Assembly: GCA_963718555.1 (NCBI GenBank)
Contig: OY970361.1
Location: 212,059-276,058 of the forward strand
Length of the DNA: 64,000 nt
DNA from: an uncultured Methanoregulaceae archaeon
GTDB lineage: Archaea; Halobacteriota; Methanomicrobia; Methanomicrobiales; Methanospirillaceae
Direction of reading: 5' to 3'
The notes beneath the pieces were generated by a model, which had not been told where the DNA came from, made no database searches, and saw nothing but the letters and a program-made list of their open reading frames with translations. How positions within the stretch are numbered: the stretch's first letter is position 1; the number at the start of each line of letters is the position of its first letter. Positions 1 to 64,000 of the stretch are shown here, piece after piece. A program made the position numbers and the translations under genes.

Positions 1-622
1 CCCTGGCAAATTTTTCATTGATCTCTTTCAGGCGCTGTTCGTCGGCCTGGATCTTCGCTTCGAGTTTCTGGATCGCTGCGAGATCCTCCGCGGGTACTTC
101 GCGCCCCGGGTGGTACACCCCGCATGAATTTTTCAGAACGCAGACCAGGTTCCTGTCCACGTCAATGCTCTTCCGGAGCGCTGCATATTCCTCGATGAGC
201 CCGGTATCCAGGCCGGCATCCTTTGCCACCAGCGTCTCCATCTTCACATCTGCCCTCCGCTCAAAGACGCGTCTGATCGCATCGAGGAGCTGCGAGGGGT
301 TGACCGGTTTTGAGACAAAATCCTCGATATTAAGACAGTGCTGCTCCGCTTCTTCCGGCGTGATCTTCTTTGCCGAGAACATGAGCACCGGGAGGTCTTG
401 GGTCTCAGGGTTTGCCTTGATGCGGTCGAGGGTCTCCCACCCGTCCATGGGCTCCATCATAATGTCGAGAAGGATCAGGTCGGGTTTTGTCGTAGCAAGG
501 AGGGCAATGGCTTCGTCCCCGCCGTGCGATGCGATAGGATTGAATCCCCTCCGTTTCAAGAGGGCTACCAGCCCGTCCACGATATAGGGGCTGTCATCCA
601 CAATCAGGATCGTATCGTCCAC
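1..622 (-). CDS. Response regulator receiver protein with helical C-terminal extension (3' end runs off window)
   Basis: Manual translation from GTG at 622: DTILIVDDSPYIVDG...PDLILLDIMMEPMDGWETL...VLMFSAK; paralog of the 755-1390 ORF. Confidence 0.85.
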   Translation of the reverse strand, partial: MDDTILIVDDSPYIVDGLVALLKRRGFNPIASHGGDEAIALLATTKPDLILLDIMMEPMDGWETLDRIKANPETQDLPVLMFSAKKITPEEAEQHCLNIEDFVSKPVNPSQLLDAIRRVFERRADVKMETLVAKDAGLDTGLIEEYAALRKSIDVDRNLVCVLKNSCGVYHPGREVPAEDLAAIQKLEAKIQADEQRLKEINEKFAR

Positions 623-754
623 GTTTCTATCCCCCGCAAATACCTGACGGGCAGATGCCCGGGACCAGGGCATACAGGTGTGGTTTTCCCCCCTGATGCC
701 GGATGGTCTGTGCCCGCATAATATTCAGACGTGTTCTGGAGTACACGATCGTCA

Positions 755-1390
755 TTATTTGGGTGACGGGGAACCGGACAGTTCCCCTTTGATCTGCTGA
801 AGGCGGTTTTCCTGGAACTTGATGTTCATCTCCATGCTCTTTATTGCACGGGAGATCTCGTCACTGACGCGGACTTTCGAGTCATTGAAATTATAGGTGG
901 TTTCAAGGATCTTCATCAGGCGCTTGTTCACGTCGATGCTCTTGCTCAGGCGGGCATATTCTGTGATGATCTCGCCGTCGAAGCCCGACTGCCTGGCCAT
1001 GTCCATGTCGGACTTGATCGACTGGCGGCGGGTGAGAACGTGCTCGATCGCATCGTAGAGCTCGCGGTGGGTGATGGGCTTTAAGACATAGTCCTCGATG
1101 TATATCCCGTACTCCTGTGCCTCCGCAGGCGTCAGCTGTTTCGCCGTGAGCATCAGAACCGGGATCTCTTTTGTGTCCGGGTTCTCCTTCACCCGTTCAA
1201 GGGTCTCCCAGCCGTCGACGGGTTCCATCATGATATCGAGCAGGATCAGATCCGGGGTGACTGTTTTTAATATCTCGAGGCATTCCTCTCCCCCGTACGC
1301 GGCAACAGTCCGGTACCCGCCCCGTTCCAGCATGGTGACGAATACATCAACAATAAACGGGCTGTCATCAACAACAAGGATCGTGTACAT
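755..1390 (-). CDS. Response regulator receiver protein with coiled-coil-like C-terminus
   Basis: ILVVDD, PDLILLDIMM (phospho-Asp), LTAK and KP receiver motifs. Confidence 0.9.
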   Translation of the reverse strand: MYTILVVDDSPFIVDVFVTMLERGGYRTVAAYGGEECLEILKTVTPDLILLDIMMEPVDGWETLERVKENPDTKEIPVLMLTAKQLTPAEAQEYGIYIEDYVLKPITHRELYDAIEHVLTRRQSIKSDMDMARQSGFDGEIITEYARLSKSIDVNKRLMKILETTYNFNDSKVRVSDEISRAIKSMEMNIKFQENRLQQIKGELSGSPSPK

Positions 1391-1749
1391 TACATTGCCT
1401 CCGCAATCTTCCGGGCAACCTGCAGCATCTCTGCATGCACTTTCTCAGGATCCGCTTTATCATTTACGATGGCGGCAATGAGGAAGTTTTCACCGGCCCC
1501 CATCACGATGATGGACGAATCCTGGGCACGGATGGTAACCGACATCATGGATTTCATCTTGATGATACTGCCGACAGATTCTGCAGATGCAAGTATTGTT
1601 GCAGAGAGGGCCCCGAACCAGGGTTCATTGAGCTCGCGGTCAAAATTTTTGCCGGCAATTATCCCGTCGCGGGATACAAGGGCACATGCTGCAACCCCGT
1701 CAATGGATCGAATCATTTCAATAAATGCAGAGATCTTCTCTTTCAACAT
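1390..1749 (-). CDS. Roadblock/LC7 (MglB-like) domain protein
   Basis: 119 aa; GVAACALVSRDG...ALSATILASAE pattern typical of the Roadblock fold. Confidence 0.8.
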   Translation of the reverse strand: MLKEKISAFIEMIRSIDGVAACALVSRDGIIAGKNFDRELNEPWFGALSATILASAESVGSIIKMKSMMSVTIRAQDSSIIVMGAGENFLIAAIVNDKADPEKVHAEMLQVARKIAEAM

Positions 1750-2121
1750 GCTGCTGCTCCTGCTGCACTACCCTGTGTAATTCATAATACCTGATGGAAC
1801 CATAAATACATATTGTTTTTTGTCTATCTTCAATCTCGCAGTTTCTGCAAAATCTCCAAGCATGCATATACTTCGTGAAATTTCACCGCCCTGTTTTACC
1901 CGATGTACCCGGCAAGCATGGTAGGGAGCCGGTATGTTCCGGCTGTGGCGAAAAACGCCCTTCGATCATCCCCTTGCGGGCCCGGTCCGGGAAAAACCCT
2001 GCCACAGATCATCCGCACGCCATCACAAAAACGTTCCTGCGCCCGGATTAATCCGGACAGGGAATGGGGATTCCATATGTATAAATACCTTTTTCCCCAA
2101 CCGGAGGAAATAAGAAATCTG

Positions 2122-2901
2122 ATGATCCGGGCCTATACCATCACTTCAGGAAAAGGGGGCGTCGGGAAGACTACGCTCACGGTAAACCTGGGCATTTCCC
2201 TTGCCCTTCTCAACCGCGAGACCTATATCCTTGACGCGGACATCGGCATGGCCAACATGGCCCTCATCCTTGGCATGGACGATGTGCCGGTAACCCTCCA
2301 CGAAGTGCTTGCGGGAAAAGCGGATATTGAGGATTCGATCTACGAAGGCCCGGCCGGTGTGAAGGTGGTACCAAGCGGGATCTCGCTGCAGGGATTCCAG
2401 CAGGCAGACCCGGACAAGCTGCGGGACGTGATGCACAAGCTCGTGGACCGCTGCGAGTTCCTCCTGATCGATGCACCCAGCGGGATCTCCAAGGAAGGTG
2501 TCGTACCGCTCTCGGTCGCCGACCAGGTGATCCTCGTGGTCAACCCGGAACTCGCCTCGATGGCCGATGCCCTCAAGACCAAGATCCTCTGCGAAGTCAT
2601 GGGGGGGAAGGTATACGGGGCGATCCTCAACCGGGCCGGCCAGGAGCATACCGAGCTCCGTTCCCGGAGTGTCGAGGACGTGCTCGGTGTCAGGGTGATC
2701 GATGTCGTGCCAGAGGACGCAAATGTGCGGAGGGCGGCGGCCTACAAGTCCCCCTGCGTGCTGAAGTATCCCCATACCCCCTCAACCCGGGCATTCAAGC
2801 GGATCGCGGCCCAGATGTCGGGCGTGGAGTTCGAGGAAGAGAATGACGAGGCCCGGCAGGATGGGTTCGTCGACCGCCTCGCGCGGGCAGTGTTCAGGTA
2901 A
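2122..2901 (+). CDS. minD: MinD/ParA-family ATPase (archaeal MinD)
   Basis: Deviant Walker A SGKGGVGKTT, DADIGMANM, LIDAP, C-terminal amphipathic FVDRLARAVFR. Confidence 0.9.
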   Translation: MIRAYTITSGKGGVGKTTLTVNLGISLALLNRETYILDADIGMANMALILGMDDVPVTLHEVLAGKADIEDSIYEGPAGVKVVPSGISLQGFQQADPDKLRDVMHKLVDRCEFLLIDAPSGISKEGVVPLSVADQVILVVNPELASMADALKTKILCEVMGGKVYGAILNRAGQEHTELRSRSVEDVLGVRVIDVVPEDANVRRAAAYKSPCVLKYPHTPSTRAFKRIAAQMSGVEFEEENDEARQDGFVDRLARAVFR

Positions 2902-2920
2902 AACATTTTCGGAGTGGTCA

Positions 2921-3118
2921 ATGGCATACGAAGGTTACATGCTGGTGTTGTTCGGCGGCGTTATTGTAGTCCAGCAGTTCATCATTTACCTGATGTACGT
3001 GCGGATCCGACAACTGCTCGACGAGGTCGACTCGATCGAAGGGAAGATCCGGATCACGGACACGGAACTCGAGAACCTTATTACGAGGGTCGAGGAGTTC
3101 AAGCGCGGGAATATCTGA
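2921..3118 (+). CDS. Small single-TM protein with coiled-coil tail
   Basis: 65 aa after GGAGTGG SD-like sequence; hydrophobic N-terminal helix then heptad-like segment. Confidence 0.65.
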   Translation: MAYEGYMLVLFGGVIVVQQFIIYLMYVRIRQLLDEVDSIEGKIRITDTELENLITRVEEFKRGNI

Positions 3119-3198
3119 AAGGAGGTGCATCTCCCTCCTGTTGTGCCGGCCCGCGTACGATAAGATACATAAGTGATATCGTCCAATAGTACGAGAAC

Positions 3199-3272
3199 GG
3201 GGCCATAGGGTAGCCTGGCCATCCTAGGAGACTGGGGGTCTTCTGACCTGAGTTCAAATCTCAGTGGCCCCA
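3199..3272 (+). tRNA. tRNA-Pro(GGG)
   Basis: Acceptor GGGGCCA/TGGCCCC, anticodon arm GGAGA-CTGGGGG-TCTTC, T-loop GTTCAAATC. Confidence 0.95.
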
Positions 3273-3305
3273 TGCAATGTTTGTTTTTTTCAGAGGCTGC
3301 TGGTT

Positions 3306-4166
3306 ATGAAGATCACGGAGACCTGCATCGACTGCCTTCTATCGCGTGTCAGTCTCGAATGTTCACTGTGCGGCGCAGATACCGATCTCGCGGAGAATAC
3401 TGCCCGGGCATGCCGGGATATGATCGAGGACCTCCGCGACCGGCCGCTCAGCCACCCGCAGATCGCGAGCCGGATCCACCGAACGGCATACGCTCTGCTC
3501 AATAACCCCGACCCGTTTGAAGGGCTCAAACAGTCCGGAAACGACCAGGCTGCAGATGTCTGCAGGCAGGTCCGCGGCCGGCTCCATACCTTCCGGGATT
3601 ATGTCCATGCGGCAGTGATTGCCAATATCTTCGATTACGGTGTCAGGGGCCATTCCGTCACCGACGATTTTCTCGCATTTTTCAATAGCGAGTTCGGGGA
3701 GGGGCTGTATCTCGATGACACGGAGAAGATCCTGCCGCTCTGCTCCCGTGTTGTGTACCTGAGCGACAACTGCGGTGAGATCGTATTCGACCGGTTGTTG
3801 ATCGGGTATCTCAAATCGCGGGGCTCCCGCGTGACCCTTGCCGTGAAGGAGACCCCGATCCTGAACGACGCCACGGTACAGGATGCGCTTGCCCTCGGGC
3901 TGGATGCCATGGTCGACCACCTCACGACAACCGGGGGAGGGCCCGCATCGGAGATCGGCGTCTGTATGGACCTGATACCGGAGGATCTCAGGCAGGCCAT
4001 CGGGGATTGCACGATCATCATCGCGAAAGGCATGGCAAACTTCGAGTCGCTCTCGGAGATGGAAAACCTTCCCCCGGTCGCCTACCTCCTTGCGGCAAAG
4101 TGCCGGCCCGTGGCCGGCGAGCTCGGTGTCCCGGTAGGCTCGAAAATTGCGAAGTTACGGATGTGA
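3306..4166 (+). CDS. DUF89/ARMT1-like damage-control phosphatase
   Basis: CxxC N-terminus, ANIFDYG, DNCGEIVFD, ILNDAT, KGMANFESL motifs. Confidence 0.88.
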   Translation: MKITETCIDCLLSRVSLECSLCGADTDLAENTARACRDMIEDLRDRPLSHPQIASRIHRTAYALLNNPDPFEGLKQSGNDQAADVCRQVRGRLHTFRDYVHAAVIANIFDYGVRGHSVTDDFLAFFNSEFGEGLYLDDTEKILPLCSRVVYLSDNCGEIVFDRLLIGYLKSRGSRVTLAVKETPILNDATVQDALALGLDAMVDHLTTTGGGPASEIGVCMDLIPEDLRQAIGDCTIIIAKGMANFESLSEMENLPPVAYLLAAKCRPVAGELGVPVGSKIAKLRM

Positions 4167-4369
4167 CTGGCCTTTTTTCTTGTCTTCACCGGATGTCGCG
4201 GCATGCGGGGAGCAGGGCCTGCTGACAGGGCGGCGTCTCCCGCCGTTTCATGCATGCATCCCCGTACCTCCGCATGAAGTCCTGTTACCCTGACATCCCG
4301 GCCATAATTTTAATAAAAAGGCGGATATTTTCCATATCTTTTTATCAGCAGGCAATCGAACATTGATCC

Positions 4370-4828
4370 ATGGTACTTCTGGATGGAATGACCCTGGGCT
4401 GGTCCCTTATTATCCTCGGGGCACTGCTGCTCCTGGTAGAGGTGCACAGTCCGGGATTTTTCGCTGCGGTCCCTGCAACAATCCTGATCATCTTCGGCAT
4501 CCTGGTCCTCCTGGGACTCGATATCTTTTCGTACCCGTGGGGAGTCATCGTTGCAGTCGTTGTTGCCCTCGGCGCATCCGCTGTCACGATAACGATGTAC
4601 AGCAGGATGACCCCGGACAATGCGCCGACCACCCTCAGCCGCGACTCGCTCGTGGGCAAAGAGGGGCGTGCGACCCGGGAGATCGATCCCGATACCATCA
4701 GGGGCAAGGTTGCGATCGGCACGACCGAGTGGAGTGCCCGGTCCGCGGGTCCGAAGATACCGGCAGGTGCAAAGGTACGGGTTGTCAGTTCCCAGGGAGT
4801 CCATATCGTTGTTGAAGAGGTAGCGTGA
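4370..4828 (+). CDS. NfeD-family membrane protein
   Basis: Three TM helices plus OB-fold C-terminus (LVGKEG...GKV...EWSARS); upstream of an SPFH gene. Confidence 0.88.
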   Translation: MVLLDGMTLGWSLIILGALLLLVEVHSPGFFAAVPATILIIFGILVLLGLDIFSYPWGVIVAVVVALGASAVTITMYSRMTPDNAPTTLSRDSLVGKEGRATREIDPDTIRGKVAIGTTEWSARSAGPKIPAGAKVRVVSSQGVHIVVEEVA

Positions 4829-4829
4829 C

Positions 4830-5930
4830 ATGGATTTATTTGTGGTATTCATCGTTCTCATCCTGATCTTCGTAATTTTTTTTATTGCATCGAAGTGCCT
4901 CGTGGTTGTTGAACCGTACGAGCAGGGGCTGCAGATCCGGCTCGGGCAGTATGTCGGGAGGATGAACCCCGGCCTCCGGGTGATCATACCGTTCCTGACG
5001 GATGTGATCAAACTGGACCTCCGCACCACGGTCATGGAGATTCCCAAGCAGGAAGTGATCACCAAGGACAATTCCCCGACCAATGTCGATGCGATCGTCT
5101 ACATCAAGGTGATCGACCCGGAGAAGGCCTATTTCGAGGTCTCCAATTACCGGATGGCGACCATCGCCCTTGCCCAGACGACCCTGCGCGGCATCATCGG
5201 GGACATGGAGCTCGACGAGGTGCTCTACAACCGTGAGCGGATCAACACGAAGCTCCGGGACATCCTCGACCACGAGACCGATCAGTGGGGTGTCAAGGTC
5301 GAGCGCGTGGAGATCAAGGAGGTCGACCCGGTGGAGGCGGTCAAGAACGCAATGACCGAGCAGACGGCGGCCGAGCGTGCCCGGCGGGCCGCGATCCTCC
5401 GGGCGGACGGGGAGAAACGCTCCGCGATCCTGAAGGCGGAGGGACTCCGCCAGAGCATGATCCTCGAGGCCGAAGGCGAGCGGCAGAGCAAGGTGCTCCG
5501 GGCGGAAGGAGAACGGCTCTCCCAGATCCTCCAGGCCCAGGGAGAGGCGCAGGGCCTCCGGATCCTCTCGGTCGGTGCCGCCCCGCTCGACAGGAAAGCG
5601 ATCACCGTCCTCTCCCTCGACGCCCTCAAGACCATGGCGGGCGGGCAGGCGACCAAGATCATCTTCCCGTTCGAGATCTCGCAGCTGATCCGGCAGGGCG
5701 CAAAGTTCCTCGGGGCAACGGATGAGACCGCGGAGGAGAAAGGCACCCGGCCGGTCATGGACGAAGGGATCCTCGGCGACATCCCCAAGCGCGAAGAAGT
5801 GGACGCGATCCTCAAGGAGATCCAGGACGCGGTCCCGAAAGTCTCGGAAGAAGAGCTCAAGGACACCAGCAAGAGGAAGGTGCCGGCCGAAGTGGACACT
5901 GCCGGCCCGAACCCCCCGGGCACACAATAA
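4830..5930 (+). CDS. SPFH/band 7 (stomatin-like) protein
   Basis: QEVITKDN, LAQTTLRGIIG, WGVKVERVEIK, AERARRA motifs. Confidence 0.93.
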   Translation: MDLFVVFIVLILIFVIFFIASKCLVVVEPYEQGLQIRLGQYVGRMNPGLRVIIPFLTDVIKLDLRTTVMEIPKQEVITKDNSPTNVDAIVYIKVIDPEKAYFEVSNYRMATIALAQTTLRGIIGDMELDEVLYNRERINTKLRDILDHETDQWGVKVERVEIKEVDPVEAVKNAMTEQTAAERARRAAILRADGEKRSAILKAEGLRQSMILEAEGERQSKVLRAEGERLSQILQAQGEAQGLRILSVGAAPLDRKAITVLSLDALKTMAGGQATKIIFPFEISQLIRQGAKFLGATDETAEEKGTRPVMDEGILGDIPKREEVDAILKEIQDAVPKVSEEELKDTSKRKVPAEVDTAGPNPPGTQ

Positions 5931-6073
5931 TCCCCCATCCTCTTTTTTTTCGCCGGTTTTCAGGTATTTCCCCATCCCGGAGACCACACCGTCACCGATC
6001 CAAAACTCATTATGCATCGTGCGCAATATCCGGAGTAAGGAATGGTGGAGACGTGAGGCCGGCAAAGGAATCG

Positions 6074-7116
6074 ATGGGAGAAACGGGAGTGCACACAATC
6101 GGTATCCTCACCGGGGGGGGCGACTGTCCCGGGCTGAACGCGGCGATCCGTGCGGTCGTCCTCGCAGGGCGACACTACGGGTTTACGGCAACCGGTATCC
6201 GCAACGGGTGGCTGGGACTGCTGGACGATGACGTGGTCCCCCTTTCGGCACCGGATGTCTCCGGCATCATCTCCCGGGGAGGGACTGTCCTCGGCACCTC
6301 GCGGACCGATCCCCTGAAGGACCCGGCCGGCCCGGAACGGATCCGGAACACCATGGAAAAGGCCGGCATCGGAGCCCTCGTGGTGATAGGGGGGAACGGC
6401 ACGCTCTCTGCCGCGTACGACCTGTCCGGGCACGGGATCCCCATCGTCGGCATACCAAAGACCATTGACAACGATGTCGCCGGGACGGACCGAACCTTCG
6501 GGTTCGATACTGCAGTGGCGATCATCACGGAGGCGATCGATCGGCTCCAGACCACGGCAGAGTCCCACCACCGGATCATGGTCGTTGAAGTGATGGGAAG
6601 GGACGCCGGCTGGATCGCGCTCGAGGCCGGCATCGCCGGTGGGGCGGACGAGATCCTCCTCCCGGAGATCCGGTTCTCCATGGACGATGTGTGCGCGAAC
6701 CTGAAGGCCCGGTATCAGGCCGGGAAACAATATTCGGTCGTAGTGGTGGCGGAAGGGACGCACCACGAGGATATCGCCGGGGTCACGGTGCCGGCGTGTG
6801 ACCGCGACGAGTGCGGCCACGAGAAGTTCGTTGGCGTCGGGAACCTGCTCGCCAGGGAACTCGAACGCAGGCTTGCGATCGAGACGCGGGTGACGGTCCC
6901 CGGCTATGTCCAACGCGGAGGTACCCGGCAGCTACCGACCGGGTGCTCGCGACCCGGTTCGGGGTCGCTGCAGCCGAACAGGTCCGGGCCGGCAACTTCG
7001 GGTGCATGGTCGCCCTGAAGGGTGACCGGATCGGGACGGTCCCCTTACAGGAAGTAGCATCCCGGATCAAAACGGTCGATCCGGCCGGTTACGCGCTTGC
7101 AAAAAAAGTCATGTAG
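6074..7116 (+). CDS. pfkA: 6-phosphofructokinase (PfkA family); 1-nt frameshift near 6924
   Basis: GGDCPGLN, IPKTIDND, EVMGRDAGWIA, GYVQRGG; C-terminus (TDRVLATRFG...) continues in another frame. Confidence 0.88.
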
Positions 7117-7152
7117 GGATCCGACGGACGGCTCCGCCTCTCCTGCACCGTC

Positions 7153-8454
7153 TCACATGTGGAGCAGCCGGGGAAGGAGGAAGATCGAGAGGATGACCAC
7201 CAGCATCGCGTAGCTGACAGCAGCGACCACGTATCCCGAATACCGGATCAGCCCCTTCCGGTCCAGGAGCCGGTCGACCCCCTCTTTCATGATGTATCCC
7301 CCGTCAAGGGGGACGAGCGGCAGGGCATTGAACGTCCCGACAACGAGGTTCCACCAGCCGCACCAGAAGAGGAGCTGGACCACAAGCCAGAAGTACGGGA
7401 ACGGTACATGCCACATCGCGGAGCCGGCCGTATCATTCATCAGGATCATGAATGAGCCCCACTGGGAGGGGTCGAGGATCACCCAGATCGGGACGGCGAG
7501 GAGGACGAGGAAACCGAGGGGGCTTGCGAGGTTACTAAAGACCTGTTTCAGCTGGCCGGCATCGTAGTACGACACGCCCATGAACCCGCTCGTCCTGTTG
7601 CCCAGCTCCGCCGGCCAGGCCCCGAGGGTCAGGGTACGCGTTTCGGTCGTCCCCCTGGTATCGATGAGGAGCGTCGCGGTATCCCCGGGGCGCGTAGTAT
7701 CGAGGACCCTCGCCACGTCGTCCCTGCTGGAGACGCTGATGCCATTCACTTCCCGGATCACCGAGTCGGGCGGGAGACCGGCTGCATAGGCAGGGGAGTC
7801 CAGGTAGACTCCTGTCACGAGCGGGGTGGCGAGCGGGGCAGCAAAACCGAGCAGGAAGATCAGAAGCAAAAAACAGCAGACCCCGAGAACGATATTGTTG
7901 GTGATGCCCGCCCCGAACATCCGCATCTTTGCCAGGCCTTTTGTCTTCTCCTGGTCTTCTTCATCCGGTTCGACAAAGGCGCCGATGGGGATGACCGGGA
8001 CGAGGACCCCCATGGCCCTGATGCGGATACCTTCGATCCTGCACAGGATCGCGTGCCCGAATTCATGGACCACCATGGTGACGATCAGCCCGATGAGGAC
8101 GGCAATCGTCAGGGGAATGAAATCATTCAGGCCGGGAATGGCTAAGACGTTGCGGAGTTCGTTGACCGCGGTGGGCGCGGGTTTCTGCACAATCGTGAAC
8201 TGGAGGGAGACGAAGAGCATCGCCGTCATCATCACAGAGACGACGACGACCATGGCCACGCCGATCGTTCCGTAGAACCGGAAGAAGGTCCGGTAGCGGG
8301 CGAACCAGTCAAAAAAACCGACCCGGTTCGTCTTGATCGCCATGATCGGGCCGTAGAAGGTGATGTGGTCCTCCCACAGTTTCCGGGTATGGAGGTAATA
8401 GGCAAGCACCGCGTAGCACGCGATGATTACGGGAAGGACAAGAAGCCAGTCCAT
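7153..8454 (-). CDS. Site-2 (M50) intramembrane metalloprotease with PDZ domain
   Basis: HEFGH zinc motif, GAFVEP, NALPLVPLDGG, central PDZ-like SPAYAAGL. Confidence 0.92.
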   Translation of the reverse strand: MDWLLVLPVIIACYAVLAYYLHTRKLWEDHITFYGPIMAIKTNRVGFFDWFARYRTFFRFYGTIGVAMVVVVSVMMTAMLFVSLQFTIVQKPAPTAVNELRNVLAIPGLNDFIPLTIAVLIGLIVTMVVHEFGHAILCRIEGIRIRAMGVLVPVIPIGAFVEPDEEDQEKTKGLAKMRMFGAGITNNIVLGVCCFLLLIFLLGFAAPLATPLVTGVYLDSPAYAAGLPPDSVIREVNGISVSSRDDVARVLDTTRPGDTATLLIDTRGTTETRTLTLGAWPAELGNRTSGFMGVSYYDAGQLKQVFSNLASPLGFLVLLAVPIWVILDPSQWGSFMILMNDTAGSAMWHVPFPYFWLVVQLLFWCGWWNLVVGTFNALPLVPLDGGYIMKEGVDRLLDRKGLIRYSGYVVAAVSYAMLVVILSIFLLPRLLHM

Positions 8455-8518
8455 TAACAATTATGGCATTTTTATAAAGATAAAGCACGCCGTCCGGGGA
8501 TGCCGAACGTTATCAGAA

Positions 8519-8749
8519 TCTCGAAGGTCATCAGACCTGAGAGAGGAGAAGACCGAAGGTCTTCGACTTGAGAGAGGAGAAGAATGCGTTGGTTTTCTTC
8601 GATCTGCTGAGGGTCATCAGACCCGAAGCTGGAGAAGAGCCATCAGGCTCTTCGACCAGATCGAATTCGAAGAACCCTTGCGGGTTCTTCTCACGGTTCG
8701 GGTCTGATGACCCTCACCGTTTCGTAGATTTCCCTGAGGAAATCTTCTC
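8519..8749. repeat. Cluster of eight GA-flanked hairpin modules (five on +, three on -), REP/BIME-like
   Basis: e.g. TCTC-GA-AGGTC-ATCA-GACCT-GA-GAGA (8519-8544), GA-GAAGACC-GAA-GGTCTTC-GA (8546-8566), GCT-GA-GGGTC-ATCA-GACCC-GA-AGC (8606-8629), GA-GAAGAGCC-ATCA-GGCTCTTC-GA (8632-8655); inverted copies at 8667-8692, 8693-8720, 8722-8749. Confidence 0.85.
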
Positions 8750-8779
8750 TTCCTCGACATTCGGATGAAGATCTCGGAT

Positions 8780-9418
8780 TCAAAAATCCATCAGGCGGCT
8801 TTGCGATTTTTCCGCCAGGATCACGCCTACCGTTTTCCAGCTCTTCCTTGCGATGGGAGGAGGGGTATTGTGCTCGTTGATCCAGGCGGTCAGGAACCGG
8901 ATGGTGACCGGGTCAGAGGGGTACCCGCTGCCGATCTCCCCGTATTTTTTCGAGAGGGTGGCAATTGCCCGGTCCCGTGTCACCTTGGCGATGATGCTTG
9001 CAGCAGAGACCACCGGGAACTTTTCATCGGCATGGTGCTCCGAGACGATCTCGCATGCCAGGTCGAGGCTGTTTTTCACCATCTCGGCATAGCGGAAGCA
9101 GTTGACATCACAGGCGTCCACATAGGCACGGGACGGGGAGAGTCTGTTGATCGCCCGGGCATGGGCCCTTGCCACTGCGGAATTCAGGGTCATCTGGGTA
9201 CGGACCAGATCGATCTCCCGGGCGTCGAGCCGGACCGTGACAACTCTGCATCGTTTCCGGATCAGCAGGCTCAGCCGCTCTCGCTCTTTCCCGGAAAGGA
9301 TCTTCGAGTCCTTTACCCCGAGATCATCGAGATCACTCTCCGAATGGACTGCTACCGCTGCAACCACCAGCGGGCCCAGCACCGAACCTTTTCCTGCCTC
9401 GTCAACCCCGCAGATCAC
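8780..9418 (-). CDS. rnhB: Ribonuclease HII
   Basis: GVDEAGKGSVLGPL, VKDSK, VSAASIIAKV, GSGYPSD. Confidence 0.96.
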   Translation of the reverse strand: MICGVDEAGKGSVLGPLVVAAVAVHSESDLDDLGVKDSKILSGKERERLSLLIRKRCRVVTVRLDAREIDLVRTQMTLNSAVARAHARAINRLSPSRAYVDACDVNCFRYAEMVKNSLDLACEIVSEHHADEKFPVVSAASIIAKVTRDRAIATLSKKYGEIGSGYPSDPVTIRFLTAWINEHNTPPPIARKSWKTVGVILAEKSQSRLMDF

Positions 9419-9584
9419 ATGAAATGGTTGATGCGCAAATTATTTCAATGGCGATGATGGGCGGGAAACGGATCATCCCGGGCGGCAATGCGAAGATTCA
9501 GCCCGGCAATATCTTCACGGTATTCACAAAGAAAGAGAACAAGGACAACTGCCCTGCTGCTCCTCAACGAGCAGCTCCAAAAAA

Positions 9585-10781
9585 TCAGCGGAGGGACGCC
9601 GCAAGGGCGCCGAGTTCGAGCATCAGTTTCGGGTTGACCCGGATAATTTCTTTTATCAGGCTCATGGTGGAGAATTCCTTCAGATTCAGTTTCGAGACCG
9701 AGTGGATGATCTCGTTCAGTTTTTCATCGGATTGTTTGATCAGGTATTCCTTAATGAGGTAGTTGCGTTCGATCGACTTGCCCATCTTCGAATCCCGCCA
9801 TGCCTTGTCGTAAGCCATGAGCGCCTTTTTCGAAACATCGCCCCTGCCGATACAGGCCGCGGCAGTCTCGGCTGCAAGCCGGCCGGTGAACATCGCGTTG
9901 TAGATACCGCCGCCGGTGAGGGGGTCGACGACCCGGGCTGCGTCGCCGGCGATGATAAGGCCGTCCGCTACCGTGCAGTCGAGCGGGCGGCAGACCGAGA
10001 CACCGCCGGGGATATACTCGATCATCTTGCCGTGGGGGAAGGTCTTTTTCACGAATTTGTCGAGGTAGTCCTTGGCCCGGTGGCCTTCCCCACTCTTCCT
10101 GCCGGAGATACCGATCCCGACATTCGCAGACCGCCTGCCCTTGGGAAAAACCCAGAGGTAGCCTTCCGGAGCGACCTCGTTGCCGAGATAGAAAACGGTT
10201 GACGTCGGGTCGATGTCGATATCGGTCATCACGTACTGGACCGAACTCATGATCTCGCGGAGGGGGACCGTGGTATCGATACCGCACCATTTCGAGAACT
10301 TCGATTCGACCCCGTCGGCAGCGATGACCACGTGGGCCCTGACGCTGGTGATCTTGCCGCAGAAATCGACCTTTGCGCCCCTGACAACGCCATCCTCGAT
10401 GATCGGGGCACAGGCCCGGGACTTGACCGCAACATCCGCACCGGCTTCGGCCGCCTTCCAGACCAGCTCACGGTCGAAGAACTTCCGGTCGAGAATGTAA
10501 CCGACCTTGTTGCCTGCCATCGCTGATTCGAGTTTCATGAAAAAGCCATCGGGAGCAACGATGCCTGCACCAGTCATCTCCGCGGAGATCCAGCGGGGAT
10601 CGGGCTCGATGAACTCGTGGAGGGCTTCCTTGCCGATCCCTTCCGCGCAGCGGACCGGGGCGCCGATGGCCTGCCGTTTCTCCACGATACAGGCCGAGAG
10701 GCCTTTCCCGACCGCAGTCTTTGCCGCGATCGCCCCCGCAGGTCCCCCGCCGATGATGAGGACATCGTACTTATTTTTCAT
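9585..10781 (-). CDS. Digeranylgeranylglycerophospholipid reductase (geranylgeranyl reductase family)
   Basis: GGGPAG FAD motif, [30 protein letters not shown]. Confidence 0.92.
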
Positions 10782-10947
10782 GGACGATCTCCAGGGCCCC
10801 GAGCGGGCAGACTTTTGCACAGACACCGCAGCTGGTGCAGTTCTTCTCTACCGAAAGATACGCGTCGATCAGTTCAAGTGCTCCCTCCGGGCAGACCGAT
10901 ACGCAGCATCCGCAATATCCACAGATATCCCGATGTACTTTGAGCAT
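10771..10947 (-). CDS. 2[4Fe-4S] ferredoxin, probable electron donor to the reductase
   Basis: [12 protein letters not shown] and [12 protein letters not shown]; overlaps the reductase start. Confidence 0.9.
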
Positions 10948-11113
10948 TGAGTGATCATGTTGGTGTCCTGTTTCATTAATATTTACGGAATTCGTTTTTT
11001 TGGTATCCTTCATCGCACCTGCACGGAAAACTCCGGCAGGACCTGACAATCCATCTCCTACCTGGAATCAGAATGCCTGATAGGACTAAAGGAAAAATAT
11101 TTATAATATAGGA

Positions 11114-11127
11114 GGAAGGATGTTTCT
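11114..11127. promoter_or_regulatory. Candidate NrpR operator (distal)
   Basis: GGAA-GGATGT-TTCT, one mismatch to GGAA-N6-TTCC; near-exact inverted copy of the 11282 site. Confidence 0.55.
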
Positions 11128-11281
11128 ATTGGGAGTCCTGCGTCTGCTGATTATTCACCGGGCTCCCCAATTCATGAAAAGAATTTTCTCTTCTGAAAAA
11201 ATAATTATTTCTGGTTTTTTTCATTCCAGAAACGTCTTCCCGCTGATTGTGAAGGATGAACAATATTAAATATTGATACAT

Positions 11282-11295
11282 AGAAACATTCTTCC
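11282..11295. promoter_or_regulatory. Candidate NrpR operator downstream of glnA TATA-like box
   Basis: AGAA-ACATTC-TTCC just 3' of AATATTAAATATT (~11262-11274), upstream of glnA. Confidence 0.6.
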
Positions 11296-11387
11296 TAGTG
11301 CAGAACCGGCATATCCAGAATGCCCGTATATTTTGCACATGTATCGAACGCCCATTGGGGGGCGTTCGTATCCTGGGTGGTATCAGA

Positions 11388-12864
11388 ATGGCACAAGCGA
11401 ATAAACAAAAAAACCTGACCGAAGTGACAAAAGAGCAGATAAGCGGAGTTCATTCTCTGATAAAAAAGAAGAATATCCAGATTGTAGACTTAAAATTCAA
11501 CGACCTGCCGGGACTGTGGCAGCATTTCTCCATCCCCGCCTCGGAGCTGAACGGCTCCACCGATCCCAGATCCGGAATCTGGGGAGAGGGGATCGGGTTT
11601 GACGGTTCTTCCATACGGGGGTTCCAGAAGATCCAGGAGTCGGACATGGTCCTGTTCCCGGATGCTTCTACTGCGGTAACCGACCCGGTGTGTGACATCC
11701 CCACGCTCTCGATCATCTGCAATGTGTTCGATCCGGTGACCAAGGAAGCCTACACGAGGGATCCAAGGTTTATTGCCAAGAAGGCGGAGGCGTATCTCAA
11801 GGCCACCGGCATTGCCGACGAGAGTTTCTGGGGACCGGAGTACGAGTTCTTCCTCTTCGATGATGTCAGGTACTCACAGAGCGTCAACCAGGGGTTCTAC
11901 TCTGTGGATTCGGTAGAGGGCATCTGGAACTCCGGGCGCGACGAACAGCCCAACCTCGGGTACAAACCCCGCCACAAGGAAGGATATTTCCCGGTACCGC
12001 CGCACGACTCGCTCCAGGACGTCCGGAGCCAGATGATCCTCAAGATGATCGAGACCGGTATCCCCGTCGAAGTGCACCACCACGAAGTAGCTGACAGCAG
12101 GTCAAAACGAGATCGACATGCGGTACAGCCCGCTGGTGAAGATGGCAGATCACTGCATGATGTACAAATACATTGTCAAGAACATGGCCCGGGACTTCGG
12201 CATGGTCGCGACCTTCATGCCCAAGCCGCTTTTCGGGGATAATGGTTCGGGCATGCACACCCACCAGTCGCTCTGGAAGGACGGCAAGAACCTCTTCTTC
12301 GACGCGAAGGGATACGGGATGATCAGCCAGACCGCGAAATATTATGTCGGAGGTCTCCTGAAGCATGCCAACGCACTCATGGCGTTCTGCGCTCCATCCA
12401 CCAACTCCTACAAGCGGCTCGTACCGGGATACGAAGCCCCGGTCAACCTCGTATACTCGCTCCGGAACCGCTCCGCTGCCGTCAGGATCCCGATGTACTC
12501 GGAGAACCCCAAAACCAAACGGATCGAGTTCCGCCCGCCTGACCCGATGTGCAACCCGTACCTCTCTTTCTCGGCGCTCCTCATGGCAGGCATCGATGGT
12601 GTCAGGAAGAAGATCGACCCCGGCCAGCCGTTCGAGGGCAACACGTACGAGCTCGAAGGGAAGGCCGCAAAGAAGCTCCCGACCGTCCCCGGTTCCCTGG
12701 AACAGGCGATCGATGCGCTCGAGGCGGATCACAGGTTCCTGCTCGAGGGAGGCGTATTTACGCAGGACGTGATCGATGTCTGGATCGAGTACAAACGTGC
12801 GGAGATGGACGAAGTCAGGCTCCGGCCCCACCCGTGGGAGTTCCACCTGTACTTCGATATGTAA
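11388..12864 (+). CDS. glnA: Glutamine synthetase type I; 1-nt insertion near 12092
   Basis: [15 protein letters not shown]|[42 protein letters not shown]. Confidence 0.95.
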
Positions 12865-12914
12865 AAAATCTCATTTTTTTCAAAGAAGGGTACCGCTCCC
12901 GGCATCCCGGTATC

Positions 12915-14036
12915 TCACCCGAGCGAGAACGTGCCGTACTTCCCGCCGCCGCCCGGGTGCAGGGTGATCGTCCCGTTCCTCAGGGCATCGATCGCGCCCG
13001 CGACCTTCGGATGGATCGCCCGGATCTCCGCGACCGGGACATCGATCAGCACGGCGATCTCGTTGCCGAACGTGCTGACCAGAGAGGTGTAGACCGCCTT
13101 GCACTTCTTCGTGTTCGGTGACGATGCCTTCTCCACGGTCCGGATGATCTGGCCGAGCGGGAGGACATGGACATAAGGAGGGCGAGGGCGGGGCGTTTCC
13201 CCGCCGGCAATCTCCTTTGCCCGGTCGGATACCCCCTTCTTGATGATCCCGCCATCTGCCGGGCACCGCCAACGGTTCGCAACTGCCTGTTCGAGGGAAT
13301 ACTGCGTGAAGCACCGGGTGCAGGCCGTACGGTTGTACTTCCCTTCTTCCGGGAAGAACCCGGCATTCATCTCGATCCCGCCGTTCTTCACGCACGCCAG
13401 GACATCCCCGGCTGTACGGTGCCGGAGACGGATCCTGTTGAACTCGCGGCCGAGCTTGTCCGGGTACGGGCTGTGGGCATCGGAGTTGGTGAGGAACGGT
13501 ACCTCATAAAGATCCGTAATCGCCGCACCATAGGAGCTATCCGCGGAGAGGCCGAGCTCGAGGAAGTCGATCTTCTCGTTCCCATAACAGGCCCTGACGC
13601 TGTCGAAGTATGCGTACATCGCAGTCCACGGGGTGAATGCGTGGGCGGGGCCGACCAGGGCACCGACCTCGTGAGCGAGGGTCGCGATCTCCTCCCCGCC
13701 CAGATAGACATGGGGCCGGCCGCTCGTCCGGAAACTCTTGCACTTCCCGGCCATCAGCTCGCGGAGCTGGCTGAACTGGGCCAGCTCCTCGGCAAGGATC
13801 ACATGGTGGACGCGGTGCTCGTCCTCGATCTCGCCCTGGGGTACGACGACGATGCCGGCCTCGTTCTCCAGGTACGGCTCCCAGCTGTTCTGCCAGTCCG
13901 GCTGGAGGGCATCGCCGGTGCCGAGCACATGGATGCCCTTTGTCCTGCACCCCGCGAGCAGCTGCTCCGGCTGCATAAAGCGGGAGACGGCCATCGAGTA
14001 AGGGGAGTGGATGTGGAGGTCGGCGTTGACGGGCAT
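12915..14036 (-). CDS. TIGR00375-type PHP-domain nuclease (endonuclease Q-like)
   Basis: DLHIHS, PAHAFTPW, ELGLSAD, NSDAHS, GKYNRTAC Zn finger, PGGGGKYG. Confidence 0.85.
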   Translation of the reverse strand: MPVNADLHIHSPYSMAVSRFMQPEQLLAGCRTKGIHVLGTGDALQPDWQNSWEPYLENEAGIVVVPQGEIEDEHRVHHVILAEELAQFSQLRELMAGKCKSFRTSGRPHVYLGGEEIATLAHEVGALVGPAHAFTPWTAMYAYFDSVRACYGNEKIDFLELGLSADSSYGAAITDLYEVPFLTNSDAHSPYPDKLGREFNRIRLRHRTAGDVLACVKNGGIEMNAGFFPEEGKYNRTACTRCFTQYSLEQAVANRWRCPADGGIIKKGVSDRAKEIAGGETPRPRPPYVHVLPLGQIIRTVEKASSPNTKKCKAVYTSLVSTFGNEIAVLIDVPVAEIRAIHPKVAGAIDALRNGTITLHPGGGGKYGTFSLG

Positions 14037-14102
14037 GGGTATCTCAGAGATAGGTTTCCGGGGGATATAAGGACGGGGACAGCTGCAGGGTCACCCGTTG
14101 CC

Positions 14103-14719
14103 TCATTCCACGTTCGTGAGCCGCCCCTTCAGTGCCCCGGCCCCTCTTTTTTTGCTTCCATCAGCGCAGAGATGACCGCATCGGAGAAGATCAGGGCAAG
14201 GGTCTCAAAGAGCGTGCCCAGCGGGGCGAACGCGGATGCAACCGACCGGTACTGCCCGGTCATCTGCCGTTCTTCGAACGTGGTCATGTCACCCCGGTAA
14301 TACCCGGTGAGATCCCCGAGGTTCACCACGCAGTCCGCGATCCTGCTCATCTTCGAGTCCGGCGATGCGGTGACGAGGCAGACCGTACCCCCCAGATCCT
14401 TTGCCGTGCTGCAGAACGTTGCCATCGTGTGCGTCTCACCCGATCCCGAGAACACAACAAAGGTATCGCCCGGCTGCATCGCAGGTGTGATCGTCTCCCC
14501 GACTACGTAGACGTCAAAGCCCAGGTGAAGCAGCCGCATGGCAAATGCCCGGGCAATGATGCCGGACCGGCCTGCCCCGGCCACATACACCCGCCGTGCC
14601 GTCAGCATCCGGTGAAAGAATGCAGATGTCTCGGTCTTGTCCAGCAAGGCGGCTGTCTTCCGGATCGACTCTGCCATCTGCTCCATGAATACCGGAATAT
14701 CGGAAAATTCTTCTGTCAT
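14103..14719 (-). CDS. hxlB: 6-phospho-3-hexuloisomerase (SIS domain); probable frameshift near 14140
   Basis: GAGRSG, AFAMRLLHLG, VGETITP, SGSGET, APLGTLFE; typical ...RLTNVE end lies in the adjacent frame. Confidence 0.88.
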
Positions 14720-15053
14720 TGTTACACTGGCATGTTTCGTACCGTCCGATATGAGAGTATCGGTTGGTCTAAATCCGCAGGATCTCATGCGGGAGAGGGG
14801 GGGTCGGACGGAGCATTGTGGTCTGCCCCGGGCCCTGTGAGCCTTCTTTCGAGTCCCTCCCAAAGGCACCGTCTTGCAGGGATTTGCGGTGATATTTTTC
14901 AGTGGCGGGAGCGCGGGATTCCCCACTGCCGCCAGGATCATAACCACGGGTATTGAGTGGTGCTACCCCAACCGAGTACCGATCGTGCGTGGACTGCACC
15001 TATACAAAACCTCATACGCTCTGGGCGCAAGAACACCGGAATAAGGTGACTTT

Positions 15054-15521
15054 ATGACACAGGCTGTGATTGTGCAGATCGGCGATCCTTCACGGAATTT
15101 CTCGCTCAAGGACCAGAACGACAAGACCTTCGATCTCTACGAACAGGAAGGGAAACGCGTACTCCTCTCCTTCCACCCGCTCGCGTGGACGGAGTACTGC
15201 GCAGCCCAGATGAAATCGCTCGAGGAGAAGCGGGAGGTGCTCCTCGCGCACAACTGCGTCCCTGCCGGAATCAGTGTCGACTCCGTCCCCTGCAAGAAGG
15301 CCTGGGCAAAGAGCCTCGGGATCTCGCAGACCCCGCTCCTCTGCGATTTCTGGCCTCACGGGGCCGTTGCGCAGAAGTACGGGCTCTTCCGGGACGCGAA
15401 CGGGTTCTCCGAGCGGGCCAACGTGATCATCGATGAGAAGCAGCGGGTCGTGTTCGCGAAGGTCTACCCGGTGCACTCCGTGCCGGACATCGAGGAGATC
15501 GTGAAGTTTTTACAAAAATAA
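15054..15521 (+). CDS. Peroxiredoxin (AhpE/BCP-like)
   Basis: FHPLAWTEYC peroxidatic motif, LLCDFWPHG, SERA. Confidence 0.88.
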   Translation: MTQAVIVQIGDPSRNFSLKDQNDKTFDLYEQEGKRVLLSFHPLAWTEYCAAQMKSLEEKREVLLAHNCVPAGISVDSVPCKKAWAKSLGISQTPLLCDFWPHGAVAQKYGLFRDANGFSERANVIIDEKQRVVFAKVYPVHSVPDIEEIVKFLQK

Positions 15522-15590
15522 ACCGGGATATAGGATATGGGCTGGAGAAGCAATATCTTTTTTTAAAAGGCACGACCGGCCGGCCCCGAT

Positions 15591-16346
15591 TCACCCGATA
15601 TAATTCAGTTCTTCGTCCCTGCCCTTTTCGCCCTCGACCATGCTCTCGATCGCCTTCTCCATCTCGGCGGCCCGGTCGTTCAGCTTCGTGGGGTCAACCG
15701 GGACACCGGTCAGCTTCGAGAGGACTGCGAGCACGTTCGCCGCAGCCATCGGGTCCACGAGATACCCGCTCGTCTCGCCCATAAGGCAGACCGCGTCGAT
15801 ACCACGCTGCGCGGAGAGGCCGAGGATCAGGCCGGCGGCGCCGATGATCCCGCCGCCCGGCTCGTCACGGTTGAATGTGACGCCGGCAGCCTCAATCTCA
15901 GGCCGGATCTCCGCCCGGTTGACCGCCCCGAGGACCCGTGGCCCGTTCACGAGATGGCCCACACCGAACCCCCCCAGCGTGTAGATCCGCTTCACCTTCA
16001 GGTCACCGGCGATCTCGCAGTAGCAGTCGGCGAGGATATAGTGCCCTTCGTTGGAGGTGGCCTGGTGATCCCCCACGAGGAAGATGAAGTCCTTCCCTTC
16101 GGACTGGCAGAAGTAGAGCTCGTTCCGGGCGAGCCGTGCAAGCCCGTCCTCCTCGAGGATCACCTGTGGGGGGAAGTAGATCGAGTGGATCTCGCCGATC
16201 TTCTCCGCCTCCAGCATATGGATCATGTACTCGGCGACCAGTTTTCCCACCTGCCCTATGCCGGGCAGGCCCTCGATGAGGACCGGGTCAACGGGTCTCT
16301 TGTCCCTGAAACTGTCGAGATACCGTACCGTGATGTCCTCAATCAT
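15591..16346 (-). CDS. Proteasome assembly chaperone family (PAC2) protein
   Basis: [27 protein letters not shown]-terminal YIG; conserved position after nop10. Confidence 0.9.
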
Positions 16347-16494
16347 GTTGTGCCATCCTGCGGTATCTGCCGTACTTGTCTTCAGGAGAGAACCGTGCGG
16401 GATGGGCAACGGCCGTAGGCCTGCCGCATTCGGGACAGGTGAGGGAAAGGGTATAGATATGATCTGCCGGGCACTGCCGGATACGACCGCTCAT
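16339..16494 (-). CDS. nop10: H/ACA RNP protein Nop10 (not in ORF track)
   Basis: [46 protein letters not shown]. Confidence 0.93.
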
Positions 16495-17282
16495 TGACTC
16501 TTCCCGGACTTCGGTTTTTTGACGAGCTTGCCCTCGCCACCGGCCTTTTCCAGGACTGCAATGGCCGCGTTGGCGGATTTCTCGATCGCCTTCTCCGCAG
16601 CCTTGTAGTCCGGCGCTGTCACCTTGATCCGGTACGTGGGCGCACCGAGGTATAACAGTTCGATATCCGCCCCGGCACTCTTCGAGGCGCTTGCCTTCTC
16701 GAGCGCCTTCCGGATCACCTCGACGCCGTCAGGCCTGGTCGACTCGAGGATCAGGTGCCCGGTCACCTCGACCTTCGGCACCTTCACGCTCTCCTGCGCC
16801 ACGCGCTGGAGGACCTCGGAGACCTTTCTTGAGAGCCCGAGTTTTTTGAGCGTGGGCTCGGGGTCGATGACAATATCCTCGAAGACCGGGTAAAAAGCCC
16901 CGTACTTCTTGTAGATCACGTCCTCGATCTCGGCGAGAGGCTCCCCGGCCTGTTCCGCCACGAACCCGAGCCACTTCTGCGCCTTGGACTCGTTCTTCCA
17001 CTCGCGGATCTTCTCACGGCGCTGGTGCTCGTTGACATCCTTTAAGGAAAGGTCGATGTGGCCGCGGTTCCGGTCAACATTGAGGACCTTGCAGACGATC
17101 TTCTGGCCCTCGCGGATGTGGTCGCGGATATACTTGATCCAGCCCGTGGCGATTTCAGAGATGGGGATGAGCCCCTGGCGGCCACCATACTCATCGAGCG
17201 AGACGAAGGCAACGAAGTCCTTGACATTCTCGACCGTGCAGACAACCAGTTCTGCTTCCTGTGGCCATTCCCTGTCCGCCAT
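16491..17282 (-). CDS. eif2a: Translation initiation factor 2 alpha subunit
   Basis: S1 domain WPQEAELVV...[19 protein letters not shown]. Confidence 0.95.
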
Positions 17283-17290
17283 GGGTGGTT

Positions 17291-17479
17291 TCACTTGAGC
17301 TCTGAGATGATCTCAGCCTTGATGTTCGCACGTCCCCCGGCCGGGGTGGCAAGGTCGCGGCCGCAGACAACGCATTTGACGACCGTGCTGGCCTTCTCAA
17401 AGAGGACCTGTTCGTTCTCGCAGTCCGGACACTTTACTTTAAAGAATTTGCTCCGGTTTTCCCGAATCTGGCTTACCAT
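17291..17479 (-). CDS. rps27e: 30S ribosomal protein S27e
   Basis: SKFFKVKCPDCENEQ...CVVCG. Confidence 0.96.
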   Translation of the reverse strand: MVSQIRENRSKFFKVKCPDCENEQVLFEKASTVVKCVVCGRDLATPAGGRANIKAEIISELK

Positions 17480-17486
17480 ATCTGCT

Positions 17487-17765
17487 TCACTCCGTCAGTT
17501 CGAATTTTGCGACACGGTAACCCTTGCGCAGGTGCGCCTTTTTGCAGGTGACACAGCGGTACCGGACATTGATCTTCTTCGTGGGCTTGTCGCCACCGGG
17601 CACCTTGGAGAACTTCCCCATGTTGCCCACTGTGCCTCTCCGTGCCTTCTGGCGGTCAATCCAGTGGAGGCCGGTCGTCTTGCCCTTCTTTACCTTCTCG
17701 ACCTCGTGTACCGTATGAACCCTGCAGAAGGGACAGTATGTCGTAAATTTTGCTGGCATTTTCAT
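17487..17765 (-). CDS. rpl44e: 50S ribosomal protein L44e
   Basis: TYCPFC...H, KPTKK, RYRCVTCKKAH. Confidence 0.96.
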   Translation of the reverse strand: MKMPAKFTTYCPFCRVHTVHEVEKVKKGKTTGLHWIDRQKARRGTVGNMGKFSKVPGGDKPTKKINVRYRCVTCKKAHLRKGYRVAKFELTE

Positions 17766-17802
17766 AAAATTTTCACCGATAATCCCGAATCGAATACCTA
17801 TA

Positions 17803-18501
17803 TTATTTGCAAAGATTGATATTTAACACTATGTTGCGCTCGCTTAAGACCGCAGCATTCCGCTCAGGAAGCGTCACTATATCTCCCTTTGAGAGGGTAT
17901 AAATCCTCCCATCCACCCCCATGAACGCATCCATGTCCTCGAGCACCCGGACAAGGGTGCAGGGATGGGAGATGGGTTCCGGGCCCTTCGGCACCGCGGA
18001 GGGAAGGGCCTGCGTAACCGGTACGGCAGGACCGTCACCGGATGAAAGGGGTCCGGACTCATCGTACCCGTCTTCGTCCCCGACAGCCACGGCCACGGGG
18101 GGCGGGCGGACAGGGAGCGGGGCGTGCGGGAGGTTCTGCAGCAGGATGCCCTTGGACTCCTCGATGCCTGACGTGATCTGCTCGAACATCTCCCGCTCCA
18201 CCGGGATCATCCGCTTCACCTCCTCGCGGTCGTAATAGTTGCCCTCGGCATGCATCACTGCGAGGGCGAGGATCTTGCGGGTACGGATGGAGAAGATGTC
18301 GTGTAGGGTCTCGCGGATCGAGAGCGTCTCATCGATCAGGGACCGTGCCTCATCGGAGAACGGGTCGTCGATCGCATAGACCTTCTTCGTGATGGCTGCG
18401 AGTTCCGCATGCCCCTTGGCGAAGATATCCGGGGCTACGGACGTGAGCCGTCCTGTCTCCCGCTCGGACAGGAGGATGCTGCGCAGGTCGTCAAGCTTCA
18501 T
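17803..18501 (-). CDS. GINS complex subunit (Gins51/Gins15-like)
   Basis: Helical A domain plus C-terminal B domain FMGVDGRIYTLSKGDIVTLP; conserved position after priS. Confidence 0.8.
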   Translation of the reverse strand: MKLDDLRSILLSERETGRLTSVAPDIFAKGHAELAAITKKVYAIDDPFSDEARSLIDETLSIRETLHDIFSIRTRKILALAVMHAEGNYYDREEVKRMIPVEREMFEQITSGIEESKGILLQNLPHAPLPVRPPPVAVAVGDEDGYDESGPLSSGDGPAVPVTQALPSAVPKGPEPISHPCTLVRVLEDMDAFMGVDGRIYTLSKGDIVTLPERNAAVLSERNIVLNINLCK

Positions 18502-18509
18502 GGGTATCC

Positions 18510-19652
18510 TCAGGCGATCTCCGCCATGCCGCGGCAGCAGAGGAATACTGCGACCGCTTCCGGGTACTGTAGTGATGCCCTTTGGGAGCTCGATAAGTAC
18601 TTCCGAGCATCGGCATCTTCAGCGGGAACTTCTGGTCTACCTTCACGTCTCTCATGCCGAAGACTACCGCATCCGTGAGCGGGTCGAAGTCATGGAGCTC
18701 GCGGAGTTCGAGCGGCTGGACCCGCATCCCGCTTCCGCCGTGGAGGGAGGTCGGCATCCGGATCAGGCGTTTTGTATCCGTAGTGACCGGTTCATCGGCA
18801 AGGGCCGCCCGGGAGAGCAGGCGCTTCCGGAACTCCCCGTCCTCTTTCTCAACAAGAATGCGAAGGGCCTCGTCCCGGAGTTTTCCTTTCACAACGAGCT
18901 CGGATGGACGGCTAGCAAGGTGCTTTGAGAGTATTTCACGTTCGTTCATCAGCCGCTCTGCCGTCTTGTCGCCGATGCCCGGGTGGGAGGTGAGAAACTT
19001 CATAGCCTCATCGTGCGGCATCTCCCCGATCCACCCGAGGTACTCAGCAAGCGCCTCACGGTACCGTTTCGGCCACCCCGGGCGGCCGCGGGCGTTCCCG
19101 CGAGCATGGCCGGTGGGTCGATCCCGATCCCGCAGACATAGTCGATGAGTTCGCGCCGTTCGGCACTCCCCCAGCCCCGGAACGCAATGTCCTTGACATG
19201 GACATGGTACCCGCGGCCCCCGGAGAAGACGAGCTCGATGGTCTTAGGGTCCATGCCGAACTCGGTGGTCAGCATCGACAGGAGTTTCTCCGTCTCCTCC
19301 TTGACCCGGGCGAGCATCTGGTCGTACGGGCCACGCATGACGTGATCCGCATCGAGGTCGAAGATCAGGTCGGCCCCGCACCATCCCTTGTCCGCCATGG
19401 TCCCGGCATCCGGTTTCTCGTAATAAGCGGTCGAATAGTAGGTGTGCTGGGGGATGAGATTTTTTATGTATTCGGAGAGTTCCCCCTGCCGGAGAACGCG
19501 ACGTGCCGCCGCATGCGCATCTCGGTCCCGCCGGGATTGAAGAGGACAAAACCCCACTCGCGCTGCTCAAGGGACGAGGGAGAGACGAGGACCGTCTTCC
19601 GGTAATACTCGGTAAACCGCTGGCGGAGGAACTCCGTGGTGGCCGGGTTCAT
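18510..19652 (-). CDS. priS: DNA primase small subunit; three frameshifts (~19482, ~19078, ~18592)
   Basis: REWGF, ADLIFDLDAD, FSGGRGYHVH, DEPVTTDTKRLIRMPTSLHGGSG spread over four frames. Confidence 0.9.
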
Positions 19653-21226
19653 GATAACCCCTTAACCATATAGGGACCTTTACGTTCATAGCCCTGCCTG
19701 CGGTAATAGGGCCGGACGCCGATCCCGCTCATGATGGCGAGGCGTGCATACCCTGCGCCAAGGGCGATCTCCTCGGCCCGGGCGAGGAGCGACCGGCCAT
19801 GGTTCCGGTGCTGCCACTCTTCCGCTTCGGCGTCCTTCCCGACCGGGACGAGGCTGCCGTAGACATGCAGCTCTCTCAGGAGCGCTGCATCCCGGAGCTC
19901 GGGTCGGTACGCCTCATACGGGAACCGGAGCCGGGCAAAGCCTATGAGCGAGTCGCCCGATACCGCCGAGATGAAATGCTCCCGGCCGCCGCATGCGTCG
20001 TACTCCAGGACATGGATCTCCGGTTCGGCAAGCGAGGGAAGCCGGCCGATCTCCCGGCAGCGGATGCACCGGCAGCGTTTCCCGAGCAGTTCCAGCCGGT
20101 CCTTCGCAAGCTGGCGGAAGTTGGAGTGCCGTGAGCCGGCCACGATCAGCTTTGCCGGGATGTCGCGCTGGATCCGCTGGAGCCGCACGTATTCCGGGAG
20201 GACCGACTTCCCGTACGCGATCAGGTCCACGAGCGCGTCCTCGCTGTACGGGGAGTACCCGCCCCGCTGCCAGAGGCCCTCGATCTCCGACCCCGGGGTG
20301 ACGAGCGTGGGGTAGATCTTCAGGAAATCCGGCCTGAACCGGGGGTCGGAGAAGATCGTATCGAACATCCGCCTGTCGGCATCGATCGTCGAGGATGGAA
20401 GGTTAGGCATCATGTGGAACCCGACTTTTAAGCCCGCATCGCGGAGGAGCGTGTTGGCCGCCACCGCGTCCTCGACCGTGCAGCCGCGCCGGTTGTATGC
20501 GAGGATCGCATCGTCGACATGCTGGACGCCGAGTTCCACTTTCGTCACGCCAAGCCCGAGCATCCGGTCGATGTGCTCCCGCCGGCACCAGTCGGGCCGG
20601 GTCTCGAAGGTGATCGCAACGCAGCGGATGCGGGATCGCTCGTTTTCCTCTTCAACCACGGTGACCGGGATCGGCTGCCGGGCTGCGGGTCCGCCGGGGT
20701 ATGTGTTCATCGCCTCGACACACCGGGAGACGAACTCCTCCTGGTACTCCACCGGCCGTGCGGTCATCGTGCCGCCCATCACGATCAGCTCCACCTTGTC
20801 CACGCGGTGCCCGAGGACCTCGAACTGTCCGAGCCGTGCATGCACCTGCCGGAACGGGTCGTACCCGTGCTCCCGCGCCCGTTTTGCCGCCGGCTCTTCA
20901 CCGGTATAGCTCTGCGGGGAATGGAACGGGTGGTCCGGCCCGCCCGGGCAGGGGAGACATTTCCCGTGTGGGCAGGGGGCGGGAGAGGTCATCACGGCGA
21001 CCGGTGCGACGCCGGAGAGTGTCCGGCCCGGCTTGACGACCAGGATCTTCCGCAGGGCCTCCCTCTCTTCCGGTCGTGCAATGGCAAGGATCGCGGAGTT
21101 CTTCGGGACTATGGGCAGGGCGTATTTCCGGCAGATCTCGATCTTCACCGCAACAACGGCCTCGTTACCGGGCGGAACGGAGAGGAGGCGGGAGATCATC
21201 TCCCGGAGCGCCAGTGCCTCATCCAT
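19649..21226 (-). CDS. elp3: tRNA uridine(34) acetyltransferase Elp3 (radical SAM + GNAT)
   Basis: CPHGKCLPCP, QSYTGEEP, ETRPD, LRELHVYG, QHRNHG, GVRPYY. Confidence 0.95.
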   Translation of the reverse strand: MDEALALREMISRLLSVPPGNEAVVAVKIEICRKYALPIVPKNSAILAIARPEEREALRKILVVKPGRTLSGVAPVAVMTSPAPCPHGKCLPCPGGPDHPFHSPQSYTGEEPAAKRAREHGYDPFRQVHARLGQFEVLGHRVDKVELIVMGGTMTARPVEYQEEFVSRCVEAMNTYPGGPAARQPIPVTVVEEENERSRIRCVAITFETRPDWCRREHIDRMLGLGVTKVELGVQHVDDAILAYNRRGCTVEDAVAANTLLRDAGLKVGFHMMPNLPSSTIDADRRMFDTIFSDPRFRPDFLKIYPTLVTPGSEIEGLWQRGGYSPYSEDALVDLIAYGKSVLPEYVRLQRIQRDIPAKLIVAGSRHSNFRQLAKDRLELLGKRCRCIRCREIGRLPSLAEPEIHVLEYDACGGREHFISAVSGDSLIGFARLRFPYEAYRPELRDAALLRELHVYGSLVPVGKDAEAEEWQHRNHGRSLLARAEEIALGAGYARLAIMSGIGVRPYYRRQGYERKGPYMVKGLS

Positions 21227-21232
21227 GACAGA

Positions 21233-21499
21233 TTAATGTTCGGCTGCAACTTTCTGTGATGCAGTCTCTGAAGAATAGTTCACCACGGACAGGGGGCGGT
21301 GGTGGATATGGGTAACGATCTCGTCACCGAGCGTGAGAAGAGCGTCCTTGTGGGCTTTTTTGTCCTTGTGGATATGCACGGGAGAAATCTCAAGGGAATT
21401 GTAGCGAGCGGTCTCTATCTCTTCGTTGGTGACGCCTTCATAGTACTTCTTGATGTGGATCATCAACATGTGTAAATGCAGCAACTCTTCCTTTTGCAC
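21233..21499 (-). CDS. UPF0058 family protein
   Basis: GTG start; KEELLHLH...YNSLEISPVHIHKDKKAHKDA. Confidence 0.85.
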   Translation of the reverse strand: MQKEELLHLHMLMIHIKKYYEGVTNEEIETARYNSLEISPVHIHKDKKAHKDALLTLGDEIVTHIHHRPLSVVNYSSETASQKVAAEH

Positions 21500-21575
21500 A
21501 CTATCACCTTTTCCAAAATGATCCTTTTTTTTGTTGTGCACATATACCTTATTGGTGAGATTTATAACAGGGACA

Positions 21576-22454
21576 ATGCGGCACGTGGGATTGCTTGTTG
21601 CGCTCGCAATTGGGGATGCGTTGGGTGCGCCACTTGAAGGATCTCCCCAGCCTGAAGCGTGGTTGACCCAAATGCAGTCCGGCGGGCGCCATTTCCGGAA
21701 AAAAGGGGAAATTACTGACGATACCCTGCAGGCAATGGCAGTCGCGGAATCGCTCGCTGCATGCGGGCGTTTTGACCCGGATGACCTTGTCAGAACGTTA
21801 TTTTCCGGCTATATACAACGCCCGGAATGGTACGGCCCGACCTCCTCCGCATTTTTTGATCTGGTCATTTCCGGCACCCTGCCGCACCGTGCCGCAGAGC
21901 TCGTGCACAAGCGCCGTGGTGGCAGCCGGAGCAACGGGAGCATCATGAGGGGTTTCCCGCTCGGGATCTTTTACCCTGCACCGGGCGTATACGCCATCAG
22001 CCTCTCCTGCTCCCGGCTCACCCATTACGATCCTGTCGGGGGACACTGCTCCGCGTTCCTGAACGTGATGGTGAGCGACCTGTGCCGGGGGATCCCCCGT
22101 GGAACGGCGTTCCGGCACGCACGGTCACTCTGTACCGGTAAAGAGGTGCATGCAGTGCTGGGGAATTACCGGTCTTATTCTATAGTCCCCGGGCTCGATG
22201 CGGTGCAGTGCTCGCATGCAGCCCTTTCCTGCTTTATGGGGGCAAAAACGCTGGAGCAGGCGGTCCTCTCCGCGGTCAACCTCGGAGGGGATGCGGACAC
22301 CGTCGGAGCCTGTACCGGGGCGCTGGCGGGGGCATGCTGGGGGCTGGATGCAGTGCCGGAGCGGTGGAGCCGGGAGCTCGAGGGGTATGAGGAGCTGGTG
22401 CAGCTGGCGGAAAGGGTATGGGCTATGCGGGACGATGGCCGGGGATCCCATTGA
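21576..22454 (+). CDS. ADP-ribosylglycohydrolase (DraG/ARH family)
   Basis: GDALGAPLE, TDDT, SNGSIMR, GGDADT motifs. Confidence 0.9.
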   Translation: MRHVGLLVALAIGDALGAPLEGSPQPEAWLTQMQSGGRHFRKKGEITDDTLQAMAVAESLAACGRFDPDDLVRTLFSGYIQRPEWYGPTSSAFFDLVISGTLPHRAAELVHKRRGGSRSNGSIMRGFPLGIFYPAPGVYAISLSCSRLTHYDPVGGHCSAFLNVMVSDLCRGIPRGTAFRHARSLCTGKEVHAVLGNYRSYSIVPGLDAVQCSHAALSCFMGAKTLEQAVLSAVNLGGDADTVGACTGALAGACWGLDAVPERWSRELEGYEELVQLAERVWAMRDDGRGSH

Positions 22455-22493
22455 ACGTACGGTTCGCGGGATCGCGTGCAAGGGGATTGTGCG

Positions 22494-23197
22494 AAAAATT
22501 TTTCCGGTTTTTTGAAAATTATTCCGGATAACTTTTCAATAGATTCCGGAATTTTTTTCCTTGCCGGAAAATTTCCAAAATTTTTCATTCAAAAATTATT
22601 TCCGGCTTCTGTTCATTGCGAACTTTGCTCATTACGAATCAATGGATCCAATCCATTGACCTCCCGAAACCTGCCCTCTCTTGATAGCATACTTCTAAAC
22701 CAAGCCCTTATCATCGTCATTTCCCCGAAATACCCGCAAATACCCCAGACTTCATTACAGGGCCATAGACGCCCTTTCCTTGGCAAATCTCAGCTGAAAC
22801 AGGGTACCGGAGGGGCCAATCGAAAACTCACCCAGATCATGGGGGTCGCCAGTCTCCCCGTAAAACTCGTTTTCTGGCAATCGGTACGTTTTCCGCAGAC
22901 TTCTTCTGGCACGGTAAATCCGGGCGTTTTACGGGCTTTTCCGGCACCCGGTCCCGGGAAACAGAGCCCGTAGAGGGTCCGGATTGGCGGTGGATCAGGG
23001 CAGGAGGAGGTCCCCTCCTGACAGAACCCGGAGGTTATAGGAACAAACTCCGGGGTTGGATCCGTGAAGGATGCGGAAAAGCAGGCCAGGTCTCCGGATC
23101 GTTGCGGATGGAAAGGTGGGAAAAGATCCGGAATAAATTTCAAAAAAACCGGAGAGTTTTTCAAAAAAATTCCGGAAAAAAATTTTTTAAAAAAAAA
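22494..23197. repeat. Non-coding element with AT-rich inverted arms carrying phased CCGG motifs
   Basis: 22503-22536 is an imperfect inverted repeat of 23121-23153; CCGG at 22504/22524/22546/22564 and 23128/23149/23172 separated by A/T tracts. Confidence 0.65.
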
Positions 23198-23379
23198 TGG
23201 AGATTTCAAAACCATCTCGCATTGATTCAGGAGTTTATTCCCAATGAATGAATAACAACAACATTTTCATTATTGCATGGGATTAAATGCAGATGAGATT
23301 ATGCGTAAATATATACCAGAAAATTCCCTGTTTCGATCGTTATTTTTGGTCCGGGTCAACAGGAAAAATTCCCTCTCCC

Positions 23380-23826
23380 TCACGCAGGCTTGATCTCCAC
23401 CAGTTTCAGCGGCCGGCCCTTCTCGCAGATATCCGGGGCATTCCCGAGCACATCCACGACAATGTATTTCTCCCCGTCAACAACCCCTTCGGGCCGGCAG
23501 AGCGCATAACTCCGGCAGTCAATCTTGTTGCACGAGAGTTCGGGTTTTATCTTTGAGTTGACGATCGCCATCTCCGGGCTGATGAGCAGGGTGATCGGGG
23601 CTTCTGATACCTCCACCGCAGTCGCACCGTTGAGGTGGACAGGGCACTCGTGGTGCGTGGTGCGGACCGAGACGATCCGGTACTTCCTGCCTTTCTGGAG
23701 GTTGTGGCAGGCCTTCTTCACCTTGCAGCTCTCGCAGCCCGCAACTTCACCCTCATAGATGAACTCAATGCCCTGCTTTGCGAGTACCGTCCCGACCAGC
23801 GTCACTTTCGTCTTTGCTTCTGCCAT
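23380..23826 (-). CDS. UPF0179 family protein
   Basis: VTLVG..LAKQGIEFIY, CESCKVKKAC, CPVH; Cys-rich. Confidence 0.85.
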   Translation of the reverse strand: MAEAKTKVTLVGTVLAKQGIEFIYEGEVAGCESCKVKKACHNLQKGRKYRIVSVRTTHHECPVHLNGATAVEVSEAPITLLISPEMAIVNSKIKPELSCNKIDCRSYALCRPEGVVDGEKYIVVDVLGNAPDICEKGRPLKLVEIKPA

Positions 23827-23837
23827 ATCCGTTCACC

Positions 23838-24916
23838 TCACTCGCTGTACAGCATCTGGATAAGGTTCTCTGCCGATTCGCGTGTCAGCCCCATATCGAA
23901 TATGGTAAAGCGCTCGGGACGGATATCCTTTGCCATCAGGAGGGCCTCGACCGCAGTGGCATCGTCAATGCCGACCTCGGCCGGGGTCACGGGGGCTCCA
24001 ATGGCCTTCAGGGATGCCCGGATCCCCCGCCAGTCCCCGCCGTGCAGGTACATGGAGATGATGGTGCCGATCCCGCAGCTCTCCCCGTGCAGAGCCTTTC
24101 CCGGAGCGAGCCGGTCGAGGGCATGGGAGAACTTGTGCTCTCCGCCGCTTGCCGGCCTTGAAGAGCCGGCGATGCTCATCGCGACCCCACTTGAAACGAG
24201 CGCCTTCGTCACAAACCAGGCCGACTGCTCCTGGTGCGGCTTGATGAGATGGGCATTCTTCACGAGGATCTCCGCGGTCATCTTCGAGAGCGCAACCGCG
24301 TACTCGCTCACCGGCTCCCCTTTCACGCGGCTCGCGAGTTCCCAGTCCAGGATCGCGGTGTAATTCGAGATCACGTCGGCGCATCCCGCGGCGAGGAGCC
24401 GGTGGGGGCCGCGGCGATGATCGCAGTATCCGCAATGATCGCAATCGGGGGCTGGGCCTCGAGCGAGGAGTGCCCCTCCTCCATGGCGACCGAGGCCCGG
24501 GCCGAGGCGATGCCGTCGTGCGATGCGGCCGTGGGGACGGAGATGAACGGCCGGTCGAGATTGTAGGAGACGATCTTCGCAGTATCGATCACCCGTCCGC
24601 CACCCACGCCGATGAGGAAGTCTGCACCCGCCGCCGCCTTTTCGGCGGCCTTGATCACCTTTACGCTGATCTCCTCGGCAAAGAACGGGGCCACGTCATG
24701 GTTTTTGGAAAGGATCTCCCGGACCCGGTTGCCGGCAAGCTCCATCGTGCTCCTGCCCGAGATCATGAGCACAGTCTTCCCGAGTTTCAGGTCCTCGCAG
24801 ACCGAGGGGAGCTGCCCGAAGACGTCGTGGCCGATCACCACATCGCGGGGCAGCTGCATCCAGCGGGACTTGTCAAAGACCTTCGGTTTGAGTAATTTTA
24901 TTGCATCTGCGCTCAT
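23838..24916 (-). CDS. egsA: sn-glycerol-1-phosphate dehydrogenase; frameshift near 24405
   Basis: [47 protein letters not shown]. Confidence 0.93.
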
Positions 24917-24927
24917 TGTAATCATGG

Positions 24928-25794
24928 ATGATTAGTGATTTCATATACAAATATTACATCGATCCCATCCGGCTCGGGCAACCCTATAACGTAGTCGATA
25001 CGCTGACCTACGCCATTATCCTTGTTGTCGGCGTGTTCCTTCTCTACCGCTGGCTCTCGCAGTCCACACGGCTCTCGGATATCGGCTTTAAGCTCGATGG
25101 CACTTTTATCCTCGCCACCATCCCCTATATCGTTCTCGGCGGCCTGCTCCGCGTGGTCGAGGACACCGGTATGATCACCGGCGACATCAAGTACCTCCTC
25201 ATCTCCCCGCTGATCTATTTCGTCCTCTTTTTCTACACGATCGGGATCCTTTTCCTCTCCCGGTATCTCACAGTCCAGGGGCTCACGAAAAATTTCCTCA
25301 CGTTCTATTTCTGGGCCGGGGCGCTGTCCGTCTTTGTCTCCACGCTAGTCCTTATCGCGTGGAGTACGACCCACCATGGCGTTGACCTGTACGTCCTCTC
25401 CGCGATCCTGATGATGGCCGCAAGCGCCACGTTCGCGGTCTGGGCCTTCATGCGGTACGTCCTCTCGTGGGAATATGTCCGCGACCCGCTCTACATCACC
25501 CTGCTCTTCGGCCAGCTGCTCGATGCCAGCGCCACCAGCTTCGGGATCGACCTCCACCCGGGCATCCAGTACATGGAGGAACATGTCGTGGGATCGGGGC
25601 TGATCAGCCTCACCCACACCGCGTTTGTGATGTATCCCCTGAAACTTGTCGTGCTGTTCCCGGCCATCTACGTCATGCAGCTGTACCGCAGGGAGGCGAA
25701 CCCGGCGTTCTGGCACCTCGTGCTCCTCGCGATGATCGTGGTCGGGTTTGCACCGGGTGTCCGGGACATGGTGCGGATGGTCCTCTATGTCTGA
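24928..25794 (+). CDS. DUF63 family membrane protein
   Basis: YNVVDTLTY, LRVVED, GQLLDASAT, EEHV, GFAPGVRD. Confidence 0.85.
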   Translation: MISDFIYKYYIDPIRLGQPYNVVDTLTYAIILVVGVFLLYRWLSQSTRLSDIGFKLDGTFILATIPYIVLGGLLRVVEDTGMITGDIKYLLISPLIYFVLFFYTIGILFLSRYLTVQGLTKNFLTFYFWAGALSVFVSTLVLIAWSTTHHGVDLYVLSAILMMAASATFAVWAFMRYVLSWEYVRDPLYITLLFGQLLDASATSFGIDLHPGIQYMEEHVVGSGLISLTHTAFVMYPLKLVVLFPAIYVMQLYRREANPAFWHLVLLAMIVVGFAPGVRDMVRMVLYV

Positions 25795-26353
25795 TTCTCC
25801 GCTGGCGGATGCGCTGATCATCACGTTCCTCCTCTTCCTCACAACCATGTGCGTAGGGTGGATCGGCGCTGAACACGACCCGGCAGTGGGCCAGGAACTG
25901 TTAAAACTCTTTGAAAAGGAAGTCGCGGGGGAGATCACCGGCGAGAATCCCGCTGACATGTGCATCAAGCTCTTCGCCAACAACCTCGAGGCCTGCGTCT
26001 TCCTGTTCATCGGCGGGGCATCCTTTGGCATCTTCACAATCTTCATCATGAGCCTGAACGGTATCGTGATCGGGGCAATCATGGAGATCGTCAGTAAAAA
26101 TCACTCGGCCCTTTTTGTTGCTGCCGCCATCCTCCCGCACGGGGTCTTCGAGATCCCGGCCTTCGTCATCTCGGGGGCCCTCGGGATCATGCTCGCACAG
26201 TCCCTGATCGCGGAATGGTACGGCGAGGCTGACACGGCAGTCGCGGCAGAGCACTACGCCCGCCTCTTCGTCCTCCGGGTCATCCCGCTGGTCGCCATCG
26301 CCGCAACGGTCGAGGCTTTTATTACGCCGGTTGTCATACATTTAGTAGCTTAG
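25787..26353 (+). CDS. SpoIIM/DUF95 family membrane protein
   Basis: FANN, NGIVIG, ILPHGVFEIPA, AATVEAFITP. Confidence 0.88.
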   Translation: MSDSPLADALIITFLLFLTTMCVGWIGAEHDPAVGQELLKLFEKEVAGEITGENPADMCIKLFANNLEACVFLFIGGASFGIFTIFIMSLNGIVIGAIMEIVSKNHSALFVAAAILPHGVFEIPAFVISGALGIMLAQSLIAEWYGEADTAVAAEHYARLFVLRVIPLVAIAATVEAFITPVVIHLVA

Positions 26354-26365
26354 AGGGTTGTATTC

Positions 26366-27802
26366 ATGGATGACGATGCGGGCGCCCTGCCGCCGAAGCA
26401 GGACTTTTCCGGATGGTTCAATGATCTTCTCTGGCGGGCCGAGATCATGGATGTCCGCTACCCGGTCAAGGGGCTTTACGTCTGGTACCCGTACGGGTTT
26501 GCGATCCGGAAATTCGTCTACAACCGGCTCCGCGATCTCCTCGACCGCGACCACCAGGAGACCCTCTTCCCGCTCCTGATCCCCGAGCAGGAGTTCATGA
26601 AGGAGGCCGAGCACATCAAGGGCTTCGAGGACGAGGTCTACTGGGTAACCCATGGGGGCACGACACCGCTCGATGTCAGGCTCGCCCTCCGGCCCACGAG
26701 CGAGACGGCGATCTACCCGATGTACGCGCTCTGGCTCCGCTCGCACGCTGACCTGCCGATGAAATATTACCAGATCGTCAACACGTTCCGGTACGAGACG
26801 AAACAGACCCGGCCCCTGATCCGTCTCCGCGAGATCACTTCGTTCATGGAGTCTCATACGGTCCACGCGAGCTGGGACGAGGCGGAGGCCCAGGTGGAGT
26901 ACCAGCTCGGCCTCACGAAGGAATTCTACGACGGCCTCTGCATCCCGGTCACCGTCTCGAAACGCCCGGACTGGGACAAGTTCCCGGGCGCTGACTACAC
27001 GATCGCGGTGGACGCGATCATGCCGAACGGCCGGACCCTCCAGATCGGGACGGTGCACCACCTCGGCACGCACTTCTCGAAGACGTTCTCGATCCAGTAC
27101 CAGGACCGGAACGGGGAGCAGCAGTTCGCGAACCAGACCTGCTACGGGATCTCGGAGCGGTGCATCGCGGCCCTCATCAGCATGCACGGCGACGACAAGG
27201 GCCTGGTCCTGCCGCCCGCGGTTGCCCCGGTCCAGGCGGTTATCGTCCCGATCACGATCGGGAAGCGGCACGAGGATGTGCTCGCTGCTGCGCAACAACT
27301 GGAGACCGATCTCAAGTCGGCCGGCTTCCGGGTGAAGACGGACACCCGCGATATGCGGCCCGGTGCGAAGTACTACTGGTGGGAGCTCCGGGGCGTGCCG
27401 CTCCGGCTCGAGCTCGGGCCGAGGGACCTTGACGGCGGGAACGTGATGGCCGTCAAGCGGACGGGCGGGAAATGTTCCATCGATCTCGCGACCGTATGCG
27501 GCGGCGTGGCCCGGGTGCTCGGCGAAATCACGGCGGAGATCCGTGCGAAGGCCGAGGAGCACACGAGATCGCACCTCTGTTCTGTCGATACGATCGACTC
27601 CCTCAACGCATCGCTCAATGAAGGGAAGGTCGCGGTCGTCCACTGGTGCCGGGAGCGGGGGTGCGGGGATGCGATTGAGGAGAGGGCAAACTCGTCCATC
27701 CTCGGCACCGACGTGCAGTCGGCACATGTCGCCTGCACGGAAGGATGCTGCATTATCTGCGGCAAGCCCGGCAAGGCCACGCTCGTGGGAAGGACGTACT
27801 GA
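26366..27802 (+). CDS. proS: Proline--tRNA ligase (archaeal type)
   Basis: [34 protein letters not shown]-terminal GRTY. Confidence 0.97.
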
Positions 27803-27882
27803 TCCCGTTAAGGAGGACGCGCCGGCGGCCTAAATCCCCCCCATCCCAACCTTTTTATCCCGTCGCACGCCACCCCTAAAAC

Positions 27883-28593
27883 ATGCTGGGCATCTCAAGC
27901 TACTGCCTCCTCGGCGAGCCGCTCGTTGCAGCGCTGGACCGGCTCTCGGGCCTCACCGGCCTCATCGAGATAGTGGACGAGGGCCCCCATTTCGTTGCCG
28001 ACCCGGAGATCCTCGAACGTTATTCCGCGGACTTTGTCTTCCACGCCCCCTACCACGGGATGAATATCGCGTGTATCTTCGAGCCCGTCCGCAGGGCAAG
28101 TGTCGAGGTGATGACCGGCTGCTTTGCGGTGGCCGCGGAGATCGGTGCCCCCGTTGTCCTCCACCCGGGCTACTTTGCCTGGGAACAAGAACGGGAGCAG
28201 GCCGACCGGCAGTTCAGGAAGTCCCTTGGCGAACTTGAAGCTGCTGCACGGGAACTCTCGCTCACCTTCTGGTTCGAGAACATGGGTGATATGAACTTCT
28301 TCAACCTCCGGACCCCGGAAGACCTGTCGATCATGGACGGCACCGGACTTGCCCTCGATGTCGGGCACGCGAACCTCAACCGGTGCCTGCCGGGGTTCCT
28401 CGAAACGAAGATCAGCCACCTGCACCTCCATGACAATGATGGGCGGCGGGACACCCACAGTGCCGTGGGGGAGGGAAACATCAGCTTCCCTCAGGTGATG
28501 GCAGCGATGCGGAGAGACAACGCAACCGCGGTCGTCGAAGTGAAGACCCTCGACGGGGTCATGAAGAGTATCCGGGCCCTCGAAGCCCTGTGA
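27883..28593 (+). CDS. Sugar phosphate isomerase/epimerase (AP endonuclease 2 TIM barrel)
   Basis: HAP, HPG, ENM, DVGHA, HLHDNDGRRDTH metal motifs. Confidence 0.85.
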   Translation: MLGISSYCLLGEPLVAALDRLSGLTGLIEIVDEGPHFVADPEILERYSADFVFHAPYHGMNIACIFEPVRRASVEVMTGCFAVAAEIGAPVVLHPGYFAWEQEREQADRQFRKSLGELEAAARELSLTFWFENMGDMNFFNLRTPEDLSIMDGTGLALDVGHANLNRCLPGFLETKISHLHLHDNDGRRDTHSAVGEGNISFPQVMAAMRRDNATAVVEVKTLDGVMKSIRALEAL

Positions 28594-28672
28594 CAGCCAT
28601 CCTGTTCTCCTCCCGTGCCGGTCGCGACCATCTGCCAAAAATTAATGCTGCCTGTTTCCTTACCTGTACCCT

Positions 28673-28948
28673 ATGGAGCGGGTTACGGCCATTGCCCGGG
28701 GAAGGGTGCAGGGTGTTGGATACCGGCACTTCATTGCTGGGTGCGCCCGCGCGACCGGGGTCCACGGGTACGTAAGGAACCTGCCGGACGGGAGTGTGGA
28801 GATGGTTGCCGAGAGCTCCCCGGCCTCGCTTGCGGATTTCCTCCGGCTCGCCTATGCACGGGACGATCCGGTGATCCATGTCGGTGAGATCGCGGTTACG
28901 CCGGGTACGGCGACGGCAGAGTTCCAGGGCTTCCGGGTCGAATGGTGA
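28673..28948 (+). CDS. acyP: Acylphosphatase
   Basis: GRVQGVGYR, GYVRNLPDGSVE. Confidence 0.92.
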   Translation: MERVTAIARGRVQGVGYRHFIAGCARATGVHGYVRNLPDGSVEMVAESSPASLADFLRLAYARDDPVIHVGEIAVTPGTATAEFQGFRVEW

Positions 28949-29087
28949 CCCGGCGTACCCGGGAGACCAAATATCCCTCTCCCGACCACAAACCTGTTCT
29001 CTCCCCCTTCCCCAATGCCCTGAGGGAATCCGGTTGTCGCCACGGCAAGGGAGGGCACACCCTGCGGGGCTGTGCGTTCTTTTCCTC

Positions 29088-29435
29088 ATGCTTGTCTGTT
29101 CCATTGCCACGGTCTACGCCTCAGTCCCCGATAATGCCACCATGAGGCAGATGCCCGGAACGAATTTCAATATCACCCGGCCGTTCACCGGCGCGGATAT
29201 GGTACTGGGTTATGCGGTGACCCCGACACCGGTAACAATCTTCAGGGCCGAACTCAACGAGACCACGTTACCCGGCCCGAGATACATGGCCTTCGGGCCC
29301 AGCGTCATCGGTATTGCCATCGACCCGTGGCTGCTCGCCGTACTATTTGCGGCCGTCTTCGCAGGCTTTGTCGCATGGTACGTAGGTTTCAGGAAACGGG
29401 GCGGGGGAGAGAATAACTACAGGGAGGAGTCGTGA
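29088..29435 (+). CDS. Hypothetical exported protein with C-terminal TM and basic tail (start uncertain)
   Basis: N-glycosylation sequons (NAT, NIT, NET); TM WLLAVLFAAVFAGFVAWYVG followed by RKR. Confidence 0.55.
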   Translation: MLVCSIATVYASVPDNATMRQMPGTNFNITRPFTGADMVLGYAVTPTPVTIFRAELNETTLPGPRYMAFGPSVIGIAIDPWLLAVLFAAVFAGFVAWYVGFRKRGGGENNYREES

Positions 29436-29543
29436 GTCCCTCGTAGTACCGTTCCCAATTTTTTTCATTTTCAAAAAAGCACCCTGGCACCCCGGCTTTT
29501 TTACCTGAAGCAGGTTAACGATACTATATCAGGTGAGGCGGCA

Positions 29544-30854
29544 GTGGAGAGGGACAACGAACCATACCTGCCTGCACGGTACAGGCAGAAGGTGCGGGAG
29601 AAACAGCAGCGCCGGCGGCTCAGAAAAATCCTCGCTGCCGCTATCATCATCGCGGTCATCGCACTCGTCCTCGTTTTCCTCGCCGGGTTCCTCATCACCG
29701 GAAGGCAGGCTGCTTCGGCAGACTCGTCCACCCAGGCGACGAATGCACAAACTGCCACTCCTGCCCCGGTTGTCACCCCGTTCCCGAATACTACCGCGAC
29801 TCCTTCACCGGAATACTCAATCGCTCCCGGGGTCCCGGTAGCAGCCGAAGGGGGTTCGCTCTCCCTCGCGGGTGCAGCTGCTGCACTCGGGGAATACTAC
29901 CCGGAGGAGGACTATACGATCAGCAGCGTAAACTATACGGCAGGTTCCTCCCGCAACCTCTTCGGGTTTGAGATCCAACCGGCCGGCAGCCCGCCCGGCA
30001 CCCACGGATTTGTTGTCTTCATCGATGCCGCCAGCGGCAAACCGTGGAGCCCCGGCCAGGAGACCGCCGCGGTCTCCCCTGACAAGGCAGAAGCGATCGC
30101 CACCTCCGCCTTCCCGGGCGTGAAGGCGGACACGGTAAGGGTCTGGTATGAGGAGAGCCCCGACAAGGGTGGGGTCTGGCAGTTCATCTTTGCATCCGGG
30201 AATACGACGATCATCTCCGGCAGCGTTGACGCATCCTCCGGCGAGCTCGTCTCGTTCACCCGTCATATCCCCCGTACAGGCCGTACGACGGGCCCGGTCC
30301 TTACCGTACAGACAGCGCAGGATACCGCCAGCCGGTATATCAGCGACCGTAACGGTGGAGAACTCCCGCTGAACCTCACCTCGGCACGCTACGAGGCGTG
30401 GGGAACACCGTCACTCCCCGCAGCAGGCCAGTACCTCTTCTCGTGGCAACGGACATTCCTCGACTATCCGGTCGATACGGACGGGGTCAAAGTGGATGTC
30501 GACGCTCTTACCGGCGATGTAATCGGGTATGACAAGGTATGGACAACACAGGATTATGCATTCTCCCAGACTACCGAACAGGCAGTCGCACAGCGGGACG
30601 CCGGCTTTGCGGTGATGCGGGCAGCAAAGACGGTGTTCCCGGACTCCGTCGAGAGCATCCGCGTCCTTTCCGCGGAGATGCGCTGGAATAACCGGCACGC
30701 TCCCGGCGCCAGCCAGCAGCCGGGCAGCGTTCCGCTGGCGTGGAAGGTGGTGTTCGACGATGCCACGATCCGGGCCGACCCCTCGCTCCCCCGGGGAGTC
30801 GGATGGGTCGATATCCAGACCGGGAATGTGACATCCCTGCAGTACTCGCACTGA
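29544..30854 (+). CDS. Membrane-anchored surface protein with PepSY/YcdB-like repeats
   Basis: Basic N-terminus + TM, Thr/Pro linker, repeated 'IDAxSG/VDAxTG/VDIQTG' motifs. Confidence 0.7.
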   Translation: MERDNEPYLPARYRQKVREKQQRRRLRKILAAAIIIAVIALVLVFLAGFLITGRQAASADSSTQATNAQTATPAPVVTPFPNTTATPSPEYSIAPGVPVAAEGGSLSLAGAAAALGEYYPEEDYTISSVNYTAGSSRNLFGFEIQPAGSPPGTHGFVVFIDAASGKPWSPGQETAAVSPDKAEAIATSAFPGVKADTVRVWYEESPDKGGVWQFIFASGNTTIISGSVDASSGELVSFTRHIPRTGRTTGPVLTVQTAQDTASRYISDRNGGELPLNLTSARYEAWGTPSLPAAGQYLFSWQRTFLDYPVDTDGVKVDVDALTGDVIGYDKVWTTQDYAFSQTTEQAVAQRDAGFAVMRAAKTVFPDSVESIRVLSAEMRWNNRHAPGASQQPGSVPLAWKVVFDDATIRADPSLPRGVGWVDIQTGNVTSLQYSH

Positions 30855-30870
30855 AATTGAAAAAAGGGCG

Positions 30871-31327
30871 TCAGCACCGGCTGCAGACGTACTCAATGGC
30901 GAGCGCGGTCCTCCGCATGTCGCCCCGTATCTGCTTTTTGCCGCCCCGGAAGAACCAGCGGTGGCACTTCGCACAGTACTTTGGCAGGACGTAGTCCCAG
31001 GGTTTCATCGGGATCTCAAGGGTGAACCCGGTCTTGTCCCACTCTTCGGGGGGTTTCTCCGCGTTCTGCTCGTAGGCAGCAACAAACTCCATGATCTGGT
31101 GGGGGGGCACGCCCATCTCAACGAACTTCTTGAAGACGAAGTAGTTGAAGATAAGCCACGAGAGGTCGGAGCGGTCGAGGATCCCCTCGGTACTCCCCGA
31201 ACGACTCCTCGAAGTCCTCAAGCGTGCAGCCGCACAAGGGGCATTTGCCGCTCACGAGCTCGTCAAGGAAGACCTCTTCCTGGCACCCCGGGCAGGTTGT
31301 GTGCGGGGACTGCATGCGTGACGTCAT
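30871..31327 (-). CDS. Hypothetical double zinc-ribbon protein; frameshift near 31190
   Basis: CPGC...CPLCG at N-terminus and CAKC...CSRC at C-terminus across two frames. Confidence 0.65.
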
Positions 31328-31480
31328 TGGTTCTCCGTATGTGATAGTGTGGTATTTTGCTGTAGCCGGACGGGCCTGTGCAGACTGGCTGTTCTTCCTA
31401 ATATTGATCGGGTCTGCACATAAGGGTATCACCAGTGCATATTTACACCGATAAAAACGTAGCGGTCGCAAGGAAAAAGT

Positions 31481-31789
31481 TCAGTCCGCGGAGGGTTCGG
31501 CCGGCTCCATGATGAGCGAGCCGAAGACCACTTTCTCGAACACCTGCGCGACGTACTTTATATGCATCATCTGCTCGAGGTCCTCGTTGCGGTGGATGTC
31601 GGCGTAGAGCTGGAGGCGCATGAGGGAGAACCGGAACCTGTCGAGCGTCTCGTCGTCGAGGTTCATCGCTTCCCGGTAGATGGGCTCCAGCAGGTCGGGG
31701 AACGCGAGCGGGTTCTCGAGGGCGGCAACGATCCCCTTGTAGATCGGGAGGGGTTTTTCCTTCCCGACAAGAATCCGCTGGTAGTCCAT
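31481..31789 (-). CDS. Conserved hypothetical protein
   Basis: 102-aa ORF 3 nt after the Mrp stop; codon usage matches neighbours. Confidence 0.7.
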   Translation of the reverse strand: MDYQRILVGKEKPLPIYKGIVAALENPLAFPDLLEPIYREAMNLDDETLDRFRFSLMRLQLYADIHRNEDLEQMMHIKYVAQVFEKVVFGSLIMEPAEPSAD

Positions 31790-31792
31790 TAC

Positions 31793-32707
31793 TTATCCCT
31801 CGATAACTTTGATGAGCGCTTCCATGACCGCATCGACGCTCTTCCATGTGGGACTGTCGGGGCTGTCGATCCGGCGGATGATGAACGGGCGGCCCTCGTC
31901 GCCAGCCTTACGCATCTCGATATCAATCGGGATAGCGCCGAGGAACGGGATGCCGAGTTCCTCGGCAACCTTCTTCCCGCCGCCTTTGCCGAAGAGGTCG
32001 ATCTCCTCCCCGCAATGGGGACAGATCATGCCGCTCATGTTCTCGATGACCCCGATGACTGGCAGACCGAGCTTCTCGACAAACTTCGCGGACTTCCGGG
32101 CATCGAGAGTCGCGACGTCCTGCGGGGTGGTGACGATCACGGCGCCGCGGACATTGGGTGCAAGCTGGGCAATCGTAAGGGCCTCGTCACCGGTCCCGGG
32201 CGGGAGATCGACCACGAGGTAGTCGAGCGGTCCCCAGTTGACCTCGGAGAGGAACTGCTGGATCGCCGCCATCTTCATCGGGCCGCGCCAGATGATGGGA
32301 GTGCTCTCATCCGGGATCAGGAACGCCATCGAGATGACGGAGAGCTTGCCAGTCACGTGGACGGGCTCGATCTTGTTACCCGCCATCGCGAGCTGATGCT
32401 GCTCGATCCCGAGCATCTTGGGGATGTTGGGGCCGTGCATGTCGAGGTCGAGGAGCCCGACCTGCTTGCCGTGGTTCGACAGGGCGTAGGCGAGGTTGAC
32501 CGAGACGGTCGATTTCCCGACGCCGCCCTTGCCGGAGAGGACCAGGATCACATGTTTCACATCGAGGTCTGCCTTGGGGGGGAGGCCGGCGGCACCGCCT
32601 TTTGCAGAGGCACAGGTGCCCGCGGTCGGGCAGCTGGAGCATTCCTTCTCGCATTCCTCTCCTGCTGGTGTCTTCCGGGTTTCCTTCGGGGTATTTTTCA
32701 TTGCCAT
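31793..32707 (-). CDS. Mrp/NBP35 (ApbC) Fe-S cluster carrier ATPase
   Basis: N-terminal Cys motif CEKECSSCPTAGTC, SGKGGVGKST, WRGP, DLPPGTGD, ENMS..CPHC. Confidence 0.93.
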   Translation of the reverse strand: MAMKNTPKETRKTPAGEECEKECSSCPTAGTCASAKGGAAGLPPKADLDVKHVILVLSGKGGVGKSTVSVNLAYALSNHGKQVGLLDLDMHGPNIPKMLGIEQHQLAMAGNKIEPVHVTGKLSVISMAFLIPDESTPIIWRGPMKMAAIQQFLSEVNWGPLDYLVVDLPPGTGDEALTIAQLAPNVRGAVIVTTPQDVATLDARKSAKFVEKLGLPVIGVIENMSGMICPHCGEEIDLFGKGGGKKVAEELGIPFLGAIPIDIEMRKAGDEGRPFIIRRIDSPDSPTWKSVDAVMEALIKVIEG

Positions 32708-32886
32708 GGAATCAGTCCTGTACTCAGTATGCAATCGTACCAGTTGTTCGCGGAAGAAAATAAAGGTGGGAGATGGGTGCAGGTCACCGGATCCCGTTAA
32801 TCACCAGCGCAGCCCGTTGCACCTGAACAGGGCCGGGCCGTCCAGGCAGGGAACCTTAAAAGGTCTCCCGCACCAACGTCACCGGC

Positions 32887-33339
32887 ATGGAACGCCTTGT
32901 CGTCTCGCTCGACTTCCTCGAATTCCCGCCGGCCCATACCTGTGATGGCGGAAACCTCTCACCCCGGATCCATCTCCGGGGACCCGCCGCGGGGTCGGTC
33001 GCGGTCATGGTCTTCAACCCGTTCGAGAAGTCCTGCTGTTCCTTCACCCCCTGGATCTGCTGGAACCTTCCGCCTCTTTCCGTCATTCCGGCCGGCATGC
33101 CCCGCGAAGGTACCGTCACGGTGCCGGTCCCCGCAATCCAAGGCGTCACGGATTACGGGACAATCGGCTATACAGGCCCCTGCCCGCCTGCGGGGGCGAT
33201 GATCCGGTACCAGTTCAAGGTGTACGGCCTGGATGCCATGCTGGACCTGCCGGCAGGCTCGGACAAGCATGCCCTCGTCGCCGCGATGAGAGGGCACGTC
33301 CTCCAGTTCGGCGAAACAGCTGCGATCTGCTCGCGGTAA
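32887..33339 (+). CDS. YbhB/YbcL (PEBP/RKIP-like) protein, copy 1
   Basis: TCDGGNLSP, WICWNLP, GYTGPCPP, YQFKVYGLD. Confidence 0.88.
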   Translation: MERLVVSLDFLEFPPAHTCDGGNLSPRIHLRGPAAGSVAVMVFNPFEKSCCSFTPWICWNLPPLSVIPAGMPREGTVTVPVPAIQGVTDYGTIGYTGPCPPAGAMIRYQFKVYGLDAMLDLPAGSDKHALVAAMRGHVLQFGETAAICSR

Positions 33340-33418
33340 ATCCTGCAGGAGTTTTTATCAGACCGGGCACTACGTTTATTAAGCAATCCGTATATTACCC
33401 TCAATCAAAGAGAATACT

Positions 33419-33894
33419 ATGGACAACCTCAAAGTAAGCATCGACTTCCTGGAGTTCCCGCCGGCCCATACCTGTGACGGGCAGAACCTGTCGCCGAAGA
33501 TCACGATCCAGGGTCTCGAGTCGACTTCCGTTGCGGTCATGGTCTTCAACCCCTCGGTACGGAACGTAGTGTCGTATTGTGCCTGGCTCATCTGGAACCT
33601 CCCCCCCAACCGGTCATACCGGCGGGCATCCCCCACGGCGGAACCGTCATCGCGCCTTTCTCGGCCCTGCAGGGCACCAACGATGCCGGTGAGATCGGGT
33701 ATACCGGGCCCTGTCCCCTGCCCGGCCAGGTGCACCGCTACCTGTTCCGGGTCTACGGTCTCGATGATTTCCTCAAGGTTCCCGGAGGGGCAAAGAAGCA
33801 CGAACTCAGCAGCGCCATGCACGGCCATATCCTCCAGTATGGGGATACGGCAGGAGTTGCGTCGCGGATATCCCAGGACACGGTGCCGGAGTGA
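33419..33894 (+). CDS. YbhB/YbcL protein, copy 2; frameshift in C run near 33605
   Basis: TCDGQNLSP...WNLPP|QGTND..GYTGPCP..HRYLFRVYGLD. Confidence 0.85.
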
Positions 33895-33961
33895 AAGGGG
33901 TGCCGCGATCACCACGTTAATGTGAGGCCTGCCCCTTCATGGAGATACAGGAGATGATACC

Positions 33962-34423
33962 ACGGAAGCACTCAGGGTAAAAATTTCCGTCAGAGTCCTC
34001 CCGAACGACTACACGTGCGACGGGGAGGACCGGTCGCCGGAGATCGGTGTCGACGGCGTGAACACGGCCATATCGAAATGTCTTGCAATCCTCGTCAACG
34101 ACCCGGACGCTCCCGGCGGCGGGGGTTTTGTCCACTGGATCGCGTGGAACATGGAGCTGGTGAAAATGATCCCGGAGAAGATACCCAAGACACCGGTGGT
34201 GAAATTTCCCATGAAGGCGGTGCAGGGGACCAACAGTTTCGGCACGATCGGGTATGCCGGCCCCTGCCCCCCGAGAGGCCAGACGCACCGGTATTTCTTC
34301 AAAATCTATGGGCTGGATGCTGAACTCCCTCTGGATGCCGGCGCAACGAAGTACCAGCTTGTCGCCGCAATGCAGGGCCACGTGGTCCAGTACGGCGAGA
34401 CGTATGTCACGTACGGGCGATAG
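33962..34423 (+). CDS. YbhB/YbcL protein, copy 3 (apparent ACG start)
   Basis: In-frame upstream of track ORF: EALRVKIS...YTCDGEDRSP; canonical DPDAP, FVHW, GPCPP, HRYFF. Confidence 0.85.
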   Translation, partial: TEALRVKISVRVLPNDYTCDGEDRSPEIGVDGVNTAISKCLAILVNDPDAPGGGGFVHWIAWNMELVKMIPEKIPKTPVVKFPMKAVQGTNSFGTIGYAGPCPPRGQTHRYFFKIYGLDAELPLDAGATKYQLVAAMQGHVVQYGETYVTYGR

Positions 34424-34532
34424 ATTGCACCCGGTCCCTGCGGGGATGCCACACTTCTCCCTTTTTATCCGGAAAACGCAGGCTCATCCGGCTGCGTCAC
34501 GCTTAACATCTTCCGGTACTAAATGACCTGCC

Positions 34533-35719
34533 ATGGAAAAGCCGGTCAGTACCCGGATACCTGACCCCCGTCTCATGTCTGCCATCGGTGCCCTCGCCGG
34601 AAAGCGCGAGGCGCTCCTCTCGCCACTGGCCACGACAAGTGCCGATGCCGTGCGGAGACACCGGCGGGTACCGGAGGACATCCGGACCCGTACTCCCGCG
34701 ATGCCGACCGTATCATCCATACCCGCGCCTACACCAGATACATCGACAAGACGCAGGTCTTCTACCTCGTGGAAAACGACCACATCACGCACCGCGTCAT
34801 CCACGTCCAGCTCGTATCGAAGATCGCCAGGACGATAGGGCGGTGCCTCCGGCTCAACGAGGACCTGATCGAGGCGATTGCCCTCGGGCACGACATCGGC
34901 CACATCCCGTACGGCCATTTCGGTGAGGCCTGCCTCTCGTCTCTCTGCGAACAGTACGGGATCGGCAAATTCTTCCATAACGTGCAGAGCGTCCGGTTTC
35001 TCGACCAGATCGAGGACTGCGATCTGACCATGCAGGTGCTGGACGGGATCCTCTGCCACAACGGGGAGTCCGACGATGTCAGGATTGCTCCCGAACCCTG
35101 CGCCGGCTGGGCGGCGTTTGACAAGAAGGTGCAGGACAATGCTGACGGGAGGCGTTCCCGTTCCCCGATGACGCTCGAAGGGTGCGTGGTCAAGTTCGCC
35201 GACACCATTGCTTATATCGGCAGGGACCTGCAGGACGCCCGGGACATCGGGCTTATCGGGGATGCAACCCGGATCCCGGAAAAGATCCGGGACGTCATCG
35301 GCAGCACGAACCGCGAGATCATCAACACCCTGATCTACGACCTGCTGGAGAACAGCGATACCGAGGAGGCCGGGTTCATATCCTACAGCCGCGACGTGGA
35401 ATCAGCGCTGATCGGCCTGCGCACCTTCTCGCGGGAACATATCTACGACAACCCGATCCTGACATCGGAGCGCGGGAAGATCGAGAGGATGTATGCCACC
35501 CTCTTCGGCTCCTGCATGGATGCTCTTGAGAAGAACACCACGACCGCGAAAATCTATACGGACTTCCTCGATACCGGATGGACGAGCCCGGCCTATCTCG
35601 ATACCGCCATCCCGGCCGAGCTGGCCCGGGACTTCATTGCGGGCATGACCGACCGCTACTTTGCGAAACGCTACGAGGAATGCGTGATCCCCCGCCGGGT
35701 TGAGGGGAAGTTTGGCTGA
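34533..35719 (+). CDS. dGTP triphosphohydrolase-like HD-domain protein; frameshift near 34690
   Basis: RDADRIIH...KTQVF, THRVIH, ALGHDIGHIPYGHFGE, ADTIAY, DFIAGMTD. Confidence 0.85.
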
Positions 35720-35730
35720 ACATAAACCGG

Positions 35731-35925
35731 TTAATGGTACTTTCCTTTCGGTTCCGCCCAGCCGGTGAACCCGCAATAGATACAGCCGACTCCTTCGCAG
35801 TGCCGGCAGTGACGTTTGGGGGCGGTGACAAGCACCGTGCCGGTCTTGTCGCAGTACAGGCAGCCCTCGCCCCCGCAGTGCCCGCAGATCGCAGGTTCGT
35901 AGCTCTTCTCTCCGAGGGTCGTCAT
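35731..35925 (-). CDS. Small Cys-rich protein (DnaJ-type CxxCxGxG zinc-finger repeats)
   Basis: CGHCGGEGCLYCDKTG and CRHCEGVGCIYCGFTG. Confidence 0.75.
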   Translation of the reverse strand: MTTLGEKSYEPAICGHCGGEGCLYCDKTGTVLVTAPKRHCRHCEGVGCIYCGFTGWAEPKGKYH

Positions 35926-35949
35926 GGGATCGGGCCTCCCCCGGGAACC

Positions 35950-38037
35950 TCAGTCATCGTCCTCATCCAGATACCCCTGGAGGGCCTCGCGGAGTTCGGA
36001 AGCGGACTGGTAACGTTTTGCCGGGTCCTTCTCGAGGCATTTTAAGATGATCTTCTCCACTGCTTCCGCATCCGGGTTGTATTCCGATGGAGGAATGGGC
36101 TCTTCCCGGAGGATCGCATTTCCCACCTCTACGATACTCTCGCCGCCGAACGGGATCGAACCGGTGACGAGCTCGTAAAAGACCACCCCCAGCTGGTAGA
36201 GGTCGGTCCGCTCATCCGTCCTCCCGAACCCGGAAGGGGAGACCTGCTCCGGCGCTGCGTAGGAGAGGGAGAAACCCGCAACGCTCGACTTTTTTACATC
36301 GGCAGCAAGCACCTTGCTCATGCCCCAGTCGGTGATCTTGGGCACGAGGTCTTTTGTCAGGAGGATATTGTGGGGCTTGATATCCCGGTGGATGAAGCCG
36401 TGTTCATGGGCGTACCGGAGACCGTCCGAGACTCCCGTGATCAGGTGGACTGCCTTCCAGACCGGCATCGGCTTTGAGAGCTCCTCCAGCGAGCCGGGGA
36501 CATACTCCATCTCGACGTAGGGGACCGGCAGGATGTTGACCGCGGATACCTCGACGATATTGGGGTGGCGCAGGGTCTCCCACGCAGCAATCTCGTTCAG
36601 GAAGCATTTGCCGGTCACTTCGTCGAAACTGATGGGGATCTTCACCGCGACCCGGACCCCGTCCGTTTTGCGTACGGCCGAGAATACCCAGGCAATCCCG
36701 CCCCTTCCGACAAACATGATGTCGGTATACTTGTTCTCGAGTTCCCGGGGGAAGTAATTCTTCTGGTCGGTCGCTGCCGGCTGGGGGCTGGTCATGGTTG
36801 CCCCTACTCCCGCCACCGTCTTTATTCCCGGCATGGTGACCAGTGCCCGGGTCCGTTCAACAGCAGTCCGCAGGACCGATGCCGCCTGGGTAACGGCGGG
36901 CACTGGCGAGGGGAGCGGCAGTCCGGCATGTTTCCTCGCAAGGAAGATCCACCCGCCGATGCCGGCCATTACGAGGCCGATGAGGACAAGGGCCACAGCC
37001 GTCAGCGGGATGCTATGCTGGGTCCGCGATGCAGGAACCGGTGCGGAGGGAACAGGGGCAGTTGCCGGCAGGGTTTTCACGGGTGACGGGATTGCCGTGG
37101 TGATCGGTCGTGCTGGGGTAGTCAGGGAGGTGGCGGGGCCTCCCGTTCCGGCAGCAGTGACGGTCATCATCCCGGTATAGTACTCCGGCGGATCCATCAG
37201 GGGGTACGCATCGCTGCTGTACGGGTCTGTACCGTTACCGTTCGTCCCTGTACTGATACTGGTGATGTACGGCGTGTCACCGATCCCGTCGCCGTTCCTG
37301 TCCCTGCCCCGGTAATTATCCCAGTAATTGCCTAACCGGCTCTGTTCGCTCTGGCCGAGATACGTGTAACTGAAGCTGGCACCGGTGCTCCACATGGAGC
37401 TGGGGCTCCTGGAGATCACGTTCTGGGTATTGGAGAAGCTGTTGCGCGAGATGGTGTTGGCAGGGGAACTTTCGTCCAGCATGATGCCGATGTAATTGCC
37501 ATCGATGGTGTTTTCATCGATCAGGTTTCCTCCCGCTGACTCCAGGACAATCCCGGCGCGGTTGCTGCCGGTGATCTCGTTATCGATGATGGTATTATTA
37601 TCTGCCGAGGCCAGATCGATCCCTTCCGCATTGCCCTTCAGGGTATTATCCTGTATGAAATCGTTGTTCGAGGTTACCCGGATCCCGCTGGCGGTCCCGC
37701 TGTTCTGGATGGTGAAGCCCTGGATGGAACACCCGTCGGCGAGGATCTCCACGATATTTGCAGTCTTGCCGGAAGTGATGACCGGTGCCCCGCCGCCGCT
37801 GTCCACGCCTATGAGGAACAGTTTTTTGTCGAGCTTGATATTCTCCGTATAGGTCCCGGACTCGACACGGATCGTATCGCCACCGCTCGACCAGTCAACG
37901 GCATCCTTGATACTGGTGAACTCTGCACCCGACGGGGCAACGACGTGATCGGCGGCCGAGGCCGGCGGCAGGCAGGGAAGGGTGCAGGCAAGCACGAGTA
38001 TGGTGAGGATGCAGAAACTGCGGTGGAGCGGAATCAT
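35950..38037 (-). CDS. Receptor-like Ser/Thr protein kinase: signal peptide, NosD/CASH beta-helix, Thr/Pro linker, TM, Hanks kinase
   Basis: GRGGIAWV, VAVK, HRDIKPHN, DWG, YAAPEQ, DLYQLG; extracellular GNYWDNY.G.D.NGDGIGDTPY. Confidence 0.92.
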   Translation of the reverse strand: MIPLHRSFCILTILVLACTLPCLPPASAADHVVAPSGAEFTSIKDAVDWSSGGDTIRVESGTYTENIKLDKKLFLIGVDSGGGAPVITSGKTANIVEILADGCSIQGFTIQNSGTASGIRVTSNNDFIQDNTLKGNAEGIDLASADNNTIIDNEITGSNRAGIVLESAGGNLIDENTIDGNYIGIMLDESSPANTISRNSFSNTQNVISRSPSSMWSTGASFSYTYLGQSEQSRLGNYWDNYRGRDRNGDGIGDTPYITSISTGTNGNGTDPYSSDAYPLMDPPEYYTGMMTVTAAGTGGPATSLTTPARPITTAIPSPVKTLPATAPVPSAPVPASRTQHSIPLTAVALVLIGLVMAGIGGWIFLARKHAGLPLPSPVPAVTQAASVLRTAVERTRALVTMPGIKTVAGVGATMTSPQPAATDQKNYFPRELENKYTDIMFVGRGGIAWVFSAVRKTDGVRVAVKIPISFDEVTGKCFLNEIAAWETLRHPNIVEVSAVNILPVPYVEMEYVPGSLEELSKPMPVWKAVHLITGVSDGLRYAHEHGFIHRDIKPHNILLTKDLVPKITDWGMSKVLAADVKKSSVAGFSLSYAAPEQVSPSGFGRTDERTDLYQLGVVFYELVTGSIPFGGESIVEVGNAILREEPIPPSEYNPDAEAVEKIILKCLEKDPAKRYQSASELREALQGYLDEDDD

Positions 38038-38123
38038 AGGGTTTCCGTAAAGGGTACGATCATCTGATAGGTCAGGATGATTGATATGCATGTGAGGTTG
38101 CCCATCAAAAGAACCGGCTCGCC

Positions 38124-38909
38124 TCAGGTATTACCGGGAAGGATCATCAGGAGTTTAACACCGGATACCCCTTTCGCGAGTTCAAGTAAGTCCCCGTCCT
38201 GCACGGGAGTCCGGGTATTTTTCTCCAGTTTGTGGTTGTTCAGCTGCGTTCCCCCGGTACTCCCGGAATCCTCGATATACCATCTCCCCTTGTCACGGAT
38301 GAATTTCCCGTGAGGCCGGGAGATCCGGGTCACTGCCGTGTAACCGTCTGAGAGCACCACATCGGACTCCGGCCGGAACGAGGCTGTATTTTCCGGGTCG
38401 TTCCTCCCGATGCTGACCGTGTCGTGTTTGAGCAGGAAGACTTTTCCGTCGTCAGGTCCGCCGAGCACAATCGCAGCGGGGACTCCTCCCAGCACTTCTT
38501 TTGACAGCGTCCCTTTCACTTCATCGAGGCGTCGCGCAATCTCGCTGCCGACGACTTGCACCCGCGTGTTGGAGAAGAGCCCGAGGTTTCTGATGATTGC
38601 CTCGAGGCCCCCCGGGACAAGGGAATATTCCCAGACCGGGTGAATACCCTTGGACGTGGGGGCACCCAGTCCCGCCTCTTTTTTTATGACGCCGATACTC
38701 AGGAGCTTGTCGAGATGTTTTTTCGTGTTTTCATAGCTGGTCTCGATCTCCTTTGAGATTGCCCGCGCATCGTGGGGTTTTTTCTCCAGGAATTTCAATA
38801 TCCTGAGCCGTGCGCTGCTCGAGAGTACGTCGAGATATTCCGACAGCTCCTCCAGTGTATCGGACTCTTCGTGAACAATGATCGTGGGAGACTTATCCGC
38901 GGGATCCAT
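38124..38909 (-). CDS. ArsR-type winged-HTH + FHA domain protein
   Basis: LSSSARLRILKFL...TKKHLDKLLSIG; FHA motifs IGR, ISRPHG, IEDSGSTGGT. Confidence 0.88.
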   Translation of the reverse strand: MDPADKSPTIIVHEESDTLEELSEYLDVLSSSARLRILKFLEKKPHDARAISKEIETSYENTKKHLDKLLSIGVIKKEAGLGAPTSKGIHPVWEYSLVPGGLEAIIRNLGLFSNTRVQVVGSEIARRLDEVKGTLSKEVLGGVPAAIVLGGPDDGKVFLLKHDTVSIGRNDPENTASFRPESDVVLSDGYTAVTRISRPHGKFIRDKGRWYIEDSGSTGGTQLNNHKLEKNTRTPVQDGDLLELAKGVSGVKLLMILPGNT

Positions 38910-39150
38910 AGCGCTCCACCATGGGTTGTGGTACCATACCTATTGGTTATGGGAAGATAAGGGCATGGCGGTTTATATTTTCTCCCCATAGCCACATCCG
39001 AAGGGTTCGTCCATCTAACCCCGGAGTTATATGCTCCAACCCGGGGAATTGAGGGTATTTATCAGCGGGCAGGACTGACCGTTGTATCAGGTGATGCACG
39101 AGTCTGATTCGGCGTGTCACCGACCCATCAAGAAACGAGGGAACCGCCAC

Positions 39151-39381
39151 ATGAACACCGGTATCATCATGATCGGTCTTGCACTCATCCTGTTCTCCGT
39201 AGCGCTGATGGTATCGCCATCGGATGCTGCCGGTCAGGACACTGCCTGCAGCCACGGCTGCGGGAGTCCCGTCTTCGTTCCGGGCCAGAGTCCGGGACTG
39301 GGATGCCGGAGTACGGCCGGGGATTCCGGGGCAACCTGCATTCCCGGAACGATCCTGACTGGTTCAGCGTTGCCGCCATGA
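39151..39381 (+). CDS. Putative small secreted Cys-containing peptide
   Basis: GAGGGA SD-like sequence, signal-peptide-like MNTGIIMIGLALILFSVALMVSPSDA, ~50-aa mature part with 4 Cys. Confidence 0.45.
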   Translation: MNTGIIMIGLALILFSVALMVSPSDAAGQDTACSHGCGSPVFVPGQSPGLGCRSTAGDSGATCIPGTILTGSALPP

Positions 39382-39776
39382 TGTCTCGTGCCGGGTCCGG
39401 TCCGGTAACCTCCAGCAAGCCACGCACCGTATGAACGATGAACATCCATGCACGTCCCGGCACGTGTTGCACGCGGACGCCGGGAATCTGCTTACCGCAA
39501 GAACGAGCCCCATGCCGCCCGCACACCGTGCCGGCGCGGGATCATCTCTCACTCCAGAGGCCCGGAGGTTTCCACGCCTCCGGGAATCATACACCAAAAG
39601 TCAAATCATACTTTTTTGATATGCTTCCCTCCAGATAAGGATGAAATACGGAGACATCCGGACATGCCCGGGGAAAACCACGACGAACGGGTGCACCGAC
39701 CTGAGGAAAAACCCCGGCAGGTTTTCCCGGCTGAATGGAGATCTTTAAAAAGAGATGGTAATTTTCAGTCCGCGGG

Positions 39777-40733
39777 TCAGTTCCTTCTCTTCAGGAACAG
39801 GCCATAACACACGCCGGTGACCCCCAGTGCCGCTGCTGCAGTAATTCCTGACAGCGGGGACTCGGGGGTGGTTGTCGTTATCGGGTACGGGGTTGGCAGT
39901 GTCGCCGTTGGTCTGGAGGCCGGGGTCGTAGCCGGAACCTGATATGCCGTCGTCTCGGTACCTGTCATGGCCGGGGTTGTGGGGACCGTTGCCGGGACCG
40001 TGAGCCGGATATTGTCGATATAGCCTTGCGCATAGATGTTCATCATGCCATAATCGCCGATCGAGCCGAGGTAAATGCGGTTCATGCCGTGCATGTCCTC
40101 ACCGGTGTTCACGAAATACCCCCAGAGCTCGTTCCCGGTCATCTTCTCGTTGACCTTCATGCTGAGGATCTTCTGGTCTCCGTTGTAGTTCACCGTCACG
40201 TGGTAGGTCTTGTTGAAATCGTATTTTTTCGTAGGCCCGTCGTATGCAAGGGGGCCGCTGGAGAGGGCATCACCGCTCTGGCTGTTGACTTCCACCATCT
40301 TGTTACCGGGGGTGACCAGGTGCAGCCATACGATCTGCCCGAACTTGGCATTGGTGAATTCCGTCAGGACATTGGGGCCTTTGCCGGGATCCATCTCCGG
40401 TCCCGAAAAGCCTAGGCGGAAGGTCGCCCCTTCGTCGACGCTGGTAAGAATCACATCATATTCGAGGGTGAACGGTCCCTTATCGTAGTTATTAACTGTT
40501 GTATATGCATAGCAACCCGTGCTCGGCTCAATCGCAAAATGGTACATCTCAAGGCCGGGGTCCCAGTAATAATACGTCGGGCACAACGTTGTCCAGTGGG
40601 GATCCGTTGCAAACGAGTTCTGGTACAGCACATTTACCGATGCATCGCCTGCAGCCTGGACCGGGACCGAGAACGCCAGTGCCAAGAGGCAGGTCGTAAC
40701 AAGGAGGTATAATGCCAGGGTTCGTGATTTCAT
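39777..40733 (-). CDS. Secreted surface protein with Thr/Pro linker and C-terminal sorting-like TM (SPL...KRRN)
   Basis: Signal peptide, beta-rich (lectin-like) core, T/P-rich stalk, ESPLS + TM + basic tail. Confidence 0.8.
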   Translation of the reverse strand: MKSRTLALYLLVTTCLLALAFSVPVQAAGDASVNVLYQNSFATDPHWTTLCPTYYYWDPGLEMYHFAIEPSTGCYAYTTVNNYDKGPFTLEYDVILTSVDEGATFRLGFSGPEMDPGKGPNVLTEFTNAKFGQIVWLHLVTPGNKMVEVNSQSGDALSSGPLAYDGPTKKYDFNKTYHVTVNYNGDQKILSMKVNEKMTGNELWGYFVNTGEDMHGMNRIYLGSIGDYGMMNIYAQGYIDNIRLTVPATVPTTPAMTGTETTAYQVPATTPASRPTATLPTPYPITTTTPESPLSGITAAAALGVTGVCYGLFLKRRN

Positions 40734-40915
40734 GCAGTTTCTTCCTCTGTTGTATTCCTGTGGTAACCGCAGACTGTTGCCGTGCGGAGGATATGCCGGT
40801 TACTAGGAGGCTTATCGTATACGTACTTTGTCCTGCGTTCTTAAGAATACCGAACGGCAAACAGGATATATTTATGTTAAAATCACGTACTATAAGAGAG
40901 CAATACAGTAAACAT

Positions 40916-40986
40916 GCGATAATAGTCTAGCGGTAGGACAGGAGCTTCCCAAGCTTCTAACCCGGGTTCGATCCCCGGTTATCGCA
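40916..40986 (+). tRNA. tRNA-Gly(CCC)
   Basis: Acceptor GCGATAA/TTATCGC, anticodon arm GGAGC-TTCCCAA-GCTTC, GGTTCGATCC. Confidence 0.95.
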
Positions 40987-40994
40987 TCCGGCCT

Positions 40995-41678
40995 ATGGAG
41001 TCTGAACCTGAACGCTCGGCAATACGGATCATCGCGGAGAACCGCAGGGGCGTACTCCGGGACATCGCGACTGTGGTTGCCGACCATGATGCGAATATCG
41101 TCATGATCAACCAGGAGGTATTTGACTCCGGCCCCTATTGCGGGATGGCCGAACTCTATTTTGAATACGACTGCGGCGATGCGGGCGATCACGACCGGCT
41201 CCTTGCGGACCTGAACGATATCCCGTCCGTCAAGGACGTCCGGGCCTACCAGCCGTTCGGGCATATCTTCGGGTCACGCGTTATTATCATCGGCGGAGGT
41301 GCACAGGTCGCCCAGGTCGCCCTTGGCGCCGTGAACGAGGCGGACCGGCACAACATCCGCGGCGAGCGGATCTCGGTGGACACCATACCGCTCGTCGGTG
41401 AGCGCACGCTGGCCCTTGCCGTTGATGCGGTCGCACGCCTACCCCGCGCCTCCATCCTCGTGCTGGCAGGTTCGATCATGGGCGGCGACATCTCGAAGGC
41501 CGTGGACCGTGTCCGGGAGTCGGGGATCCCGGTCATCGCCCTCAGGATGGCAGGGACGGTCCCGGAGCACGCCGACCTTGTGGTCACCGACCCGATACAG
41601 GCAGGGGTCTTCGCGGTAATGCATGTCAGCAGCAAGGCCGTCTTCGATATCAACCGCGTCCGCGGGCGGGAATTCTGA
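40995..41678 (+). CDS. ACT-domain protein (DUF5612-like, methanogen-conserved)
   Basis: N-terminal ACT (ENRRGVLRDI), GGGAQVAQVA.GA..EADRHNIRGERISVDT. Confidence 0.8.
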   Translation: MESEPERSAIRIIAENRRGVLRDIATVVADHDANIVMINQEVFDSGPYCGMAELYFEYDCGDAGDHDRLLADLNDIPSVKDVRAYQPFGHIFGSRVIIIGGGAQVAQVALGAVNEADRHNIRGERISVDTIPLVGERTLALAVDAVARLPRASILVLAGSIMGGDISKAVDRVRESGIPVIALRMAGTVPEHADLVVTDPIQAGVFAVMHVSSKAVFDINRVRGREF

Positions 41679-41679
41679 A

Positions 41680-42252
41680 ATGGATATCATAGGAAAGGCC
41701 GTATCGGTCCTCATGCACGACGGTGTCGTCATCTATCCCACCGAGACGGTGTACGGCCTCGGAGCCGACGCATTATCCGACGAGGCGATCCTGAAAGTCT
41801 ACGAGGCGAAGAAGCGCCCGCTCGGCATGCCGATCTCAATTGCCGTCTCCGATTTCGACATGCTGGGTGCGGTAGCCCGGATCGAACCGTGGATGCAGGG
41901 GTTCCTCGAGACATTCCTCCCCGGCCCCGTGACCGTTATCCTGTCCGCCCGCAACTGCGTCCCGGCAATCCTGACCGGGGGGACCGGGATGATCGGCATC
42001 CGGATACCGGCGCATCCCCTCGCCCTGCAGCTCATCGGGACATTCGATGGCCCGATCACGGCGACGAGCGCCAACCTCCACGGCGCAAAAGACCCTCAGA
42101 CGCCGGACGAGTGCACGGTCCCCCGTGAACTGCTGATTGACGGGGGACGGCTGCCCGGCATTCCGAGCACGGTGGTCGATCTGGCGGGAAAGCGGATCAT
42201 CCGGAGCGGCGCCGGTGTCGACAAGGTCGCACGGTTCCTGCTCTCCCTCTGA
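41680..42252 (+). CDS. L-threonylcarbamoyladenylate synthase (Sua5/TsaC)
   Basis: PTETVYGL, KKRP, PGPVT, TSAN, PSTVVD. Confidence 0.93.
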   Translation: MDIIGKAVSVLMHDGVVIYPTETVYGLGADALSDEAILKVYEAKKRPLGMPISIAVSDFDMLGAVARIEPWMQGFLETFLPGPVTVILSARNCVPAILTGGTGMIGIRIPAHPLALQLIGTFDGPITATSANLHGAKDPQTPDECTVPRELLIDGGRLPGIPSTVVDLAGKRIIRSGAGVDKVARFLLSL

Positions 42253-42262
42253 GGTCTGTTAC

Positions 42263-43210
42263 ATGTTGCCGGTGCGCCTGCGGGATTTTGTCGAGGATCC
42301 GGACGGCTGGCTCTACGCAGTCTCCACGTACGACAACGATGACCGGATCGGCTGCGTGCTCCGGTACGTGCCCGACAGGAACGGGGAACGGGTCCACCCG
42401 TCGGGCCGCCGCTACGCCAAGGTTGATTTCGAGGAGGCGTACGCCCATATCGCCCGCTGCAAGCCGGCGTACGCCGGCCTCGTCCACCGCATCCCCCACG
42501 GCGATGTGAGGAGGGTGCTCAAACCGGAGATCGAGATCGGCCGCATCGCTGCTGCCCACCCCCGGGTGAGAAAACTCGTCGGCCTCTTCTCCCTCCCGGA
42601 AGGCACGGTCGGTTGCACCGGTTCGCTCCTCTGCGGGCTGGAAAACGAGAATTCCGACATCGACATGGTGGTGTACGGGAAGCACTGGTTCACTGCACAG
42701 GCGCTGGTCCGGCAGGGCATCCGTGACGGGAAGATCGAGGGGCTTTCTGAGGATATGTGGCGGAAGGTTTTCGATAAGCGCAAACCTGAGATCCCGTTCG
42801 ATGCGTTCGTGCTCCACGAGCAGCGAAAATGGAACCGGGGCCAGATCGAGGGCACGTACTTCGATATCCTCTACACCCGGTCCTATGACGAGATCGGGAG
42901 CGCCCCCCCGGGCCGGGGAGCGGTGATCGGGAAGATGACGATCGAGGCGAAGGTGACCGATGCCTCGCTCGCATTCGACAACCCTGCCGTGTACAAGGTC
43001 AGGCATGAAACCGTCAGCAGGGTGCTCTCCTTTACCCACACGTACAGCGGGCAGGCGCTTACCGGCGAGACAATCGAGGCCTGCGGCGTGTGCGAGCAAC
43101 ATGGCAACGAGCAGTGGCTGGTCGTGGGGACGACCCGCGAGGCCCGCGGGGAATATATCATCTCGAAGACGCTGCTGGATCCGAGTGGTTCATCAGAACC
43201 ACGAGGATGA
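42263..43210 (+). CDS. Pol beta-superfamily nucleotidyltransferase domain protein
   Basis: TGSLLCG....SDIDMVVYG signature; stop codon lies inside first downstream repeat. Confidence 0.82.
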   Translation: MLPVRLRDFVEDPDGWLYAVSTYDNDDRIGCVLRYVPDRNGERVHPSGRRYAKVDFEEAYAHIARCKPAYAGLVHRIPHGDVRRVLKPEIEIGRIAAAHPRVRKLVGLFSLPEGTVGCTGSLLCGLENENSDIDMVVYGKHWFTAQALVRQGIRDGKIEGLSEDMWRKVFDKRKPEIPFDAFVLHEQRKWNRGQIEGTYFDILYTRSYDEIGSAPPGRGAVIGKMTIEAKVTDASLAFDNPAVYKVRHETVSRVLSFTHTYSGQALTGETIEACGVCEQHGNEQWLVVGTTREARGEYIISKTLLDPSGSSEPRG

Positions 43211-43388
43211 GAAGAACTCGCCAGAGTTCTTCGAACAGGCCGAGTGGTTCATCAGAACCACGAGGATGAGAAGAACTCGCCAGAGTTCTTCGAAGCAGGC
43301 CTGAGGGGGACGAGTGTCGAAGACGCTGAGGGTCCGAGTGGTTCATCAGGACCACGAGGATGAGAAGAACTCGTCAGAGTTCTTCGAA
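43181..43388 (+). repeat. Three direct copies of a 55-bp double-hairpin unit
   Basis: CCGAGTGGTTCATCAGAACCACGAGGATGAGAAGAACTCGCCAGAGTTCTTCGAA at 43181-43235 and 43240-43294 (identical) and 43334-43388 (2 substitutions). Confidence 0.92.
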
Positions 43389-43418
43389 CGGGCCTGACGG
43401 AACGAATGACCTGCGGGT

Positions 43419-46023
43419 TCAGTTAATCGCAGTACCATTAATCACTGCGCTCTCCGGTACCTCGAACGACTCCCCGGTGCCTTCGATGCGGTACCTGCCT
43501 TCCGCTGTTACGCCGTAGGGATTCCCGGTCGTGGAATAGGGAACGATAAATTCACCATCGATGCTCTCCTGCCGGTAGCTGAAGTGGCGCCCGGTATTCG
43601 TTACCAGGGGGAGACTGATGATCCCCGATCCTCTGATCCGGGCCCCCCGGACATATTCAAAGACCTTGACCCATTTCACGTCACTGGTATTCGAGGTATA
43701 GGCATCATCCGGTGATTCGTGGATCAACCGGTAATGGCGGAGGGCGGGAACCGTTCCCGCCGGCATAACGATACTGGTACTGTAGAGCCCTGCGTGGTAC
43801 CCGGCGGGCCCCGGCATTGTACTGTCCGGCCTTCTGCACTGCATCGTCAGTATCCAGCAGGTCCCCCCCGGTGATCACCGGAAGTGGCGCTCCCGTGATG
43901 GCCGGATCCACATATTGAATCTCATAGACCTTCGTTGCGTTCGTCATCGAACCGTCAAATGTGTGTAACCGCGAGACCATCGTGAGATAGTAATCCTGAC
44001 GGATGAACTGGGCAGGGTTGAATGTTGACGCATTAGCGCTGCTCTGGAGGAAAAACGTCTGGACGAAGGGGCTGATACCGGCAGAACTGTTATCCCAGGT
44101 CGCCATTGCATGGAATTTTCCGTTAATGACATCGTCCATGAGGTAATCTGTCACCACGTAACGGGTGCCGTCATGATCAAGGATGCTGTCTGCCGTGTCT
44201 TCCGATGTGGCCACAAAATACGCAGCTGCCCCGTCCGGCCCCGCAACACCCTGCTGGAACGGATTGGCATTGGGTATCCGTTTCGCAATATACGTGATCG
44301 CGTGGCCGTAATCCCACCACGACATAACGCCATACGAGGAATCCGGATAATGGAAGGTATTCGGATCATAGATCGCGAGGTAGTCCACACCGGGATCCGG
44401 TGTATTGTTCCCCATCCATTCAAGGGATTCCCTCCAGTCGGAGTTCATATTGGCCCGTATACCGGAGACCATGGAGTACGAGAGGGAGACCGAGGTGTAC
44501 ACAAAGAGAACGGCGAGCCCGCAGACAAGGATCGCAAGGGCAATACGGGCATAATCCGCAAGATGGAGAAGATCGGTTGTCTTCTTTGCGGGTTGCACCG
44601 GTTTCCTCCTGGGCGAAACACTCTTTTTCTCCCCGTCCCGGGATCCCGGGGACTGCCGGTCGGGTGATCCCCCTGCCGCTGCCTGTACAAGATCGCGCTG
44701 AACCAGATCAACAACAAAACCAACGCAGATTGCCGAAAGGAGGGCGATATTGATGGCAAGATAGTATTCGTACCTGATATGCTGCCATGTTGAGAGGAGC
44801 ATGACGAGCGACCACACCAGCGCAAAGATGTGGTGCGGGTGCTCGTTCCGGATATTGCGGTAGAGGATGACGAGAGCCCCACCGGCGAAGAGGAGAAGGC
44901 CATAATTGAAGGACAGCCAGGCATGTCCGGGCGACCAGCCCATCGCCTCCAGCACGGTATTTGTAATGGGTTGCTGCCCGAAAAATGCAAACATGCTGGA
45001 AATAAAAAGATCGTAGAGCTGCTGGCTGGCGATAAAAAGAGACGCAGCGAAAAGGACGGCAATCCCGGCGAGCAGGGCCGGGTAGTAGTATCTCCTTTTC
45101 CCCCGGCACTGGCGGGCAAGGTACCAGAGCAGGCATGTCCCGCCGATGAGTCCCAGGTACGCGTAGATGTGTCCCACGGAATACGTGGATAACTCAATCC
45201 CCGGGCTCTTGAAGCCGAATGCGAGGAGGCCGATGATTGCAATGACAAAAGTGACTACGTTTATGAGGAGGAGATAATCGCTGGACCGGCCGCGGTACAC
45301 ATCGATGGTAAACTGGATGACGGTAAAGATCGCGACGATCAGGGCAAACAGGATCATGGTCGGCATCACGAAGAGGCCGAGCAGGTATGCAATACCGGAA
45401 AAAAGCGAGAGCACGAGCGTGGTTTTGTAACTGCTGAACGTATTCAGGTCGATCGCCTTGTCCTTCTCAGACACAAGGGCATAGCTGAATGCGAGGCAGA
45501 ACACGGTCGAGAAAAAGGCTTCGGCGATATGGTGGTCGATATACCCGTAAATGGAAACGGTAAAAAACTGCCCGAACACGATTGCCGTGAACCCTGATGC
45601 GAGGAGCCCGGTCTTCCAGTCGCCAAAAACCCTGCCGGCGTAATACATGACCACGACCGTTGCTGCTGCCAGCAGCGGGGGGACAAGGATCGCGGTTGAG
45701 ATGATTTCAGGGCGGGTGGATGCGCCCGTAATGAGGCAGCAGATCGCGATCAGCATGGGGAACAGGGGGCCCCAGTATATTGTGCTGCCGGTCGGGTAGA
45801 GCGTCATCGGGTCAAACCATGCATAACCGGGGAAATGCGCCACCATCAGTTCCACCTGCCGCAGGTTGTAAAGCGGGTCGTCCATTGCAACCATGGTAAA
45901 GACGTCGGCATGGCCCAGATTGAACAGGGGAATAAGGCGGATCCAGAGGGCAAAGAGGGCACATGCCCCGACGAGGGCTGCAATAACATAGTTCCGGTAA
46001 TTCCTGACTTCGATCTGAACCAT
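43419..46023 (-). CDS. aglB: Oligosaccharyltransferase AglB (STT3); frameshift near 43805
   Basis: DDPLYNLR, DHHIAE, many TMs, WWDYGH, NANPFQ; C-terminal KVFEYVRGA in adjacent frame. Confidence 0.93.
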
Positions 46024-46137
46024 GGCTCCACCGGGATGGTACTACTAAAAATCCTGTCGCTGTCTGGGCGATTCCTGATCACTGTTTGGTGTAAAATTAC
46101 ATAAAGCCGCTGAACTTCCCATTCAGTTATGCAGGGA

Positions 46138-46506
46138 TTATGCGGGAGCAGTCGTACTCTCCGGCAGGAGAACCCTTTCACAGGAATGCGACGGTCCCGG
46201 CCGGTACCAGACCTCGACCGGATCTGCGTACTGGTCCGGGAACCGTTCGAGCATGGGGACGAACCGGAATTTCTTAAGGATATGCTGCATCACGGGTCGG
46301 GGCATGACGACACGTACATCATACCCTCCGGCAAGCCACTGTCGGATCAGGGTCTGGGCGTTGCCTTCGTTCCGGTGCCGCGAGATGATATAGTGGAGGA
46401 CGAGCCGGTTGCCTGCCTCCATCTCCAGCCAGCCGGAGAAGAGTGTGTCGGAAAATCCCAGAGCTTCGCCTTCGGGTGTGCCGGTCTCGATGCGTGTTGC
46501 CGTCAT
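46138..46506 (-). CDS. Hypothetical protein (weak GNAT-like pattern)
   Basis: Preceded by GGAAGTGA SD-like sequence; IISRHRNEGNAQTLI resembles an acetyl-CoA-binding motif A. Confidence 0.6.
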   Translation of the reverse strand: MTATRIETGTPEGEALGFSDTLFSGWLEMEAGNRLVLHYIISRHRNEGNAQTLIRQWLAGGYDVRVVMPRPVMQHILKKFRFVPMLERFPDQYADPVEVWYRPGPSHSCERVLLPESTTAPA

Positions 46507-46603
46507 GTTTCTCACTTCCGTTCTGTAGGGATCATGACGGTTGAAGGTAGTCAGATAAAAGAGGGAGGGACACGGGGTGTGAAAGTGCGGACCGACCGGT
46601 CGC

Positions 46604-46838
46604 AGGGTGGTAGGGGGGTCGGGCTGTGTACTTTTGCTTCCGCTCCGGACGGGCAGGAACCGAGAGATAACGTCAGAAAATCCGGGTGTTCCGGGTACGG
46701 CCAGGCCCCCGGTTTTTTAAAAGTACACCATCCGACCCCCTCCCACCCTTCCGGATTCCAGGCTGGAGATCCGCTGTTTTTACTTCGGACAACTGGCAAT
46801 TGTTTCAATAAAGAGGGAGGAGGGGGTCGGATGGGGTA
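46604..46838. repeat. G-rich motif in three copies (direct-inverted-direct)
   Basis: 46604-46635 and 46814-46838 are each complementary to 46719-46749 (AAAAGTACACCATCCGACCCCCTCCCACCCT). Confidence 0.7.
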
Positions 46839-46888
46839 GACGGGAGTAAAGCCGGATAATCCTGTCCGCCCGGGCGATGGACGTTCTT

Positions 46889-47563
46889 TTACAGCAGCTC
46901 GCTCAGCCTGTGCCCGCCGCCTGCCTCGCATCTCTCCCGGTACGTGCACCGGTTGCAGGGTGCGTTGAGCGGGTGCCGGGGCATTTCGCCTGCTTGCATA
47001 GCCCGGACCCGGTGAAGTGCCGCGATCACCTGCCGCCGGTCCCGGGGCTGGACGGTATGGAAACGGGAGACCCCGTCCGGGATGTACTCCACGTGCCCCC
47101 CGGCCACTTCTTTCCCGGTCATCTCCTCGAGGCAGAATACGATGGCGGCAAGCCGCAGCCGGTCTGATGCGTACGTGCCGAACGGCATTGCGCCGGCCGC
47201 CCGGATGATGGAGACTGCACCGTCGGCTGCAACGCGGTCGATCATCCCTGCCATGCCGTGCCGGTCCGATGCCACCCGCACGTCCGTCTGGACGGCAGGT
47301 TTCCATGCTGTTTTATCACACGCCGATATGCAGATCTCCAGGAATTCCCTCATTGCCGGGTCGACTGACGGGCGGACGGCGGTCACCTCGCTCCAGATGA
47401 TCCCTGCATCCAGTGGCCTGCCGAGGTGGTAGGAGAGCTGCTTGCAGACCGCGTAGCGATCGGATTCGGCGACGGGATTACCCTGTTCGTAGTAAAACCG
47501 GACCGGGCAGGCATGCACCCGCACAAGGTCCGAGATCGTTACATACTCCCCGTGGGACGGCAG
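46889..47563 (-). CDS. Solo Cas4/Dna2-like Fe-S protein with degenerate nuclease site (possible CTG start)
   Basis: TISDLVRVHACPVRFYY, GMIDRV, C-terminal CNRCTYRERC; no CRISPR or other cas genes nearby. Confidence 0.75.
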   Translation of the reverse strand: MPSHGEYVTISDLVRVHACPVRFYYEQGNPVAESDRYAVCKQLSYHLGRPLDAGIIWSEVTAVRPSVDPAMREFLEICISACDKTAWKPAVQTDVRVASDRHGMAGMIDRVAADGAVSIIRAAGAMPFGTYASDRLRLAAIVFCLEEMTGKEVAGGHVEYIPDGVSRFHTVQPRDRRQVIAALHRVRAMQAGEMPRHPLNAPCNRCTYRERCEAGGGHRLSELL

Positions 47564-47746
47564 GATGATTCCTCATACCAGCTGAGGAAACCGGTCTGGT
47601 TAAAGGTATTGAAGCGCAGCCGGTTCTGTGGGCTGTTCGGGATCGACCGGCAATGCACGGTGGCGGGATGTTATGCGTGACCGCAGGTTTATGCCCGGAT
47701 GAAAACGTGCCAACGTTTTCATGCCGGCACGGCATACCTGTTCTCC

Positions 47747-48040
47747 ATGACATCGCAGGAAATATCGGTCAATATTCCGCCTACCCTCGATCCCGTGTAC
47801 AGCAACATGATCCAGATCGCGTACAAGGACGACGAGTTCACCTTCATGTTCCTCCACCAGCTCCCGCAGGTGAACCAGGCGCGGGCCAAGGCCATCGTCT
47901 CCATCACCCCCCCGCACGCAAAGAACCTCCTCGCCGTGCTGACCAAGAGCGTCGCGGACTACGAGTCCAAGTTCGGGACCATCGCCCCCAGGGAGGGCAC
48001 GGGAAAAGAGAGCGTAACCGCGCTCAGCGGGTATTCGTAA
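47747..48040 (+). CDS. DUF3467 family protein
   Basis: PVYSN...DEFTFMF...ISITPPHAK-type pattern ending YESKFGTI. Confidence 0.75.
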   Translation: MTSQEISVNIPPTLDPVYSNMIQIAYKDDEFTFMFLHQLPQVNQARAKAIVSITPPHAKNLLAVLTKSVADYESKFGTIAPREGTGKESVTALSGYS

Positions 48041-48095
48041 TATTTTTCGATCCGCAGATTTTAATAGCGGCCAAACCGATATTGTGGGGTATTAC

Positions 48096-48167
48096 GCCGC
48101 CGTGGCTTAGCGGTATAGCGGCTGATTCGTAATCAGCAGGTCGGGGGTTCAAGTCCCCCCGGCGGCT
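48096..48167 (+). tRNA. tRNA-Thr(CGU)
   Basis: Acceptor GCCGCCG/CGGCGGC, anticodon arm GCTGA-TTCGTAA-TCAGC, GGTTCAAGTCC. Confidence 0.95.
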
Positions 48168-48247
48168 CTCTGACCGTTTGTTGTACTCTTTTTTCGGCTC
48201 AAACTGCTCGTATTTTCCTGATGAGACGCCGGAGTGAATCCAAAAAA

Positions 48248-48487
48248 TTACAGGCAGGGGGGAGGGACAAGCGCACGCTTGGGGAATAACATATGAATAA
48301 GGATGAATGCGGAAACCACGATAATTGCGACAAATCCCAGGATAAAGAAATAGGTCATGGGGGAGATCGTATCGGGGCTGCGGTGCGATAATGCCCGTAA
48401 AATTTCTGCAATCATACCGATCGAAAAAAGGATCAACACCATATAAGCCACCACAACTTCAAAGGGCGGACAATAAGTACGCGACAT
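48248..48487 (-). CDS. Small two-TM hypothetical protein
   Basis: 79 aa with two hydrophobic helices; AT-richer than flanks. Confidence 0.55.
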   Translation of the reverse strand: MSRTYCPPFEVVVAYMVLILFSIGMIAEILRALSHRSPDTISPMTYFFILGFVAIIVVSAFILIHMLFPKRALVPPPCL

Positions 48488-48572
48488 GCAATCAGGTAAT
48501 GTTTTTTCAGCTTTTTATTTCCTTCTAATTATCTGCTTATTTCACGTTCTGCCCTGCCCGGCAGGACGCCCG

Positions 48573-48833
48573 TCACGTCCTGTCGATGATGGCGGCCCCG
48601 AGGATAAGGGCGGCAGGGATCCCCCACAGGGGATTGGCAACAAGAAAAAACAGTTTTACCGCCCCGAGAGCCGTACCGGTCCACGACATAACATTGCCGA
48701 AGGCGATCATGAATGCACAGAAAAACACCGCAAGCCAGAGCAGCATGAAGAGCGTGACACCGATGAGCGCCCCTTTCCAGTTGCCGGCCAGTTCGCGCGC
48801 CAGTTGACCGATCTCGTGCTTTCCGTACGTCAT
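48573..48833 (-). CDS. Small membrane hypothetical protein
   Basis: 86 aa, two hydrophobic segments, 13 nt after PAS gene stop. Confidence 0.55.
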   Translation of the reverse strand: MTYGKHEIGQLARELAGNWKGALIGVTLFMLLWLAVFFCAFMIAFGNVMSWTGTALGAVKLFFLVANPLWGIPAALILGAAIIDRT

Positions 48834-48846
48834 GGTCCGGAAGGGG

Positions 48847-49883
48847 TTACGGTTTCGTCCGCTCGGAGATGTCCCTTACCGTGCTCATCACCGCAGACAT
48901 GCCGAAATATTCCGTTATCCTGCTGCTGATCTCGACCGGGATGGTACTCCCGTCTTTTTTCTTCAACTCGGACTCGAACAGCAGATGCCCCCGTGCAAGG
49001 AACTGCTGCAGGGTGTCCGGCTGGAAGATCGCCACGGGGTGCATTGCGAGTTCGTGCAGGTCCATGTGCATGAACTCCTTTTTCGTATACCCGAGGTACC
49101 GGGTCGCGATCACGTTCGTCTCGAAAATCTTGCCATCCACGTCATGGAGGATGATCGCATCGCTCGCCCCATCGAAAAGGGTCCGGTAGCGGAGTTCGGA
49201 CTCGATGAGCTCGTCCTTGGTGCGCTTGCTCTCCGTGACATCCACGATCGAACATACGATGAGTCCCTCGCGGGTGAGGGCCGCCGTGGCCAGCACCCAG
49301 ATCACGGCGCGGTCCTTCTTCCGCAGGCCCACCTCCATGTCCGTGATCTTCTCGTCCTGCCGGATCTTTCTCATGAACCGGCTCTCATGCTCGCTGTCGA
49401 GCCAGAGTTCCGAGAACATCCGGTTCCCGAGCTCGTCCCGGGGATAGCCGAGGATTCCTGCCGACTGCGCATTGAACGTCAGGATCTGCTGGGTGTCGAG
49501 ATCGAAGGTGAGGATGCCGGCCTGCGAGTTCTCGAAGATCTCGCGGTACTTCCTCTCCTGCAGGATCTGGCCGGACAAGGCGGATATCACGACGCCGAGC
49601 GAGACGAAGACATAGAAGAACGCGATGCTCGATGCGTACAGCTGGATATCGGCAGGGCCGTACAGCCCGACGAGCCCGAGGTATATCCACCCGAGGAATA
49701 CCGTGAAGTAAACCGCGTACCGGGGGAAAAATAGGCAATGAGGATGATGGGCAGGATGTAGAAATAGGGGAAAATGCTGAAGTAGCCGTTTTTTAGGGAA
49801 TATATGGAAACAAGGAGGATCCCCACCGTCAGTAATACCGTGATGGAAAGCCAGAGGGTATGTTGTGGCGAAATGGTTCTCAT
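48847..49883 (-). CDS. Membrane-anchored double-PAS protein with no output domain; frameshift near 49725
   Basis: N-terminal TMs (FPYFYILPIILIAYF), then YREIFENSQAGI...DVTESK and YRTLFDGASDAI...VRDISERTKP stop. Confidence 0.78.
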
Positions 49884-50217
49884 ATCACAATCAGTCCTGC
49901 ATGTATATGTCCGGTTGAACATGGTTCCGGGAATTTCTTATATGTTGTCATCGATTCCCGCCTTTTTAGGCCGGGGGATGCCGCCCCTTATGCTCTTCCC
50001 TGGCAGACAGCTGAAACAGGATCAGGCTTTGCCCGGAGGACAGGTCGTTCCCTGTCGTCCGCCTTCCCGAAACGCACAGGGATATATCTCCCGGAGAGCC
50101 GGGAGCGTGAAGGATCGCTCCCACCGGACCGGTTCCCGGCAGCGGGTTCACAACTCCCGTTGTCGGCGATCGTTGCGTTCGCCGCACCATATCCGCCGGC
50201 AGGGATCGTCCCGCTCT

Positions 50218-50863
50218 TCACGTCCTTCTCTCCCTCTTCTCTTTTGCCTGCGCCACAATACCCGCAAGCTCGCGGGCTGCTGCGGTGAGATCGGGCTGAG
50301 ATACGACCGCCGAGATCACGGCTATGCCGTCCGCCCCTGCATCGATCGCCCGGCCGGCATTGCCCGGCCCTATCCCCCCGATGGCGATGACAGGGATCCC
50401 GACCGCTGACCGGATCTCCTGAAGAAGACGAAGGCCGTGCCCGGGCCCGGCGTTGCTCTTGGAGCCCGTGGAGAAGGTGGGACTGAGCGCAACATAGTCA
50501 GCCCCGCTCTGCTCGGCGTCCACTGCTTCCTCCACGGTACTCACGGATACGCCGATGATGAACCCCGCAGGCGCGAGCTGGCGGGCCGTGTCGCACCGCA
50601 TATCCCCCTGACCGAGGTGGACCCCGTCCGCCCCGCAGGCAACCGCCACGTCGAGCCGGTCGTTCACGAGGAAGCTTGCCCCCGCCCTCCGGGTGATCGC
50701 ACGGATCTCCCTGCCCGGTCCTCACCAGTTCGCGGGGGGGACGAACCTTGTCCCGGAGCTGGATCACGCCAGCCCCGCCATCGACTGCCTGTTGTGCGAT
50801 CACAGCATGCCGGAGTCCCTGCGAAAGGGTCTCGTCCGTAATGACGTACAGATCGAGTTTCAT
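50218..50863 (-). CDS. thiE: Thiamine-phosphate synthase; frameshift near 50715
   Basis: LYVITD, IQLRDK | VNDRLDVA...[22 protein letters not shown]. Confidence 0.92.
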
Positions 50864-50876
50864 GGGAGTGTGAGGT

Positions 50877-51678
50877 TTATCCTTTCCGTATCCGGGCCAC
50901 TGCCGCGAGGTCCGCGGGGGTGAGTGAGGCCATCTCGTCGAACAGCGCGGTCCTGAAGCTGGCGGGGCCGCGGGCGCCCGCTGCGGCACGCTCGCCGGCG
51001 ATGCCGAATGCGGCGAGTGCCGCTGCCGATGCCAGTACCATGTCCTTCGATTCCGCAGCAAAGACACCGGTCACGGACGCGGCCATGCAGCCGGTGCCGG
51101 AGATGCTGCCCATCACCGGGTGGCCGTTCCCCACGAGGATCGTACGCTTCCCGTCCGTCACGATGTCCACAGCCCCGCTGATGACCACGGTCATCCCGGT
51201 GGCCCTGGCATAGTCCCGTGCGATCTCCACGGGATTGCCGGAAAGCCCGTGCGAGTCCACGCCCCGCACCTTCCCGTCTGCTCCGGCAAGCACTCCGATC
51301 TCGCCGGCATTGCCCTTGAGGATCGCGATCTCGAGCGAGTCCATGAGTCTCCGGGCGGTCCGTGTCCGGGTACTGCGTGGCGCCGGCTCCCACCGGATCG
51401 AGGATGACCGGGATCTTCCGGTCGTTTGCCATACCCCCGGCCAGCTCCATCGACTCGACCTGCACCCGGTTGAGCGTCCCGATGTTGAGGACCAGCGCGC
51501 CGGCAACCGCGGCCATCTCCTCCGCTTCCTCGGCCGCCTCTGCCATCACCGGCGCACCGCCCGCGCAGAGGGTGATCGTGGCGCAGTCGTTGGCTGTCAC
51601 GTAGTTCGTGATGTGGTGGACGAGCGGGCGTCTCTCACGGACGAGGGAGAACAGCTCTGAGAGGTGTTGTTTCTTCAT
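50877..51678 (-). CDS. thiM: Hydroxyethylthiazole kinase; frameshift near 51370
   Basis: [25 protein letters not shown] | KGNAGEI, SGTGCM. Confidence 0.92.
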
Positions 51679-51807
51679 GGGATCACGCACGGCAGGGGCC
51701 ATCGGCCCCGGTATGATCACTAGTGGGAAATTCTTCCATATAAATCCTGATGGGCGGCCGGCCTCATTCCCTTCACCGGGAAGAAGGTCCGGCGAAGAGG
51801 ACCTGCC

Positions 51808-54443
51808 CTACCGGGTGAGCTCTTCGACCGTGGCAAGGAAGAGGTCCGCTTCCTCGCGCGTGTTGTACGGCCCGAGGCTGAGCCGTACGGTCCCGTCGGG
51901 CAGCCCCAGCCGCTCCATGAGGGGGATGCAGCAGTGGTGGCCCGACCGGACCATGATGTCGGCCGTCTCGTCGAGGCGCTGTGCAACCTCGTGGGGGTGC
52001 AGGCCGTCCACGGTGAAGGAGACTACGCCCACGCGCCGGGCAGGAGTGTCCGGGACATACAGGGTGACGCGGGGGAGCTTCCGGAGGCCGTCGATGATCC
52101 GGGTGGTGAGGGCCTGTTCGTGCCGCCGGACACGGTCCATGCCGATCCGCGTAAGGTAATCGGCCGCTACCCCGAGGCCGATCCCGCCGGCAATGTTGCC
52201 GGTGCCGGCCTCGTACCGCGGGTATCCTTCGGAGAGCGTGTACTCCGTCCCCTTCACCGACTCCACGCTCCCCCCGCCCAGCAGGAGCGGCTCGATCTCC
52301 GGCTCCTTCATCCAGAGCACGCCGGTACCGGTGGGGCCGAGCATCTTGTGGCCGGAGAAGGCACAGAAGTCGCAGCCGAGCTCCGCAACATCGACCGGCA
52401 TGTGGGGGACGGTCTGGGCCATGTCCGCCAGCAGCAGGGCACCGTGGTCGTGGCATATCTTCGCGATCTCCGCAACGGGCGTAATAACGCCGAGGACATT
52501 GGAGGCATGGGTGATCGCGACCAGGCGGGTCCTCTCCGTGATCGCGGACCCGAACGCTTCGAGGTCAAAGGAGTAGTCGTCCCGGATTCCCGCAACATCG
52601 ACCTCCACGCCCCGTCTTCCCAGGCGGTACCAGGGCAGGAGGTTGGAGTGGTGCTCGAGGATGGTCGTGAGTACCCGGTCGCCGGCCTTCCACGGGAAGC
52701 CCTGCGCCACCATGTTGATCGATTCGGTGGTGTTCTTCGTGAAGACCACCAGGCCTTCCTTTGCCCCGATGAAGCCTGCCACTTTCTCGTGGGCGTGCCA
52801 GTAGCGCTGGGACGCGATCTGGGTGAGGCGGTGGACCCCCCGGCCAACGTTTGCCCGGTAGTTGTGCTCGAATTCCACATGGGACCGGATCACCGGTTCC
52901 GGCGAGAGGCTGGTCGCTGCATTGTCGAGGTAGATCACCTCGGCAAGGAGCGGGAAATCCGCACGGATCTCCGCCACGTTGTACTCGTCCCCGGCTGGTT
53001 CCTGCATACCTGTTTCCACTGTTCTTCCTCCCCCGATATCAACTGTTTCATGCTCCTGCCGTACCGGCGTGGCAGCCCGGAGCGTGAAATCCTCGTTCAC
53101 GGCGATGCCTTTTTCCCGGCAGAGTTCCCGCATCTTTTTGGGAAGCGCCTTCCACCGCCAGAGCCCCCAGCGGCAGTAGGCCTCCGGCAGGCCCTTTTTC
53201 TCCGTCCACCGTTCCACGAAGGCGTCCCAGCGCCGGGTATATTCCGGGTGCGATATGCGGATCTGCTCGTACTCGCTCTCGAGCATTGCCGGGCAGAGGA
53301 AGCACCCGATACGCTCGATGCCCTGCTCGTAGAGCGGGTTCATGCCGGTTTTCTGCCACCAGAGATAGAGGAAGACCTCGAGCGCCCGCCAGTTCCGTAT
53401 GGGGGAGACATTGAGCTGGAGCGGGTTGTCGGGGTTCTGGCTCGTCTCCCCGAGGCCGGCCCGGTTCCAGGACTCGTACCACCGGTTCCCCTGGATCGTC
53501 ACGCAGGGGCCGACCTCCGCGAGGTAGAGCTTGAGGGGGCGCAGTTTCTGGAACTTGCAGCACCAGCGGTTGTCCTTGCCCGGCGGGCCGGCCTTCTCGA
53601 CTGCCTGCCAGAAGTCCCCGGCCCCGCTGACAATCTCCACGCCCTGCGACTTCACGAACGCGATGGTCTCGGGGAACTCGAGGCCGGTATCGATGAAGAA
53701 GGCCTTCGTCACACCGGCCTTCCTCGCGAGGTGGAGCACCGCCGTGCTGTCCTTGCCCCCGGAGAACGAGACGTTCGCGGTCGGCCGGTCGTGCATGTGG
53801 TGCCGGATCGTCCGGATCGCGTTCCGTTCCAGGTTCTTGAGGTGGTACCGGTTCCGTTCGATCGCCACGTCCCAGCCGGGTCCGGGCGGGTGCGGGGTTC
53901 AACCGCGATGAGTTCCTTTACCCTGACTGCCCCCTCTTTCACCACTCCCGTGCCGTACCGGGCCCGGTATTTCACGATCACGGTGCCTTCCGGGACGGGA
54001 ACCCTGAGGGAGATCCGTTTCCCGCCGATCCTCCCCTGCTCCTTCCGGGCATCGGTACTGGTGTCGAGATCGAGGACCCCTTTCGTTGCATGGGCAATAA
54101 TGAACGGGAGGGCTTCCGGGGCGATATCGAAAACAAATTTCCTGCCTACCGGGTCGAAGGTGAGCCAGCCGAACCGTTCACCGTGCATGATCACGAGGTC
54201 GGCACGGTCAACGCCCCCGGTCTTGTTCAGGAGGAGGATACGGGCCAGGGGGATATCGCCGAACTGTTCGCGTACGAGCCGCCGGATCAGGGCTGCGTCC
54301 GCAGAAAGCGCAGGGCGGAGGTCGTAGGGCTGGAGGAGATCGATCTTCCTTCCTTCCCTGCCGCACGCACAGCTCTTCGCGATCAGCGGGACGTTGCACG
54401 CATCACACCAGTACAGGACCTTCTTGACCGGCGGTTCACGCAT
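51808..54443 (-). CDS. Fusion of Zn-ribbon/PUA-like region, PAPS-reductase-family domain and SufS-type cysteine desulfurase; frameshift near 53878
   Basis: YWCDACNVP..C.CG; SFSGGKDS, WCCKFQK, RIGCFLCP; then YLDNAATS, EHHSN, FSGHKMLGPTG, RSGHHC with no stop between the latter two domains. Confidence 0.88.
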
Positions 54444-54648
54444 CACACCAGAGAGATGGAACCCTTCAGGAGATAAGAGAAGCGATGGCAGGCCTGCCCG
54501 GCGGGCAGCACCCGGCACAGAGCTACGGGTACTATCATCGGAGAGCGGAATCCCGCGCCAGACTGTTCATCGCCACATGGCCAGTCCCTTTGTGTAACAG
54601 CAAAGTATATACGAGTACAAATCCTGATGCGAAGATGGTGAAAGTACC

Positions 54649-55053
54649 ATGGTGAAACTGAACGCAGACATGAAAGAGGCTTTTTCAAAGATGAAGGTCT
54701 TCCCGGTTGCCACGGCTGCAAAAGACGGCACCCCGAACGTGGTCCCCCTCGCGATGGTCGAGCTCCACAATGATGAGACCATCTGGATCACGGACAACTT
54801 CATGAACAAGAGCCTGTCCAACCTCAGGATCAACCCGAAGTGCGCGATCTACATCTGGGGGCCGGAGATCAAGGGCTGCTTCCAGATCAAGGGAGTGACC
54901 TCCATCAAGACGAGCGGACCGGAGTACGAGGAGATGAAGGCAAATATCAACAGGAAGAGGCCGGAACTCCCCGCACGCTCACTTGTCATTATGAAGATTA
55001 CGGAAGTCTTCGAGTGCAAACCCGGGCCGAATGCCGGGGTAAAACTCATCTGA
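54649..55053 (+). CDS. Pyridoxamine 5'-phosphate oxidase-family FMN-binding protein
   Basis: VATAAKDGTPNV, DNFMNKSLSNL..NP, FQIKG, PGPNAG. Confidence 0.87.
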   Translation: MVKLNADMKEAFSKMKVFPVATAAKDGTPNVVPLAMVELHNDETIWITDNFMNKSLSNLRINPKCAIYIWGPEIKGCFQIKGVTSIKTSGPEYEEMKANINRKRPELPARSLVIMKITEVFECKPGPNAGVKLI

Positions 55054-55168
55054 TTTTTTTGGAGGCTTTTTTCAGGGAACGGTGCCGGGCCGGGAGCGCC
55101 GGCACCAGCAGGAACGGGCGGCCGGGCCGGGACAGGACCGGGGAGAGAAAAGGGGTATTGTTCCTGGG

Positions 55169-55897
55169 TTATTTCGAGCCCGGGGCTGCGGTGACCACGC
55201 GGAGGGCTTCGATGATCTCGGGCAGGATCTCCGCCGGGATACCCATGACCATTTCGGCGTCATCGATACCGGAAAACTTCCGGGAACCGTCGCACCCCAG
55301 CGAGAAATTGACCCTGCCGGTCAGATAGGTCTGGGCACAGGCATCGGCACAGACCGACTGGATGCCGGAGAACTCCGCGTTGATCCTGCCGCCTACGCGG
55401 AAGAGGGTGCTCTGGGCGAGCTTCAGCATGGTCCACGGGGTGGCGACGATGAGTATCACCTGCGGGTCGAACGGCGTCTTCTCGAGCGGTGCGTACAGGG
55501 TCGCATAGGTGTCGCCCGGAGTGAGGTGGGAGACCCGGTCGATCGTCCGCTTGCAGGCAGCAGAGCTCTCGAACTTGCCGAGCTTGTAGTAAAAATCGCC
55601 GTTCTTCAGGGTCTCGGTGATCTCCCTGAGACCGAGCGACCATGCGCCCCCGTTGCATTCGTGGTTTTCAGCAAGGGCGTAAAAGATCTTCCCTTCCTTT
55701 CGTGCAAGCCCGATCATCGAGCAGTGCCGGATCGTCTTGTCCAGTTTCTGCATGCCTTCGGGAATCTCCTCCTTCTTCGTGGCGAACCGGAACGCCACCG
55801 GGGAACCGGAGAGCTTCAGGAGTTTTTTCAGGGTCTCGGCAGCCTCTGCATAGTTGATGGGTATCTTTACACCGGATGTCATGGTATCGGCCTCCAT
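55169..55897 (-). CDS. DUF169 family protein
   Basis: SPVAFRF, RHC, C.GG..SLG, QSVCAD, SLGCDGSR. Confidence 0.85.
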   Translation of the reverse strand: MEADTMTSGVKIPINYAEAAETLKKLLKLSGSPVAFRFATKKEEIPEGMQKLDKTIRHCSMIGLARKEGKIFYALAENHECNGGAWSLGLREITETLKNGDFYYKLGKFESSAACKRTIDRVSHLTPGDTYATLYAPLEKTPFDPQVILIVATPWTMLKLAQSTLFRVGGRINAEFSGIQSVCADACAQTYLTGRVNFSLGCDGSRKFSGIDDAEMVMGIPAEILPEIIEALRVVTAAPGSK

Positions 55898-56054
55898 CCC
55901 GGAGGATGGCTGTAACTACACCATATCGTGCAGACCACTTAAACCTAGTGAAAATGCCACTCACCGTTCTCGATTGTGATGGCCCGGCGGGGGCAGAGAA
56001 TTACGGTTTTCGGGAAGCAGCGGGATGAGAAATGGAGGGGAGACCGTTGCCGGG

Positions 56055-56615
56055 TCACAGGCCAAGGTGTTCCAGTACCAGCAGGAACCCGATCATGCAG
56101 GCTTCCAGAATAACGATCACGATCCAGAGGTTGAGGTGGAGAAATTCCGGCACGGTTACCGCAGGGAACGGCCCGCGCACGAGGAACGTGGCCCGGATCT
56201 TCGGGTAGAGTTCCGCGAAGAGACCGGCTCCGATCAGCATCCCGACCATGCCGCCGAAGAGTGCATCGAGCGCCCCGGTCCCGACTGCGCCCGCGACGGT
56301 CCCCGGGCAATAGCCGAGCAGGGCAAAGCCTGCGCCGAATATGAGCCCCCCGACAATATTCGCTCCATAAGTCCCTTCGGCTGCATGGGACCTTACGTAC
56401 CCGTAGTGTTTCAGCAGGTGGAACCCGATCATCCCGACGATCACCGCCGAGAGCATCACTTTCAGGACCGTAAAGTCGGTGAGCAGGAGCTGCCCTTCGA
56501 TCACGTTATAGTCCGTCACGCCGCCTTTCTGCAGGAGAAAACCAAAGCAGATGCCGAAGAGGAGCCCCAGGACGATCTGGAGCCGGGAATCCGTGCGTAT
56601 CGCATCGAGCGTCAT
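56055..56615 (-). CDS. YeeE/YedE-family sulfur transporter half 2
   Basis: GLLFGICFGFLLQKGG, GGLIFGAGFALLGYCPGT. Confidence 0.85.
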   Translation of the reverse strand: MTLDAIRTDSRLQIVLGLLFGICFGFLLQKGGVTDYNVIEGQLLLTDFTVLKVMLSAVIVGMIGFHLLKHYGYVRSHAAEGTYGANIVGGLIFGAGFALLGYCPGTVAGAVGTGALDALFGGMVGMLIGAGLFAELYPKIRATFLVRGPFPAVTVPEFLHLNLWIVIVILEACMIGFLLVLEHLGL

Positions 56616-56620
56616 TCGTT

Positions 56621-57148
56621 TCACGCCCCCCCGATCACGCGGTAGAGGAGCAGGGCGACCGCGATGCCCCCGGCAAAGAAACAGCCGGCCGAGACGATGC
56701 TGGCAAGCGAGAGCTGGATCGACCCGTTGATGCCATGGCCGCTCGTGCAGCCCCCTGCCCACCGGGCGCCGAACCCGAGAAGGATACCGCCGGCGAGCGC
56801 GACGAGGACCCGCAGGAGCGGGTCGGGCCCGAAGGTCTTTTCCCAGAGAGTGGGGACCCAGAGGAGATGGAACTGTCCGGACAGGAGCACGGAGATATAT
56901 GCCCCGATTATCACCCCCGGAATGATCATCAGGGCCCAGTCGATCCGTGGTACGATCTCCTGGTAATATTCCATGGCGTTCACTTTTTTCGCGTTGAGGG
57001 CTTTCCCGATCAGCCCGCGGGCCTTGACAAATGCCAATGAACACCCTATCGGGCGGTCGGAGAGCAGGAAAGCAAGACAGGACAGTACACCTATTCCGGC
57101 ACCGGCCAGGTATGGCGACCATGTCGCCTGTGTGAGGAGTTCAAACAT
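56621..57148 (-). CDS. YeeE/YedE-family sulfur transporter half 1
   Basis: WSPYLAG, GFGARWAGGCTSGHG. Confidence 0.87.
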   Translation of the reverse strand: MFELLTQATWSPYLAGAGIGVLSCLAFLLSDRPIGCSLAFVKARGLIGKALNAKKVNAMEYYQEIVPRIDWALMIIPGVIIGAYISVLLSGQFHLLWVPTLWEKTFGPDPLLRVLVALAGGILLGFGARWAGGCTSGHGINGSIQLSLASIVSAGCFFAGGIAVALLLYRVIGGA

Positions 57149-57265
57149 ACTCTTTTGCCCCTGCCGCTGATCATGGGCAGATATACCTGATATTCACCGG
57201 CAGCAGGGATAAAAATGTTCGCCCAGAGCCGGATCCACCCGTTGCGTGCCGTATCCCGGTACCCA

Positions 57266-57487
57266 TCAGTCGCTGATGCTGATGATCTGGACCGGGCAGA
57301 GGTCTGCCGCGTCCCGGGCACAGGACTCCATGTCTGCCGGGGGCACGCCTTCGGCGATATTCTCCCCGGCCCGGTATTTTCCTATAATCCGGCTGAACGA
57401 GTCGGCGGGGTCCTGTTCGAAGAAGCCGGGGCAGGTATCCCAGCATGACCCGCAGCTGACGCAGGCCGGCCGATCGATCTTCACCAT
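57266..57487 (-). CDS. Monocluster ferredoxin
   Basis: CVSCGSCWDTCP...AADLCPVQII. Confidence 0.88.
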   Translation of the reverse strand: MVKIDRPACVSCGSCWDTCPGFFEQDPADSFSRIIGKYRAGENIAEGVPPADMESCARDAADLCPVQIISISD

Positions 57488-57685
57488 CATGGATATGTTC
57501 TCCGTTCTTGTGCATTACCAACCGGATGCAATAAAGATAACCCTGTCAGGCACGTGAGCGCACCGGGTACCTGATCGTTATGCCCCCAGACTCCCGGGCC
57601 ATGGCCGGATGCCCGGCTCCGGTTGCAGCTCATCCGACCGCTAGGCTGACAACCCCCGGACACCAATACTTCCCTGAAGGTCGCT

Positions 57686-58408
57686 ATGAATCTTGATAAC
57701 CGGATCAACATACTGGCAAAATCCCTCGGTACCGATTACTACGGGGTCGCGGACCTTGCCGCTGCACGGGACTTCATCGGGATGCAGGGCGGGGCAGGGG
57801 TCTCCCGGTACCCGCGGGCAGTCGTCATGGGAATCCGGCTGCTCGATTCTCTTGTCGATCTCCTCCCGGAACACGATGACCCCGTAGTTGCCGGTCTCTA
57901 CCGGCACCATGCATACGACGTCGTAAACCAGGCACTCGACCAGATCTCCCTTCGCGTGGCGGACACGATCCAGCAGGCCGGTTATCCGGCGTTCCCCGTC
58001 CCGGCATCGAAGCGGGCGGGCGACGGGCAGATCGCCGGGATATTTTCCCAGAAACTCGCAGCCCGCATGGCCGGTCTCGGCTGGATCGGCAAAAGCTGCC
58101 TGCTCGTCACGCCGGACCACGGGCCCCGGGTGCGGTGGATTTCCGTCCTGACTGCCGCCCCGCTCGCACCTACCGGCACACCCATGGCGCCGCGGTGCGG
58201 GAAATGCACAGCCTGCGTCGATGCCTGCCCGGTACAGGCATTCACCGGCAGGGCCTTTTCTCCCGATGAACCGCGGGAGGCCCGCTTCGATGCGGCTGCA
58301 TGCGACCGGTACTTCCGGGAGATGGAAACCGCCGGGCGCCTCCCGGTCTGCGGCATGTGCCTCTATATCTGCCCGTACGGGAGGAAAAGCCCGGGCGGTA
58401 TCTCCTGA
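57686..58408 (+). CDS. QueG/reductive-dehalogenase-like 4Fe-4S protein
   Basis: AARMAGLGWIGKS, GPRVR, CGKCTACVDACP, CGMCLYICP. Confidence 0.8.
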   Translation: MNLDNRINILAKSLGTDYYGVADLAAARDFIGMQGGAGVSRYPRAVVMGIRLLDSLVDLLPEHDDPVVAGLYRHHAYDVVNQALDQISLRVADTIQQAGYPAFPVPASKRAGDGQIAGIFSQKLAARMAGLGWIGKSCLLVTPDHGPRVRWISVLTAAPLAPTGTPMAPRCGKCTACVDACPVQAFTGRAFSPDEPREARFDAAACDRYFREMETAGRLPVCGMCLYICPYGRKSPGGIS

Positions 58409-58452
58409 AAAACGCTTTTTGAAAAAGGCAGTCAGGGAAAAAAGGGACTGGT

Positions 58453-58976
58453 TCACGGCCGGGCAACCGGCACTGCCGTATCGGTGGTAGCAATCCGGTA
58501 TATGGTCCCGTCAGTGTACTGGTAATTCGTCGCGTACTCCTTCCCGTCCAGGACGATGAAATAGTTCGCGGTCTGGTACTGGTAACCGGCGTCCGGGTAG
58601 AGGATGACGGTCGTCGCCGCGGGGCCGGCTCCCCCATCTCCCCGGCATCGAAGACATATTCGTTCCCGTCCGGGTATTGCATGATCATCTTCACGGATGA
58701 GTAAGCCCCGCCGCTGATGGTGAGTATTCCCTGGAACCGGTACATGGATCCGGTGCCGCTGTCTGTTCCCAGGTTCTGCTGCTCGATCCGGGCAAGTTCC
58801 GTTGCCGGGACCGCCGTGATGATCGGGCCGGGCGTCTCCTCCGGTGTGGTCACCGCGGGAGGCGGAGAGGGCTGTGCGGCAACCGGCGTCCCTGAGGGGG
58901 CCGTGTACATACACCCGGCGAGACAGGAGATGAGAAAGAGGAGGAAGAAAAAAACGAGTACGGTATTTTTTCTCAT
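58453..58976 (-). CDS. Putative lipoprotein; frameshift near 58632
   Basis: MRKNTVLVFFFLLFLISCLAGC lipobox; Pro/Thr linker; C-terminus continues in adjacent frame. Confidence 0.7.
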
Positions 58977-59189
58977 GATCAAAGCTGGCGATGAATATCC
59001 TTTAAGATTCCGTTTGGACGCGGGTGCGGGAATACCTTCCTGACGATAAGGCATGGGACTGAAACGATACTGGTACTGTAAGGGTTCGGTCCGGGAATAA
59101 CGGCTATAGGAAGGCATCCCCTGCGGGAATGGGCATTGCCGAAGGACCAGGACATGCCTCGCGGCACCGGGTACGCTCACGCAACAGGA

Positions 59190-60005
59190 TCACATCATGC
59201 CCATCAGGACTTTCTGCTGGAACATGACGATGGCGATGATCAGGAGCAGGACACCGAATACCTTCTTGATCTGTTCTTCCCTGATATGCGGGGCGATATT
59301 TGCCCCTATGAATGCGCCAAAGGCAGCTCCGGCCCCGTACACCGCCAAGAACGGCCACGCGATCTGGCCGAGAACACCCTGGGTCACCGCGCCGGTGAGA
59401 GAAACGAGGATAATGGCGAACATCGAAGTCGCAACCGCATAATGGACCGGGATGCCTGCGGAGGCAAGAGCCGGTACAAAGATGACCCCGCCGCTGTTAC
59501 CCGTTGTTCCGCTCAGGAGGCCTCCGGCAGCACCCCAGAAGATGAGGTGGGAGTACCAGATACGGGCAACCGGCTGGGTGCCCTGGTGCGGGACGCTCGC
59601 CGTAAGCACGAACGAGGGCCCGTACTGTATCTCCCTGAGGAACCGGAACCGCGGGAAGAGCATCTCGATGGAGATTATGGTGAGGATGATACAGAAGACA
59701 ACAACGAGAACCCGGGGATCGACAAGCGTGGTGAGGTACGATCCCGCCACCGCACCGAACATGCTGGGGATGAGGAGGATCAGCGCCACTTTGAAGACGA
59801 TCACTCCTTGCTTCCGGTACCAGAACGAGGCGGAGAGCGAGGAGAAGACCATGATCGCGAGGCTCGTTCCGATCGCGGTCTTCGGATCGATCCCGAAGAC
59901 CAGGGTGAGGGTGGGGACATACAGGAAGCCGCCGCCAAGCCCGATGACGGCGGCAACGATACCGATCCCGAGCGAGATCAGGTACGCGGCGTAATATTCG
60001 ATCAC
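59190..60005 (-). CDS. TauE/SafE (TSUP) family sulfite exporter
   Basis: GLGGGFLYVP, AIGTSL, GLLSGTTGNSGG, AVATS repeats. Confidence 0.88.
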   Translation of the reverse strand: MIEYYAAYLISLGIGIVAAVIGLGGGFLYVPTLTLVFGIDPKTAIGTSLAIMVFSSLSASFWYRKQGVIVFKVALILLIPSMFGAVAGSYLTTLVDPRVLVVVFCIILTIISIEMLFPRFRFLREIQYGPSFVLTASVPHQGTQPVARIWYSHLIFWGAAGGLLSGTTGNSGGVIFVPALASAGIPVHYAVATSMFAIILVSLTGAVTQGVLGQIAWPFLAVYGAGAAFGAFIGANIAPHIREEQIKKVFGVLLLIIAIVMFQQKVLMGMM

Positions 60006-60202
60006 GGGGGGCTCCTTCTCCTTGGGGGGTATCCTCTCGTACGGGCTGTACAGCCATAGCTCTTCCCGGGATACAGATTAAGATTCCGGTTTATCCGGAT
60101 GGAAAATGGGCCGAACTTATAATACCTGTCGCGATTCGCCCGGCCGCCCTGAACCGCAGAAAAGTCCGGTTCTGCCACACATTTAAAAAAAACTGACGGC
60201 GA

Positions 60203-61315
60203 TCAGACCGGCAGCGGCATCCCCGATGCCTCGAGTTTTTCCTCGATCTCCCGGATTGTTGCCAGCTTCGCCCGGGTAGAGGGCCCGCACGGGACCGCGG
60301 TGCAGCCGGATGCTTTTGATATAGACTCGGCGAACGTCCCGATCTCCCGGGCAATCCTTACGGTCTCTTCCTTGTCAAACCCGATCAGTGGACGGTGGAT
60401 CGGCACATCGGAAGCGGCATCGGTCAGGACAGCCAGGTTGTCAAGGGTCTGGCTTGCCACCTGCCCGAGGGACTCCCCGGTAACTATCCCCTTTGCCCCG
60501 GCCTGCAGTGCATATGCAGTTGCCACGCGGTACATCCGGCGCTTGCAGAAGATGCAGGTGTATTTCTCGAGATGACGGCGGACCAGTTCCTGTCGTGCCG
60601 CCGCCAGGTAGGGGTCCTTTATCACCACCAGCCTGATACCGGGCTGGTACCTGGCAAGGACTTCCACCACCCGCTCTGCCCGGGCGATGGTCGTCTCGTC
60701 AAGAAAGGTATCGAGCGCGACAAAGAGCGGGACAATCCGGCAGCCCCGCTTCATCATCATCCATGCGGCGACCGGGGAGTCAATGCCCCCGGATACGAGG
60801 GCTACCAGCGTTCCCTCAACGCCGAGCGGGAGTCCCCCGGCGGCTTTTGTCACGGCGTCGTACAGATACGCCTCGCTCGCCCGGATCTCCACATGGATCT
60901 CCTTGTCGGGATTGGCGAGGTTCACCTTGAGGTGGGGGAACTCGTGTCGCAGGAGGGTGCCGTACTCGATCGCCTTGTCATTGGACGTAAATGCGTGTTT
61001 GCCGACCCGCTTCATCCTGATCGCAAAGCTCTTTGCCTTCTCAATCCCGTGCCGGCGGCAATAATCGGGAAGGAAAGACCCGATCTCATCGAGCCGGATG
61101 TGTTCGACTTCCGAGAACGAGACGATCCCGAAGATGTTTTTCAGCAGTACGGGCTTCACATCCCCGTCAAGCCAGATCCTGCCCCGCTCGTTCCGGACAT
61201 GGACCCCGGGCATCACCTCGCGGATGTTGGCGATCAGGGTATTCTCCCACTGCCGGCGCACCGGGTCGGATTTTAAGAATATTTCAGAGTATCGTACAAG
61301 CCACTGGTTCTTCAT
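60203..61315 (-). CDS. thiI: tRNA 4-thiouridine synthase ThiI (Fe-S type, no rhodanese)
   Basis: RYSEIFLKS, THUMP, SGGIDS PP-loop, CIFC, GESLGQVASQT, third Cys in SGCTAVP. Confidence 0.93.
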   Translation of the reverse strand: MKNQWLVRYSEIFLKSDPVRRQWENTLIANIREVMPGVHVRNERGRIWLDGDVKPVLLKNIFGIVSFSEVEHIRLDEIGSFLPDYCRRHGIEKAKSFAIRMKRVGKHAFTSNDKAIEYGTLLRHEFPHLKVNLANPDKEIHVEIRASEAYLYDAVTKAAGGLPLGVEGTLVALVSGGIDSPVAAWMMMKRGCRIVPLFVALDTFLDETTIARAERVVEVLARYQPGIRLVVIKDPYLAAARQELVRRHLEKYTCIFCKRRMYRVATAYALQAGAKGIVTGESLGQVASQTLDNLAVLTDAASDVPIHRPLIGFDKEETVRIAREIGTFAESISKASGCTAVPCGPSTRAKLATIREIEEKLEASGMPLPV

Positions 61316-61322
61316 CACTGGT

Positions 61323-61826
61323 TCACCGCACCCCGCACGTGTGTTCCGCATCCCCTTCCTTGAACGGGTGGTGGCAGTACGGGCACATGAAATCGCATTC
61401 TGTCCCTTCATACGGGCAGATGGTCATCGAGAGATCGGCAAGCGGATGACCCTTTCCCCGTATCTCGAACTCCTTGTACCAGCCGAACGGGGCACGTTTC
61501 ACTTCAACGTCTTCATCAGTGAGCGCAGATTCCAGGCCTTTGAGAATCTCCAGTGCAACCGACGGGGAGCCGAGCGTACTGGTCAGGTGGGCGTAGGGAT
61601 AGATCAGCACCCGGTTTACATGGAGCATGCCAAGCCGTTTCCGGACTCCCGCTGTCGCACTCCGTATTACCTGAATCGGGTCTTTCTCGTCCAGTTTCTC
61701 AACACAGCAGAAGAGGACTACGCACTCCTCCATCCGGTCCTCCCGGATTTCCGCAGGTTCTGCCATCTTGGTCTTCTTAGTTGCATGGTACCACATGCGA
61801 TCGGCATGAATGGAGAGGATCCTCAT
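61323..61826 (-). CDS. Free-standing archaeal ThrRS editing domain (Ser-tRNA(Thr) hydrolase)
   Basis: [31 protein letters not shown]; extra Cys/His tail. Confidence 0.88.
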
Positions 61827-63297
61827 GGGTTCGTCCTCCCGACCAGCACGCTGATTGCATCCACGGTAATGAGCCCGATCACGTGCTGGTCCTCGTCGAC
61901 CACCGGGAGTGCCGAGATCGCGTGCTCCTCCATCTTCCTGGCCGCTTCCTCGATCGGCTCACCGGGCGTCGCGGTCACCACATCGCGGGACATGATCTCG
62001 TCCAGCCAGAGGAAGTTGGAGGCCACCGCTTTTGCGATATCCCACGACGTGACGATCCCCACGAGCTGCCCCCGCCGGAGAGTACCGGCAGGTGGTTGAC
62101 GCCGGTGTTGATCATCCGCCGGGCAGTCACGGCGATGGTCGTTCCCTCCTCGATCGTCTGCACGTCCCGGACCATGACATCGCCGACTACCGTGTGGGAG
62201 AGGAACTTTCCCACGAGGTAGTTGATCTGGCCGGACTCCAGCAGGAACGCGTCGTGGCCGTAGTTGGATCGGATCTCGCAATAGTGTACCTCTATCTCGT
62301 TCGCTGTCAGGGCCGAGACGATCTCCTGCGACTGGTAGGGAGGGTAGAGCCAGTCGGATGAGACCGAGATGACAAGGAATGCCGCTTTTACCCCGGCAAG
62401 GCCGGTGCTCAGCGAACCGTCCTTTGTCAGGTCGAAGTAGTCGATCGCCTTGGTGATATACAGGTATGAGTTTGCATCGAACCGCTTCGTGAACATATCG
62501 CCCTGGTGATGGAGGTAGCTCTCGATCCTGAAGTCCGTTGAGAAGTCAAAACCTATCCGGTCCTTGCCCTGCAGGGCCCGTCCGAACTTCTCGTGCATCG
62601 ACTCGTTCGAGAGGTAGGTGATATGGCCCACCATCCGTGCAAGTGCCAGCCCGTGGGTGGGGAGCGCCTTCCCGTAGTAGTCACCGTTGTTCCAGTGCGG
62701 ATCGGAGAGGATCGCCTTCCTGCCTACCTCGTTGAACGCGATCTGCTGGGGGGTCGAGTAGCCGGTTGACGCAATTACGACCGCCTTCCTCATCAGGTCG
62801 GGGTAAGTGACCGCCCACTGCAGCACCTGCATCCCCCCCATGGAGCCTCCCGCCACTGTATACAGCTGGCCGATGCCAAGGTGATCGATGAGGAGTTTCT
62901 GGGCGTTCACCATATCCCGGATCGTGATGACCGGGAACTTTGCTCCATAGGGTTTTCCCGTATCCGGGTTTACCGAGGACGGGCCGGTCGAGCCCTTGCA
63001 CCCACCGGGGATGTTTGCGCAGATCACAAAATAGCGATCGGTGTCGAACGCCTTGCCGGGGCCGATAACCGCATCCCACCAGCCGGGTTTCGTGTCGCCT
63101 TCGTGGAATCCCGCAACGTGGGCATCGCCCGAAAGAGCGTGGCAGACAAGGATGGCGTTGCTCTTATCCTTATTCAGCCTGCCGTACGTCTCGTAGGCAA
63201 GGGTAAGGGAAGGAAGAGTTTCCCCGCTTTCCAGTACGAGCGGGGATGGATGGCGATAGTATTGTGTTGTCACAAGTCCTGCAGATCCCTTGATCAT
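61823..63297 (-). CDS. metX: Homoserine O-acetyltransferase with C-terminal CBS pair; frameshift near 62072
   Basis: [27 protein letters not shown]; CBS domains split across two frames. Confidence 0.92.
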
Positions 63298-63381
63298 TTA
63301 CACACCCCGTGCCGGACCGGGTAAGTTCTGCAACGCTATCCCGGATGTCCTCAGACAAGAGGGCCCGGAAAGGAGTGCGCT

Positions 63382-64000
63382 TCACGGTGCCGCTTCCAGG
63401 GCCTGCCTGAGATCGGCGATGATGTCCTCGATGTCTTCAGTCCCTACCGAGAGCCGGACTGCATCCGGGGTGACACCGGTCTTCTTCTGCTCCTCCGGGG
63501 TGAGCTGCTGGTGGGTGGTGGATGCCGGGTGGATGACGAGGCTCTTTGAGTCCCCGATATTGGCGAGGTTGCTGAAGAGTTTGAGGTGGTCGATGAACTT
63601 TCTCGATGCCACTTCCCCGCCTTTGATCCCGACCCCTACCAAAGGTCCGTATCCACCGGTGAGGTACTTTTTCGTGAGCTCGTGGTTCGGGTTATCGGGG
63701 AGCCCCGGGTAGTTCACCCAGGCAACCTTCGGGTGCGACTTGAGGAACTCAGCGACAGCCAGGGCATTCTCCGAGTGGCGGGGGACCCGAAGGTGGAGCG
63801 TTTCAAGGCCGATGAGGAAGAGCCAGGCATTGAACGGGCTGAGCACTGCCCCGGTATCCCTCATGAGGGAGACACGGATCTTAAAGACAAAAGCAACGTT
63901 CCCATGGCCCGGGAAGTTCTTGAACGTGTCCCAGTACTTCAGGCCGTGGTAGCTCGGGTCCGGCTCGGTGAACTCGGGGAACTTGCCGTTGTCCCAGGCA
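63382..64000 (-). CDS. metY: O-acetylhomoserine sulfhydrylase (5' part outside window)
   Basis: [47 protein letters not shown]. Confidence 0.93.

What the first reader, a model, noticed from the sequence alone, without database searches (positions are those of the whole stretch)
51808..54443. PAPS-reductase-family/cysteine desulfurase fusion with an N-terminal Zn-ribbon/PUA-like region: candidate self-contained nucleic-acid sulfur-insertion enzyme
Seen: after restoring one C near 53878, a single ~880-aa protein contains a Cys4 ribbon and a PUA-like region, then a PP-loop domain (SFSGGKDS) with CC and CxxC Fe-S ligands, then a complete SufS-type desulfurase (PLP Lys in SGHK, catalytic RSGHHC). 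The junction between the last two domains is in frame without any correction. The C-terminal ECG(L/I)H motif of true APS/PAPS reductases is absent. Known: the same pair of activities (DndA desulfurase + DndC PAPS-reductase-family Fe-S protein) drives DNA phosphorothioation, PP-loop Fe-S enzymes thiolate tRNA, and PUA domains bind RNA. Inference: the enzyme may adenylate and thiolate an RNA base or backbone phosphate (or a cofactor) using its own persulfide source, rather than reduce sulfate. No dndBDE/pbe genes are present here.
Basis: partly seen in the sequence, partly recalled or inferred. Interest (0 to 1): 0.75.

Follow-up and report, generated by a model that had tools for sequence, protein, structure and literature searches.

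The report
Archaeal RNA sulfur-inserter with tethered desulfurase
This methanogen gene joins a cysteine-splitting sulfur-donor enzyme to a widespread archaeal ATP-dependent, predicted iron-sulfur protein with an RNA-binding-type module; it likely puts sulfur into RNA rather than reducing sulfate as usually annotated, though the fusion is common in this order, optional, and already noted in print.

Summary
Observation confirmed. The minus-strand gene (54443-51808) is an 878-aa fusion; its one-base break is very likely an assembly error (four consecutive genes broken, dN/dS 0.08-0.18, relatives intact). The N-terminal module is an archaeal PRK13795-type protein: Zn ribbon, TGT-C2-like domain, shortened PUA, intact PP-loop, three invariant Cys, no ECG(L/I)H (0 of 261). 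It occurs in 129 of 131 genomes of the order, about 90 fused to SufS, while Sat (0 of 41), CysD (2 of 41) and full APS kinase (2 of 41) are nearly absent, so sulfate reduction lacks a substrate. Best reading: ATP- and [4Fe-4S]-dependent sulfur insertion into tRNA/rRNA, probably the backbone, fed by the tethered SufS (inferred, untested). 'Self-contained' is overstated: SufS joined once, was lost again in several lineages, often sits beside fdhD, and a conserved in-frame start codon (23 of 28 loci) may yield free SufS. The fusion is in print as a putative APS/PAPS reductase (PMC6286981, PMC11237513), and this scan found it before on other DNA (e1-6505124). I recall, but could not retrieve, a report of archaeal RNA phosphorothioates that may already cover the family.

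The parts
53878..54443 (-). 5' piece of the gene (codons 1-189): Zn ribbon, TGT-C2-like and PUA-derived domains
   Evidence: PRK13795-1 E 3e-23; 84% identical to intact relative
54363..54407 (-). Cys4 zinc-ribbon motif CxxC-x8-CxC (C13, C16, C25, C27); zinc binding inferred
   Evidence: (124-128 of 131 rows keep each Cys)
54084..54290 (-). pre-PUA domain, aligned to the TGT_C2 patch-forming domain of archaeal tRNA-guanine transglycosylase in family members (residues 52-120)
   Evidence: (weak TGT_C2 hits in P0168, P0184, below cut-off)
53913..54080 (-). shortened, divergent PUA domain (residues 122-177) with a conserved basic R(I/L)GGK motif
   Evidence: lead only, score 0.79
53878..53880 (-). 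homopolymer run one base shorter than in relatives; frameshift, very likely an assembly error
   Evidence: not spanned by reads
53287..53775 (-). PAPS-reductase-family PP-loop domain: SFSGGKDS, RWCC, CxxC; three invariant Cys (C295, C381, C384) predicted to hold a [4Fe-4S] cluster
53080..53286 (-). helical C-terminal cap of the module with conserved GxWRW motif; no ECG(L/I)H
52960..53079 (-). variable linker (dN/dS 0.6; pLDDT under 50)
53005..53019 (-). candidate internal start codons for a free SufS (GTG at 53019, ATG at 53007) behind a purine-rich GGAGG-containing stretch; use not shown
51808..52959 (-). group II (SufS-like) cysteine desulfurase: PLP Lys in SGHK (52356-52345), catalytic Cys motif RSGHHC (51948-51931)
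   Evidence: (TIGR01979 403 bits, below cut-off 475)

Best explanation
The protein is likely an ATP- and [4Fe-4S]-dependent enzyme that inserts sulfur into tRNA or rRNA, with a tethered SufS predicted to supply that sulfur from cysteine. Steps: (1) shown by sequence and model: Zn ribbon + TGT-C2-like + PUA-derived domains sit on a PP-loop domain; inferred: they bind a structured RNA. (2) Inferred from the intact SGGKDS loop: ATP adenylates the target oxygen, releasing pyrophosphate. (3) Inferred: three invariant Cys hold a [4Fe-4S] cluster whose fourth iron can take sulfide (as in TtuA/LarE). (4) Inferred: SufS forms a persulfide from cysteine and loads that iron (and may also help build the cluster); sulfide displaces AMP. 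The most likely target is a backbone phosphate (phosphorothioate), since the nearest sulfur-inserting relatives (DndC, SspD, BrxP) do that on DNA and the genome already encodes ThiI and NcsA-like base thiolases; a base target is not excluded. SufS is an accessory, lineage-specific addition.
For: PUA-derived region and TGT_C2 position; residues 37-194 of the model align with Nip7, Ta PUA protein, RsmF, RsmE, eIF2D and MCT-1 (Z 5.0-5.8); paralog A has a canonical PUA (E 1e-17). SGG and S of the PP-loop, R293, C295, C381, C384 invariant in 131 of 131 rows, C296 replaced in 5 of 131; DndC reads RWCT at the same place. No ECG(L/I)H in 261. Housekeeping-like distribution: 129 of 131 genomes against Sat 0 of 41, CysD 2 of 41, full APS kinase 2 of 41. 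Desulfurase motifs intact and dN/dS 0.11. Precedent: DndC is a three-Cys [4Fe-4S] PP-loop enzyme fed by DndA (PMC10853773, passages); SufS+BrxP+BrxC suffice for DNA phosphorothioation (PMC12914056, passages); LarE takes sulfane sulfur from IscS onto a [4Fe-5S] cluster (PMC9283937, abstract). ThiI in the window and NcsA-like genes elsewhere.
Against: No substrate, RNA binding or sulfur transfer has been measured. The direct PUA profile match is negligible (0.5%) and fold Z-scores are in the range common for chance arrangements (note). Closest solved folds are APS/PAPS reductases (Z 14-16) ahead of TtuA/NcsA (Z about 10). M. jannaschii homologues were reported to reduce APS/PAPS in vitro (Lee 2011, Cho 2013, seen only as cited in PMC6286981 and PMC10322725). 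A tree test did not reject grouping clade B with CysH (p-AU 0.37) and DndC's place is unstable. Unfused forms are common and SufS was lost at least once inside the fused clade. The full-length model gives no confident domain arrangement (pTM 0.53).
Confidence: 0.55

Rival explanations
1. The N-terminal module is the RNA sulfur-inserting enzyme, but the SufS is a passenger or general donor: a sufS from a molybdopterin/formate-dehydrogenase sulfur-relay cluster landed downstream, the stop codon was lost, and the domain mainly serves FdhD or cluster assembly, partly as a free protein from an internal start.
For: fdhD lies next to 9 of 17 fused loci read with flanks and directly behind 3 of 6 stand-alone sufS paralogs; those paralogs sit with moaE, moeB-like, iscS/iscU genes. 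Split, adjacent gene pairs exist (L070, L086). ATG/GTG/TTG at position -20 in 23 of 28 same-genus loci against 4.6% background, TTG being 2% of Leu codons. One origin, later losses.
Against: In-frame fusion kept in 71 of 71 long-ORF loci read across six families (loci were picked for long frames) and about 90 of 131 genomes. fdhD is absent beside all 6 same-genus loci read, and its orientation varies. One unfused clade-B2 gene has a different, IscS-type desulfurase beside it (L083). The two conserved Met may be a protein motif, and the signal fades outside the genus.
Confidence: 0.2
2. It is an assimilatory APS/PAPS reductase, as annotated, with SufS assembling its cluster.
For: Pfam PF01507; best folds are APS/PAPS reductases; CC/CxxC pattern as in APS reductase; reported in vitro activity of M. 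jannaschii homologues (cited in PMC6286981, PMC10322725; originals not read).
Against: No catalytic ECG(L/I)H, whereas 4 of the 5 annotated bacterial CysH fetched end in ECG(I/L/F)H and the fifth in ECGLW. Scores far under APS/PAPS reductase cut-offs (52 vs 235 bits TIGR02055; 58 vs 154 PRK02090). No APS source in 39 of 41 genomes. PMC6286981 itself says the source of APS/PAPS is unclear; PMC10322725 found sulfate growth relies on an unrelated PAPS reductase and calls the role of these homologues open.
Confidence: 0.1
3. It adenylates and thiolates a small molecule or cofactor (LarE-like), or is an FAD synthetase-type adenylyltransferase.
For: Fold similarity to FAD synthases (Z 12-13.6) and LarE (Z 9.5); neighbours in this genus are thiM-thiE.
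Against: A PUA-type module would be unexplained; the unfused subclade always sits before grpE-dnaK (22 of 22), not with cofactor genes; a RibL-like cytidylyltransferase-family gene exists elsewhere (the RibL label is recalled, NCBIfam gave only the family).
Confidence: 0.1
4. It is a one-chain DndA+DndC that phosphorothioates DNA.
For: Same two activities; shared SGGKDS and RWC motifs with DndC.
Against: No dndD over cut-off in the genome; DndC model not matched (absent lists for clade B; 48 vs 290 bits for paralog A); true dndC genes occur separately in some relatives; near-universal single-copy distribution is unlike defence islands; DNA systems need a partner P-loop ATPase (PMC12914056, passages).
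Confidence: 0.04

Closest known systems
Archaeal PRK13795 family (NCBIfam NF010366-NF010369), 'putative APS/PAPS reductases' of methanogens
   Same: Whole 455-aa module aligns (E 1.7e-115 to NF010366); Zn ribbon, pre-PUA, PUA slot, PP-loop, Cys motifs, WRW cap.
   Different: PUA shortened and divergent; C-terminal 4Fe-4S ferredoxin tail of orthologues outside the order is missing and SufS stands there instead; scores below the full-length cut-off.
CysH-SufS fusion of Methanomicrobiales (cluster 536 in PMC11237513; C-terminal desulfurase forms in PMC6286981)
   Same: This is that architecture.
   Different: Those passages file it under sulfate assimilation; they do not mention PUA (0 occurrences) or RNA.
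DndC/DndA, SspD/SspA, BrxP/SufS DNA phosphorothioation enzymes
   Same: PAPS-reductase-family PP-loop enzyme with SGGKDS and RWC, paired with a cysteine desulfurase.
   Different: No DndD-type ATPase partner found; RNA-binding-type N-terminus; chromosomal, near-universal; below DndC model.
[4Fe-4S] PP-loop sulfur insertases TtuA, NcsA, TtcA, LarE
   Same: PP-loop, three fixed Cys, Zn-binding extension; desulfurase can supply sulfur (LarE).
   Different: Different family (PF01171 vs PF01507); Z about 10; the genome has its own NcsA-like and ThiI genes.
Archaeal rRNA/tRNA phosphorothioate-forming enzymes (recalled 2025-26 report; not retrieved)
   Same: From recall only: an archaeal enzyme family placing sulfur on RNA backbones; this family fits that description.
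   Different: Could not check the paper, its enzyme names or whether Methanomicrobiales or SufS fusions are covered (searches did not find it).

Membership tests
PRK13795-type archaeal family | Zn ribbon + pre-PUA + PUA + PAPS_reduct domain aligning over the N-terminal 450 aa | tested here: met
PRK13795-type archaeal family | Score over the curated full-length cut-off and C-terminal 4Fe-4S tail | tested here: not met
   387 vs 745 bits; no Fer4 domain
PUA domain (PF01472) | Direct Pfam match | tested here: not met
PUA domain (PF01472) | Homology and fold by indirect tests | tested here: met
   transitive hhalign 92.6% and 97.6%; six PUA-bearing structures at Z 5.0-5.8
PUA domain (PF01472) | Binds RNA | not testable with these tools
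   needs binding assay
Assimilatory APS/PAPS reductase (CysH) | C-terminal catalytic ECG(L/I)H (motif recalled; seen in fetched CysH) | tested here: not met
   0 of 261
Assimilatory APS/PAPS reductase (CysH) | Upstream sulfate activation (Sat or CysD) in the genome | tested here: not met
   not found in G000 (89.7% complete); Sat 0 of 41, CysD 2 of 41
Assimilatory APS/PAPS reductase (CysH) | Phylogenetic placement inside CysH | tested here: inconclusive
   CysH+CysD form their own group (97) but a forced B+CysH clade is not rejected (p-AU 0.37)
DndC (TIGR03183) / Dnd system | Model score over cut-off | tested here: not met
   positive control L075 597 vs 290 bits
DndC (TIGR03183) / Dnd system | dndD and dndE partners | tested here: inconclusive
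   dndD not over cut-off (no control genome over cut-off); DndE search rang nowhere; none in the neighbourhoods read
Group II cysteine desulfurase (SufS-like) | PLP-Lys motif and RxGxHC catalytic motif | tested here: met
Group II cysteine desulfurase (SufS-like) | TIGR01979 cut-off | tested here: not met
   403 vs 475 bits; stand-alone paralog also below, 436
[4Fe-5S]-type sulfur insertases (TtuA/NcsA/LarE mode) | Intact PP-loop and three invariant cluster Cys | tested here: met
[4Fe-5S]-type sulfur insertases (TtuA/NcsA/LarE mode) | Cluster with an open iron site and sulfur transfer | not testable with these tools
   C296 is kept in 126 of 131 rows and could be a fourth ligand
Archaeal RNA phosphorothioate writers (recalled) | Orthology to the characterised enzymes | not testable with these tools
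   paper not retrieved

The most novel reading that the evidence does not exclude
A single polypeptide that takes sulfur from free cysteine and writes a phosphorothioate into the backbone of archaeal tRNA or rRNA: an RNA-directed DndA-DndC in one chain. It would name the sulfur donor for the whole family, overturn the APS/PAPS-reductase label of a gene present in nearly all Methanomicrobiales, and offer a one-protein enzyme for RNA backbone thiolation; the same mRNA may also make free SufS from an internal start.
Probability: 0.35. Interest if true: 0.75.

Novelty: new variant of a known kind. Interest (0 to 1): 0.5.

Why it matters
Methanogens carry one or two of these 'APS/PAPS reductases' without the means to make APS, a puzzle stated in print. 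The fusion works as a Rosetta stone: it ties the family to cysteine-derived sulfur and, with the PUA-type module, to RNA. Natural variation (fused, split, SufS lost, paralog A lost here) gives ready controls, and one purified protein plus ATP, cysteine and RNA tests the idea. The window's copy itself is an ordinary member.

Tried and rejected
Reads: 4 runs laid on 53000-54500; no contig spans the break; no RNA holder listed. Complex prediction between module and SufS was not available, so contact between the domains is untested; the full-length model (17 sequences, pTM 0.53) says nothing on active-site distance and no coordinates were returned. Direct Pfam and direct profile tests for PUA failed. 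ESM Atlas gave one PUA hit at 0.79, a lead only. APS kinase search: 40 of 41 genomes ring, but only 2 are strong full-length hits and 2 weaker; the rest are P-loop fragments. DndE search had no positive control. SufE not found in G000; two IscU-like and two small sulfite-reductase-like genes are present. TIGR01527 was the wrong model for FAD synthase. Phylum search: 68 of 111 genomes had no match at 1e-60, groups unnamed, so not interpreted. Tree had one row extracted from the wrong strand (L085) and was a quick tree; redone (2 of 21 B1 loci missed by the extraction). Sigma-70 promoter scan is not suited to archaea. One region (L169) was mis-specified and unused. Ten literature searches found no paper assigning RNA modification to this family; the library lacks most subscription journals. 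Rejected: true pseudogene; programmed frameshift (relatives have none); DNA defence system.

Full report
Observation. The gene is on the minus strand from ATG 54443 to the stop at 51808 and is read in two frames. The 3' frame carries PAPS_reduct (E 2.6e-34) and Aminotran_5 (E 9e-126) without interruption; both pieces match the archaeal PRK13795 models. Named best hits are Methanoregula and other Methanomicrobiales proteins.

The break. The closest relative (L002, genome G019) has an intact 878-codon gene one base longer, 84-85% identical on both sides; dN/dS is 0.175 before the break, 0.083 in the PP-loop module, 0.111 in SufS and 0.6 in the linker. The next three genes (thiM, thiE, a PAS gene) are each broken once as well. 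Short-read contigs did not span the site. An assembly error is therefore inferred, not observed.

Anatomy. AlphaFold2 on the 463-residue module with 131 sequences gave pLDDT 96.4, pTM 0.94. The catalytic domain is closest to APS/PAPS reductases (Z 14-16), then CysD and FAD synthases (12-13.7), then NcsA/TtuA/LarE (about 10). Residues 37-194 align with Nip7, a Thermoplasma PUA protein, RsmF, RsmE, eIF2D and MCT-1 at Z 5.0-5.8, middling scores but all PUA-bearing (that each carries PUA is partly recalled). Pfam finds no PUA here, but many of the 58 representatives scanned have it at the matching place, two also with a weak TGT_C2 hit. These map to residues 122-177 and 52-120; clade B matches an intermediate group at 92.6%, which matches canonical PUA at 97.6%, while the direct match is 0.5%. 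So the domain is PUA-derived and eroded; RNA binding is inferred. In 131 aligned rows C295, C381 and C384 are invariant, C296 is replaced in 5, the PP-loop is intact, and ECG(L/I)H is absent from 261 stored homologues. DndC genes from two relatives show SGGKDS and RWCT.

Distribution. 129 of 131 genomes of the order carry this module (clade B); by hand count 90 have it in an open frame of at least 849 residues. I read the linker in 71 loci chosen for long frames and all were in frame with SufS (67, 4). A second paralog (clade A, about 470 aa, canonical PUA) is in most relatives but is reduced to a short relic between its usual neighbours in this genome. Outside the order, orthologues in three other families are about 620-740 aa and representatives of that size mostly end in a ferredoxin domain; none reached fusion length. 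Among 14 named controls, M. jannaschii and M. acetivorans ring at 1e-40. Sat was found in 0 of 41 genomes (5 of 14 controls ring), CysD in 2 of 41, a strong full-length APS kinase in the same 2.

History of the fusion. In a quick tree of 56 rows the SufS-associated forms make one clade of 27 (support 100) nested among unfused forms; four rows without SufS sit inside the fused group. All 22 loci of the older unfused type lie before grpE-dnaK. Two loci have module and sufS as separate adjacent genes, two more are broken between or within them. The fused SufS domains group together (97) next to stand-alone group II paralogs, which lie with fdhD, moaE, moeB-like and iscS/iscU genes; fdhD flanks 9 of 17 fused loci and 3 of 6 stand-alone ones. 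Seven genomes hold both types. Thus SufS is an accessory acquired once.

Internal start. In 28 same-genus loci, 23 have ATG, GTG or TTG 20 codons before the SufS start motif and 20 have ATG at -16, against 4.6% background; two of three Leu at -20 are TTG, a codon used for 2% of Leu; upstream bases are purine-rich. The loci are related and a protein motif could explain the Met, so this is a lead (my estimate about even odds).

Literature. PMC6286981 (passages and section 12, part 1) lists methanogen homologues with a C-terminal desulfurase as putative APS/PAPS reductases and says the APS/PAPS source is unclear. PMC11237513 (passages) reports the CysH-SufS fusion as exclusive to Methanomicrobiales. 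PMC10322725 (passages) shows sulfate growth uses an unrelated enzyme and leaves these homologues open. PMC12914056, PMC10853773 and PMC12839542 (passages) describe PAPS-reductase-domain enzymes plus desulfurases in DNA phosphorothioation. PMC9283937 (abstract) gives the [4Fe-5S] precedent. PMC8351635 (passages) shows Methanococcales often lack SufS. Lee 2011 and Cho 2013 were not read. No supplements were opened; those of PMC6286981 and PMC11237513 may list members. I recall a recent report of phosphorothioates in archaeal tRNA/rRNA made by a dedicated enzyme family; six searches did not find it, so it is recall only, and my prior for a backbone target leans on it. This scan noted the same fusion and an unfused member on other DNA, after I had stated my reading.

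Mechanism and odds. RNA sulfur insertion fed by the tethered SufS 0.55 (backbone more likely than base); same enzyme with SufS as passenger or general donor 0.2; APS/PAPS reductase 0.1; cofactor chemistry 0.1; DNA phosphorothioation 0.04. Shown: architecture, motifs, conservation, distribution, missing sulfate activation. Inferred: cluster, adenylation, RNA target, sulfur hand-over. Against: reported reductase activity of distant homologues, unresolved deep tree (p-AU 0.37), eroded PUA, no evidence on domain contact.

Verdict. A real, conserved fusion, known as an architecture but probably mis-annotated; a new variant of the PP-loop/desulfurase sulfur-insertion theme. Interest 0.5.

Noticed in passing
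G000:C1:1843465-1843737 (outside the window): Paralog A (canonical PUA form) is deleted down to a short relic still reading the CxxC region, between its usual flanking genes; this genome keeps only the SufS-fused paralog.
   Followed up: partly
window 48850-51680: thiM, thiE and a PAS-domain membrane gene each carry one frameshift relative to G019, pointing to an indel-rich stretch of assembly.
   Followed up: yes
window 53005-53019 (-): Conserved in-frame start codons in the linker; possible free SufS from the same mRNA.
   Followed up: partly
window 56055-57148 (-), 60203-61411 (-), 61975-63864 (-): Sulfur-related genes nearby: two Sulf_transp (YeeE-type) membrane genes and ThiI, and ORFs that look like homoserine acetyltransferase and O-acetylhomoserine sulfhydrylase (from sequence only).
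   Followed up: no
L051-L053, L055, L080, L085, L136-L151: The unfused clade-B gene stands directly before grpE-dnaK in 22 of 22 loci, a possible heat-stress link.
   Followed up: partly
L083 2213-4992: An unfused clade-B2 gene is divergently adjacent to an IscS-type (group I) desulfurase, a second association with a desulfurase.
   Followed up: partly
L020 (G035:C22): The fusion's 5' part is replaced in frame by what reads like a type I restriction N-terminal domain; insertion or mis-assembly.
   Followed up: no
L075, L076, L077, L078: Some relatives carry separate dndC genes or 740-790-aa BrxP/SspD-like PAPS-domain genes, several with desulfurases nearby.
   Followed up: partly
window 46889-47524 (-): Cas4-like PD-(D/E)XK nuclease gene (weak Pfam hits) kept near the fusion in several same-genus genomes.
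   Followed up: no
P0249: A family member (733 aa) ends in an EF-1A C-terminal-like domain, another translation-linked fusion if real.
   Followed up: no
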